A stretch of DNA of 63,001 bases, the filler included, from Basidiobolus ranarum (lineage: Eukaryota), in assembly GCA_040143965.1 (NCBI GenBank). It is 4 parts of 4 records of this genome, joined end to end, with 100 filler letters (N's around TTAATTAATTAA, not from the genome) between each part and the next. Parts side by side here need not be neighbours in the genome. Positions count along the whole stretch, not along the records: positions 47,413 to 63,001 come from JASJQH010007248.1; 3 more parts are not named here. One strand, given 5' to 3'. Below are positions 1-63,001 of the stretch, in pieces (position 1 is the first letter of the stretch; each line of letters opens with the position of its first letter). The position numbers and the translations under genes are program-made. A model generated the notes under the pieces. It did no database searches. It had not been told where the DNA came from and worked only from the letters and a program-made list of their open reading frames with translations.

Positions 1-527
1 GTGCAGTAATGGTGGTTGAATTTGTTTGACTTTGACTAATAGGGTTTCTATTTTAGCATGTATTTAACTAAGTTTATTGGTCTTGGACATGTCTTCTCAT
101 TGTTGGTGCGGTACACTTGTCTGATTCCATCCATGGCTAATCCGTCAGTTACTTAAGACTCAGGTTGGCTTCAGGGATTCATACAAATTAGTGGTTTAAT
201 GGGTTCTCAAGCGATACTCTAGCAACTGTTTCAGAGTGTGAAGTCAAGCCCAAGTCTCCCCAACAACTAGATACGTATTGAGTTTCAGTGAGACAAATTT
301 ACTACGATCTATCTAATTATGAAAACTGACTCAAAACAACCTAACCTTGTATGTATAATTCTTGCATGAGTTTGAATCACTCACAATGAGTTCTTCAGGA
401 GCTACAACCACTTTGTATATATTAATAGCACATCAACTTCAACACACAAAGTGGGGGAATTGTCTTCATTCTCATGAATAAGAAATAAATGATCTATTTT
501 TATTATTTGTTGAAAAATGTTGAAAAT

Positions 528-2454
528 TTACTCGAGTCTGGTTCGCTTTGCGGAGTCTGACTCAGCTTCCATTGGTTGTGAAGGTTCCTCGTCAGCTGGG
601 GTGTTATTAGTAGCATTGGCAGCTTTGTTAAGTTTACGTGTACCTCTACGTCTGTTGGCATTCATGGGCTCAGCTGGACAGTCAATAACTCGGATTGTAT
701 TGAGCAAGTATCCACCACTACCACTAGTATTCATGGTGGGATGGGTTCTGCCAGGAAGAACTTGGTATTCTCTGAGCCAGCTTTCGGTGATTTGAGGATT
801 CAAACACTCGGTAGATTTTTTCATATAAGTATATGCGCTGACAAGTACCTAACAAACATTTTAATCACATGCGGTATAACTGAATGATAGGGGCTCACTG
901 TACCTCCTTGTTAGGGCTGTAAACAACAATAGGTCTTGATCCAGCAACATAGGGAAGTAGTTCGTCCAAAATACTCTCAGGTGAGTACTGACTAGCAATC
1001 AATAGACTAATTACAGCATTAGTATTAGAGAATGTAAAAAAGATTATATGATTTAACATACGCATCAAAGTCCCCATCCCACAACATTTTTTGTGCTCCA
1101 GTGAGTCTCTCATAAGCTTTTGTTTTACGACTGTAGGAAACCTTCTCCTTTTCCTCCATAACTGATGTATCTTGCTCTACGAATGGTTCTAGAAGAAAGT
1201 TAATTGGATGCTCTGGGTGTTTGATCCCAAAAGAGTATCAAATCCTTTACCTGGTGCCGAGTCCTTGCTAATATTAGCCCAAGAGAGAACCTTTAGCATC
1301 TCTCGAGTATGCGTAGGGAAGTTCATATATCTAATGGTATCGTAGTTATGATTATCGCCCTCGTGGATGCCAAGAATTGAACCAAAACCTATAAATTGAT
1401 TGAGTAACAGCAACGGTCAAAGGTAAAAGGTACACACTTACCAGCCATGCGTTCCATAAGACCGCAAACAACTAAGCCTTGAGCATCATCAACAACAAGG
1501 ATTTTGGAGTGAGCACGGATGTTCCCCATGTTTAACATTTGAGATAGAGTATCAATACGCATGTCCCTATATTGAGCAAACGTTTAGCATGCAACCATAA
1601 AGTAATGAAATGCTAAAACAAGTTACCGAATCTTGGATGGGTTTTTGTTGAAAAAGAAATCGCATAGGGAGTATAAGTTAGGTTTAACTGGCGTGAATAC
1701 TTTCTTGAATCTAAAATAAAATGAAGTAAATAAAATATCCAAGAGATATTCAAATATACATATTAGCATACTTCTTCTCTTTCTTCTTGATGTATTTGGC
1801 TTTAGAATATTCGGTTTTCTTCTCGAAGGCTGAATGGTTTTCAACTAAAGTCTCGACAATAGTCTATAACCCAGGTCAATTAGAATACTATGAGAATATG
1901 TATATATCAATAATGCTGCACTTACATCACCACTAACACCTCCTTGAAGACCAGTCTGCTTGAGCTTTTCGACATCCTCGTGGCTGAGTTTTTGAGATGT
2001 ATTGTCATCCACAATTTCACGATTATTGGCTGTTGTTTCAGCTATTATATAGAGAAATGGTCAGTACGGTAAATCTGGAAGTGCAATTTATGAACAAAGG
2101 CTTACTAATGACTGAAAGTCCAGCATGGCGAGTGAGTTGGATTTGGTTTCTTCCAACAACTTCATACGAGTGTCCAAAAGGTTTTCCAATTATATCGTTG
2201 ACTAAAAAGTTTCCAAACTTTCCCATGTTCACAGTGCTATTTAAAAGAATCAGAGATTACCATTAAAAGATCGGTAAAAGCACTTGGCAGATAGGATGTG
2301 TTTACCTATTGGCTTTTAGCGAAACTACTTTAACATTTCCACTGGGCATCTCAATAAAGACGTATTCTCCCTCTTTAATGGTGGGTAGATCCTCCATTTG
2401 CTGTCTATTCTCCTGATTTAGAATTCCTTCATCTTGCATTTGAACGTCAGTCAT
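528..2454 (-). CDS. TRM6: tRNA (adenine-58-N1)-methyltransferase non-catalytic subunit TRM6/GCD10, multi-exon
   Basis: Exon translations include IKEGEYVFIEMPSGNVKVVSL, MGKFGNFLVNDIIGKPFGHSYE, DMRIDTLSQMLNMGNI, LIASQYSPESILDELLPYVAGSRPIVVYSP and ITESWLREYQVLPGRTHPTMNTSGSGGYLL, which are Gcd10/Trm6 hallmarks. ATG at 2454, stop at 528. Confidence 0.93.
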
Positions 2455-4262
2455 TTTTGGTTGCCTTCGTTAACTTGAGTCCCAACTTTCGTGTAAGAAA
2501 TAAAACTCTTTTTTTTATGAAACTAATTAGTGAATTGATGTTCAATTTTTTTTTTGTGTATTGAAAATAATCATTCACACCGAGCAAAAAAAAATCCAGT
2601 CACATTACAAACTAAGCTTCAAATTACTTGACTACATATTCACTAAATTTAAGCACATGCACTGAATATACTTGATCTTGAACATTACATATACATGAGA
2701 AGTTTCGTTTCTAAACCACTACCATATAGGCAGAAAAACGCACCGTTGAGGTAATAAACTCTGTAAAAAGAAAACTATCTGTTGTTAGCATATACTCACG
2801 AGATATGGCCGATAGTTTTTGGCTATACCCAATTGCCGTAATTAAGTTGAAACAACATAGGCAATGAGATTGTTATAAACTTTCCTTCGGCGCAGGCATT
2901 GTCCTTTTCGTGATCAATCTTGTCGCAATGTCAATTATATCGTGATTACCACTTGACAAAGATAAATTTACAAGTCTATTATTTCACTTGATTAATTCCC
3001 TTTTTGGCTTTCCTTTAGGTAGTTACTTACAAATTCACAAAGCGAGGAGCTTAAAAGTGTTTTGGAAAATCAGCATTTTGTTTCACACAGCTGTTGTTAT
3101 TTATGTATCCGTCAGTATTGGGACTTTGTTTACTGACTTGAATCTCGTATTTTTCGAGAAGACTTCAGGTTACAGATAGACTTTATTAACGTATAATATC
3201 ATCATATTGGCATGATAGAGATGCGTGGGGTAAAGGTTGGTATACTGATGTTTCCAAGTTTATTCCCACATGTGACCAATGAATTATTCACCGCTCACTC
3301 ATGGGTTCATGTTGATGTTGACGATATTCATTAGCATTATGTAGTGGAGTTTAAAGTTGCCTATGGGCCAGTAGTTCTGTGATTAATGAAAGATGCTCTA
3401 TCAAAATCGATACCATTGAGTATCAAGAATAAACCCCTGGAGAGGTTTGCAAAAATTCGGTTAACCCATAAGTTAACCAGGTATTGAGTGTACTATAATA
3501 GTACCCAGCGCTGCGGAACCCTCAGAAAACCTTCACTGAGCCCCAACCATCCGTGATCAGGATCGCTTGTTTGGTGTGGGAGATGGATGTCATCTCAACT
3601 ATAGCAATGATTTTGTGGTCATTTGAGCAGTGGGCTGATTATGGGAATCCAATGATTCCTCGAAGCTAAGGGTAATTTATTTCATAATCCACACAAGTTG
3701 GGTTACACTTTCGAAGGATTCTGGTTTTGTTACATGCGACCTGGATGATTACCATTATCATGAAAACATCATTAGATCGTTATGACATAGGATCAATAGA
3801 ATAGTTCCAGGCCATTGGTTGTCAAAATATTCATCCAAGAAAAGTAAATATGACTTCAGCGATCAGTATGAAACTGGCCAAGGAACCGGAATCCATCTAT
3901 TTAGAGATTGAATTATGAATCCAACATATTTATACATAAAGGGGAAGTGGACTAGGAGGTCAGCTCCCGAAAAAAGAGAATAAAGAAAAGTGTTTCCTCC
4001 TTTTGGTTGCTTCTCTGAACTTGTCACTTTTTATTCTATTTCTAGATTATTTCGACGCACCTCCCGTTAATCTTCTTTCTTGGAATCTTACATTTTATTT
4101 AATAGTTTAAGGAATAATTCACTTTAGAAACCATTGGAAAGCAAGACATTAATAGACAACCTTTCGCATTTTCCGCTAAATTTCCCCCTGAAAACACTGC
4201 TTCGTACATATAGAAGTGAAACCCGCACCCTCCATACATAGCACACATATACATATTCCTTA

Positions 4263-5862
4263 ATGGCGCCTAGAAACCCAAGTAACATTGAATCCTCCAC
4301 CGATGCGAAAATCCCTGGTATCGTAGGGAATCGGTTCCGTGTTGGGCGCAAAATAGGAGAAGGCAGTTTTGGTGTTATTTTTGAAGGTATTATACCGTAA
4401 CTTTCAACGAAATTAACATTGTAATATATATCATGTGCTTAAGCCTTTCTGAATGTTTTTTAGGAACTGATCTTACTCGTAAACAAGCAATCGCTTTGAA
4501 ATTTGTATCCTTATCGAAAACTTTTCAAGCCACTTCTACCAATGTACCCCTATTATATTATGATACTTAACGACGGGTTTTAGGAAAATCGAAAAACAAC
4601 CGTTCCACAACTTCGAGACGAATACAAGGTGTACAAGATTCTAGCTAATGTTTGTAAGTGAACAAACATCTCTTTTCGCTTCAATCTTCACAATTACATT
4701 TAACACGTTTCTGTATTCATGAAAGCGTGCATTCCTTCTGCTTACTATTTTGGTCAAGAGGGGGCCTACAACGTCCTAGTAATAGATATGTTGGGGCCAA
4801 GTCTAGAAGACATCTTTGAAAAGTGTCATCATAAATTTAGTATCAAGACTGTAGCCATGTTAGCGATACAGATGGTTTGAAGAGTTCAAAGTTCTATTAT
4901 GTGTTGAGTTTGTGACTTAGACCGTTTAATCTTAGGTCATGCGTGTTCAGTCTGTACATGAGCAGGGTTTAATCTACCGGGATATCAAGCCTGATAATTT
5001 TTTACTCGGCCGTCCTAACTCTTCTAAAGAAGGCTCAGTGTTCATGATCGATTTCGGAATGGCCAAATATTACATCAACCCAAAAACGAACCAACATATA
5101 CCATATAAAGAACGTAAAAGTCTAACAGGAACTGCTCGTTATATGAGTATAAATACTCACCTAGGGCGAGGTACACTATTTATCAATTTTTGACTTTGTG
5201 TACAGTGTTTTACTTACACGACATACAGAGCAATCCCGAAGAGACGATCTGGAGTCACTTGGTCATGTTCTTATGTATTTCCTTCGAGGCTCACTTCCTT
5301 GGCAAGGCTTGAAAGCTGCTAACGCCAAGCAGAAGTACACGAAAATTGGTGAGAAGAAGCAGATCACATCCATAAAAGAGTTGTGCGGTGGATTTCCAGG
5401 TAGGAAATGAAAACCTGAGATGTCGAGAAGACGCATTTGATTGACTGAGTTTTCATTAATATAGAGGAATTCGCACAATATATGAATTATGTCCGTACAC
5501 TTGGCTTTGATGATAATCCGGATTACAAACTGTTGCTTGGTTTATTTGAAAAGGTATTGGTGAAAGTTGGTCAGCCCAATGATGGAATTTATGACTGGGT
5601 CTCGCGAGACAATGTGATTGTAAGTATACTCTGTACAGAGGCAATTCAATGACCTTCTCTCCTTACTAATCGATTTTGTTAGTCCAAAGAATCTCGTTCA
5701 TCAACGGCAAATACCCGTTGTATTGAAGTAGATGCCCATCGACCTTTACAACAGCAAGAGGTTATACGAGTTTCTCAGCCTCACGGAGCACCCAATATTG
5801 AGGTCAAAAAGAGCTTCTGGTCTAGAATCCTGAACATACTGGCATGTCGTGCTTGTGATTAG
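4263..5862 (+). CDS. Casein kinase I (CK1, Yck/CK1-gamma-like), multi-exon
   Basis: [84 protein letters not shown]. The C-terminus ...ILACRACD* has cysteines typical of lipid-anchored CK1. Confidence 0.95.
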
Positions 5863-6884
5863 CAAGGAGAGCCACTTCATGAACAACCAATATATACATA
5901 TCTATTACAAACATATTTATCCTTGAATTAGCTATATCTCTTCCATGAAGAATTTATACTTATGTCGCATCTTAGTTTTATTCACTTCTGTAAGAATATT
6001 TTACTATTACGCTTGACCAGGAACTGAACATACATTCCCGCACACGTATACAAGTCCAACACAAACCAAGTATCACTTAAAATATAATTTGAAAAAGTTA
6101 TCAACCAAATGGACTTTCCTCTTATTAAGTAAGACTTCGATACTCATTACAGCCGTGTTGGATCTCCAGCGGGTGTAGCAGTACTTGTAGATACTTTCTA
6201 GATAAACATCCTCCTATTGACTCACCACAAATATTTTGTTGGCATCGTGGTAATAATCTGGGATAGAATAATTTAGAACCATTTATATGCTACGCTACAA
6301 ATGTTTATGGAATTGCGATTCCAGATGAAAATGAACTGGATTGGTCGATTATTTGCACTTTGGGAATGTAAACAAATCGGAATCAAGAGGCTCAATAAAG
6401 GAAAGTAAGCATATGTACAACAGTAACAAATACGGATAATAGCATGGAGCAGGTACTATTCCATGATGAAGCTACAGTACGGATATTTGAAAGGTTAGAT
6501 TCTCTATTGGTTCGAGCCTTCTCACCTCTGATTGTATTAAGTATATGGGCAGTAAAGAGGCCTAGGCTATGTTCACGAGGTAAGTATCATATTCTTTGAA
6601 GTTTCTGTATTTGATTTCGATTTACGTATGGATGTCACTACTTGATGAGTGTTTATAAAATGATCAAAGACTGTGCCATAACCCTAAGTGTTCTAATCAT
6701 GAAGACGGAAAACCCAACTAAAAAGGGTTAGACCTCAAAACTAGGTGGATAGGTGCGATTGAAACTGGTCACAGTATGCTCAAAGACAGTTGCGCATAGG
6801 ATGACAGCGCTTGCGGTAGAACTTGCCTTAACGTAAATACGTTTATATAATCAACGAATATAATGATAGAACCGTTATTCGAGT

Positions 6885-9864
<2,980 letters not shown>

Positions 9865-10499
9865 GTGCTTTACACTTTGTTGATAGAGGACGTAAGTATA
9901 TAGTAGTAAATTAAAGAGACGAAAAGTGGGCAGGAAAGAGCAGCTGAGTTCAATGCAGCCAACGTCTAAAAGGAGCTACACAATATATTTCAGAGTTGCT
10001 CAAATACCTATATGCAACTCTAACTACTGAGAGAGCTTAAAGACTAGCTGAAGGTGAACTTGCCAAAACAGAGGTGTCAAGATACTTGACGTGAGATTGA
10101 TATAATGTAATATAAAATGGCTAAGGAAGTTAAAATGAAAAATCGGGATAAACTTGGAGGAAAACTCGGTCAACCTATAAGGAATATATACTTCGTGAAA
10201 CGTTGTAGGATCCATATTTCATTTACACCTGACGGCTAAATTTCAAATATGTCATTATAAATACCGATGAATAGTGCAGTCCTATGCTCGAGTGTTGCCG
10301 AAAAATATATAATGAGCGCCGATGCACGAGGAATAAATAATACTAGATCTCAACAGCGGATTTATAGCATCCAGAATACTATGATATACTAGAATATTAT
10401 ATTTACGAATAATAATCCACACAAAATTGATTATTCAGGATAAAATTTACAGTAATAATCTAAAGTCACTAATAATAACAATTCCTTACTCGACTAGTT

Positions 10500-11658
10500 A
10501 TGAGTTCTGATGAAACGCCTTCCAAGCGTGTTAAAGTCGATGATCCTTTGGAATGTATAGCATGTTTTCTTTAGAAAACAAGATTATCCTTATCGTACTG
10601 ATTTATACATTTACATATCTAAGTAGCTCCAAGTTTGAGTAGTCCTGAAGATAACGTTCCCTCTCAAAGCGGAAAAGTTCCTCGAGTAATTACTAGCGTA
10701 TCTCAATCTGCTGGAAAATGTCCAAGAACTACTCGTTCAGGTAGTAAACAAACCAAAGTTTTAATAAGAAAATAATTAACTTTACTAATGGTACCATTTT
10801 TTTAGGTAAACGCCCCTTTTCTACCGATTCTGAATATCAAGAAGATGCTCTCCGGACGATAAACTTCTCTGGTAATTTTTTTTGTTATTTTTCTTTTAGG
10901 TTTTATTCTAATTCCTCTATTATTCTGTGAACTGAAAAGATTATTCAAGTTCAAATAGTGATTCAGGTATTCCTTTCTTATTCATGAAATTTGTATTTCG
11001 AGCTTCCTAACAGCATTTAAGAACCCGAGATGTTCCGTACCTCTAACAATTTAGTATATGAGAAAAACCTAGAGAAAGGTATAGTTTGTATGAAAAGTAG
11101 ATATTATGATTGATATACTCACAGTTGACAAGTCGATAATCACAAACCATCCGATGTCAACACTGCAGCAACAGATTCCACTATACATTCACAAGCGCAA
11201 ACACATGTTGATGTTGAGCAAGAAGATGGTACCCGTCCCACTTTTTCTATCGTTCAAACCAAGGAGAGCGAAGAAAAGCAGAGATTGGAATCTATATATA
11301 ACGATACAATCAGTTAGTAATAACATAGATACAGATCCCTCAAGAGCATATTCTTAAATCATGAATCAAGTTACACCTGTTCCTTTAGATGTTTACAATA
11401 GACTGCGCACTTTGGAAGATAAAGTTATGGAACTTGAGGAGATGCACCCTGCTTGGTGTGCGGTACACTTCAACCAGCCGGATCGACAGGTATTTTCTGC
11501 TTTCCTTGTTAGATGAAAATCGATTTAACTTACAGCGTACAATATCTTAGTTTCCTCCGCCACCTCCAATCACATATGTCACACGAAACTCATGGGGTGG
11601 AATCATGGTACCTCGCACTACTTTTGAAACGCAAAAATCATCGTCAAAAACCACTTGA
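10500..11658 (+). CDS. Multi-exon protein with an MBIP-like (MAP3K12-binding inhibitory protein 1) C-terminal domain
   Basis: Starts MSSDETPSKRVKVDD and continues through many short GT-AG exons. Late exons read ...EKQRLESI... and TPVPLDVYNRLRTLEDKVMELEEMHPAW, resembling the MBIP PVPxDIYxRxxxLEDKILELE motif (recalled). Exon structure approximate. Confidence 0.6.
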
Positions 11659-12546
11659 CTATTACAATAACAGTTAGAATAAACGCTGGCTCAAGAATGA
11701 TCTATTAATATTTTAACCTCAAATTATATATTTTAAACTCCAATTCTTCCAAAAATGGTACCACTCACGTTGGATAATTTTTCAGTAAGCCACTTGCCAA
11801 TGGTGCATATAACATAACACTAAAGGTAGGAATATGTTTGTTGACGATTAGAACATTTATCATATGTATTATCCCTATTTGTTTACACCCAAGTATTTTA
11901 TATATCTTATGCAAGTTATCATATATTGTTAGTCATTTATCACTTCGTTAACAGTCTGAACATATACTTAGTGTACATGTGAATATCCAAGAATTAGCAA
12001 AATTGAACTCAAAATTTCAAAGTCATCCAAATCAGCTCCAGGATAGCCCAATTTACTCCCACCGATGTTCTGAGCATGACCCAATTGATAGTTTTGATCT
12101 TACCTTCAACAAGTATTAATACTATATTTCAAGTCAATATATACCTCTAGTTCTTGATAGCTCCCTGTGTTTTGAAACTCCTACCATGCTCATTTTTTCA
12201 TAATAATATTGATCAAGCTGATTGTCTGTATTGCTACAAAAATTGAGGAAACAGAGGAACATGGCTATAAAGCTGATATGCTAAGAAAGTTGAGAAAAGC
12301 TACTTTGAGCTATGAAATTCAATATGCGAGGTACTATATATGGATGTATGGATCATAATCCAATATTTCAAGAATCAATACCTTCAGTTCATGTCACTGG
12401 TGAAGACATTGAGCTCCATAATTCAAACAAAACATTTAAAATCACAACAGTATACTTTTAACATGATTTTGAGTTTCTTACCACTAACTCTACTTCATCC
12501 AATATCTGTAGTTAAAGTTGCAAGAATAGCATGGATAACTGGTATA

Positions 12547-12868
12547 TGTTGAGATTAGCATTGCTTAAACACCTATATAGTCATATATATAGTTAGTATT
12601 TAGTTATCCTATATTGAACTAAGATATCATCCATTATTCTCAAGAGGAATTTACTTAGAAGTTCTCAGATGTATAGATTCCTCAAAGAAGCCCCAAACTT
12701 TGCACACATATTTCTGGGACCTTCCTTAACACATTCTATATCTTAGTTTGTTTACATCATGACGAAACTTTAAATGTCAACTATCTACTCAATGAATCAA
12801 TAAGTGAAAAACACCAATATCTCTATTTCTCCAAACCATTTCCAACTGGCTCCCAAAATTCTTTAACA
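12547..12868 (+). mobile_element. Dispersed repeat, probable solo LTR (copy 1)
   Basis: Bounded by TGTTGA...TTAACA. Aligns by eye to 45937-46284 (same strand) and to 15868-16088 and 62838-63001 (opposite strand). Confidence 0.7.
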
Positions 12869-15867
12869 AGAACTAAGTTTATGAGCAAAAATTACTAGTA
12901 AGATATTTGATGTAACATATATTGCATAGTGGCTAAAATGATACTTATTCTTCAGATCTCTCTGCAGCTGTCATGGTTGAGACATTGAATAAAATAGCTC
13001 ACTTACAATTTGTATTTTTCAGAGCCCATAGAGTAGGTGGTATCACAAAAGTAGACCACCAGATTTAAGCCTCTGATATTGGTAATTAATAGTAAGAAAG
13101 AAATTTGATGATAGCTATACATTTGAATCAGACCGGGATACCCAATATCATATAGTAATTTGCTGGGTTATAAGTTAGAAATATTATACATTTAGACAAG
13201 CTGGAAATAGATAATATAAGCCAGGTAACTTTATAGGCTGATAAAATGTAGTAGAACTCGGTGGCTTTGCAAACATAAAAATGTTCAATAACCAACCTTT
13301 GTATATGATATATTGAATTTTCTCGCTCAATGCAACTGTTGCTGCATAACACAAAAGCACAAAAGTGTACTTATTTATCAATACACATCAAATATCACTT
13401 GGTTCAGAAACTGAAGATCTATTTAGGATATATATGAACTATGCTTGAATTTGCAATATTGAACTTCAAGATTCAAAGTCACTAAGATTAGTCCCAGATT
13501 TGTTCTCAACCCAAACCTATTGCTTGTGAATGGTGCCTTCTAACATATATATTCTTTGCATGGGATAAATTAGGAGAATCTCTTCATCATAAAATCATTC
13601 ATATATTAAAACTCCTTTCACTAAACTTATATTCATCTAATATGAGGTTATCTGGATGGTAATTTATTGCTATTTCAACCAATTACTTTACTTCGATTTA
13701 GTAGATTTATACAGTTATGAATTCTGGGACATCACGTTCCCATCTTTGACTTTCATTTATAACTCTTGACAAAAAACTGTTGATATACATATAAATAGCA
13801 CTTTATCCTAGATACATTCTTCTCTTCAATTATCTGATATTATAAACTCAACTACAGCTTAAAACAGAAATGTATTGTATCATTAAGAGAAGTATAAAAA
13901 TTTAGATAGATGAGAATAAACATACTGCATTGAAGTATACAAGGCAAATTCGTTGCAGTTAGATATCCAAGAAGAAACACAAGTATCTCTGGTGTCAATA
14001 GATTCACTTAATTACAATCCACTTCAAAACTACCAGCACTAGCAATTAATCACACTCTGAGCTTTGTATCACAGAATAATTCATTAAATTTAGTACCCAA
14101 GAAATAGATTACTTCCGTCAGGTTTACACAAAAAATATAGTTTTTGTATTCTCAAAATTTACTTGACTATTGTGTCTCATCTAATCCTCTATGTAATCAG
14201 AAACGATTATGATGAGATACACTGGTATGTATTTGTGAGATATCCATACCCAGAGCTATCTCCAGATGTATTTACTTGACTCTGCATACATTACAATGAA
14301 GTGAGTGATACATACAGATAGTGAAGGATTTACTTTGTCAATCGATTGCCTCCATAATAAACTATCGCGCAAAGGAAATGGAAGCAAGAAAACCATGTTC
14401 TCATACTAGAGGAAGCATGGACTAATGAACCGATATGGATTGCTGATAAAAGATAATGAAGTGGACCACTTATGTTGCATTCAAGCTATTAGGTGTACAA
14501 TAGTCAAACTGTGGATGCATCAGTAAAGAAGCGGATATTGACTAGACGGAATATGGAGTGAAATTGGGCGCACACTGATACAGTAGCACATATGATATTC
14601 CCAAGCATCAGAGATTGAAATATTACGCCAATATGAGGATTCACACCATGGATGTATTGAATATACACTGTAGTCCATAGGGCGCATTAATTCCTTTTCT
14701 GCATCATTGAAAGAGAAAGCTACTCCATGACCAAATCATTCAACTCTCCGTTCACTCTTGGATTAGTAAGATCAAATGAATGAAATCATCCATCCAGTGT
14801 TGAAAGGAATTCCGACTCCATACCATTTCTGCGCAACCAACTGCATCCCATACTTCTAAATTCTATCTACATTTGAGTTGCGAACGATACCATTCGCCGG
14901 AGTGAGGGGAACCTTCTTTTGGAACACTGAATAAACACTCCCAAAGCAACGTCAATTTCAAATCACATCCAAATATTGACATGATCGATAATACTATCTA
15001 CAGATAAGGTGACTCAACAAACCCCATGGACCCTAGCATGATCTGATATAGGTCCAAACAGATCGAACTTGCATTTGCTCTAACAGTGCCATTTATCAGC
15101 GATGTATATTTGGGGATATGCCCAGTGAAGCTGCGGGGTTGCAGACCTCGTTCCTGCTGGATAAATACTAAGCTAATTTGGTGCTTACCCATCCGATTGG
15201 CCCGAGAGGTAGAGTACCAAGTAACACTGTGTCCTGATAGATAGTGTATGGAGTACCAATGTGCCGAATTAGTTGGCCACCTAGAGTTTAGATCTACTTG
15301 TGAGCAGCGGCTTCGGGTTGGAAGAGAAGGTCTCATGATTTCTCTGGTTTGTAGAGCGTTTGGTGTTTTGCTGCCAATCTACTATGTCTCAAGGCCTGCG
15401 ATGATCTAAACAACTTTTGTGTGTAACCTAGAGATAAACCCTTACCACCCCCATTACCCTCAAGATACCAAGGAGAGTTCCCCGGAACTTCAATGTGCTA
15501 AAATGGGTGGATCAAGTAAACTACAAGATTTTTAATAAAACCAAATGAGCCCATTCCCGACAGAGTCCCTTCACCAAATATCACGCACATCATTCTACAC
15601 TTGATGTGGTACATGGACATCCATTCATTCGCAACATCACCTACATGCGCTCTCGATGGCCTGGCCCAGAAAAGGTAGTAGTTGAGCGACGTCATAGTTC
15701 GAATGATCAGTATGGGATCCGCACATCCTACAGTCTACCCATTGGGCGCTTTGAGCAATGATCGTACNNNNNNNNNNNNNNNNNNNNNNNNNNNNNNNNN
15801 NNNNNNNNNNNTTAATTAATTAANNNNNNNNNNNNNNNNNNNNNNNNNNNNNNNNNNNNNNNNNNNN

Positions 15868-16088
15868 TGTAGAATATGTTAAGGAAGGTCCCAGGAACAT
15901 GTGTGCAAAGTTTGGGGCTTCTAGTACAAGTTTGAAAAATCTATATATCTGAGAACTTCTAAGTTGGTAAAAATATTCTAAGTAAATTCCGATTGAGAAT
16001 AATTAATAATATCTTAGTGAATTATAAGATAACTAAGTACTAAGCTATATATGACTATATAGGTGCTTAGGCAATGCTAATTTCAACA
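15868..16088 (-). mobile_element. Dispersed repeat, probable solo LTR (copy 2, truncated by scaffold gap)
   Basis: Reverse complement of copy 1, ending ...gcaatgctaatttcaaca. The first 37 bp are identical to the last 37 bp of the window. Confidence 0.7.
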
Positions 16089-16833
16089 AGATGATCATGG
16101 GATTTCACGCAAGAGTGTAAATAAAAATAAGGCAAATTTGAGGTGATTGGCATTCTATTATTTATTAATATTATATATTAGTCAGAGTAGGAATTGAGTG
16201 GTTGAAATATATCAGACCTGTTTCAGCAAACACTGGTTAAAAATAGGAATATGAACGGAAGTGGGTTTATGTTATATAAAACAGACTATGGTGGAATCGG
16301 AAATCCACCAGTAGTGAGAAACGGCCGAACAATAGCTTTAACCATAATTCGAAGAAATTGGTATATTGTGGTTTTACAGTTGATATTAGCGGCTCTAGTA
16401 AATATAAGTATCTTGGATGTAGCCTTGCATAATGATCAAGATTAAAATCGAGGTTAGGAGTGAATGATAGATTAAATGCATTAGAATACATACAGAGTCT
16501 ATTCGGAAGTCTGACAATCATCATCAACGCTGTAAGAAACATCATCAACACTAACTGATATTTATTCGTAACAGTCCAAAAAGAATGCATTTCGTATGCA
16601 AAAGAAAGCTGAGAACCGGCCAGCATTCATGATAAAGTGAACTGTGGAATTACATTAGGATTTGAGCCATATTGAATTATATTAGAGTAATGGGTGAGTG
16701 GAAAGTGGAATCGGTTGTTTAGGGTAATAGGTGAGTAAAAGTGGGAAGTGGAATCGGTTGTACAAGCTATCAACCTGATTCTATTAATTATAATATTAAT
16801 TATATATATACAAAATTTCATCCACCGATGAAT

Positions 16834-17370
16834 TCAATGATCTGGAAGTGGCGCAGGTGCATGGGCTGTCTTCAATATTTCGATGAAGGGAAGGAATCCA
16901 CGAGAGGCAGTCTGCCACTTAGTCCACTGGTAATGCTGGTTTCCAACGTCGACCAGTCGCTTCCAATGGTAAAATTCCTCTTCGGTGACATGGGTTTGAT
17001 ATTGAATGCATGTAAGGAATTCTCTCTCCATGATACATATTTCACGAGAATTAAGCCCTGTAACTGCCGACCAGATGCGGCTGTTGAAAGGCCTGTCTTC
17101 AATATATTTATGGGCAAGGAGTAGTGCTGTTGAGAAAGCGCGAATCTCTGATCCCTTACTTCCACCTAAATGGGGGCAGAGTTGCTTGAGACGTTGAAGG
17201 TACTTGAATGCTAAGTAAATGGTTGAAGGGGAGTTATCGCACCAGGAGAGAACTCTATCACAAAATGATTCAAGCATTGAGAAGTCGGAATCAACGGTCC
17301 CATACCACAACTTAACTACAAAGGAAGTGACGAATTTTGACGAGAAAATGCGATCACAGGAATGGATCAT
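16834..17370 (-). CDS. PHO85-type (PCL/Clg1-like) cyclin
   Basis: Cyclin box STIYLAFKYLQRL...RAFSTALLLAHKYIEDRPFNSRIWSAVTGLNSREICIMEREFL. Intronless 178 aa, with a TATAAAA about 45 bp upstream. Confidence 0.88.
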   Translation of the reverse strand: MIHSCDRIFSSKFVTSFVVKLWYGTVDSDFSMLESFCDRVLSWCDNSPSTIYLAFKYLQRLKQLCPHLGGSKGSEIRAFSTALLLAHKYIEDRPFNSRIWSAVTGLNSREICIMEREFLTCIQYQTHVTEEEFYHWKRLVDVGNQHYQWTKWQTASRGFLPFIEILKTAHAPAPLPDH

Positions 17371-19271
17371 CTTGTACGAATACTAATATTTTGGAGCGTC
17401 GGTGGCAAGCTTTTATAGGCTTTGAACAATCCTGTTAAATGACTTGCTCTATTACTGATCGAGATTAATGAAGTAATCATTATTGGTTTCAACGTAATCT
17501 TTTTTGGGATTTGGCCCAGACTTGGGTCTAATTTGTGCTACTTTATTTACTGAACAAAGTGGAATTGTTGTATTTTTAGAACCCGGTTCGGAGCTCCACC
17601 ATACGAAGGAGGAGAGAAGTATGAAAGTCCGAGGCATACGCTATAAACAGTTTCCTACATATTCACAGGGTGCTATGTCTTACTAGCAAATAAAGTTCTT
17701 AGGTCACATCAATTTGGAGGCAGCTCTAACATTTCTCACGAAGAACACCTGCCTACACGTATCTTCACCTTGCTTTATCCTAGCATAAGCTGGAGAATCA
17801 TACGTTGAGGATGACAAAGCTGTTAATGCAAGCACTTTCTTCAAACAAAGTGTAATCATAACAATACAGCTGGGATCTCACTTGTTAGCTATTGTCGTCT
17901 CACAATGCACCAGCTCTAGTCAAACAAGGATCATCACCAGTGCTGTAATTACTGTAGAACATCTGTTGCCAACATCTATTGCTCGACGTGTTAAGAACTT
18001 CTTTGTTGACTTTTTCGCTCGTTCATGTCACACTATGAGAATTACTCGAGCATGCTGGTAAATTAATCAAGCCACCTGTTTTATTGGCGAACGTATGTAA
18101 TTTGATTTCCGCGGTTCATCATTGGTCAATTTTGTACAGCAGGAATCATTAAATCACTGTAGTATTTGATACCATTAGCACCATCGGAAACGTATCAGGA
18201 ATGTATCGAGAATACTAATAACTTCATACATTAGTTAAGGTACATAGGTGTATGTGTATGTGTATGATACGTATTGAATAAACAAAGCGCCATTGAGTTT
18301 CAAAACTTACCAGAGATCTCATTCCCGCTTTATATATCTAAGTTTTATAGAGTGCTTAAACCTGCTTCTATGTTTATTCTAACCCTAACCCTAACCCACT
18401 TCTATGATTATGTATTTATCTAACCTAACCAGCTGTTGTGTTTAAAATCCCGGCTCAGCAACATTTGAGATGGGAGTTGCAAATCATTAATTCCGTACTG
18501 TTTTTCAAGATCCTCAACGAAGTTCCTCTGGACCAATCACTATGCAACTATATATATATCTTGCTCCAACTCCAATGGCATTGCTGAGAAGGTTTATCCA
18601 ATGACTTCCAAAGTGTTCTAATGGTTAAATAATCTAGAAATTCGCTTAAATCAACCCTTTTAAAGTAGCAATATTTCCCAGTTGAAATCAGCGCAATCTC
18701 TCTATCAACTATGGCCTGCCCTGACTGACTCATCGACTAGGCAGAAATAACATTCAAGTGCGTTGGGTTAGGCTAAATGCATGTCAGAGTCCAGCGCGGG
18801 ATAGGACTATTCTCCCCAATTCTCCCTAATTCTCTCAAGTATACAACTGCGTAACTAAGCATACAGAAAGAGCAACTCTCCCCAATAATCAAGTGAAATC
18901 CTAAACACCAAGTGCTCCTGCTTAATTGAGTGGGTTGATTCACAAATAAATATCGAATTGAAAACGTAGAATCCAAAATTGGTTCCATGTTTGTGCTTGG
19001 CCTTGATTTAGCAAACATAGTTAGACATGTTGATCCAATTTGATTCATAATAGATTGAAGACCAATCGAGAAATCCTAGCTCAATATAGTGATCTGTTGA
19101 GTGACTTTAAGAAGACTGCTTCACTAATTTAGATTTGCTCGGGCGGATTTTTCTTTCCACATATATATAATCTCACTTGGTCTAACTATCTAGAAATTTC
19201 ACATTTATTATTGTCTCTTACATTTCTGCTTGAACATATATCACTTTGTCTTTCGTTCAGTGAAGTGAACT

Positions 19272-20571
19272 ATGACCGTTGAGCAAAGTATTAAACCTAA
19301 ACGTTGGGAACAATTCGCAAGTTTTTTTAAAGTCTCCGAAAGCGCTAAACCAAATCTACGAGATCGTTGGAAATATCTTCTCACTCGTAAGCAGTCTGCT
19401 AATAAGGAACAACTTCTTGAAGACAGAGGTAATGAACCCTATAACTTTGTCAAAATAATCCCAGTATGACTTATTTCTCTTTATCGAAATCAACAGTTCG
19501 TCCAGAAGCCCTTTTTGGCGTCCCTTTACATATATCTACCAAGTATGCAAGTACGGTAGTTAACCTTGGTAGAAACGGAGGTTATTTAAACTGTTTGGTA
19601 CCAATAGTTATTGCTGAATGTGGTGCATTTCTCAAAAGCAATGGTAATAATTCCCCCTCATAGTTGAATATTATTGACAGCTGTAGTAATTGTATTTATG
19701 AGTAGGTGCCAATACCAAAGGAATATTCAGAATTAATGGCTCCTCTAGACGTGTGAGCCAGCTTCAAGAAATATTTAATACTGGTCCGACATTTGGCCTA
19801 GATATTTCATGGGAAGATTATACAGTGCATGATGTTGCCAACTTATTCCGTCGTTACTTAAATTGCTTGCCAGAACCAGTCATTTCACCTCACTTGTATT
19901 TTCTTTTCCGTAAAGCATACAGTAAGTGAATATCTTGTCGACCTTGAATTTTGACTTAATTCTAACTTTATCGAAAAGATGATCACCAAGATAATGATGA
20001 AGTACGAGTCATAGCTTTACAGAGCTTGTTACCTTATTTGCCACGACCCAACCAAATCCTCCTGCTGTATCTAGTGAATTTACTAGCCTATTTTGGAGAA
20101 CACAAAGAGACTACTCTTATGGACACTGGGAATCTTGCCACCATCTTTCAACCATGTATTTTGGCGCATCCTTCTCACACCCTCCAACCAGAAGAATATA
20201 GATATTCTTCGTTGATCGTAGAAGATTTGATCCATCATTCTAATCGACTAAAAGTTCCGCCATATCATGGCATACCTTTACCACCTCAACCGATAATCGA
20301 GTACGATTATAGCCAAAAGCCCACGAAAGCGAAAAAGATTGAGATCAAACAGAACCCTTTACCTAAACCACCCTTAAACCATCTTGTACGCTCGCTATCT
20401 GTAGGAAAACGCAAATATTCTAGGAAACATGGCCTTACTAGGTCAGATTCACAAAATTTCCTTCAAAAAGCCCAGGAACCATCAGACACTTACCAACCAC
20501 CATCCAGCAGGAATGTCAAAAGAAGCGCCACTTTACCAGGAAAGCAACGCAAAAGAATGGTGGAATACTAA
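19272..20571 (+). CDS. Rho GTPase-activating protein (RhoGAP, Sac7/Bag7-like), multi-exon
   Basis: LFGVPL, VPIVIAECGAFL, KGIFRINGS (arginine finger), YTVHDVANLFRRYLNCLPEPVI, TLMDTGNLATIFQPCIL. Confidence 0.92.
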
Positions 20572-21270
20572 TTCAGCATCAATTGACCCATTTCGAAGAA
20601 TGAAAAGGAGTCGGCTATTTGGAAAGCAAATAAGATCCCGATATTTACATCTTTGTTAAATATGTACAGTACATATTACCCTGTTTAATATATTGATCTC
20701 TAAACCTCTTGTGAATAGTCTCAGCATGACCTACAGAACGAAACCAATCAGTGTATTTTTACATCCTTTCATATATGTATTGCATTCAAGACAATAAAAC
20801 ATCCACTCAGTCATACAATATAGATCATTAATACATACGAAATCACCATCATTGATGTGTACCATAAACCTATTCTAGATTGCACCATATATATTTTAGG
20901 GATAGACGATGGAAGAGAGAGTATAAAAGAGGAAATTCAACTCCCACTCGTTTTAGAACACATATTATCTGTATCAAGTAACCATTTGGTTACTTTAAAC
21001 TATGATCCACACTATACATTCGTCCATCACCATCGAAACGGCTTTGGAAACATCTTGTTGCTAGGTTGCTACATATGGACAGCTATTACTTTACAACCAA
21101 TTAATGTCATTTGCAAGTGTCCCAGTCATCAGTCATATGGCTGATTTCAAATCACTGTCCTAGATGAAAGGACTGGCCAGTAATTGGGATGCTGAAACAT
21201 GAAGTTGATTGGAGATGTGCCCTCATCACTGATACTCTTGGGGATGCTTCTTCAGTGGGAGTATCTTTTG

Positions 21271-21335
21271 TAGTGTATGGTGTGTAGGTAGTGTATGGTG
21301 TTTAGGTAGTGTATGGTGTGTAGGTAGTGTAGGTT
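21271..21335. repeat. 18-bp tandem repeat (gtagtgtatggtgtgtag), about 3.5 copies
   Basis: Directly visible: tagtgtatggtgtgtagg tagtgtatggtgtttagg tagtgtatggtgtgtagg tagtgtagg. Confidence 0.85.
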
Positions 21336-22963
21336 GCGTAGACGACGATGGTACATACGTTAATGGTAAGTTGGGCTTATCTCCAAAATACTCATTAGTT
21401 ACGAATGGACAAAAGCAGTTGCGCCCTTAGTTGACACTTATCGAATCCAAGAGGACAATTTATTATCGAATCTAAGAGCGAGTTGGACAAGTACCTATTA
21501 CTCTTTGTGGCTTTGAAACCAACCGAGAGTAAATGTAGCAGTCCCAATATCGCTAACTTATCTCGTATAAGAATCTCTCGAATTCTTCATCTCCGTATAT
21601 ACAAGCAGGAATTCTATCACCAAACTGTAAGACTACATTCTATATTGAGTGAATCTATGATACCTTATCAAAAGCATTGGATGTTAATTGCACCTCAAAG
21701 ATGTTGTTGATGGTGCGGTTTATTTGCCTACTTGAATCCCAAGCAAATCTCACAATGTGTTAGTAATTGTCCGTGTAACTATCGCAGAAAAAGAGATAAG
21801 ATCGCCGAGACTCAAGTCCCACATTATCTAATTTCCTTTTAGAACAAATCCGATTCAGTTTTGGTGCACGAATGGGGTAGATTGATCAGACAAATACTCC
21901 CAATGAACCTTCTATTATGCCTAAACCATGATCCAAGCTGTGGTTTTCGGTTAATTACTGTGACTTGGAAGTAATATGCGGGTAAATAATTACTCGGTAT
22001 CTATTGTTGGATATTTGTTTTGCTAGAAGTGACTTGGTATCTGATTAACCTCTAAATTCAATTGGAATTTAAAGCACATTGAATAAATTTAGTATATTAG
22101 ACATTCATCCTTTTCGTGACTTTTAGCATGTAATTCACATGTATGTCTGCAATGAAAGAGTGTTAAATATTTTTAGATCAAGAGTTGGCTCGTGAGCAAA
22201 GAGAACGTTCAATATTTTGGTGACTTTGGTTAATTTCCTTAGTAATAGAAGAAAATATGAATATTGGATAGGCAATGAGTTATTCTAGGGAGAAAAATAA
22301 AGAATAATTCATATAATGTTGAAAGCATGCTAAAGAGTACTAAATGATAAATGTGCATATAAGGAATATGGGAGCAAGTTTATTATGTTTTATGTGTCCA
22401 TATATCGAATAAACTAGTGCACTTCAAAAGCTACTATTACATTGACTTGCTTGTACTCGTTCAAGCTTCTATATGTTAGTACTCATTCAAGCTTCTATAT
22501 ACGCTTCTATACATAGTTAGTTGATTGCAAGCTCATTGTATGGATCAGATCAAAAGTGTTATCACGCTATAGTGCCTAAATGGATTCTGAGTGACAGCAT
22601 AAACAGTTCCAGCTATCTATCTATATCAGAATATGAAGTTATCCCTACGTAATAATCGATGATTCAGATAATCAGAATGACTACAAGTACAGTTTGCGTA
22701 TTGACTGAGCTTAGGATCTCTTGATATATATATGTATAGCTAACTAGACTCAAAGTCGTTCTACATAGCTCAATGGGATTGGAGACAAGCATTAACAAGT
22801 CTATTATGATGCAATGCAATCTTTAGCACAGCTCTTCCTACTATTTAATTATTCTACAGTGAGATTTGTGTCATCATTGTATAATGATGTGATTATGTTA
22901 ACTATCTATATAAGCATCCCAGATACTTGGAGACTTCCCAGATACCCATTTTTTCTCGTTACC

Positions 22964-23707
22964 ATGTCCTTCTTTATCTCCCGTCTTGGTTCAAGATATA
23001 CCCAGCGTCTGCGCACACATCCACTGTCTACTTTGGCCGTGACTAATGGTGCATTGGCGATTGTTTCAGATATTCTTGCTCAAACTATCGCTAAGCCACC
23101 CAACCCTGCTCCTGATGAAGGTGATAAATTCATCAATACTCAAGCTGCCATAAATGAAGAAAAGTATAACTTCGCTCGCACCGCTCGTCTCTCTTTTTAT
23201 GGATTTGCCACTGCACCACTAATTAACCAATGGTACACCGTACTTGACAAAGGATTTCCTTTACCTAAAATCCAAGGTTCAACTAGAAGCAGCGTAGTGA
23301 AAGCCGTGATCAAACGTGTTGCTACTGATCAAATTCTTTTTGCACCATTTGGTCTGGCCCTATTCTTTACTTCTATCAGTATTTTAGAGAGTGCTACATG
23401 GGAAGGTATTAGAGACAAATTCAATAAGGTAGTTCCAAGTTACATTGTTCATCCTTAAGTAATTACTAACTTTCAATTGGAAAAGACTTATCTCCCTGCA
23501 CTTACAGCCAACTATCAATTATGGCCACTTGCACAGATGATAAACTTCTTCTATGTACCTTTAAAGCTTCGTGTACCTTTTGCTTCGACAGTGGGTGTCT
23601 TTTGGACGGCATACCTCAGTTGGTTGAATAGCCAGAATCCAGTTTTAGAGGATAACAAAAATCAGCATCGATTGGAGATTAACGATCCACACCTTGTAAA
23701 GGTATAG
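22964..23707 (+). CDS. SYM1: Mpv17/PMP22 family membrane protein (Sym1-like), 2 exons
   Basis: Y..RL..HPLST..VTNG.L...SD.LAQ, YNFARTAR, KRVATDQILFAP, YLPALTANYQLWPLAQMINFFYVP, FWTAYLSWLN. Intron starts at 23429. Confidence 0.88.
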
Positions 23708-25208
23708 TGCCTACAACGCTGTTGGTGTTCTTTCAAAGTTATCCTGAATGTACTGGTAACAGATGTGACGGTGATGTAGCCACTGATTCTGACACAGCCT
23801 TACACGCCTTTCTAAATTAAGATCCGTTATTACACAAACTGCCATATGGGTCGTGCAGTCTTTGTTAATCTAAGATTTACCTAAATGTTGCTTACACTCA
23901 TTGTGTTCACCCATTTCGTAATAATTTTGGTGAGCTATATATATATATACATACACATATACACTTCTCCAATGCAAGTTGGTTGGACAATAAAGCGCTT
24001 AAAGTCTTATTTATAACGCTACTAATTCAATATTATTGATTGGCTTGATTGAGAAGTTGGTATCACAGTTGATCTACTAAAGACTTGGAATTAATGACCC
24101 ATACGTTTCCTAACCCTAACCCTAAACTTCATCTCCTATTATTATTATAAGCACCTTTGTTCAATCGTAACCCTAGTTATCGACTCCAATACAATACGTA
24201 ATTCGATATAATCGAGGGAGAATATTCAGGATTACTAGGACGTGGAATGAAGAGTATTTAGTAAGGCATTTTAACTATCCCTAACCCTATCCCTATCCTT
24301 ACCTGAAGATCTCTTAGTTTATCGAATATTGGACAATAAATTAGACTGACAATGATTCTACATTCAGTATTCTAATGGACAGTTCATAGAATAGTAGTAG
24401 GTTCATGGATTCTCATCCTTCTCTCCTTCATATATTATATCTAATGCAGGAGTAACAATATTCATATGGCTGTTTGTTCTGACCAACCAAATGAGTACCA
24501 GAGCTAAGAGTGCCCAATCCTAGCCAAATCCAAAACAAAAGATGTTAAAATCATATGACTAGTGAAATCGCTTTGAATGCTGAACCACATTCTGAACCAC
24601 ATTCCGATCGGATCAGAAGAGTGTTTAGTTGTTTGTTTAGAGATGTGCACTATCTAAAATATCTTTACCCGATGCTTAACACAAGAGAACCGAATTAACC
24701 GGAATAAGCATCGTATCTGAGAGTGGTACTTAAGTTGTGGTTCTGATGAGTGTCCTTATCAAATTTTTCAAAGCGACTATTTTTTGCCACTGTTGACTAT
24801 TTTTTCTCCTGATATATTGGCCTAGCATTTGGGATCACGGTGGTCGGATCCAGCTCATATCTTACCTATTTTCGATTATTTTTTGGGCGCTTGACTTTGG
24901 TGCATATCGAACCATCACGTGATCAAGAATTTTACGTGAGCTGAAAGCAACCAAGTCAACACTATGGTGAAGACTAAAAAAGAATTGAAAACCTTCGAAT
25001 AGATTCAACTTTCTTATTGAGACTCCCTTTCCCAGAGAAAAAGTATTTTATTTTAAACTAGTTAGTCCGGCATATATATCTATTACTTGCTCTAATAGCC
25101 TGGACATATTGGGAATCTATCAACTTAATTTGAGATTAATACAAGAAAAGTGAGGTCCTTATCGTAACCCAATCTTTCAAAGTGACCACCCCGTACCTGT
25201 CCACCGCC

Positions 25209-27340
25209 ATGACCGCTTCTACTGGTAAAAGACGTAAAAGAACCGTAGATTGGAGCGAGTTCTATAAAAATGGCCCTCCTCAAGAAGTCATAGTGATCGA
25301 AGATTCTCCACCTCCACCGCCTTCCCTATCCATTCAAAGTCTCTGCCCACCAGAAACAAATGCCTCTGCCCTTTCTGCCAACAATCTCAGACCAGGTTAC
25401 CCCCACTCTTCGCTTTTACTTCAGCCTATACCACAGACTGCTGTTACCAAACGTCGGAAAAAAGAGGTCCCACAGGCTCAAACAAATAAGGTACCTTTTA
25501 CTTTTACAAATAACTCTTTAAATCAAGAAAAGGTAAGGCCATTCAATCAATTGTTGGACTCTTAGCTACTCGATCTTCTAGCTATGATTTCCAAATCCTT
25601 GGCCTCTGACAGCGCGTTCAATTCATACTTTGATGCAATATTGTACTTATGAATTTTTATTCGTCTTTAGGGACCTACTTCCACTGCCGCATCGACAAGC
25701 AAACAAAATGGGCAACACCCTCCATATGACGACAAAGAAGGACACTACATAATAGTCGAGAATGAAGATTTAACTCCGCGATGTAATATAAGAGTTGTTT
25801 GTACATTTCAACAAGTCGAAGAAAGCTAACCGAATTTTATATACAGATAAGATTATGCAACTCCTAGGACAAGGAACATTTGGGAAAGTTGTTGAATGTT
25901 GGGATCGTCTTAATCGTTCGTATTGTGCCATTAAGATCATTCGTGCTGTACAAAAATACCGAGACGCCTCTAAGATTGAAATCCGTGTTCTAAAAACTTT
26001 GAAAGACCGAGATCCTTTCAATTTAAAGTAAGTCTTGAACTTTTTTCTACTTACAAAGGTTTTCAACTGATTTTTGTTTTGTTGTTTACTTTATGAAGCA
26101 AATGCATCCATTTAAATGACTGCTTTGACTTCCGTAACCATATATGCATGGTGTTTGACCTTCTCAGTCAAAGTCTGTTCGATTTCCTTAAGGACAACAC
26201 ATTCGCTGCCTTTCCCCCTCATCATATCCAGCATTTTGCGAAGCAACTGCTTACCAGTGTTGCCTGTAAGTACTCTCTAACCATAATCAACAAAAATTCC
26301 ATCTAATGATTTTCTTTGGTTTTCAGTTCTTCACGACCTCCGTTTGACCCACACCGATTTGAAACCTGAGAATATATTACTCGTCAACAATGATAGTCGA
26401 GTAGTTCCATCTACGGTAAGCAATACAGCATCATGCTCTGTGTATTCGTGGTATTGATCTTCTTCATTTATAGCGATATAGCAACAAAACTATGAAGGTT
26501 CTGTTGGATACAGAAATTCGACTTATTGATTTTGGTAGCGCCACATTTGAAGAAGAGTATCACAGTTCAGTGGTTTCCACAAGGCATTATCGAGCTCCTG
26601 AGATCATTCTAGGTAAGTAGTATACATGGTGTCGCCTCTGGAACTTATCAGAGCACTAACATAATCACACTTGATGGCTGTAGGTACTGGCTGGTCTTAC
26701 CCTTGTGATATGTGGTCTATCGGATGTATTCTGGTTGAATTATTTACTGGTGATGCACTGTTCCAAACCCATGATAATCTCGAACATTTAGCGATGATGG
26801 AGATTGTCGTCGGGAAGACACCTGATCATATTATTAGAGGCCTAGGGTTAGTAACGAACTACATGCATGGTTTAATAGCTCAGTATATGGCCATGTTACT
26901 CATGATCGTTTATCTTTAGACGTACTACACAGAAGTACTTCAAAAATGGCCGTTTAGATTACCCCAATCCGGATACGAACCGTACGAGTCGCAAGTACGT
27001 CAAAAACATGAAACCTATAGAAGTAAGTGTTCGTAAGGTTTTGACCATTGACTTATGATTTGCTCACATTCCTTCCAATAATTAGTCCATTATTCCGCCC
27101 ACGACGAACTGCAACGCTTATCTTCTCGATCTAGTCAAAAAGATGCTGATATACGATACTTCACAACGTATCACCGCCCGGGAAGCTCTAAGACATCCAT
27201 ACTTTACGATTCAGTTTGATGAAGGAGGAAATGAAGTGATACCTCCTCCACAAACTCACTATCCCACTGTGGACTACTCGGCACGGCCAACCGGCCTTTC
27301 TAACGGATGGTCAACAAATAGTGGCTATGATATTCGGTAA
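25209..27340 (+). CDS. LAMMER dual-specificity kinase (CLK/Lkh1/Kns1 family), multi-exon
   Basis: [73 protein letters not shown] signature. Confidence 0.96.
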
Positions 27341-28769
27341 TTCTTCAAAGCCCAACCTAATCTTTCTTTCTCCGCTCTGCTTTTAAAATATGAATCTCGT
27401 AAGTTCAAACCTCTCATATCTACTCATATATCTATTAAAAGATGCGCTGGTCAGCCAAACTGGGCGTATCAGTATTAGACTTATGGCAGAGATATTTCAC
27501 TCATACTCTCCTCGATGATACCTATCAATAAAGGTTTATTCGAATTCTGCTAGGGCATCTGCCCTTCGTTCTTCACCATTCGGGCTATTAATTTTAGACG
27601 CACACCCTACCTTATTGAACCTACTTTTTCGAGAATTTCCATTTCTACCCTTGTTCACATCAACCCTCATTCTCGCTTTATTCATCAGCCATTCCTTGCA
27701 ACATGTGAGTATGAAAAGCATATATATTTAATTCTCGAATATAATTTTTTTTGGCCTCTATCAACCTTTCTTTATTTTTCAAAATGGTATTTTACTTCTG
27801 AGCTGTACAGTTCCCTCTTCTCTCCCTCTTCTATGCTTTTCTCCTTGGCAATTCCGAATTTATGATAATTAGATAATTGGTTCGTTCATACTCTCATGTT
27901 CTAACGACTATATAAATCTTCTACTTCCTGATATCTCGTTTGCTACTCTTTTTTTACCCTATCACTCCCATATCAAGTTATTAGAACTTTCTTCATGGAA
28001 TCACGTGACCCAATGATTTGTAAACATTGTTCGAATGATGTATTCGCATGATGTATTACTATATAAATACCGAGTTGGCGAATGAGTGAACCTACGTAAG
28101 ATAATTCGCACTTAGGGTTATTGGGTAAATATTGTTTAACGCCTTAGGGTTAGGGGCCTTCCTCGCTATGTCTTTGAAAGAGTCTTTGGTACATTAAGTA
28201 TCGCAATCTTGACTCACTCATTGATAACCCATTACTTTCCTATCAAACCTAATGGGTGGATGGTGTTTCAAGTGGGATTTTGTACATATCCAGAAGTAAT
28301 CAGCCTAAATAGAAATAGCTGCTGGTATAACACAATACAATAGACAAATAAGGACTAACTGAATATCACAGCAGAGTTGTATGATAATAAGCAGCGATGT
28401 GTGGCGTTTGGTATGTTTCGATGCATCTCTTTAAGAATAGGTGCGAATAGTTACTTCTACAACTATACTAATGGCTAATATCACATACTTGGATAAGATC
28501 CGAAGCATCGGATAATTTGTGATTACTGTATCGATATTTATGATTATTGTGCAAGCCCCCCTCATAGTTACTATGTAGATCTCTGAATAGATCCAAGTAA
28601 ACCTCCGTGACTTTACCTTCTAATTACTGCACTTTTATACTATAATTGTATATCATTAGGGTATAATAATAATCTTACGATGTGGGTGAGCGGTGCATCT
28701 TTACTCCTCCATATTGGGTTAGGGTTAGGAGCATTGATATATAAGTGATGTTGAGTGATGAAGGCAATT

Positions 28770-28828
28770 CATTTAGCACTCTATTTAGCACTCCATTTAG
28801 CACTCTATTTAGCACTCCATTGAGCACC
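28770..28828. repeat. 12-bp tandem repeat (atttagcactcY) x4-5 in the 5' leader of the downstream gene
   Basis: atttagcactct atttagcactcc atttagcactct atttagcactcc attgagcacc, lying between a TATATAA (about 28738) and the ATG at 28841. Confidence 0.85.
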
Positions 28829-28840
28829 AGGCAATCATAG

Positions 28841-29344
28841 ATGATTCAGAAATCCATGCTCTTCTCTTCATGGGCAATATTGATAAGCGCTATTGGCTTC
28901 TTTCTGTGTGTCGGCGCTCAACAGCCAACACAGTTCAAACCATCACCAACCGGACCATTCTTGTTCAATAGCATGGAGAACTTGAACGCTCCACGAGAGA
29001 GTCAGCAAAATACTTTTTTCTTCATGGTGAGCACTACTGCTACTAGCACTTCTCGAAGTTTCTTTACTTCAGTATCATCAAATCAAGCCACTAGGGTTAC
29101 CATATCAACTCAGACTACAATTCAAACCACTCTGCCAACTATTACTGGCGAAATACCACCTTTAAATAGAACCAACTCATTGGTCACTGGCTCAAGTTTG
29201 AAACGTTCTACACACACAGCTACAGCATACTTCGTAGATACTCTTGTCGTACCGGCTGCTTATAATACGGCACAACAATGCTCTGTATCTTATTTATTTA
29301 TATTGACAACCACAATCCTACTTTCGATTCCAAGAATCCTTTAA
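28841..29344 (+). CDS. Secreted Ser/Thr-rich protein, probably GPI-anchored cell-surface protein
   Basis: Hydrophobic N-terminal signal (ILISAIGFFLCVGA), Thr/Ser-rich core, hydrophobic C-terminus (YLFILTTTILLSIPRIL). Confidence 0.65.
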   Translation: MIQKSMLFSSWAILISAIGFFLCVGAQQPTQFKPSPTGPFLFNSMENLNAPRESQQNTFFFMVSTTATSTSRSFFTSVSSNQATRVTISTQTTIQTTLPTITGEIPPLNRTNSLVTGSSLKRSTHTATAYFVDTLVVPAAYNTAQQCSVSYLFILTTTILLSIPRIL

Positions 29345-29603
29345 GTATCGAGTTATTTAATAGATCCTTAATATAAATTAATAAATTTCAAATTCTATCA
29401 ATTTCTTGATTCCTTACTGTCTCAGATCAAGGAAGATTATTGACTATACTTAATTATGTACGTTTAAACCAAGTTAGAAAGTGTTATGAAGGGTTAGTTA
29501 CCTATCAAACAAAAACTAAGTCACCACTATCAACGATTACTTTGTCTTTACTTTTCTTTATCAAAAAGGTATTATTTGATATCACAAAGTTGACAAAAGC
29601 TCA

Positions 29604-31376
29604 ATGTCTGCATCTACTCCTACTTCAAGTCATTTGGGTAGTCTCTCCTTACCTAGAACCCCTACCTCTAAACTAGGATTACCTTCGGTTTCTTCTGCTA
29701 GTCTTTCACCGTATAGTGGAGTTGGTAGACGTCACTCAATTTATGGTACAGAAGACAGAGTAGTGATCGATTTAGGCTCATTGTATGTCAAATGTGGCTT
29801 TAGTGGAGAATCTAAACCAAGACACATCTTACACGTACCTGGAGACTTGCGTTGCCATCGTAACGGTACAACATGTAGTGAAAGCTGTCGTCCTACTGGT
29901 GAAGTGAGTAAACTTTAGTTTAAAAAAAATAGCCTTATACTATTTATAAAGATTTCTTATCTTCTTTCTTACACCATATCCTTGATGGAACTTTTAGAGC
30001 TCAGAGTTGTATACACTGGACTTGAGACGTGGAGATACTACCATTCTTGAGGAAAAATTAATTCATTATCTTCACCAAATTTATTTCAAGTAAGCATATA
30101 TAGATACTTTCCTCATAACTCCTTACGAAAATACTCAACTTGATAATCTTCTTCGTTTTACTCCTTTAGACATTTATTAACTGACCCAAAGTTGAGAAAA
30201 GTGATTTTGTGCGAGTCACCCTTATTTCCGGTTCAATTGAAACAAATCATCGCCAAAGTTTTGTTTGAAAATCTTCAGGTAAGTTTATTGGTGTTTTAAT
30301 AGAGTATCCCTCATAATAAGAACCATTAGATATTAATTTCTTTTTTTAAAAAAACAATCCTTCTTCCGCGTAGGTTCCATCGATCTCTTTTGTTCCAACT
30401 CATTTACTTGCTTTATTAACTACTGGACAAACTACTGGACTCATTGTGGATTGTGGAAATATTGAGACTACTGTGTTACCGGTATACATTTAGCGTAATT
30501 TCTTTTATAGTTACTAGAAATGAATGTACTCAATTCATATATCACAGATCTTTGACGCAAGACCACTCTATCACTCTGTACAAACCACTCCACTCGCGGG
30601 AAAAGCGCTAACTAAACATTTACGTACATTGATTAACTCTTATTGCTATGTTACTCCACTTCATTCGCCGCTAGAACGACTCCCAGTTACTGAAGAGATC
30701 CTTACTCCTTCACTTTTAGAAGAGATAAAAACCCGACTTTTATTTGTTAGTCCAATTAAACCGATCAACGATTCCCCACAAGTAGGACATGATATTGCTG
30801 ATTTTGAGGAGCGCTATGCTCACTCCAGTCTAGCAGCAGATATCGAATATTGTATTCCAGGAACTGCCAAAGAACCAATGAAATTATTTGTACCTGGATG
30901 GGTACGTGAAAGAACAGCGGAATTGTTGTTTGAAGGAGATGAAGATGAAAGGAGCTTAGTATGGTGCATCTTGGACTGCTTGTTGAAACTTCAACCAGAT
31001 TTACGTGGCCCTTTGGCTACTTCTATATTGGTGATCGGTGGTACAAGTATGCTACCAAACTTTCAACCCCGTTTACATCAAGAAATCGTACGAGCATTGC
31101 AAGACCTGCCAAAATATAAGACCTTGGCCGGTTTATCAGATAGACTTCATTTCCTTGATGAAGAGAGTGGAAGTATTTTCCCCTCAAACACACGTGGCTG
31201 GATAGGAGGTAAATTTGAAATATCTGAGTTCTTGTAGCAAAATCCTATTTTAATGGATCCATTTTGATATGTCATTAGGTTCCCTCGTTGGCTCGCTCAA
31301 ATCTTCTGGACCAGAAATTACAAAGGATAAATTTGTAGGTCAAGTGCCTGATTGGTCTATTATGCATGCTGCTTGA
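29604..31376 (+). CDS. ARP10: Actin-related protein 10 (dynactin pointed-end Arp10/Arp11), multi-exon
   Basis: RRHSIYGTEDRVVIDLGSLYVKCGFSGESKPRHI, LLTDPKLRKVILCESPL, GLIVDCGNIETTVLP, VRERTAELLFEGDEDE, LVIGGTSMLP, WIGGSL, VPDW. Confidence 0.88.
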
Positions 31377-31726
31377 TATAATCATGCCCTAGTATCGCTC
31401 GTTTACCCACTGCTTTCCCTAATCTTACGTACACTAATACCTTGCTAAGCCACCCTTCCCCTCCAAAAAGACAGCTATACCCCCTCCTCTCTCGGAGAAG
31501 GGAAATCAGAAAAAGATCATAAACATCGGTTCTATCCTTGGATCAATAGCTTTGAATATCTCTATGCTACCTCAAATGGGCTATGCAGTAACCAAAACAG
31601 CTTTNNNNNNNNNNNNNNNNNNNNNNNNNNNNNNNNNNNNNNNNNNNNTTAATTAATTAANNNNNNNNNNNNNNNNNNNNNNNNNNNNNNNNNNNNNNNN
31701 NNNNGAAATGTAAACCCAAAATCAAG

Positions 31727-32278
31727 ATGGTAGATATCTGTTCACCAGGTAGAGATGATTCTAGTGATACATCTCAAGGAATTTGTTTAATCCAACGTTT
31801 TAACGATAAGAACGCCACTCTAAATCAAGCTTGCATCCTTGACAATTTAACCTTTTATAATATGAACAGAGACAATTGTATTATAGGCTCTTTCTGTTCT
31901 ATCGGAGATAATACGTGTGTTAGTACGTTTGCAAAGGGACAAAGTTGCACCGAGGACCGACAATGTGTTACAGGAGCGTGCAAAAAAGGGATCTGCTCTG
32001 AAGAATTAGAGTACAATCGAATCCCTTATTGGATCTATATTATCATTGGATGTGGTGCGGGGATTATACTTGTATCTTGCTTACTCTATATCTATCTTCG
32101 CAGACGTAAACGTATGCAACGTTACAAGAAGACTGTCTCTCAACATGAGAACGTTCTACGTGAGATGGTAATAAATCTACCAAATACTGAGCCAAATGAA
32201 CATCCGGATGAAAATTCCAATCATGCTACAACTAGCATCCCCCAGGCACCGCCACAGTTGCCACCACCAGAATTCTAA
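31727..32278 (+). CDS. Cys-rich ectodomain single-pass membrane protein (5' end possibly in scaffold gap)
   Basis: Cys-rich segment (CIIGSFC...GQSCTEDRQCVTGACKKGIC), TM helix YWIYIIIGCGAGIILVSCLLYIYL followed by RRRKR, and a Pro-rich tail (PPQLPPPEF). Confidence 0.7.
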   Translation: MVDICSPGRDDSSDTSQGICLIQRFNDKNATLNQACILDNLTFYNMNRDNCIIGSFCSIGDNTCVSTFAKGQSCTEDRQCVTGACKKGICSEELEYNRIPYWIYIIIGCGAGIILVSCLLYIYLRRRKRMQRYKKTVSQHENVLREMVINLPNTEPNEHPDENSNHATTSIPQAPPQLPPPEF

Positions 32279-33970
32279 TACGAACCACTAATACATGACA
32301 TTGGCATTAAAGTTAATAATTGGTCACATGAATTATCTAAGTTTTCAGCTGACTTCAAGTACCATTTATACATTCATTCGAATAACTTTTATGAAGTACA
32401 AATATCGATTTCATATATATAATTTATTGTTACAATATATACAGTATGGACATCATGTGATAGAGTGGTCAAGTGAAATATCTTGAAACCATAGGACAGT
32501 ATTTTCAACTTACAGGATCCTAGGAAGTATGCAAACAATCAGTTCGAGCAAACCAAGATAGGCCTATGAAAGTAGTGAGTTAATAAAAGATATCGAAGAA
32601 ATATTTTGAAGAGGGAATTGATTGTGGATCAGAAAAAATGGTGAAATTTGTCTCATTGGCATAGATGGTGCCTCTGAAGTAGCAAATATATTCAAAACAT
32701 CATGTACAGCTTAAACATACTGAAATATAAAACTCAAATTACCTTAGCAATTGGTGCCGATGACAGGAAGGATTGGCTGGCTTTGATGCGACTTGAGCGT
32801 TTATCGCATTGAACTTAGTGTCATCCATAAGGATGCAGTATTGCTCTAGACAGAAGCGGATAGATAAGTCGCCAGCGACAACTATGTGCAGAGACTGAGG
32901 GGTGACTAGACCTACTAGTCCATGAGGATGGAGGAGCCGAGGTAATGAGAAGTAAAGATACTATCAGCGTATTTATAACACAATGTTCCCTTCTGTTTTG
33001 GTGTTTTTTTTCAGCATACCCTGCTCATCAACAAATAGGCAACTGGTAAGTGATTTTAATTGGATAAAACTATACTGGGAATCCTAACCCCTATGACCCA
33101 ATTGAGGTAGTTTTTTCTCTTCACCCTAGTAATTCGTGTCCAATATACTCAGCGAAAAACTCAGGCCTTTACGTTTACGTGATTTTTTATGCCACTTCCA
33201 GGTGGAAGTTTCATCAGGGTTATTGGAGATATGCAATTCTTTTAAATTTTGGCAAGTGATTTCTTGCAATGAGAATATTACCATTATTGTCCAACGATTC
33301 AAGACCTCAAAGTTATCAAAAGTATCAGACATTTGCATCCAAGCCAGAATTACCTAAGAGTATAGCATCTGTTAACATTGTTACCAAAGCGAGAAAGAAC
33401 AACGAATAATAATTACACATACAACTGAGATCTTTCTGCGTTGAATACGACTCCACAAGATTCAATACAAGCAGAGAAACTATTGTCATAGGGCAGGTGG
33501 ATATTCTAGGGTTCAGATACGACCTAAGTCTATTTCAAACTTTGACCTGTTTGGTAGGTGTATTGTGTTATCGCTTTCTATATGCATCAACTTTCTACCG
33601 AAGTTTATTTCTAGATTTAATATTTTAGAACAGCACGTACGCCTTTTTGAAAAACATTCCAAGCAAGTACATACTATCCATGAATAAAATAATTGTATAG
33701 TCTAGGGATAAGAAATATCTTACATAAGATGAAAGTAATGATGGATTTGAAAGGAAGAAAGAGGTAACTGTTCGTCTGATACTCAATATGATTGGAGCAA
33801 AGAGAAGAGCTAGCAAGAAACTGCTAAGAAGCTTATATAAGCTTAAGTTACTTGGAAATACGTGGTAGAAGGGTATACTTCTCGCAGAGGCTGTGTATTC
33901 TAATGAAATGTGAATGTTTCCCATCGAAACCCTTCATTCTTATATAAGCTGCAGCAAAAACCAATATAGT

Positions 33971-35311
33971 TTAGCTGTCAATTTGGATAAAGTAAAAAGT
34001 TACACGATCAAATCCATGAGTCAAAGCACTATTTAGTTCCTTTTCTCCAGTCACTAAAAAAGCCCTTGAGTCACTTAGCCTGTAGATCAAGGTTCTGTTA
34101 TCCAGGTTATCAAACTGTTTGCCGCAAGTACGAAGCTTAAGTAAAATTCGACAGTGTAGATCCTCAAAGCTAATGGTGCGATGGATGCGTAAAATAACTA
34201 TCGTGTCTTCATCCAACACTACTTTGACTTTAAGGAATGTTATGGGCTCAACCTCTCTTCTAGCAGCAGCAGTGAGGGAATTCGTTGAAGTGGATTTACG
34301 AAGAGTGCGTGTCGAGCGACAGCTATTAATACGTGAGATTGTTCCTGCTCTACGAAGTGTGTTAGACCTTGATAAATTCACAGGTGAGTTAGAGCCTGAA
34401 AAAGGCGAGCCAGGTGTTGGAAGTGTTGGAAGTAAATCACGCACTTTTTGAGGTTCAATATAGTGCAAATTCCAAGGAGCAACGATCGCGGGACGATTCT
34501 CCGATTCTACAGGGTCCATATCTCTCTTCACGCGATTCCAGGGTGCATCACTGCCTTTCTGACTTAGCATGGCACTCTTTGAGCGGCGTAAATTTGGACG
34601 ACTAGTTTGAGTTAAATCAGAGGAAGTTACAGTACCACTTCTGGCTAATGGCTTGTACTTTTGCATCAAAGCAGGCTGCTGAAAAGAGGTTTTTTTACGT
34701 AATAGAGGCTGTTGCGCGGTTCTGGGCGAGGTTTGTATTTTAACAGCGGGGGAATTCGGACTTTTTGGTGGGATTTCTTTCGAAACTAACTCTTGGTCAG
34801 CTTTTTCGTCCAATTCTATAGCAGAATCAGTTTTGTAGTAGTCATCGTCATCGTAGAAATCAGGATATTCTGAACCTAAATGTTCACGAACATATTCAAC
34901 GTCGCTTCTCCATACGCCAAAAAATTCCAAGACTGCTGAAGAAGCAGCAACATAGATAGGATATTGAAATAAACTTTTGATATAAGTGTTTAACTTTCCA
35001 CGGATTTTGGCTCCAGACGGAACCAACAGTAAGAAAGTTCTCTGGGGTAATTGTAATTCAGGGATATCAATTTGTTGGCTAGCAAAGGTTTTATGTAATT
35101 TGGTAGATAATTGAACGAAATGATCTTGTGTTCGATAAATCGAGTACGGTTTTTTAGCGTCTCCTTCACGGTTAAAATCAGCGGGTATTACGGTTACTGT
35201 AAACCAGCGCTTCTTGTCAGAGCGCTTATCGAATGTACCCACATTTGCTGCGGATATAAGAGGAGCCAATTTGACCACTCCAGTGTCAATTTTTGTGACT
35301 GGTGCGGACAT
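33971..35311 (-). CDS. PX-domain and PB1-domain protein (Bem1/p40phox-like architecture without SH3)
   Basis: 446-aa intronless ORF. N-terminal PX-like WFTVTV...YSIYRTQDHFVQLSTKLHKTF...PELQ...LNTYIKSLF...SSAVLEFF. C-terminal PB1-like FLKVKVVLDEDTIVILRIHRTISFEDLHCRILLKL...VTGEKELNSAL. Ser/Arg-rich linker. Confidence 0.75.
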   Translation of the reverse strand: MSAPVTKIDTGVVKLAPLISAANVGTFDKRSDKKRWFTVTVIPADFNREGDAKKPYSIYRTQDHFVQLSTKLHKTFASQQIDIPELQLPQRTFLLLVPSGAKIRGKLNTYIKSLFQYPIYVAASSAVLEFFGVWRSDVEYVREHLGSEYPDFYDDDDYYKTDSAIELDEKADQELVSKEIPPKSPNSPAVKIQTSPRTAQQPLLRKKTSFQQPALMQKYKPLARSGTVTSSDLTQTSRPNLRRSKSAMLSQKGSDAPWNRVKRDMDPVESENRPAIVAPWNLHYIEPQKVRDLLPTLPTPGSPFSGSNSPVNLSRSNTLRRAGTISRINSCRSTRTLRKSTSTNSLTAAARREVEPITFLKVKVVLDEDTIVILRIHRTISFEDLHCRILLKLRTCGKQFDNLDNRTLIYRLSDSRAFLVTGEKELNSALTHGFDRVTFYFIQIDS

Positions 35312-37340
35312 TGAACAGTGCCAGCTGTATTGGAAGAATGGTTAGCAAGAGAAAACAATCGTCCTTTGAAGAACCAGAAATCTCGGGAGCGATTGAAAGG
35401 ATAGAAACGTTAATAAAAAATACAGAAGGAATCCTAGGGAGTCTTAAGTTATTATGTCAATAGGGAACAGCGACGAATACACCATCTTTAAATACGAGTG
35501 CAGCACTCTGACGACTTAAATGAAAAAACAACAATCGAATCTGCATTTTTTTGCTTTCTTCAAGTCCATTTTGTTCAGAATGCATTTACATTCGTTTGTA
35601 TATTATATTTTATTATCATCCTCTTTTTGGTTTCCTACTAGATGCATTCCATGCACGCTTCGAGAATAACTACTTGGCAAGTTTCAAGAGCACTTGTATG
35701 ATAGTGTTGTTTCAAACCTATAACAACCCCACAGACTATTTGAGCATGCGGGTACGGGTACCTGTATTCATACGACTACGACCTTGGAAGGGGCACAAGC
35801 TTAACGATGGCCCTTACGACCCGGGATCACATCAGTGCAATGCTGATGAGATCTGGGTAGCAAGCCAACTACTCAAGGTCAACTCTTTTGTTTCAAGCAA
35901 TTGGCGGATGCTAACACAGTATGACTTAGGGTTATCAAGCACTCACTGGACACTACTTGTTCAGTCTGCTCGCCTATTGTAGGCCACTTGGTGGATGTTT
36001 GTATTCCCCTGTAGGCAAACTACGCATTCGAACCTGAAGGCATTGGTACGTAACTCATTGTTTATTCAAAAGGGAACACATCCCAAGCTTAAGCCACTAA
36101 GTCTACTTCAGTACTCTGATTGCTTCTCTAAATTCCCCATATGGAGGAAGTGGCGGATAAAACATACTAATCATGCACGAACATGCTGAAGAGGAGCAAA
36201 TAATCAGAAACGTGTTTATCTTCGAAATTGCGAGCTTCTTCAAACAATCATTGAACAAGCATGTGTTACAGCTGCTTCAAATCATTAGGCAAGTGGAGTA
36301 AACAAATCCACCCAGTGGCATGTCCCAAATATTGAGGCTACAGTGACTAGTGAATATTTATTTGCTATCTGGACACCTCAATCACTGCGGTCAGGACTCA
36401 TTATCAGGTGCTCTACTTACACCCGCATTCTACTTTTCAGGGCTAACCTAGACGTACCCAGGGAGATGCTTTGTAGACATTCAACATTGCACTTGACGTT
36501 AGCATCCCTGTACAGGAAGGTTCACTCTTCACCATCCAAGATAACTGGATGCGAGTATAATGACAACAACTGGCTCATCTGGGAGCATATCTCGACGGCC
36601 TAGTGGTATACGGTAGAACTTGGGACGCAATAGATCAATCTGAGTAGCGTCTGCCTGAAACAAAATCCCCATCGCCTTGTATAATCTAAGCAATGGAAGT
36701 GGCCAATGCTGGCAGCAAGATTTAAGCTGATTTTTCTGAGCACTTCCTAATGTCCATTCCAATCCAAGGAAGTATTATCCAAGTGACGGTTATTAAATCC
36801 TGCTTGATGGGAACTAACGAATCGCCTTGCATCTTGGAATATTTCAACCAATCGGAAGGAACCTTGAATTTTAGAAAATCTGCACTAGAGCTTACATATA
36901 TTAAGTGTGATGGTTCAGCTACTTTGTGGGAAGTGGTGACGCTTCCATTCGCAGTAATTCTCCTAAACTGAATCTCCCAATGGTGTAATAGCCACATAGA
37001 GGATACGATCATTCCAAATCCAATTACAACGATGGCGGATCGTAGCCCACTAAAATATCGAGTTGATCGAAAAATACATGAATTCCATTTTATATTAATG
37101 ATTTGAATGATACCATTTGCATCGATAATGAACTTGAACTGAGTGATGCTCACCCAAATCTCACGTCTACCTGGCCGAATAAAAACTCGATTTCGATATA
37201 TTGTCTTCATTGCTATTCTCAACCAATAGGCTGCACTGGAATGGTGCCTCTTTGGAGATTTTGCAATCATATTTAAGAAGCTGATGTTTGTCACTACCGC
37301 ACGACTCTACAGTGGAATTAATTTTTGTCTAAAGTTCAAT

Positions 37341-38433
37341 ATGAAGTATCTTACTTCAAGCCTACCTTTATTCTTAGCATTCGGTGGTACAGCACTGGCT
37401 TTTAGTTGCGCTAAACTTTCACGACCTTCAACGGTATGTAAGCAGATAGATTACAATACAAACATAACCGATATAACTGCTGCGGACGATCAAGTAAGAG
37501 GTAAATTTATCGCGTTTTGTATCCATCTCTCAAATACTAAGAAATGTTGTTTCAGCCTTGGTAGATAAGATAAGTCGAGAGGGAGTAGGGGCTGCTGGTG
37601 CTGATTGTTTTCAAGCCTTACAAAAAGCTGCTTGTTATGTAACATTCAGAAAATGTAACCCTGAAACAAATACTTTCTTTCCAGTGTGTATGACAGTGAG
37701 AAATTCTGCTTTGAACATTTGTGAAACCTCAGGTTCTTTCACCGACTCTAATATTATTGAGGAAAATTTGGATTCTTCCTTGTTTCAACAACTTGCTGGA
37801 AAATGTTATCCTGACTATAGCAATGAGGCGCCTATTGTCGAGGGGGATGCCACTGTCAATCCTCCTAATATACCTAGTCCAGAGCTTGAGGATAAGACGC
37901 CGGTTGCTACCGAAAACCCATCTTTAGGTGATATCAGCGGTAGCCCGAAGCCTTCAGAAAGTAAAATCGAAAACCCTACTTCCTCTGACTCGGCTGGCGG
38001 TCCCAATAAGAATGCAACAGGGGCTTCTGATAAGGGTGCTGGTATCGAAGAAATATACAAACCACCTCAGGATTTAGCCTATTCCTTTTCCTCCTCCGTT
38101 CTTGCTACATTTGTGGCGTTGTGTGGAGTGGCAGTATTATGTAGTATTCCGGTTGGAGTAATATACTTACAGAGAAAACGTGGAAACTTGAGTGGAGGAT
38201 TATGGGATACTAATCCAGAGTACAAGCGCATAAACTTGGAAAATGACTCGGTCGACCTGCAATATGAATCCACTCTAGAACCACCAGAGCCTCACGTTGA
38301 AATGGAGAACTTTTTCATTGAGGCAAGTCATATGCAGAATATCACAATACTAATTTAAAGGATTAAATATTGATCATTAATCTTATAGGATGAGGAGTTT
38401 GGTGAATTTAGTGGTGGCCACGCCAGTGACTAG
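37341..38433 (+). CDS. Type I membrane protein with a Frizzled-like cysteine-rich ectodomain
   Basis: Signal peptide MKYLTSSLPLFLAFGGTALA, intron 37501-37555, Cys pattern C...VCKQIDY...DCFQALQKAACYVTFRKC...PVC...IC...KCY, Pro/Ser stalk, TM VLATFVALCGVAVLCSIPVGVIYL, acidic tail. Probable GC-AG intron 38323-38388. Confidence 0.72.
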
Positions 38434-39900
38434 TCGCTGATAGAGCATTCTTTGAACATATGTCTAGTCGTCTAGTTAAATAATCCTTTATATTTCTCTT
38501 AATGTTAAAATCCCCTTTTATTCCCTGTTTAGTATGTATGTTATTAAAGCCAGCCCCCTATCATAGTATATTGTGTGTAGTGTTTTTAAAGAGATTGAGC
38601 GGAAGTAGCTAGTTAATGTTTAGTAAACCGCTGCTTGAAGGAAGTACAAAAACAAATTCTATTTTATTCTATAAATGTATGTTTCTACTGTAGTACTGAC
38701 CGAGTTTGAAATTACTATTAGATATTGATATTTCTGAGATATAGTATGCAAAATATAATCAAGTTTTAAATGTGGTATACTTGTTTAAAGAATGAGAGTA
38801 AGCAAATATTACAGATATATGAATGGGTGATTTTTGTAGATGAATGGTCCCATGGATCATAGTACTGCTATAAAGGTATCAGTCAGCTAAATGATTGTCT
38901 TAACTAGAATAGACTCCACATGGTCAAACACAAAATCTATTATTTTGAATGCCAGAGCAAATAGGCCCTGATAGCTGAAGGGAATACCTAAGCATTTACA
39001 CCGAAAATCACAAATATTCGCAAACAATATCAAGCCACATGTATGGAATAGTCAGAATACTACGAACAGAGATCTACAATACTGTAAGTGAATCTACCCT
39101 TGCTTGATATCCACCTCTAAATTGCATTAAATTAGCAAACATCAACAGTTACTCAATCTTCATGAGTATGGAGCTCTTGGTAGTCAGTGGAGTTGTTGTG
39201 GAAGAGGAGCCACGTAAAGAACAGCAACTACATATGGGAGTATTGATGATCGATACTCTCGTCATATTGCAGTAGAAACAGTAAAAACTGCTCAATCTAA
39301 CCTATTTCCTGCTTTTCATACTCGCATCAACAGACGAAAGTCAGGCAACAAATACAATATTATCGGTCAGATACAACGTATGATCGATCATACGTAGCTT
39401 TATAAGAATAAAAACACGATCAATTTATATATATCCGGAGATTACAAACAGTTGGCAAACAAATTGGTAGTCATCCAAACAAACTGAGTGTTGATGCACC
39501 TAGGTGATCAGTGCTTTAGAGATCCTGCCAAGTAGATATATGAAAGGATCTATAGTTAAGTATTCAAATGAATCCTCAACGCTTGCCTCGTCACGGTGGT
39601 ACTATGCCAACGATAACGGTTTGAAATTCCTATTGAAACAGTTCCGTATATGTCAGAATAGGAACATTTCTTTCTCTAGAAATCGAATTATCTATCACTT
39701 TCCATACATAAAACTCCCTTTTCCAAACAAAGTCACATTGGAAAACGAGGATTTGTGAGCCATAAATACTAGAAGCTATCGTTGAAAGCCAAACAACCTT
39801 CTCTATTGAGAATTAAAACTAATCCATTAAAAACCAATAATTCTTTGTAATCAATAATAACACAATCTCTAAAACAAATTTCAACTTCTTTAACTTTCAT

Positions 39901-40431
39901 ATGTACAGTACACAAGATAGATCTGATCTGCTTCTCAGCTGCCCTCAACTGTTCGAAATTATACAAGAACTTCGAGTCGATCCAACTCAAACCAACCTCT
40001 ACGATACGTTGGAAAAATGTCTGTTGGAGAGCTTACCAACATTGATCATTACTCAAGAAGGGCGCAAGAAACACACGCTGGATTATAACGGAATATGGGC
40101 CAACTCCGAGGAGTTAAATTGGGTCATGTTCGATGTAATTCCTATCCGCCAAGTCTACCTCTCCAACAGGAAATGCTTCCAAAGACCGTATCTTTCGATA
40201 TTGATTAGTGGTGAAGATGAAAAAAGAATCCCTTTGAATATCAATAAGGACGGTGTACATAATATAGAAGAGAAAGATCAATGGAAACTAACTTATTATG
40301 TTGAAACTGCAGGAGTTGATGAGAAATGGGTGATCATCATGAGCTACATTTGTCATCTGGATTATTTAAATAATTTACCTGGGAAGGCAAACTGCTTCTC
40401 AAGGTTGAGAGAGAGGTTGACTTGCCATTAA
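39901..40431 (+). CDS. Hypothetical protein (possibly the 3' part of a larger decayed gene from about 39140)
   Basis: 176-aa ORF with globular-like composition and no motif recognised. Confidence 0.35.
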   Translation: MYSTQDRSDLLLSCPQLFEIIQELRVDPTQTNLYDTLEKCLLESLPTLIITQEGRKKHTLDYNGIWANSEELNWVMFDVIPIRQVYLSNRKCFQRPYLSILISGEDEKRIPLNINKDGVHNIEEKDQWKLTYYVETAGVDEKWVIIMSYICHLDYLNNLPGKANCFSRLRERLTCH

Positions 40432-40677
40432 AGACATGCCCTATCTGTAGTGCCTCGTTCCCACCCTTATGTTCTCAATGACCTCCAATCCTAGTCTCTG
40501 AACTGGTTATCCATTTCATGATACAAAAATGTCGGTTGAGGGTTCACTTTGAATTTCTTCGAATACAATATGTTGTGGATTTATTTGTTGATTCTTCTAA
40601 ATAATGTTATCGTCCGCTCCTATGTCTACTGAACATGTAGTATATATAAGAATTAATAATCTCAACCATATTTATCC

Positions 40678-41383
40678 TTATTGAGCAAACAATATTGCCA
40701 TAAGCATGGTTACTATAAATATCGGATAAGCCATTTCTCTAGGTGCCACAGAGTTTAACTTATTGATTGGAGAGGTTGTAGCACCCCCAACCTTAGTAGG
40801 CTGTTGGGGAGCAATAGATATCAAAGAAAGACTTTTGGATGGTGAGGCTTGGGCAGTGGGATTTGTCATGCTTGATGTAGTTGTTGGCATACCAGTAGAT
40901 GCTGATGCTTTGGAAGCACTTCTGTTAGCTGTTGGTTTAGGGTTTGTTGACTTGGTAGAAGCATTTCCGGAAGCACCGCCTTTTACATCGAAATAGTGGC
41001 TATACTGTACATTTCCATTGTCTCCAGCACGAACCGAGTATTGTTTACCTGGGGATAAATCATTTGGAACTCGCCAGGTAAATGATCCAGCTTTCGCGTC
41101 TACCCCTGACTTAATAATAGTAGCAACATTCATAGCTGTTGCTGGGCCAACCATTAACGCAATCTCAAGTTTATCTGGGTTAACATTAGTCCCTGGAATG
41201 GTTGTCCTGTAGAAATCAGTTAATAAAAGCACTGAATACAAGCGGGAATAACCAGAAATACCAAGTGATAACAATTTCTTTTCCAGGCTCCCATACGGTT
41301 CCTTCAACGGGACTAGTAATAGCAATATCTCCCATCACCAAAGAAGTCCAAGCGCACAATGCGAAAAAACTTAAGAAAAGCAT
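40678..41383 (-). CDS. Kre9/Knh1-like N-terminal domain, Ser/Thr-rich GPI-anchored cell-wall protein, 2 exons
   Basis: Signal MLFLSFFALCAWTSLVMG, then DIAITSPVEGTVWEPGKEIVITW, GSFTWRVPNDLSPGKQYSVR...QYSHYFDV, S/T-rich stalk and hydrophobic C-terminus. Confidence 0.85.
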
Positions 41384-43430
41384 TGAAGCAGAAGTTGTTT
41401 ATCTGAGCAACTAAGGGTAGAAGGAAATACACGTTTTCTAAAGAGAATTACGCGAAATTGATTGGAGTCTCTTCGCTTCACATCGGTTTATATATTTATG
41501 CAGAAGCATTAGGGAGACGATTTGGCTCGGTGTGAATCCTGATACATGTTCACTAAGAAACGATGGCCTTCGTAAATGCGAAGATCCATGCGACCCTGTA
41601 TACTCCTACCTCTACTCTTCCTGTATCATACTCAAGCTGGCCACATATTGATGTACTTACATCGTTCATCTGATGAAACTTCTTAATCATTTGAAGCTAC
41701 ATTGGAGAAGCACATCTGAGGTCTAACGCCAATGTTGATTACCAATGATCAAACAAGTGATTCTTAGGTCAGCAAACCAGTCTGCTCGCGGGGCTTAATA
41801 TCAATAGATTTAACTGTCAAAATAAAATATCATGGATTTGTTTGGGACTCATGCCTTCAGCATATAGCAGTATGAACCAAACGATCGCTCGGCTGCTGAC
41901 AGCCAGGTTTAAAGCCGTCTGTTGCTCTGAGAGAATTAGTCACTTAAAATATGCTCTTCGCCTCACATTGGAGCTGCCACTTGAACTGTTTCCTGCCGCC
42001 TACCAATGTAATTCTGATGTAAATATGTTACTATGCAGGATCCACATATGTTGCTCTTTTATTTTTAGTTTTAATCCCAGCCGATGGAGCGATCAGATAT
42101 CCTACCGCGCGGTTCCAAAACTCGATTCGATATATGATTGAGGTTTTTAGAATAACCTCGTCTCGTGTCGGTGGGTTCCGTTTGTATTTGAAATAGCATT
42201 TCTCATGATTCTTTCTACTTCTGAATAATGCTCATCCAGTCTAATCTACTCTCAAACATTTTCATTAGAACACAAGAACTTGAGTGTACACTATTTGTAA
42301 AACATTGCAGGGTGCAGATTCTACAACTTTCGTCCGACCATCGACCAAAATAGTGTACATAGGCTGTTCGTACGAATTGTATGGATAATTACTCGATCAT
42401 GGAAATGGAGCTAGATCACCACCTAAAGAGTGTGTACTTGCGATTCATCTAGTCAACAGTGCTCCCGTAAAAGCCTGATTAAAGGGTCGGAAATATCCAC
42501 CTAATCTAGAGAACTTGAAAAAGCGGGAAAATATAAGCCGATTCCGAGTATTATATTGCTTAGGCATTCAGCTCCCAATCAATCAGAAAGTCCATGTTCA
42601 ACTTGGATAAACGTCACTAGTTAATTCCCACATCTCTCTTGCTTCTTTTATGAGATGTGGTGACCACAGCATACTTTATAAAATCTACTTTTATTCTCTT
42701 AAATATGTAAGCCTGATTTAATCCTCGGAAGCAAAGGAATGAAGCCCACGCATATTGTTTTACATAAATCTTCACTCTGAATTAAGCTTCGTTAATAGAT
42801 CTAATGAACGCCTTACGATTCAAGGTTTCTATCTTGGAATCTACATAAGCTGGCCCCACCGCGTTATTGTTGGGTTCTCTATACACAGCACTTGAGTTAG
42901 CCGAACATTCTTGAGTGAAAGATTTCTAGAGTATTCAGTAAGCAGCATTACCATTTGTAGCGTGATTTCTTTGAAATCAAACATTTAGGCAAGCCCGGCG
43001 ATGCATGGTTTGAGTAGTTATCTCTTATCTTTGAAACTCACACATCGATAATCTATCCATCATATGTTGGTTTTATAATAGAGGGATGTCATATTTACGG
43101 ATTTGTGTGATTTTCATGATTCTGCAGGGTTTGGAGCTTTATCTGCCCCGGTTGATTTTGCCATATGTGACTGAGATCAATGATGCATGATTAAAAGTTA
43201 ATACTCACCCGATGCGAATCTAAAAAGCTTCTTTTATAAACCAATCGTAGGCTAGCCAGATTATATAATATCTTAAAGTGGGTGTTATATCCATCTTTGG
43301 CTTGCTTTCGACTTCGTCATTCGAAGTCATTGGATAGGTGTTAGAATCGTCGTCTTAACACGGTCTTATTGGCCAGCAAGGACGGGCAACAATAGGGTAA
43401 ATCTTGTGATGATTCTCCACCATACTATCA

Positions 43431-43449
43431 ATGACTAGCTACGAGTCAT
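43431..43449. promoter_or_regulatory. Putative Gcn4/CpcA-type element next to the MET2 TATA box
   Basis: atgactagctacgagtcat contains GAGTCA (reverse complement TGACTC) immediately before catataaaa (about 43456). Confidence 0.3.
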
Positions 43450-43523
43450 AGCTAGCATATAAAAGCCTTCAAACATTCCTATTCCCACACTATTTCTTCT
43501 TCGTTCTTCGAGTCAATTGCAAG

Positions 43524-45046
43524 ATGAGTTCCACACTGAGTAATTATCAATCTTTAATCGTACAGAAATCTAGGAACTGCTTACTTAGTTGTGTATTTTT
43601 AGGGTATCTTGAGCAGCAGCCAGAAAACACCTTCACTCAATTAGTGAATGGTCAAAAGATCGCAGTTATCCCTTCCTTCACACTAGATAATGGCATTACT
43701 CTACATGACGTCCCCGTTGGTTACAAGACCTGGGGAAATCTGAATGAAAACAGAGATAATGTAATGGTAATCTGCCATGCTTTGACTGGCTCAGCAGATG
43801 TTGCCGACTGGTATGTTTATGATGATTTTTCACGACCTTTTCTTTACTAGTATTCACCTATTCATTCGTAGGTGGGGTCCTTTGCTCGGTCCTGGTTTAG
43901 CTTTCGATACGGACGCCTTTTTTATCATTTGTATGAATGTGTTAGGTTCTCCCTACGGTACCGCTTCTCCTGTTACCAATAATCCTAAGAGCGGAAAGCC
44001 CTGGGGTCCTGATTTCCCTAAAGTATCTATTCGTGATACAGTTAGGATCCACAGAGAACTCCTCACCTATCTTGGTATCAATCAAATAGCCATATGCATT
44101 GGTGGCTCACTTGGAGGAATGCAAGTAATGGAGTGGGCAATGTTTGGAGAAGAATATGTACGCTTTATTGTCCCTATTGCAACCTGTGGCAAACACTCTG
44201 CCTGGGGTATTAGCTGGGGCGAAGCTCAGCGTCAATCTATCTATAGTGATCCTAATTTCTGTAAGTTCCCAACCATAAGTCTGGTATTGGTAATGATACT
44301 TATGAAGAATTTCTTACGTAGGTGATGGTTATTATTCCCGTGACAAACCACCTAACAGTGGGTTAGCTGCAGCTAGAATGTCTGCTCTTTTGACCTACCG
44401 TTCCAAAGGTTCCTTTGAAACCAGATTCGGTCGTAAAACTATGGCTACTAGAGGTACTAATACTAACAAGAATGGATTTGTCAGTAAAAACGAAACCCAG
44501 TTAGTGCCAGAAGAACCGAAGACTGCGATTCTTGGCAGTTCTCCACAGCTTTTCTCTGCTCAAAACTATCTCCGATACCAGGGAGACAAGTTTATTAAGC
44601 GCTTCGATGCCAACTGTTATATTGCCATCACCAAGATGATGGATACCCATGATGTCTCTAGAGATCGGGGAGATTATATTACCATACTTGAAGGAATTAC
44701 ACAGCCGGCACTAGTGATTGGTAAGTAATAACACTGTTTTGCTCTACTTATAGCAATGCTAAAATGCTCCATAGGAATCGAATCCGATGGTCTTTTTACC
44801 ATTGATGAGCAATTTGTACTTGCCGAACATATGCCTAACTCTCAAATGATTGTTGTGGATTCTCCTGACGGTCACGATGGCTTTTTACTGGAGTTCGAGC
44901 AGTTAAATGAGCATATTTTGAAGTTTATCAGTGAGTATCTTCCGGAGTACCTTACCGAAGCCAATCGCAATGGCCCCAGACATGTAGAACTGAAGTCAGG
45001 CGGCAACAGTCTTTTCGGAGAAGCTGAAGATGTGATGACATGGTAA
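43524..45046 (+). CDS. MET2: Homoserine O-acetyltransferase, multi-exon
   Basis: YKTWGNLN...NVMVICHALTGSADVADWW, NVLGSPYG, IGGSLGGMQVMEW, ARMSALLTYRS, YLRYQGDKFIKRFDANCY, SDGLF, SPDGHDGFLLE. Confidence 0.96.
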
Positions 45047-45936
45047 TTTAATATATATTAATGTATACTATCTTTGCCATTCTTTTCAAAACGGACAATT
45101 TTTCGGTATATTTTATTTTTTACAATCCAATGGACAATCAACCTTTCTTATTCAAATGATGGACATTTTTTCACTTGTATGAGATTTGAGTAGAGGTAAT
45201 GCCCCTACGATGTACATTACTCTATAACCAAATACCTCACCACTAGTTACTCCACGAATTACCCACGCATCTCAGTAGATTTTATTTCGGAAATATGAAT
45301 GCCAAATAATAATAAATTACTCAACGCCTCATGGAATCATTCTATCTCAAGTTGTAACAATTGGTAGTAGTCCTTAATTTTGGAGAAAGATTTTCTTTTG
45401 TTGAATGCAGATTCAATGTGAACCAGGGTGTAACTTCTTGGACAGTTCATCAAAGAATCACTCATAGAAAAATGATTGTGTGTATAACTCTAATCAATTG
45501 TGGTAATTCGAACATAGGTATATTTTGCAAATATTGAGTGTCTATACTTATTGGAGATTGCTCATATTCATTCCAACCTTCTGCAAACCATTGAAATACA
45601 TCTCTACCATTTTTTTTCATCTTTAGTTCACTTGGAATTATATTGAGTTTGCTTACATTTGATAATGATTAAGACAAGATGAAATATTCATACTCATCTA
45701 AGACTCTTCATGATGCCCCTCCAATTTTCTATACCTCTGAAATAGAAATGGTTTATTCCCTCATAATCAAATAAATAGTGACTACACATTTCTCAATTAA
45801 ACCCTTTCAATAAATCATATTCTTGACTGTACTTTTACTTGAATATTATTTGCATATACCCTCAACATGATATAATCACAGCTTTCAGATACCATGATCT
45901 CTGCAAGTAAAGCCCCTTTAAAATAAGAGAATTTAT

Positions 45937-46491
45937 TGCTCAAATTAGCATTGTCTAAACATATATATAGTCATATATAGCTTAATACTTAGTTATATTT
46001 TATTTCACTGAGATACTACCCATTATTCTCAATCAGAACTTACTTGGAATATTTTTACCAAGTTAGAAGTTCTCAGATATACAGATTTTCCAAACTTGTG
46101 CTAGAAGCCTCACACTGTGCACACATGTTTATGGGATCTTTCTAAATACATTCTACATGCTAGTTTGCTCACATCTTGACAAAACTATAAATGTCCACTT
46201 TCAACTTAATAGATCATTAAGTGAAAACAACCAATTCCTCTAAATCTCCAAACCACTTCCAACAAGCTCCCAAATACTTTAACATATAGTCATTAATAGC
46301 TCAGTATTTAGATATCTTAGCCTAAATGCACATATTCTTGAGACCTTTCTTAGCACATTCTACATGCTAGTTTGCTTACATCTTGACAAAACTATAAATG
46401 TCCATTTTCAACTTGATAAATCAAAAAGTGAAAGCCTCCAATTTCTCTAATTGTCCATACCACTTCCAACAAGCTCCCAAATACTTTAACA
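45937..46491 (+). mobile_element. Dispersed repeat, probable solo LTR (copy 3, 45937-46284) plus a partial direct duplication (about 46329-46491)
   Basis: Aligns to 12547-12868. The block ttctacatgctagtttgct...cacttccaacaagctcccaaatactttaaca occurs twice. Confidence 0.7.
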
Positions 46492-47412
46492 TCTATTGCA
46501 GATCCTACTCTGCCCTAAACCACACCCTAACAAAAATAAAAATAATTTGGTCCAGATTGGATCCACCCTTCTGGAGCATAAATCCATCAGAGAACCATCA
46601 CAATCTTGGTTACTTGTATTCTGCCAGATATCATGATGGCATGATGACAGCTTCTTAATGGTATTCTGATGGTGATCATACATGGTGAAATATTGACCCT
46701 GAAATTTGGCAAGTGTTATTTAATTTCCAACAACTATTAGAAGTAACCAATTTTGGAATGGTAAATGACTGAGTTTACTGCTATAGGAATTTGAATAAAT
46801 GTGCATGCCTTTATTTAGATATTTCAGGCTTTGTATTCTAGCCAAAATGAGATATCAAAAAAATACTTAGCAAATAGCTGACTCTTGTTACCACAGACAG
46901 TGAGAATAAGCTCTGGGATTTTGGAAAATTTACATCAAGAATTCAGCCAAAATATCCCTGACTTGCAGTCAACAAATGTCCTACCACAAGCAGATGTATC
47001 ATTGCTTGAGTAGATTACCCCATGGCTAAAACAGTAATATTAGATATCTCAATATATTTCACCAAGAAGTCTGTTTTGCTGCTTTCCAACAAATGCCATC
47101 AGATTATCATAAGAACAAAATAGTCCAAATTATGGAGTTAATTAAAAAGTCTCCATGTAATGGATTTTGTTGCAGTTATTATGCTCAAACAATGCAAAAA
47201 ACCCATGAGCAAATTGAAAAGAGCCCTGTGTTGGAAGGTTAATATAGTCTGGAGTTTCCTTAACCCATTGCATTGCATCCACCACTGATTTTGCTGATAT
47301 ATTGTAAATCAGNNNNNNNNNNNNNNNNNNNNNNNNNNNNNNNNNNNNNNNNNNNNTTAATTAATTAANNNNNNNNNNNNNNNNNNNNNNNNNNNNNNNN
47401 NNNNNNNNNNNN

Positions 47413-47680
47413 AGAAGCCAGACGCAGACCTAGACGAGGAATAAAAGATATCCATGGAAATACACTCAGTTATGTTATAGTTACTGTAGCACCAAGTAAG
47501 AATTTAAACAACTACAGGCAAATTGTAAAAAGTTCTACTGATTCTAACTTAACTTTGAAATTAGCTCCTACTCCTAAGCCTAAGCCTAAGAAAAAGGTTA
47601 CTAAAACAACCAAAACTAGGGCTCCATCCACAGCTACCCCAATTCAGACGTTTCCCTCTACCACCACCTCTACTAATTAA
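47413..47680 (+). CDS. 3' fragment of a gene truncated by the scaffold gap (Pro/Thr/Lys-rich C-terminus)
   Basis: GTAAG...CTAAC...TTAG intron (about 47495-47564) followed by ...PTPKPKPKKKVTKTTKTRAPSTATPIQTFPSTTTSTN*. Confidence 0.35.
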
Positions 47681-48649
47681 CCGTGAGAGGACTGAGTCAT
47701 GACTGACACCTCATTCTAATTCGTTTGGCAAGATAGTGATGTATCTCTATCTAAACGATCTTTTGAATAAATTTTGTTATTGCTCAAATTTGATCTTATT
47801 TCGAGATATAATGATCACGACATATGAGAGCCGGATGCGTGTTCAGATAGGGATTTTACTCCCAGAAGTCAGAGTATGAGCTTGGGTCCATGATTGGTTG
47901 CGAGACTTAAGTATAGGTTATCAAACCCAATGAATTTATATTTGTATCACTAAATTACGCCCAGCAGTTTGGGTGATGCCCACGCCAATGGATCTAGTAG
48001 ATATGAAACTTACATTATTGAAATCCACCAAGTACGTCATTACCTTGACAGGATTGTTAGCCAATATATACGTTTGAAGCTGATGAATTCATCATCTCAC
48101 TAGCGTGATTAATATTTAGTAGTTTTAGTTCGAACTTTCAACTGAATGTCGCCAAGTATGCTCTTCATTTGTAACACTTTTATTTCAATCTTGATAGGCA
48201 ACGATAGAATTTAACCATAAGTCAAGAGCCTGTCTATATTCAGCGTCAGAATACTTTCATTTCAACATTATTATGTTAAACCAAAGAATGAATGTGAAAA
48301 GTTCCAATATGTTGCTCTGCCCAGCTCTTGTAGCGCCAAGCCAGATACGTACAGTGCGTAATGGATATTGTTTCAGTAACCTTAAGTATACTAAATCCAA
48401 AATAGATTCAATGATCTCGTAATAAAAGTCACGAAATTCATTACTATCTTCATTGGGTCCCTGGTAATTTCAAACGGCTCAGGTACTTTCCATCAATACT
48501 GAATTTCGCCCAAACGAGGCCGTTGTCTGCTTTCTTCAGTAGTATCGATGGGTACTCAGAATTACCACAAATGTTAGGCCCTCTTTAGGACAAATGATAC
48601 TAAGTATAATGCTAAGTAATTGAATATCTTCTGCGCTAGCATCGTATTT

Positions 48650-49125
48650 TTATAGTTTGAGTTTCAAATGATGACATAAATAAATCTTATATTCCTCATC
48701 CTCATCTTGCTTTATATTCTTGGAACCAGGCACTACAATATTAATGCTAATTTGTACGGGTAGAACCTCGTCATTACCACATTTAACTTTTGCCTTTCCG
48801 GTAGTTGACCAACCATAGCTCCCCGTGGACATTTTGGTCGGCTTTGCAGTTAATGACACGATAATGTCCTCGTTATCTTCGGCGGCTTCGCTTTCGTTGG
48901 AAATGACTACTTTTAGAGGTTTAGCCATATCCAAGAAGGCCTCCACTTGTGGTAAAGCCTGTGATAAAGGTAATCAGTCTATGGAACTAAAGGAGAAAGT
49001 ATACGAGAGCAACGACTTACCTCTATTTTACTCTTTTTAGGTGACTCTTCTCTATCAGATTTAGTAGGTTCGGTAGGCTCCTTACGTTTACTTGATGTTT
49101 GACTTCCGGATTTCTTGTCAGGCAT
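48650..49125 (-). CDS. Small uncharacterised protein with an STGSYGW motif, 2 exons
   Basis: Exon 1 MPDKKSGSQTSSKRKEPTEPTKSDREESPKKSKIE, GTAAGT intron, exon 2 ALPQVEAFLDMAKPLKVVI...AKPTKMSTGSYGWSTTGK...VQISINIVVPGSK. Confidence 0.7.
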
Positions 49126-52081
49126 GATTAATAGTTGTTATTGGTGAAGAATCGTTAAGGGAATGTTATATGCGGTAAATACTAAGATGATAGAGGTATA
49201 CCACCATTTTTATATTAGAAAAAAAGTGCAATATGCTATTTCCCAGTTGAGGTCATGTATTGCTTACTGCTAAACCATCCCTTTTGCTTGAGAGACCCGA
49301 TTTCTGTGTGCATAGATGGCAGTTTATATTAGTGTGTGTTCAACAAAGATCGACCTTAATTATGTCATACCCCTATAAGATTTTGTGATGATATCACTAA
49401 ATTCCTGTATTTTTTCATACGTAATAAGGCATGTCTCCATACTTCTCACCAGTGCTATTACTTGAAAACTGTTGCAGGTGACGGAGTTAAGCATAGGACA
49501 TTCCATAGATGCTTTATAATGCTGTAGATCATAGTTTCCCTTTGGCAATGCACCGTATCTTCAAGGTGTAAAACAATCAATATGAAATTGATAATTATGA
49601 GAATTAGCAATACGTGTATTTTTAGCGTCCGAGTATTGAAATTCCATGCGGTATTCGATAGAATCTATAAAAATCGGAGTATTTTCGGTAACGGTTAAGC
49701 ATATTTCTACTTGATTGTGGTATTATGACTACAATAGTAATATTTTGATAGCACAGCCAAAGTGACTTCAATGCACTCATCGATTATTGTTTTGAATCTG
49801 ATACGAGTACATCAACAAAGAAGCATATGGCGTAACTCTAAATACACATGTATTTCCTGCATGCTTGCCACTAACATATTTGTATCTTTCCAATATAGGC
49901 AAGCGGGTATCTTACAATCCCCCTAAATATGGTACTTCATTTCTGATTCTGAACTAAATTAAAAAACGTCTATGTTACACATGTAAGATTTGTTGTTCTT
50001 TCAACTTTGGGATCAGAATTGACATTTTATTTCCTATCAAAACTAACACAATTATAATTGGCATCTTTGACTAGATTCGTACAATAGGTCTGTTGATACC
50101 TCCCAAGAGCATTTGGAACGTACCTCATTTATTACAAAAAAATTCTGGAGTTGCAGATCTTAAAGGATGAGCTGATAGTACTCCTACTTTTCACCCCAAT
50201 GATGGTGCTATTACTTGACCTTCTTTCGTAGATTGAAAACAGCAATGTCAACAGGAATTACCGTCATCAATGTTTTGACTATGATCACAAAGGCTGAAAC
50301 GAGTTTTAATAGATCTTAATGAGTGTAACTAGTTATAGTCGAGCATACTGGCAGAGTGATCCTGACTGTGATGGACCTGCTTATACGTTCACTAGTCAAG
50401 GAGCTACGCCTGGAAGATGTACCAAAGAGAGTACAATAGTGCTAGTGATAATGATATTATTGTATGGTACTAACAATCGGGTAACCTAAATAAGTACTAC
50501 TACGAAATGGTGAGGAGTATAAATCTAGGAGATATGGGCTAAGATACATAGTGGTAAATTGATACTTGTATAGTTATCGTAGTCCCAAAAGATTGTCTTA
50601 TCGGTATTAAGACCATTGAAGAAGCTGAAGTTCTAAATTTTGATTGTACGAATTATGGATTGGTACAAGCATTGCGGCATATTTCAGATGATGGTCTTCT
50701 TAGTTACAAAGCTATGATTGCTGGTAAATATACCAAACTTCATTCTAATAAATATATCTTCCCTATGATATGGATAATGCCATATTGAATTCTGAGATTC
50801 AGTTACAACTGATAATAATGTTATAAGTAGTTCTATATAAAATGTGTTAATGATATGCTCCCAGTAACGACTATATTGAAGCTTTTATGATGCTGTTCTA
50901 TTGAAACAACTCTAAAATTCAATTGGACTGTCATTGTTTCTTACTCCTGAGATGTTAAAGAGTAGGTCTACGAGTATTACTAATTAGAATTTAACTTACT
51001 ATATCATCAATATTTCAAGAAGTCCCCAATGAATAGCAAACATAAGCTTTTTATGTTGGTATTGCGATGGATCTCATCCTTGAAAATGGTGAACAACTTA
51101 CATTTTGTTGACAATGAAAATGCCATCGATAAAATTCTTTTCCAAGTTCGTTGTCTCCAGAATTTCAGCTTCAATTTATTATGGCATTTCCATTCCTAAT
51201 TTAGACAAAAATTCAATTGTGGACCTAATTTCCTGATTTACCGGATCTTATTTCATAACCTAGATGTTTCTACTTGGCCTAGTTTCGTTTCATCGCTTCT
51301 CTCAGATCGAACTTTGTTCAGCCTTTTTATATAGTTTTTGAACCCATCGTTCACTTTTCCCAACTCATGTTATCCTACCCGGTTTCATTCGTTTAAATTG
51401 ATCAGTTACTTTTGATTGGTGATCAGTGAGATCGTAACTCCACTGAAAAAAAGCATATTTTCTAGAGAAGTTGCGTAATATGGGTTTTAAAATATTTGCA
51501 ATTGTTTTAATGTGTGTATACATCAGTATTATTCCTGATACTCCTTGGAAATATAATTAACCTCAACAGTTAATATGTATTGGGATCTAAGCCACAAACT
51601 GCTTTCAATTGCTTCCTCCGTCATACGGAATTTGACCCATAAAAACTATACCGTATTAATACTGGATGGATACCATAAAAAAACAGGCACTGCTCAGTTT
51701 AATATGCTAACTAATGCTAGATAGCCATGGCACAACCTGGAAGAATTCTCGAAGTCATCAAAGGAGGATTTGTCTGAGTAGCTATAAATAGTTTTAATAT
51801 CATATTTCTCAACGATGTATCACCAAATATCATCGAATAGCTCTCGCCAGTTTTTTATCTACAGGTTGCCAGCTAATAGATGCCGGCGACAAGATCCGAA
51901 ATCTATTGCGAGCCTTTATCGCTCCGGGGGTTTTCGGTAAAATAGACGGCCAATCGTTGAAAATGTTACGTCCGATCAGTGACTCTTATCTTTTATTTAG
52001 AATCTATATCAAGATGGATCGGATCACGCTGTATGCATAAAGTCCATATCTTCTCAATTTGTCCACAAACTCTAGTCAACT

Positions 52082-52089
52082 TGAGTCAT
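52082..52089. promoter_or_regulatory. Putative Gcn4/CpcA (cross-pathway control) site TGAGTCAT upstream of CPA1
   Basis: Perfect TGASTCA about 490 bp upstream of the TATATAA at about 52573, with another TGACTC at 51980. CPA1/arg-2 is a known general-control target. Confidence 0.4.
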
Positions 52090-52703
52090 CTGCCTCAGGT
52101 TTACCTTCGTTTGAGCAAAATAGTAATCCAATATCATACAGGTGTCACATTAGTATTCCTATTAAGGAAACAGACCACTGCTTTTCAGCATCATGTGGAT
52201 GTCCCTTTTTCTCAAGTTGATATATTTGGAATATCCCGGTTCCTTGTCTGTTGATGGTCCAGTAATAAGTATTTGATGGGAAAATCCCACCAACACGAGT
52301 TAATTATACAATCTCAAACTAACTTGTATGGAAGTCAGCAACTATCTAATTTCCCTTATCGTCTTACAATACTGCCTATGCTGAGGTTATATCATTATAC
52401 ATATTCTCTTTAAACCTGTAGTTTCCAAACTTTATAATCATAAGTGCTTAATTGATGCAATCGGTGAAAATATTCAACAAATTATGTGTACAGCATTTCT
52501 AGGTCCTACCTGGTTTGCTCATTTCTATCTCATAATTGGTCATAGTAACTCGGGAACCCTTCAAATTTTCAATATATAATCTCGTTGTCTGCGACCTTTG
52601 TACAGTCGTCTATCGTTCCACACTTCTGACTTATCTCCCTGAATCACCTTCAGTCGCAAGCCGCGACTACTAAAAACACAAGTTACTAACCTTCCAGGTT
52701 TAC

Positions 52704-52864
52704 ATGTACTTTCACACCCAAGAAAAGAACTCATCTGACTACATCTCTGATCAAAGTAATATCTCTTTCTGTTCAAAGGCTCGAATATGGACCACCTACT
52801 GATATTTAATTCTAACCATTTACTCAATTCTGTAGTTTGGAAAGCTCTCAATCTAACCAACTAA
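52704..52864 (+). promoter_or_regulatory. Arginine attenuator peptide (AAP) uORF, spliced: 52704-52755 + 52836-52864, MYFHTQEKNSSDYISDQIWKALNLTN*
   Basis: Removing the GTAAT...CTAAC...TGTAG intron (52756-52835) joins SDYISDQ to IWKALN. This matches Neurospora AAP (QDYLSDHLWRALNA) and yeast (QDYISDHIWKTSSH). The uORF ends 132 nt before the CPA1 ATG. Confidence 0.93.
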
Positions 52865-52996
52865 ATCCAATCGAAATCTTACAAAAGCTGTTACTTTACA
52901 AATCAATCCTTCCGTCAAATTCCAATTTTTCAACGTCAATTCTCAAACAATCTACTTAACAAAACTACTTGAATATTATATATTTCATCAAAAACA

Positions 52997-54319
52997 ATGT
53001 CTTTCCTTACCTTCTCCAAGTCTACCCGCTCTCTCTTGAGTGGTCCCAAGATCGCCAGAAATTTGTTCGCAGTTCGTAATCTTGCTACTGTCTCGGATTC
53101 TCCTGTTCACTCTACTCCTTTTGTTACTCCTGCCAGTTCTTCTACTCCCTCTTTGGCCGCTTTGAAACTCAAGTCCGGTCAAATCTTTAAGGGTACTTCA
53201 TTTGGTGGCTCAAAATCTGCCTTCGGTGAAGCAGTATTTACCACCTCGGTAGTTGGATATCCTGAGTCTATGACTGATCCATCATATCGTGGCCAAATTC
53301 TTGTATTTACTCAACCACTTGTCGGAAACTATGGAGTTCCTGGAATCGCCAAGGATAAGCATGGTCTACTTAAATATTTTGAATCCGAGGCGATTCATTG
53401 CCGAGGTATCGTGGTTAGCGACTACGCTACCAAATATTCTCACTGGAACGCTGTTGAATCCCTTGGTGAGTGGTGTGCCCGTTCCAACATTCCTGCTATT
53501 AGTGGCGTTGATACCAGAGCAATCGTTCACATCCTTCGTGACCAAGGCTCCACCTTAGGTCAACTTGCTATTGGAGCTGAGGATATCGAAGCCACGACAA
53601 CTCAATTTGAAGATCCAAATCAGGGAAACCTTGTGTCAGAAGTGTCAACGAAGGTCCCTATTGAGTTCAACCCCGAAGGGGATTTGAAGATTGCAGTTGT
53701 GGATTGTGGTATCAAGCAAAACATCATTCGTTGTTTAGTATCTCGCGGTGCTCATGTTACTCTTTTGCCATGGGATTACGATTACAACCAGGAGGCAGGC
53801 AAATACGATGGTTTATTTATCTCCAATGGACCTGGATCTCCTAAAGTCCTTGGCCCAACTGTAAATAACCTTCGTAATGCTCTCAGTACTTTCAACAAGC
53901 CTATATTCGGTATTTGTATGGGTAATTTGGTTCTAGGACTTGCTGCAGGCTTAGATTCTTACAAATTGCGCTTCGGTAACCGTGGTCATAACCAGCCTGC
54001 TGTGAATGTGCTCAATGGTCAATGCGTGATCACATCTCAGAATCATGGTTATGCTCTTAAGGATGATGATTTGCCTTCTGGTTGGGGTAAATACTTTATC
54101 AATGCCAATGATGGTTCCAACGAGGGAATTCGCCATTTGACCAAGCCTATTCGTTCGGTGCAATTCCATCCTGAAGCTAAGGGCGGGCCACAAGATACTG
54201 AGTACCTATTCAACGAGTTCCTTGAAGAGGTTCGTGCTGACAAAGCCAAGAGATACGAAACCAATTTCTTGGCCGAGGAGTCATTTCCTGTTCAAAGAGA
54301 AACCGTTGCAGTGGCATAA
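52997..54319 (+). CDS. CPA1: Arginine-specific carbamoyl-phosphate synthetase small (glutaminase) subunit, mitochondrial precursor
   Basis: GEAVFTTSVVGYPESMTDPSYRGQIL, GVDTRA, FISNGPG, FGICMG, GNRGHNQP, TSQNHGYA, SVQFHPEAKGGP. The Ser/Arg-rich N-terminus resembles a mitochondrial presequence. Intronless. Confidence 0.97.
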   Translation: MSFLTFSKSTRSLLSGPKIARNLFAVRNLATVSDSPVHSTPFVTPASSSTPSLAALKLKSGQIFKGTSFGGSKSAFGEAVFTTSVVGYPESMTDPSYRGQILVFTQPLVGNYGVPGIAKDKHGLLKYFESEAIHCRGIVVSDYATKYSHWNAVESLGEWCARSNIPAISGVDTRAIVHILRDQGSTLGQLAIGAEDIEATTTQFEDPNQGNLVSEVSTKVPIEFNPEGDLKIAVVDCGIKQNIIRCLVSRGAHVTLLPWDYDYNQEAGKYDGLFISNGPGSPKVLGPTVNNLRNALSTFNKPIFGICMGNLVLGLAAGLDSYKLRFGNRGHNQPAVNVLNGQCVITSQNHGYALKDDDLPSGWGKYFINANDGSNEGIRHLTKPIRSVQFHPEAKGGPQDTEYLFNEFLEEVRADKAKRYETNFLAEESFPVQRETVAVA

Positions 54320-55347
54320 AGAATGAACAAAAGGGTGAATTGGAGAAAGAAGATAGTCATTATGAATTGTTTATGATCCTTTTTCAGTAATCTAGGGAAA
54401 AATATTTTTATCGATTATTACTATCCTTTGCTACTTTATTCAATTTCTCTCAATATTGTATATTTTTACATTGACGGAAGAAAATCTTTATCTCAAAAGC
54501 TCAAAAAAATCTAATAAAATTGCGTTGAAAATGGAACCAAATAGCAATCATGTGTGAGAGTGACGCGGAGTGGCATTGACATTGAGGAGAGTCTAATATG
54601 TTTCTGTTTCAATCAGAATCAGTTGCATGAGGTTCCAATTGGAAAACATTTGATTATCTTGAGTTTACTCTTCAAACTGATCAAGTTTATGGGCATTTTG
54701 TGAAGCTAGGATATTGACCCGTTCAATAGTACTGGGCGGCAATGGTGTTGCAGATGCACAAGAGATCATTCACTCAATTGATAGACTGAAAGTTGGATAG
54801 TTGTATTATATAGCTGTTGTATGTTCTTCTGATGCTTCTAGACTCTTTAAAAGAAGTCACAATTGATGTAAAGCATTGTAATAAATAATTGATGCCATTA
54901 TTATTATTATCAGCACTATCAATCTCAAGCAAAATCTTGTATTTCTAACAAATGTCACGGGTTGAGAAGAACGTGCTTAGTAGATGCTGCATCTCTACTC
55001 TTGTGCCAACAAAACCTTTATGTACTTACAAGAGGATATGTTGGGACATTCCTAGTTCATAGTATATCCATGATTGTCGCCTTTTGGATTACCTATGTGT
55101 ATGAATGTCCGTTTACAAAAAACTGAGAGCTCAGAGTCACATGAAGATTCTGGAAATGACGTTGGCTCACTATTCCCCAACTCTTTTCAATTTGAACTTT
55201 AACATTGCTCAAATGATTTCTATTGGTTGAAAAGCAATGCTTGATGATAGATGTATTTAACCAACCTTTATCAGGACACTAAAGATGGATGCCGTAGTGT
55301 AAATATAATCTGGAAGGAGATATAGGTATAGATCTATATGAACAGAA

Positions 55348-57099
55348 TCATATAGGATTGGGTGGTTTTTCAACATGAATTTTTGGTACATCAATGCTTA
55401 GCCGGTTAAAAGGAAGTGAGCTAACCGAAGCGTCATTTTGTAGATCGGAAGAATCGTGACTTGTATCGCCGCCTTCTGATATTTCAGGAATGTTTGGGGA
55501 TAGTGAAGAGCGAGGGCTAGGACTAGGGCTTCGACTCTGGGCTGATATATCTCTACTCTCCACGCTCATAGTATCTGAGGAGCGACTCCAACGTCTGCTC
55601 ATACGATTGACAATGGTAATAACCTCCACCGCTTTGCGAAGTGTACGGCGTGGATTGAAATTCTCACGAACGTGACTAAGAAGGTCGACTTCTTGAGCAG
55701 TTTGCCCAGCTAGCCATCTATGATGTAATGCCTGTGCAGCAGTGAGACGTGTATCGGGATTAGGATCTAAAAGCTGTTTAATGAAGTCTTTGGCTTATAA
55801 CCATTAAAACGGAAGAATCAGTTAAACATTGCTAAAAAACATAGTTAATTATTTCACAAAAAAAATACCATCATCGGATATATTACACCAATACTTCTCG
55901 TCAAATCTATACTTCGCTCTGCGCAGGGCATTCAAATACTCAGGGTGGCCTTCCCAACGTTGAAACGGCAAATACCCACACAACCTAGCACGGTCAGGCA
56001 CATTGTAATTTAGGTACTGTGCATACTACATTAACGTTAATATATAAACTTACAGTATATATGTAATAATCCTAAGCAGGAGATATGATACAAATGCATT
56101 GAGTAGCAGCTCTTTATAGTTTTGCGAATAAAATAACAATAACAAACCCTATACTCCACATGTCAACTGGTTTCCCGTATCCTCTTTTCCAAAGAATCTC
56201 CGGTGCTATTTGCAATTAATAATCAATATCTAAAATATAGTAGAGAAGAGAGATACATGTCAGCTACCTGTATAGCCCCGAGAGCCGCAAACGGTTCTTA
56301 AAACATCTTGATCGTCTGTTACGGATTTGGCTACGCTAAAAGAGTTGTCATTAAAACAGTTCTTAGTAGTATGATCCATTCAAGCCCTACCCAAAATCCA
56401 CAATCATTAGAGGTGCATCAGGACTAGGATCCCGAAAAAGAAGATTTTCTGGCTTCAAGTCTAAATTTAAAAGTATCATAAAATGACAAATCCTCAATAT
56501 ACGCTGAGCTCATAGTTTGCAGTTTCGCGTGTATAAATTACCTCTATGAACAACATTTTTTTGATGCAAGTAAGCAACCGTTTCAACCAAGGTTCGTGTA
56601 ATCTTGACGGCATCTTTTTCTGTAAACTTCCCTTTTTCAATAATTCGGTCAAAAAGTTCACCACCTCTAGCCCTTTGAATATTGTTAATGGTCAGTTTGT
56701 AGATCAGTGTTGTTGTAAATGAATATTTTACAGTTCAAACACCAAATAGAATTTCTTTTTGGACTCAAACCAGTCAATAAGCTCTACAACATGAGGGTGG
56801 TGGAGTTTTTTCACAGTCTCAAGTTCTCTATAAACCATATCTAAACGTTCTCCCAATCGCTCCTTCAGGATGACTTTAATGGCCACTAGTTGTCCAGTTT
56901 TAGTGATTTGAGCTTCCTTTACTTCACCGTAACTTCCGGAACCTGAAACGTACGAATACTCTTACGTAAGTGATCATCGCTATGGTTATCGAGGTTGAAA
57001 CATGCATATAATACAATTACCTAATATTTTTCCAATCTTGTACTGACGTTTTTTTTCATGACTGGCCGGTTGGCCTAGAAGTCTGTCAACCAAGTTCAT
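55348..57099 (-). CDS. Ca2+/calmodulin-dependent protein kinase (CaMK1/Cmk-like), multi-exon
   Basis: [117 protein letters not shown], CaM-binding [18 protein letters not shown]. Confidence 0.93.
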
Positions 57100-58502
57100 A
57101 GTTTCTTATGCCGAAGATATATTCGTTAATGTCTGTAGCAAAGGGTGGAAATAAATGTATTAAAATAGTACAGGCAACTCAGGTCATGTGGCTATCTATT
57201 AGCTTCTCACCTGAGTCTATTAATCCAGTTTCCACCTGATGGTAAAAAAAAGCAAGTTAAGCCAATTAGCCCACAAAGCTTCGTTTGAATAGGTAGTCAT
57301 TCAATTGAGTATATGAAACTAGTTTGTTTGAATTTGGTGGCAATTTAGAATGAGTATAAATTACCAAGCCTGATTCATGCGCGCATTTTAGTAAGAAATA
57401 TGGCATGCTCAAGTTTCATACGTTTGAGATGTAACAATTCGATAAATACAATAATAGGCATAATTGTGTTACCAATCTTCCCCTAGAGATTTTGAAGATT
57501 GCATACGCCTGGACTTCCAGGATAAGTATACCAAATGCATCCTCAAACTCTAGCTTTGACACAATACATCCGATCAGATCACACATCATCAAGTAATATT
57601 CACGCTGATGACAATAACCCTAAAGTAATGAGTTGTGTTCCTTTGTAACTTGGCGGAGCTCTATACTTCTGCATACAAATCGATGCTCTGCTATTTCAGC
57701 TGATCCTGATTAACTTTTATATCCAAGGGCCAATAGCTGACTTGATGAAGAATGTCACATCCATAGATCGGGTATACGAAACCTTGGCCATGACGTTTGT
57801 CCCACCTTCTACTCAAATCCAATGGTAGAGGTGTCAAAGAGCTGAGTGCATGCATGAAGGTAACACACGATTTTGGACAATACCGAAGTGGTTTTATTAG
57901 TTTAAAGTGGGATTGTCTAGAGCAATAATGGCTGTTTTTGGACTGTTCTTGAGAGCTGGTATCAACATTACCTCAGTATGCTATTCAAAGTTGGCTCTCA
58001 AGAAGCCTAGTGAGGTTTGATTGAAGTGGTACTTCTCCCTCCTACGCTGGCATCCCCCTTCCCTACATGTCATCAGCTAGGTTACAGTTGGAAAGAGTCA
58101 CTGATCGGGCTCGCTTGGAAATCGCAAGTCTTTGTCAAGATTACAGAAACAAAGTTGAAACATCTGCATATTTAAAACGTCGCTAAAATCATATGTAATA
58201 TGTATCAATCATAATGACCATGGAAACAACCCAACAAAAAATGCAGTCATTAGCGCATATTAAAGCCACGATTTTCCTGGTTTCAGGTATAGTAGATAAA
58301 AGTACAAGTTATTGAGGTACTAATCTTATATAGATTTTCATTTTCATTTTACACTCAACATCCAGCAGACATCACACACTAAGACTTCTTCAAAATTGCT
58401 GTAGACTTACGAAGTATACTTTAGCACTTATTAATTCAAAATTGGCTTAGCTGACCCTCAGTGCTATAATCCAGCATCCTTCTAGGTATCAATATCTAAA
58501 CA

Positions 58503-59035
58503 ATGAAGCTACAACACTTTCTTTTAGCAACGTTGGGTTTTGTACTATCAGAAGGCTTACTTGGCGCATCAAAATTAAGTAAGTTTTCTATACCCGACAG
58601 TAAATCGAGAATAATCTTGAATATATAAGATCTCATCTACTGTTACAACAAATATACTTATTCATTATTCAAGTTCACGGAACACCACGTCAATCGTATA
58701 AAGGGTTGGAACTTCTTGAGCCAAAAGCTCTAAATATCGAATATAAGCATAAGATCCCATTGGTAATCTCGTCAGAAGTGCCCCTTGAGGAACCACCAGT
58801 GTGCTCTGCAACTCAACACGCTAGCACTATCGAGATAAAACAAGTTAAATTGAACAAGGCCCAAGGTAATATATACAACTTCACCATCATTTCCGTAGGA
58901 GAACTCCCACGTTCCGCTAGTGTCTCTCTGGAATGTGAAGCCATTACCAAGGAATCGGAGCCAAGCAGAGTTATATTAAAGCAGGTTTTCGTATTTAAGC
59001 ATTTCTCGGATACAAAGAAGGGAGTTAATATATAG
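58503..59035 (+). CDS. Small secreted hypothetical protein, 2 exons
   Basis: Signal-like MKLQHFLLATLGFVLSEG, GTAAG donor at about 58579, second exon with a beta-rich domain and two Cys (PVCSA...LECEA). Confidence 0.55.
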
Positions 59036-59829
59036 CCAAAAAGCACATTTCCTTTGAATCTTCCCAGACGTTCACTGTAAGATCATCAAAAACCTCACAA
59101 TAAAATCAGGTAGAAAACTTCTGCTTGAATATTAGCTATTTTGCCACATAACGAATCTATTTTTGAGAAACCCTTCAACCAATGGTAGCCCGCTAACTAT
59201 CTTTATAATATGACTTGTCATCTAAGGTATGATTCAAAATACCCTAGCCCTATACCCCCAATCTGCCGGTACTTCAAGTTCGAGGCTGACCAAATCTGGC
59301 CCGTATTTGCCAAACCATGGACTTCTAAATGGATAATCATCACAAAATAGCACTAATTCCAGTGCTGATAGAAAAATCACAAGTAGTGTTTGAAGATAGA
59401 TTTGATGGATCCATCTCCATTACGGAAAATCTTGAAGAACGGATCAGCACCAAGTGGTCGTCGTAAAAGGTATTATTTGGGGAGAGTTCTAGTCATATCT
59501 GAATTTATTTTTCTCGAATATCAATTTACAAAATCAAAATATGAACAAATGGTAGTGGATTCTGCAGCCATGAAAGGTGAACAAATTTTTCGTTTTACCA
59601 GCCTTCCTTTACAAGCGAGATAAAATGATTTTGTACATACGTATAGAAAGTGAACGACCTCAAAAAATGGTGGTTTTTGCTTGAAAAGTACGATGCGCCT
59701 GAGGATAGGGTATAAAATGTTTTGGTATAGAATCAGTGAAATTCGATAGAAAGGTAAGAAAAAAATACATAGAACTAATGACAAAATCTAATTCAAGCTT
59801 TTATACAAAGCACTGACATATATACCGGC

Positions 59830-61246
59830 TCATTGGTTGTCGGAGTAGCATTGGAAAAATGGATTCTTTCCACACTCCGCAAAATTCAAATGATCGGTGA
59901 GAGGTAGACTGTAGGCGCTAGATTGAGACAAGCAGTTATCAGATGCTGAGTCGTTATAGTAAAGATTCATCTCAGGCTCGCTGTTGAATCCTTGATTTAA
60001 CATTTGATAATCTTGGAACTGGTCGTTTGTAAACATCATATCAACGGAGTTTGATTTAGATGGTGTCCAGTTGACAATATTCGAGTCGCATAACAAGGGC
60101 TCAATCATAGTGGGTGTACATGGAGAATCCAAGTTGAAATTGTCTGGCATATCATTCCCCAAAAGGTCAAGGACGGCATTTGGATCACATCCAGAGTAAA
60201 AAGAGTTATCGGCCTCTGTAAAACTGTTACTTGGTGTAAACAGCTGTCCGTTGTAAAATGATTGTGTGTTTACAAGCTCGGGAGTAAAGTGGTTGGTTTC
60301 AGAGTTGAGATCAATTAGAGTACCAGGTCTATTACTTCCGGAAGAGTTAGCTAGGGAGAGAGGGTTTTTTTGAATTGGGGTTGCAGGCTGCCCCGACGTT
60401 TGGATGGGGGTGAGTGGAAGCTGAACTATACGAGAATAAGGCATGGCTTTTATACGTGACCCGCTGTTGTGGCCAATACTTCTCTTCTTGGTTGACATTT
60501 TGTAGGTTTTTTGGCTTTTAGGAGTATCAAACTCCTCAGAGGCCTTCTTGATAGATTTTTTACCTTCTAGGCAATGGGTTTCTTCCGAGTCTTTTTTCGG
60601 CGATTTTTCTATATGGTCATCATGTTGATCCGAGTTAGATTCATTCTTCAGATCCGATATGTTTTCCTTATCATGTTTCTTTTCCAAATCATATCCTTTA
60701 GGGATATCCAATTGCCCATTCTTGAAAAACTTTTGATAATCTTCTTTAACAATCCAATAGCTTCCCTTTCCAGGAGTTCCTTTCTCTTTTGGTAGCTGAT
60801 CAAAGGCTCGGTGAAGAGACAGGTTATGACGAATGGAATTCTGTGGGAAAAATCTATGGTTATTTACACCTGTATTATTAGCATATTATTGCTAAGTACT
60901 GTACCTGCCACTGCTTGCTGCAATACTGGTAGTATGTGTAGTGTTGTTTAATATATGCATAAATATCTTGTAGCAACAAACGTTGTTCTGGTGAATTCAG
61001 AATAGCTTGGGTGATGAGTGAAGCGTAGGTGAAATCTGGCTCAAGAACCAAACCTTTCGGAGTATAGGCGCAATTGCGCTGAGGATTATGAGATTGAAAT
61101 GGAATTTCAAAAGGAAACATCTCAGTGACTGGAGTAGAAGGGAGACTAGAGAAAGAGCAATCGGAGGTAACTGAAGATTCCCTAGAATAACTAGGTAGTG
61201 ACATAACTTCATGTGCAAAGCCAATAAATTCTGGAAATTGCTGCAT
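59830..61246 (-). CDS. Forkhead (winged-helix) transcription factor, 2 exons
   Basis: EPDFTYASLITQAILNSPEQRLLLQDIYAYIKQHYTYY...WQ, intron (about 60842-60905), then NSIRHNLSLHRAFDQLP...PGKGSYWI. Confidence 0.93.
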
Positions 61247-62837
61247 CTTGTTTATGTGAAGTAGCGTTCAGTGAGAGAAGTGATTCTAGATGGTCTGAGT
61301 AGATTGTGAAAGGAAAAAGGAGACAAGCCAGCTAAATCTTCACTATTATGTAAACACAGGAATCACCAGGACTAAATGATCGCGAGTTAGTTGGCGGACA
61401 TTGCTTGAACATTTATATATGATCAGAGTTTATCACCGGTTCGCCACAGGGGGATCCCCTGGTCAGATAAGAGGTCGAGAATTTGATATTAGAAGGGTGA
61501 GTGGTGAGACAGGATTTTGTCTGGAAGTCACCTGGAAATTGTGGATTAGTGAAGATTTTTCAACTCAACATGTAACTATTTTATTTGAGATTTTGCTGTA
61601 CAAACACTACTAACGGAGGCAATATTGACTATTTGCTCAAATGTTGGCTAACAACTAGCTCTTATCATAGGCTTCGACTCTTATAGCGCACGTAGAACAA
61701 CACTAATATAATGTCTACATCTATCAATCGATCATGAGGTGGCCCAGTTATGATAGGGATTGTAGATGAACTAACAAGAACTTGAAAGACACTACCATGG
61801 TGAATTAGACTCAATCTACTTAAAATGTAAGTGATCGATCAAATAGTAAACAAACTGAATGAACTACAGCCAATCATTCTTATATCAACAAAAGCGGATA
61901 TCCTGGATAGTTTCCCATTGGATAATAAGAGGCCAATTACAGTCATCATCAGCCAATATTTGGCGTGCCGCTCTGCCCAGCGCCGTATTACCAATCAATG
62001 ATAGTGATCTTGGGTTAGGTGACCACTCGGAAGTGTATTACAGGCATTATTTGCTTAATAGAAAGAGCTATGAAGTTCAAAAATAGTTGAGTATCTGGAG
62101 ATTAAATGGATCGAAATCATACTTAGCTACCTTCCGAGTCCACCTTGAAATATAAACATCACACCCCATTAGTTCTTTCATATGAGAGTAGGTATGCTAC
62201 CGATATATATAGCCTTGAGACTCATTCTCCGATATTTTTCCTCTCATCAACCAACACTGAAAAAATTGATCCGATAACTTGACCATCTTAGTATTGCTAG
62301 CTGCCTATTAATAAATCTCTCTCGCTATATATATCAATCTCCACTTGATTGTGCCAGAAAAGTCATCGAGAAAAGCTAAAGGTCTTTTAACAATTTGTGG
62401 AAAATTCGTTTTAGGCAATATGTTTCGAATCGTTGACCTTAAGGGGTGAGGAATCGAAAGAGATTCTAGAGCTTTTTAAAAAACTACCACAGGCATTACG
62501 TCTACATGGTAAACAACATTTAATCGATCATCTAATAATAACATATTTGATGCCAATAGGATTATCCTCTTTGCCGGAGAAAAATGTGTCTACCAAGCAC
62601 TCACTACAGATTAGTAGATACTTTTGCTGCATCGTTATCTATATCAAGTGCGAAGATAACTTACAAATATTTACAATTGCAGAAGCCATAGGCGATTAAA
62701 CCCTGCCCGTGATATATTCGTAGCTGGATAAAATAAATTCCAAGTATGTTGCACAATTTTAGGTCATCCATTTCGATCGCAATAATCTATCGATGAGTAT
62801 TATTATGTATGGCTTAGGTAATAAAACACCAAGAGAT

Positions 62838-63001
62838 TGTTAAAGTATTTGGGAGCCTGTTGGAAGTGGTTTGGAGAATTAGAGGAATTTGTGGTTTTCA
62901 CTTATTGATTTATTGAGTAGAAAGTTGACATTTATAGTTTTGTCAAGATGTAAACAAACTAACATGTAGAATATGTTAAGGAAGGTCCCAGGAACATGTG
63001 T
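62838..63001 (-). mobile_element. Dispersed repeat, probable LTR (copy 4, runs off the window end)
   Basis: Starts TGTTAAAGTATTTGGGAGC, the reverse complement of the 3' end of copies 1 and 3. Confidence 0.7.

Follow-up and report, generated by a model that had tools for sequence, protein, structure and literature searches.

Nascent-peptide control of the small-subunit gene of arginine-specific carbamoyl-phosphate synthetase is a textbook regulatory system of fungi. The arginine attenuator peptide (AAP) is the product of a small upstream open reading frame (uORF) in the leader of arg-2 in Neurospora crassa and of CPA1 in Saccharomyces cerevisiae. Trp19 is critical for AAP function, and the peptide works as an internal domain too. 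Spevak 2010 is said to be the main mutational study of the AAP, and Hood 2007 is reportedly a survey of fungal AAP uORFs and gene structure that may already cover uORF introns and early-diverging fungi. According to PMC7038982, the arginine response of the N. crassa AAP is abolished by the D12N substitution, and Asp12 contacts uL4 at the constriction of the ribosomal tunnel. Arrest by the AAP stops scanning and so provides feedback control of arginine synthesis, as PMC5587730 describes. In Cryptococcus, ribosomes occupy the uORF of the CPA1 homologue, expression of the main ORF is held down, and nonsense-mediated decay targets the mRNA, which rises five-fold in upf1-delta (PMC7049704). That paper cites Hood 2007 for cell-free tests of orthologous AAPs. 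In a limited literature search, we found no published AAP or uORF in Basidiobolus and no published AAP in early-diverging fungi.

Here we describe a candidate member of this family in Basidiobolus ranarum, lying in a window of 63,001 nucleotides, by which we mean the whole stretch of DNA that was analysed. From its sequence, we consider it likely that the leader of Basidiobolus CPA1 carries a real, spliced AAP uORF, the frame of which would be assembled by removing an ordinary 80-nt intron. Exon 1 (52704..52755, plus strand) starts with the ATG at 52704-52706 and comprises 17 codons (MYFHTQEKNSSDYISDQ) together with the first base (A, 52755) of codon 18; its scripted translation ends in DYISDQ. 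The predicted intron (52756..52835, plus strand) runs from GTAATA to TGTAG, a GT..AG pair proposed on the grounds of splice signals and homology. Direct reading places a CTAAC at 52812-52816, with 20 nt from the branch A to the acceptor G and no intervening AG. Exon 2 (52836..52864, plus strand) supplies the last two bases of codon 18 (Ile), followed by WKALNLTN and TAA; it reads tt tgg aaa ... aac taa, which direct reading and scripted translation both turn into IWKALNLTN followed by a stop. Joined at the predicted junction, the two exons would encode 26 residues with Asp at position 12 and Trp at position 19, the same seven-position spacing that defines Asp12 and Trp19 in N. crassa numbering. 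AAP uORFs are short (about 24-30 codons), stop a few residues past the Trp and are followed by a spacer free of AUG, and the spliced frame agrees with this description: it has 26 codons and 7 residues after Trp, and the spacer between its stop and the CPA1 start (52865..52996, plus strand, 132 nt) contains 0 ATG. The original prediction had described this uORF from its coordinates to its intron, branch site, C-terminal residues and spacer, and proved correct base for base on reading, ORF listing and scripted translation; the last of these also confirmed its placement of Asp12 and Trp19 in the spliced frame.

Without splicing, the uORF frame has 32 codons, stops inside the intron at 52800-52802 and contains no Trp according to the ORF listing, so intron retention would indeed remove Trp19, as had been proposed. 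The only leader ATG besides the uORF start lies inside the intron at 52787 and opens a 25-codon frame that ends at the exon 2 stop. The uORF start itself has a weak context, gtttacATGt, with T at -3. Upstream of it, an ATG listing gave ten ATGs in 52000-52484, zero in 52485-52703, and the uORF start at 52704 as the next one. The ATG-free stretch (52485..52703, plus strand, 219 nt) is probably the promoter-proximal leader, and a TATA-like tatataa is found within it at 52573-52579. The leader is poor in ATG: at most one ATG occurs in just 2.2% of 2,508 stretches of 337 nt. Its G content is 10%, giving an expectation of 4.3 ATGs per 417 nt by base composition; because this low G content lowers the expectation, ATG scarcity can be regarded as a mild signal only.

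The ORF at 52997..54319 on the plus strand encodes, in one exon, a protein of 440 aa with a basic N-terminal presequence, and corresponds to the CPA1/arg-2 orthologue, that is, the glutaminase (small) subunit of arginine-specific carbamoyl-phosphate synthetase. Pfam assigns CPSase_sm_chain (2.7e-45) and GATase (1.4e-47) to it, and A occupies position -3 in its start context, aaaacaATGt. Within Basidiobolus, it matches two B. meristosporus proteins and one B. ranarum protein, the three identities being 90%, 87% and 82%; the 90% match, from B. meristosporus, spans 100% of the length of CPA1 and is named carbamoyl-phosphate synthase small subunit. After Basidiobolus, the matches fall to about 65% identity and come from Mucoromycota and other early-diverging fungi, and a quick maximum-likelihood tree puts the protein inside the Basidiobolus clade with an SH-aLRT support of 100. 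The uORF is therefore in the leader of CPA1 by domains, by 90% identity and by tree grouping. Because CPA1 identity and the tree place the host in Basidiobolus, the earlier description of the host as an early-diverging fungus is right. B. meristosporus has two CPA1 paralogues (P0001 and P0003), which share 90% and 82% identity with the CPA1 of the window. An AAP fused N-terminally to annotated CPA1 proteins was found in none of 271 proteins, 120 CPA1 relatives among them.

Since the original prediction could have picked any GT..AG pair, the same free choice was given to the controls, which allowed every GT..AG pair of 30-300 nt as well as unspliced frames on both strands. Scored by ungapped BLOSUM62 against a spliced AAP from a metagenomic CPA1 locus (L012, described below), the junction in the window reached 53, while 250 other 500-nt regions of the window reached a maximum of 38 (mean 26.7, sd 3.8). 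Exon 1 by itself scored 34, below the null maximum. A surrogate AAP profile was then built from three uORFs outside the window (L012, L007 and L001) and applied to all junction and unspliced peptides of the 63-kb window, 349,629 candidates in total. The junction 52756/52835 ranked 1, with 27.0 bits and an E value of 4.7e-5. Ranks 2 to 15 had at most 13.6 bits and E values of at least 0.75, all of them at the uORF locus and most consisting of exon 1 with another partner. Significant similarity to family members was thus obtained through the surrogate profile, of which L012 is a member positive for the Pfam family PF08252. Pfam itself returned 0 families at E<=10 for the two unspliced uORF frames searched separately, and the unspliced frame matched no sequence in the PDB. 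Two further features, the CTAAC branch signal and the scarcity of ATG, are independent of these comparisons and form no part of the similarity scores; CTAAC stands at branch distance before only 2.2% of 7,628 AG sites in the window. Taken with the Pfam domains of the downstream gene, the score of 53 and the first profile rank uphold the claim that an AAP-type uORF precedes a true CPA1/arg-2 orthologue.

The predicted intron was also compared with other introns of the window. GT..AG pairs listed de novo at ORF junctions left too many ambiguities for local introns to be recognised, and these were mapped by homology or domain continuity instead, which gave a local set of eight: seven in a gene for an Rsp5-like HECT ligase, mapped against the full-length homologue P0123 (78% identical), and one in a forkhead gene, placed by Pfam domain continuity. 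The Rsp5-like introns, all on the minus strand, are at 9623-9544 (80 nt), 9437-9368 (70 nt), 9233-9173 (61 nt), 7788-7717 (72 nt), 7578-7509 (70 nt), 7387-7328 (60 nt) and 7222-7155 (68 nt), and the forkhead intron is at 60904-60841 (64 nt). Local introns are therefore 60-80 nt long and end in TAG or CAG. A branch-like CTAAC, CTGAC, TTAAC or ATAAC can be read in six of the eight; where it is CTAAC, in two introns, 19-23 nt separate the branch A from the AG. Their donors are GTAGGT (twice), GTAAGT (twice), GTAAGC, GTGGGT, GTATTG and GTACAG. The uORF intron agrees with this set in its length, its CTAAC-type branch and its TAG acceptor. Its donor, GTAATA, is weaker: it has no G at +5, where 6/8 local introns have one, and so belongs to the minority class (2/8).

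Two observations were made in passing. The Rsp5-like HECT/WW ubiquitin ligase gene (about 6888-9666, minus strand) has an in-frame TGA at 8571-8573 inside a WW domain; the 78%-identical homologue has Arg at this position, and the remainder of the gene aligns well. The gene may be a pseudogene copy, or the TGA may stem from faulty sequencing or from a nonsense mutation of recent date. A perfect TACTAAC at 52684-52690, close before the uORF ATG, is followed by cttccAG (AG at 52696-52697), so that a leader intron might seem to end there. Use of this AG as an acceptor is unlikely, as the branch A would be only 8 nt from it, compared with about 19-23 nt locally. If AG 52721-52722 or 52726-52727 served as the acceptor for that TACTAAC, splicing would remove the start codon of the uORF.

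Comparator loci were collected by scanning metagenomes with a CPA1 alignment. The 80 loci kept mostly resemble bacterial carA (39-58% identity; not individually checked). A six-frame motif scan of all 80 detected an AAP-like frame in L012 only. A junction-aware scan then recovered L007 and L001 as well. It covered the 69 loci that have 300 nt or more of upstream sequence, the other eleven lacking such sequence, and its next-highest score, 40, amounts to noise.

Exon 2 of L012 is a match to the Pfam family PF08252 Leader_CPA1 that covers positions 12-22 of the 23 in the profile, with 28.6 bits (cut-off 18.5) and an E value of 8.9e-7. The CPA1 proteins closest to that of L012, at 84-85% identity, come from Zasmidium and Salinomyces, both Dothideomycetes. 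The uORF of L012 has 24 codons and one 95-nt intron in codon 12, in phase 1. At 1002-1058 of this locus, the frame reading through the intron has its own ATG pair (MMARI...), and since this pair is in frame with exon 2, an unspliced L012 transcript would still encode the AAP core from Asp12. The CPA1 of L007 is closest to those of Chlorociboria and Mollisiaceae, both Helotiales, at about 90% identity. Its uORF likewise has 24 codons and two introns, one of 225 nt that separates codons 11 and 12 and one of 53 nt that falls within codon 16. The 13-nt micro-exon between the two introns (1107-1119) encodes D-Y-I-S plus one base, and the 225-nt first intron contains many ATGs.

L001 has early-diverging fungi as its nearest named relatives, at 53-59% CPA1 identity. 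In a quick tree, the L001 clade stands beside Paraphysoderma (support 85) and adjoins the chytrids (joint group 83), a weak placement. Its uORF (924-1135) has 30 codons; exon 1 ends in ...AEDYLADQ, a 119-nt phase-0 intron follows the CAG, and exon 2 starts with IWKSAASH. The lineage is GC-rich, and the 242-nt spacer of the locus holds a GTAAGT...CAG interval that may be a further leader intron.

Across the four fungal loci, window included, the AAP frame is interrupted by introns in every case, at five positions in all. Each of the other three has one or two introns inside the frame, and for this reason splicing dependence is not special to the gene in the window; the novelty that the original prediction saw in it is not supported. 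It had also singled out Ser11 and Gln17 as variant residues. Both do differ from the two Pezizomycotina AAPs (L012 and L007), but Gln17 is not unique, being common to the window and L001, and both have an intron at this Gln/Ile boundary, with a difference of one base in its position. Across the four loci, position 11 is occupied by Ser, Glu, Gln and Gln, and since it varies in this way it is not conserved. The residues after Trp number 7 in the window as against 5, 5 and 6 in the three comparators. At -3 of the uORF AUG, L001 has A and the other three loci (the window, L012 and L007) have T. For the main AUG this base is A in 4/4 loci, and the spacers lack ATG in 4/4 as well. Because the AAP frame exists only after splicing in all four loci, uORF searches based on genomic ORFs miss it.

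These features can be assembled into a working model of the leader. Transcription would begin upstream of 52704, and splicing of 52755 to 52836, as expected from splice signals and homology, would yield the 26-codon uORF. Scanning ribosomes would initiate in part at the weak uORF AUG with its T at -3, and the remainder would leak past it to the CPA1 AUG with A at -3, which they would reach 132 nt further on with no AUG between. When arginine is high, the Asp12-Trp19 core of the nascent peptide is predicted to hold the ribosome that is making it, at the end of the uORF or close to it, a step modelled on N. crassa arg-2, yeast CPA1 and Cryptococcus by homology. The held ribosome would block scanning and lower CPA1 synthesis, and it would probably expose the mRNA to nonsense-mediated decay. 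The outcome would be feedback control of arginine synthesis. If it is how far the core lies from the peptidyl-transferase centre that fixes the geometry, the stall would fall two codons before the stop codon, and the 7-residue tail after Trp could shift or weaken it. The donor without a +5 G, Gln17 in place of His and Ser11 in place of Gln count against the AAP reading. The intron within the frame is most likely constitutive and without a regulatory role.

Other explanations of the locus place the doubt either in the peptide or in the intron. Since the peptide is short and neither half is significant alone (no Pfam match, and an exon 1 score under the null maximum), the frame might be the chance product of a convenient GT..AG pair, with neither an intron nor an AAP behind it; this can hardly be credited for a junction that is the best among all candidates with free splice pairs (E 4.7e-5), that sits exactly where the family is expected and that is accompanied by a CTAAC branch signal independent of the score. 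It is also conceivable that the uORF arose from an AAP and has since lost its arginine sensing, so that, given Gln17, Ser11 and two more residues in the tail, it is an ordinary uORF that represses mildly and constitutively. Positions 11 and 17 and the tail length are indeed unlike those of the two Pezizomycotina AAPs, but the core Asp-Tyr-Ile-Ser-Asp ... Ile-Trp-Lys-Ala is otherwise intact, and the splice signals have been kept, as have the frame and its AUG-free spacer. Moreover, Gln17 recurs in the distant L001 lineage, as expected of a tolerated or functional variant, and we consider loss of sensing unlikely.

Where the intron is concerned, splicing could itself be regulated, retention exchanging the AAP for the 32-codon uORF without Trp19 and adding the AUG at 52787, so that a second control layer would act independently of arginine. 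Retention would have exactly these coding effects, and the donor is weaker than most local donors, but the branch site and acceptor look normal, and the introns found at four different places of the AAP frame in the other three loci fit ordinary introns better; regulated splicing is accordingly very unlikely in our judgement. A related and distinctly unlikely scenario holds that the intron at the Gln17/Ile18 boundary is ancestral to Basidiobolus and the zoosporic lineage L001, and that its weak donor lets splicing vary between an arginine-sensing AAP and a retained form. If such a switch existed, the retained form would present two overlapping non-sensing uORFs, and arginine feedback would be coupled to a second signal.

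We therefore favour an AAP uORF with an ordinary intron as the explanation of this leader. On that reading, the arginine-sensing nascent-peptide switch of CPA1 would extend into Basidiobolus, a deep branch of the fungi. A Basidiobolus member of the family is genuine yet expected, and the finding leaves the understanding of the AAP system unchanged. What it contributes is a natural Gln17 variant that recurs in a second early-diverging lineage, and a possibly ancient intron at the Gln17/Ile18 boundary. The combination of Gln17 with a longer tail would also make this peptide a cheap and informative substrate for toeprinting.

Compared with described systems, the uORF stands closest to the AAPs of N. 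crassa arg-2 and S. cerevisiae CPA1 (PF08252), as it lies in the leader of the same gene and has equal Asp12-Trp19 spacing. The AUG-free spacer and the weak uAUG context are further points of resemblance, to which, by analogy, an arginine-induced stall may presumably be added. It differs from them in having seven residues after Trp rather than five, an intron in codon 18, and a host of Zoopagomycota grade, Basidiobolus. The N. crassa AAP has 24 codons according to PMC7038982 and PMC9604717, against 26 in the window. The uORF of the Cryptococcus CPA1 homologue (CND01050) is a conserved AAP outside Ascomycota with experimental support, as PMC7049704 reports, and its behaviour is what would be expected of the Basidiobolus uORF. 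The AAPs of L012 and L007 share with the window Asp12 and Trp19, a frame split by introns and T at -3, but they have 24 codons, introns in other positions, and His17 and Gln11 where the window has Gln17 and Ser11. The AAP of L001 differs in its 119-nt phase-0 intron, which lies one base upstream of the phase-1 site of the window, in its longer N-terminal part, in Ala in place of Ser15 and in A at -3 of the uAUG. Despite these differences, its exon 1 ends in D-Y-L-A-D-Q and its exon 2 starts with I-W-K, the same layout around Gln17 and Ile18 as in Basidiobolus.
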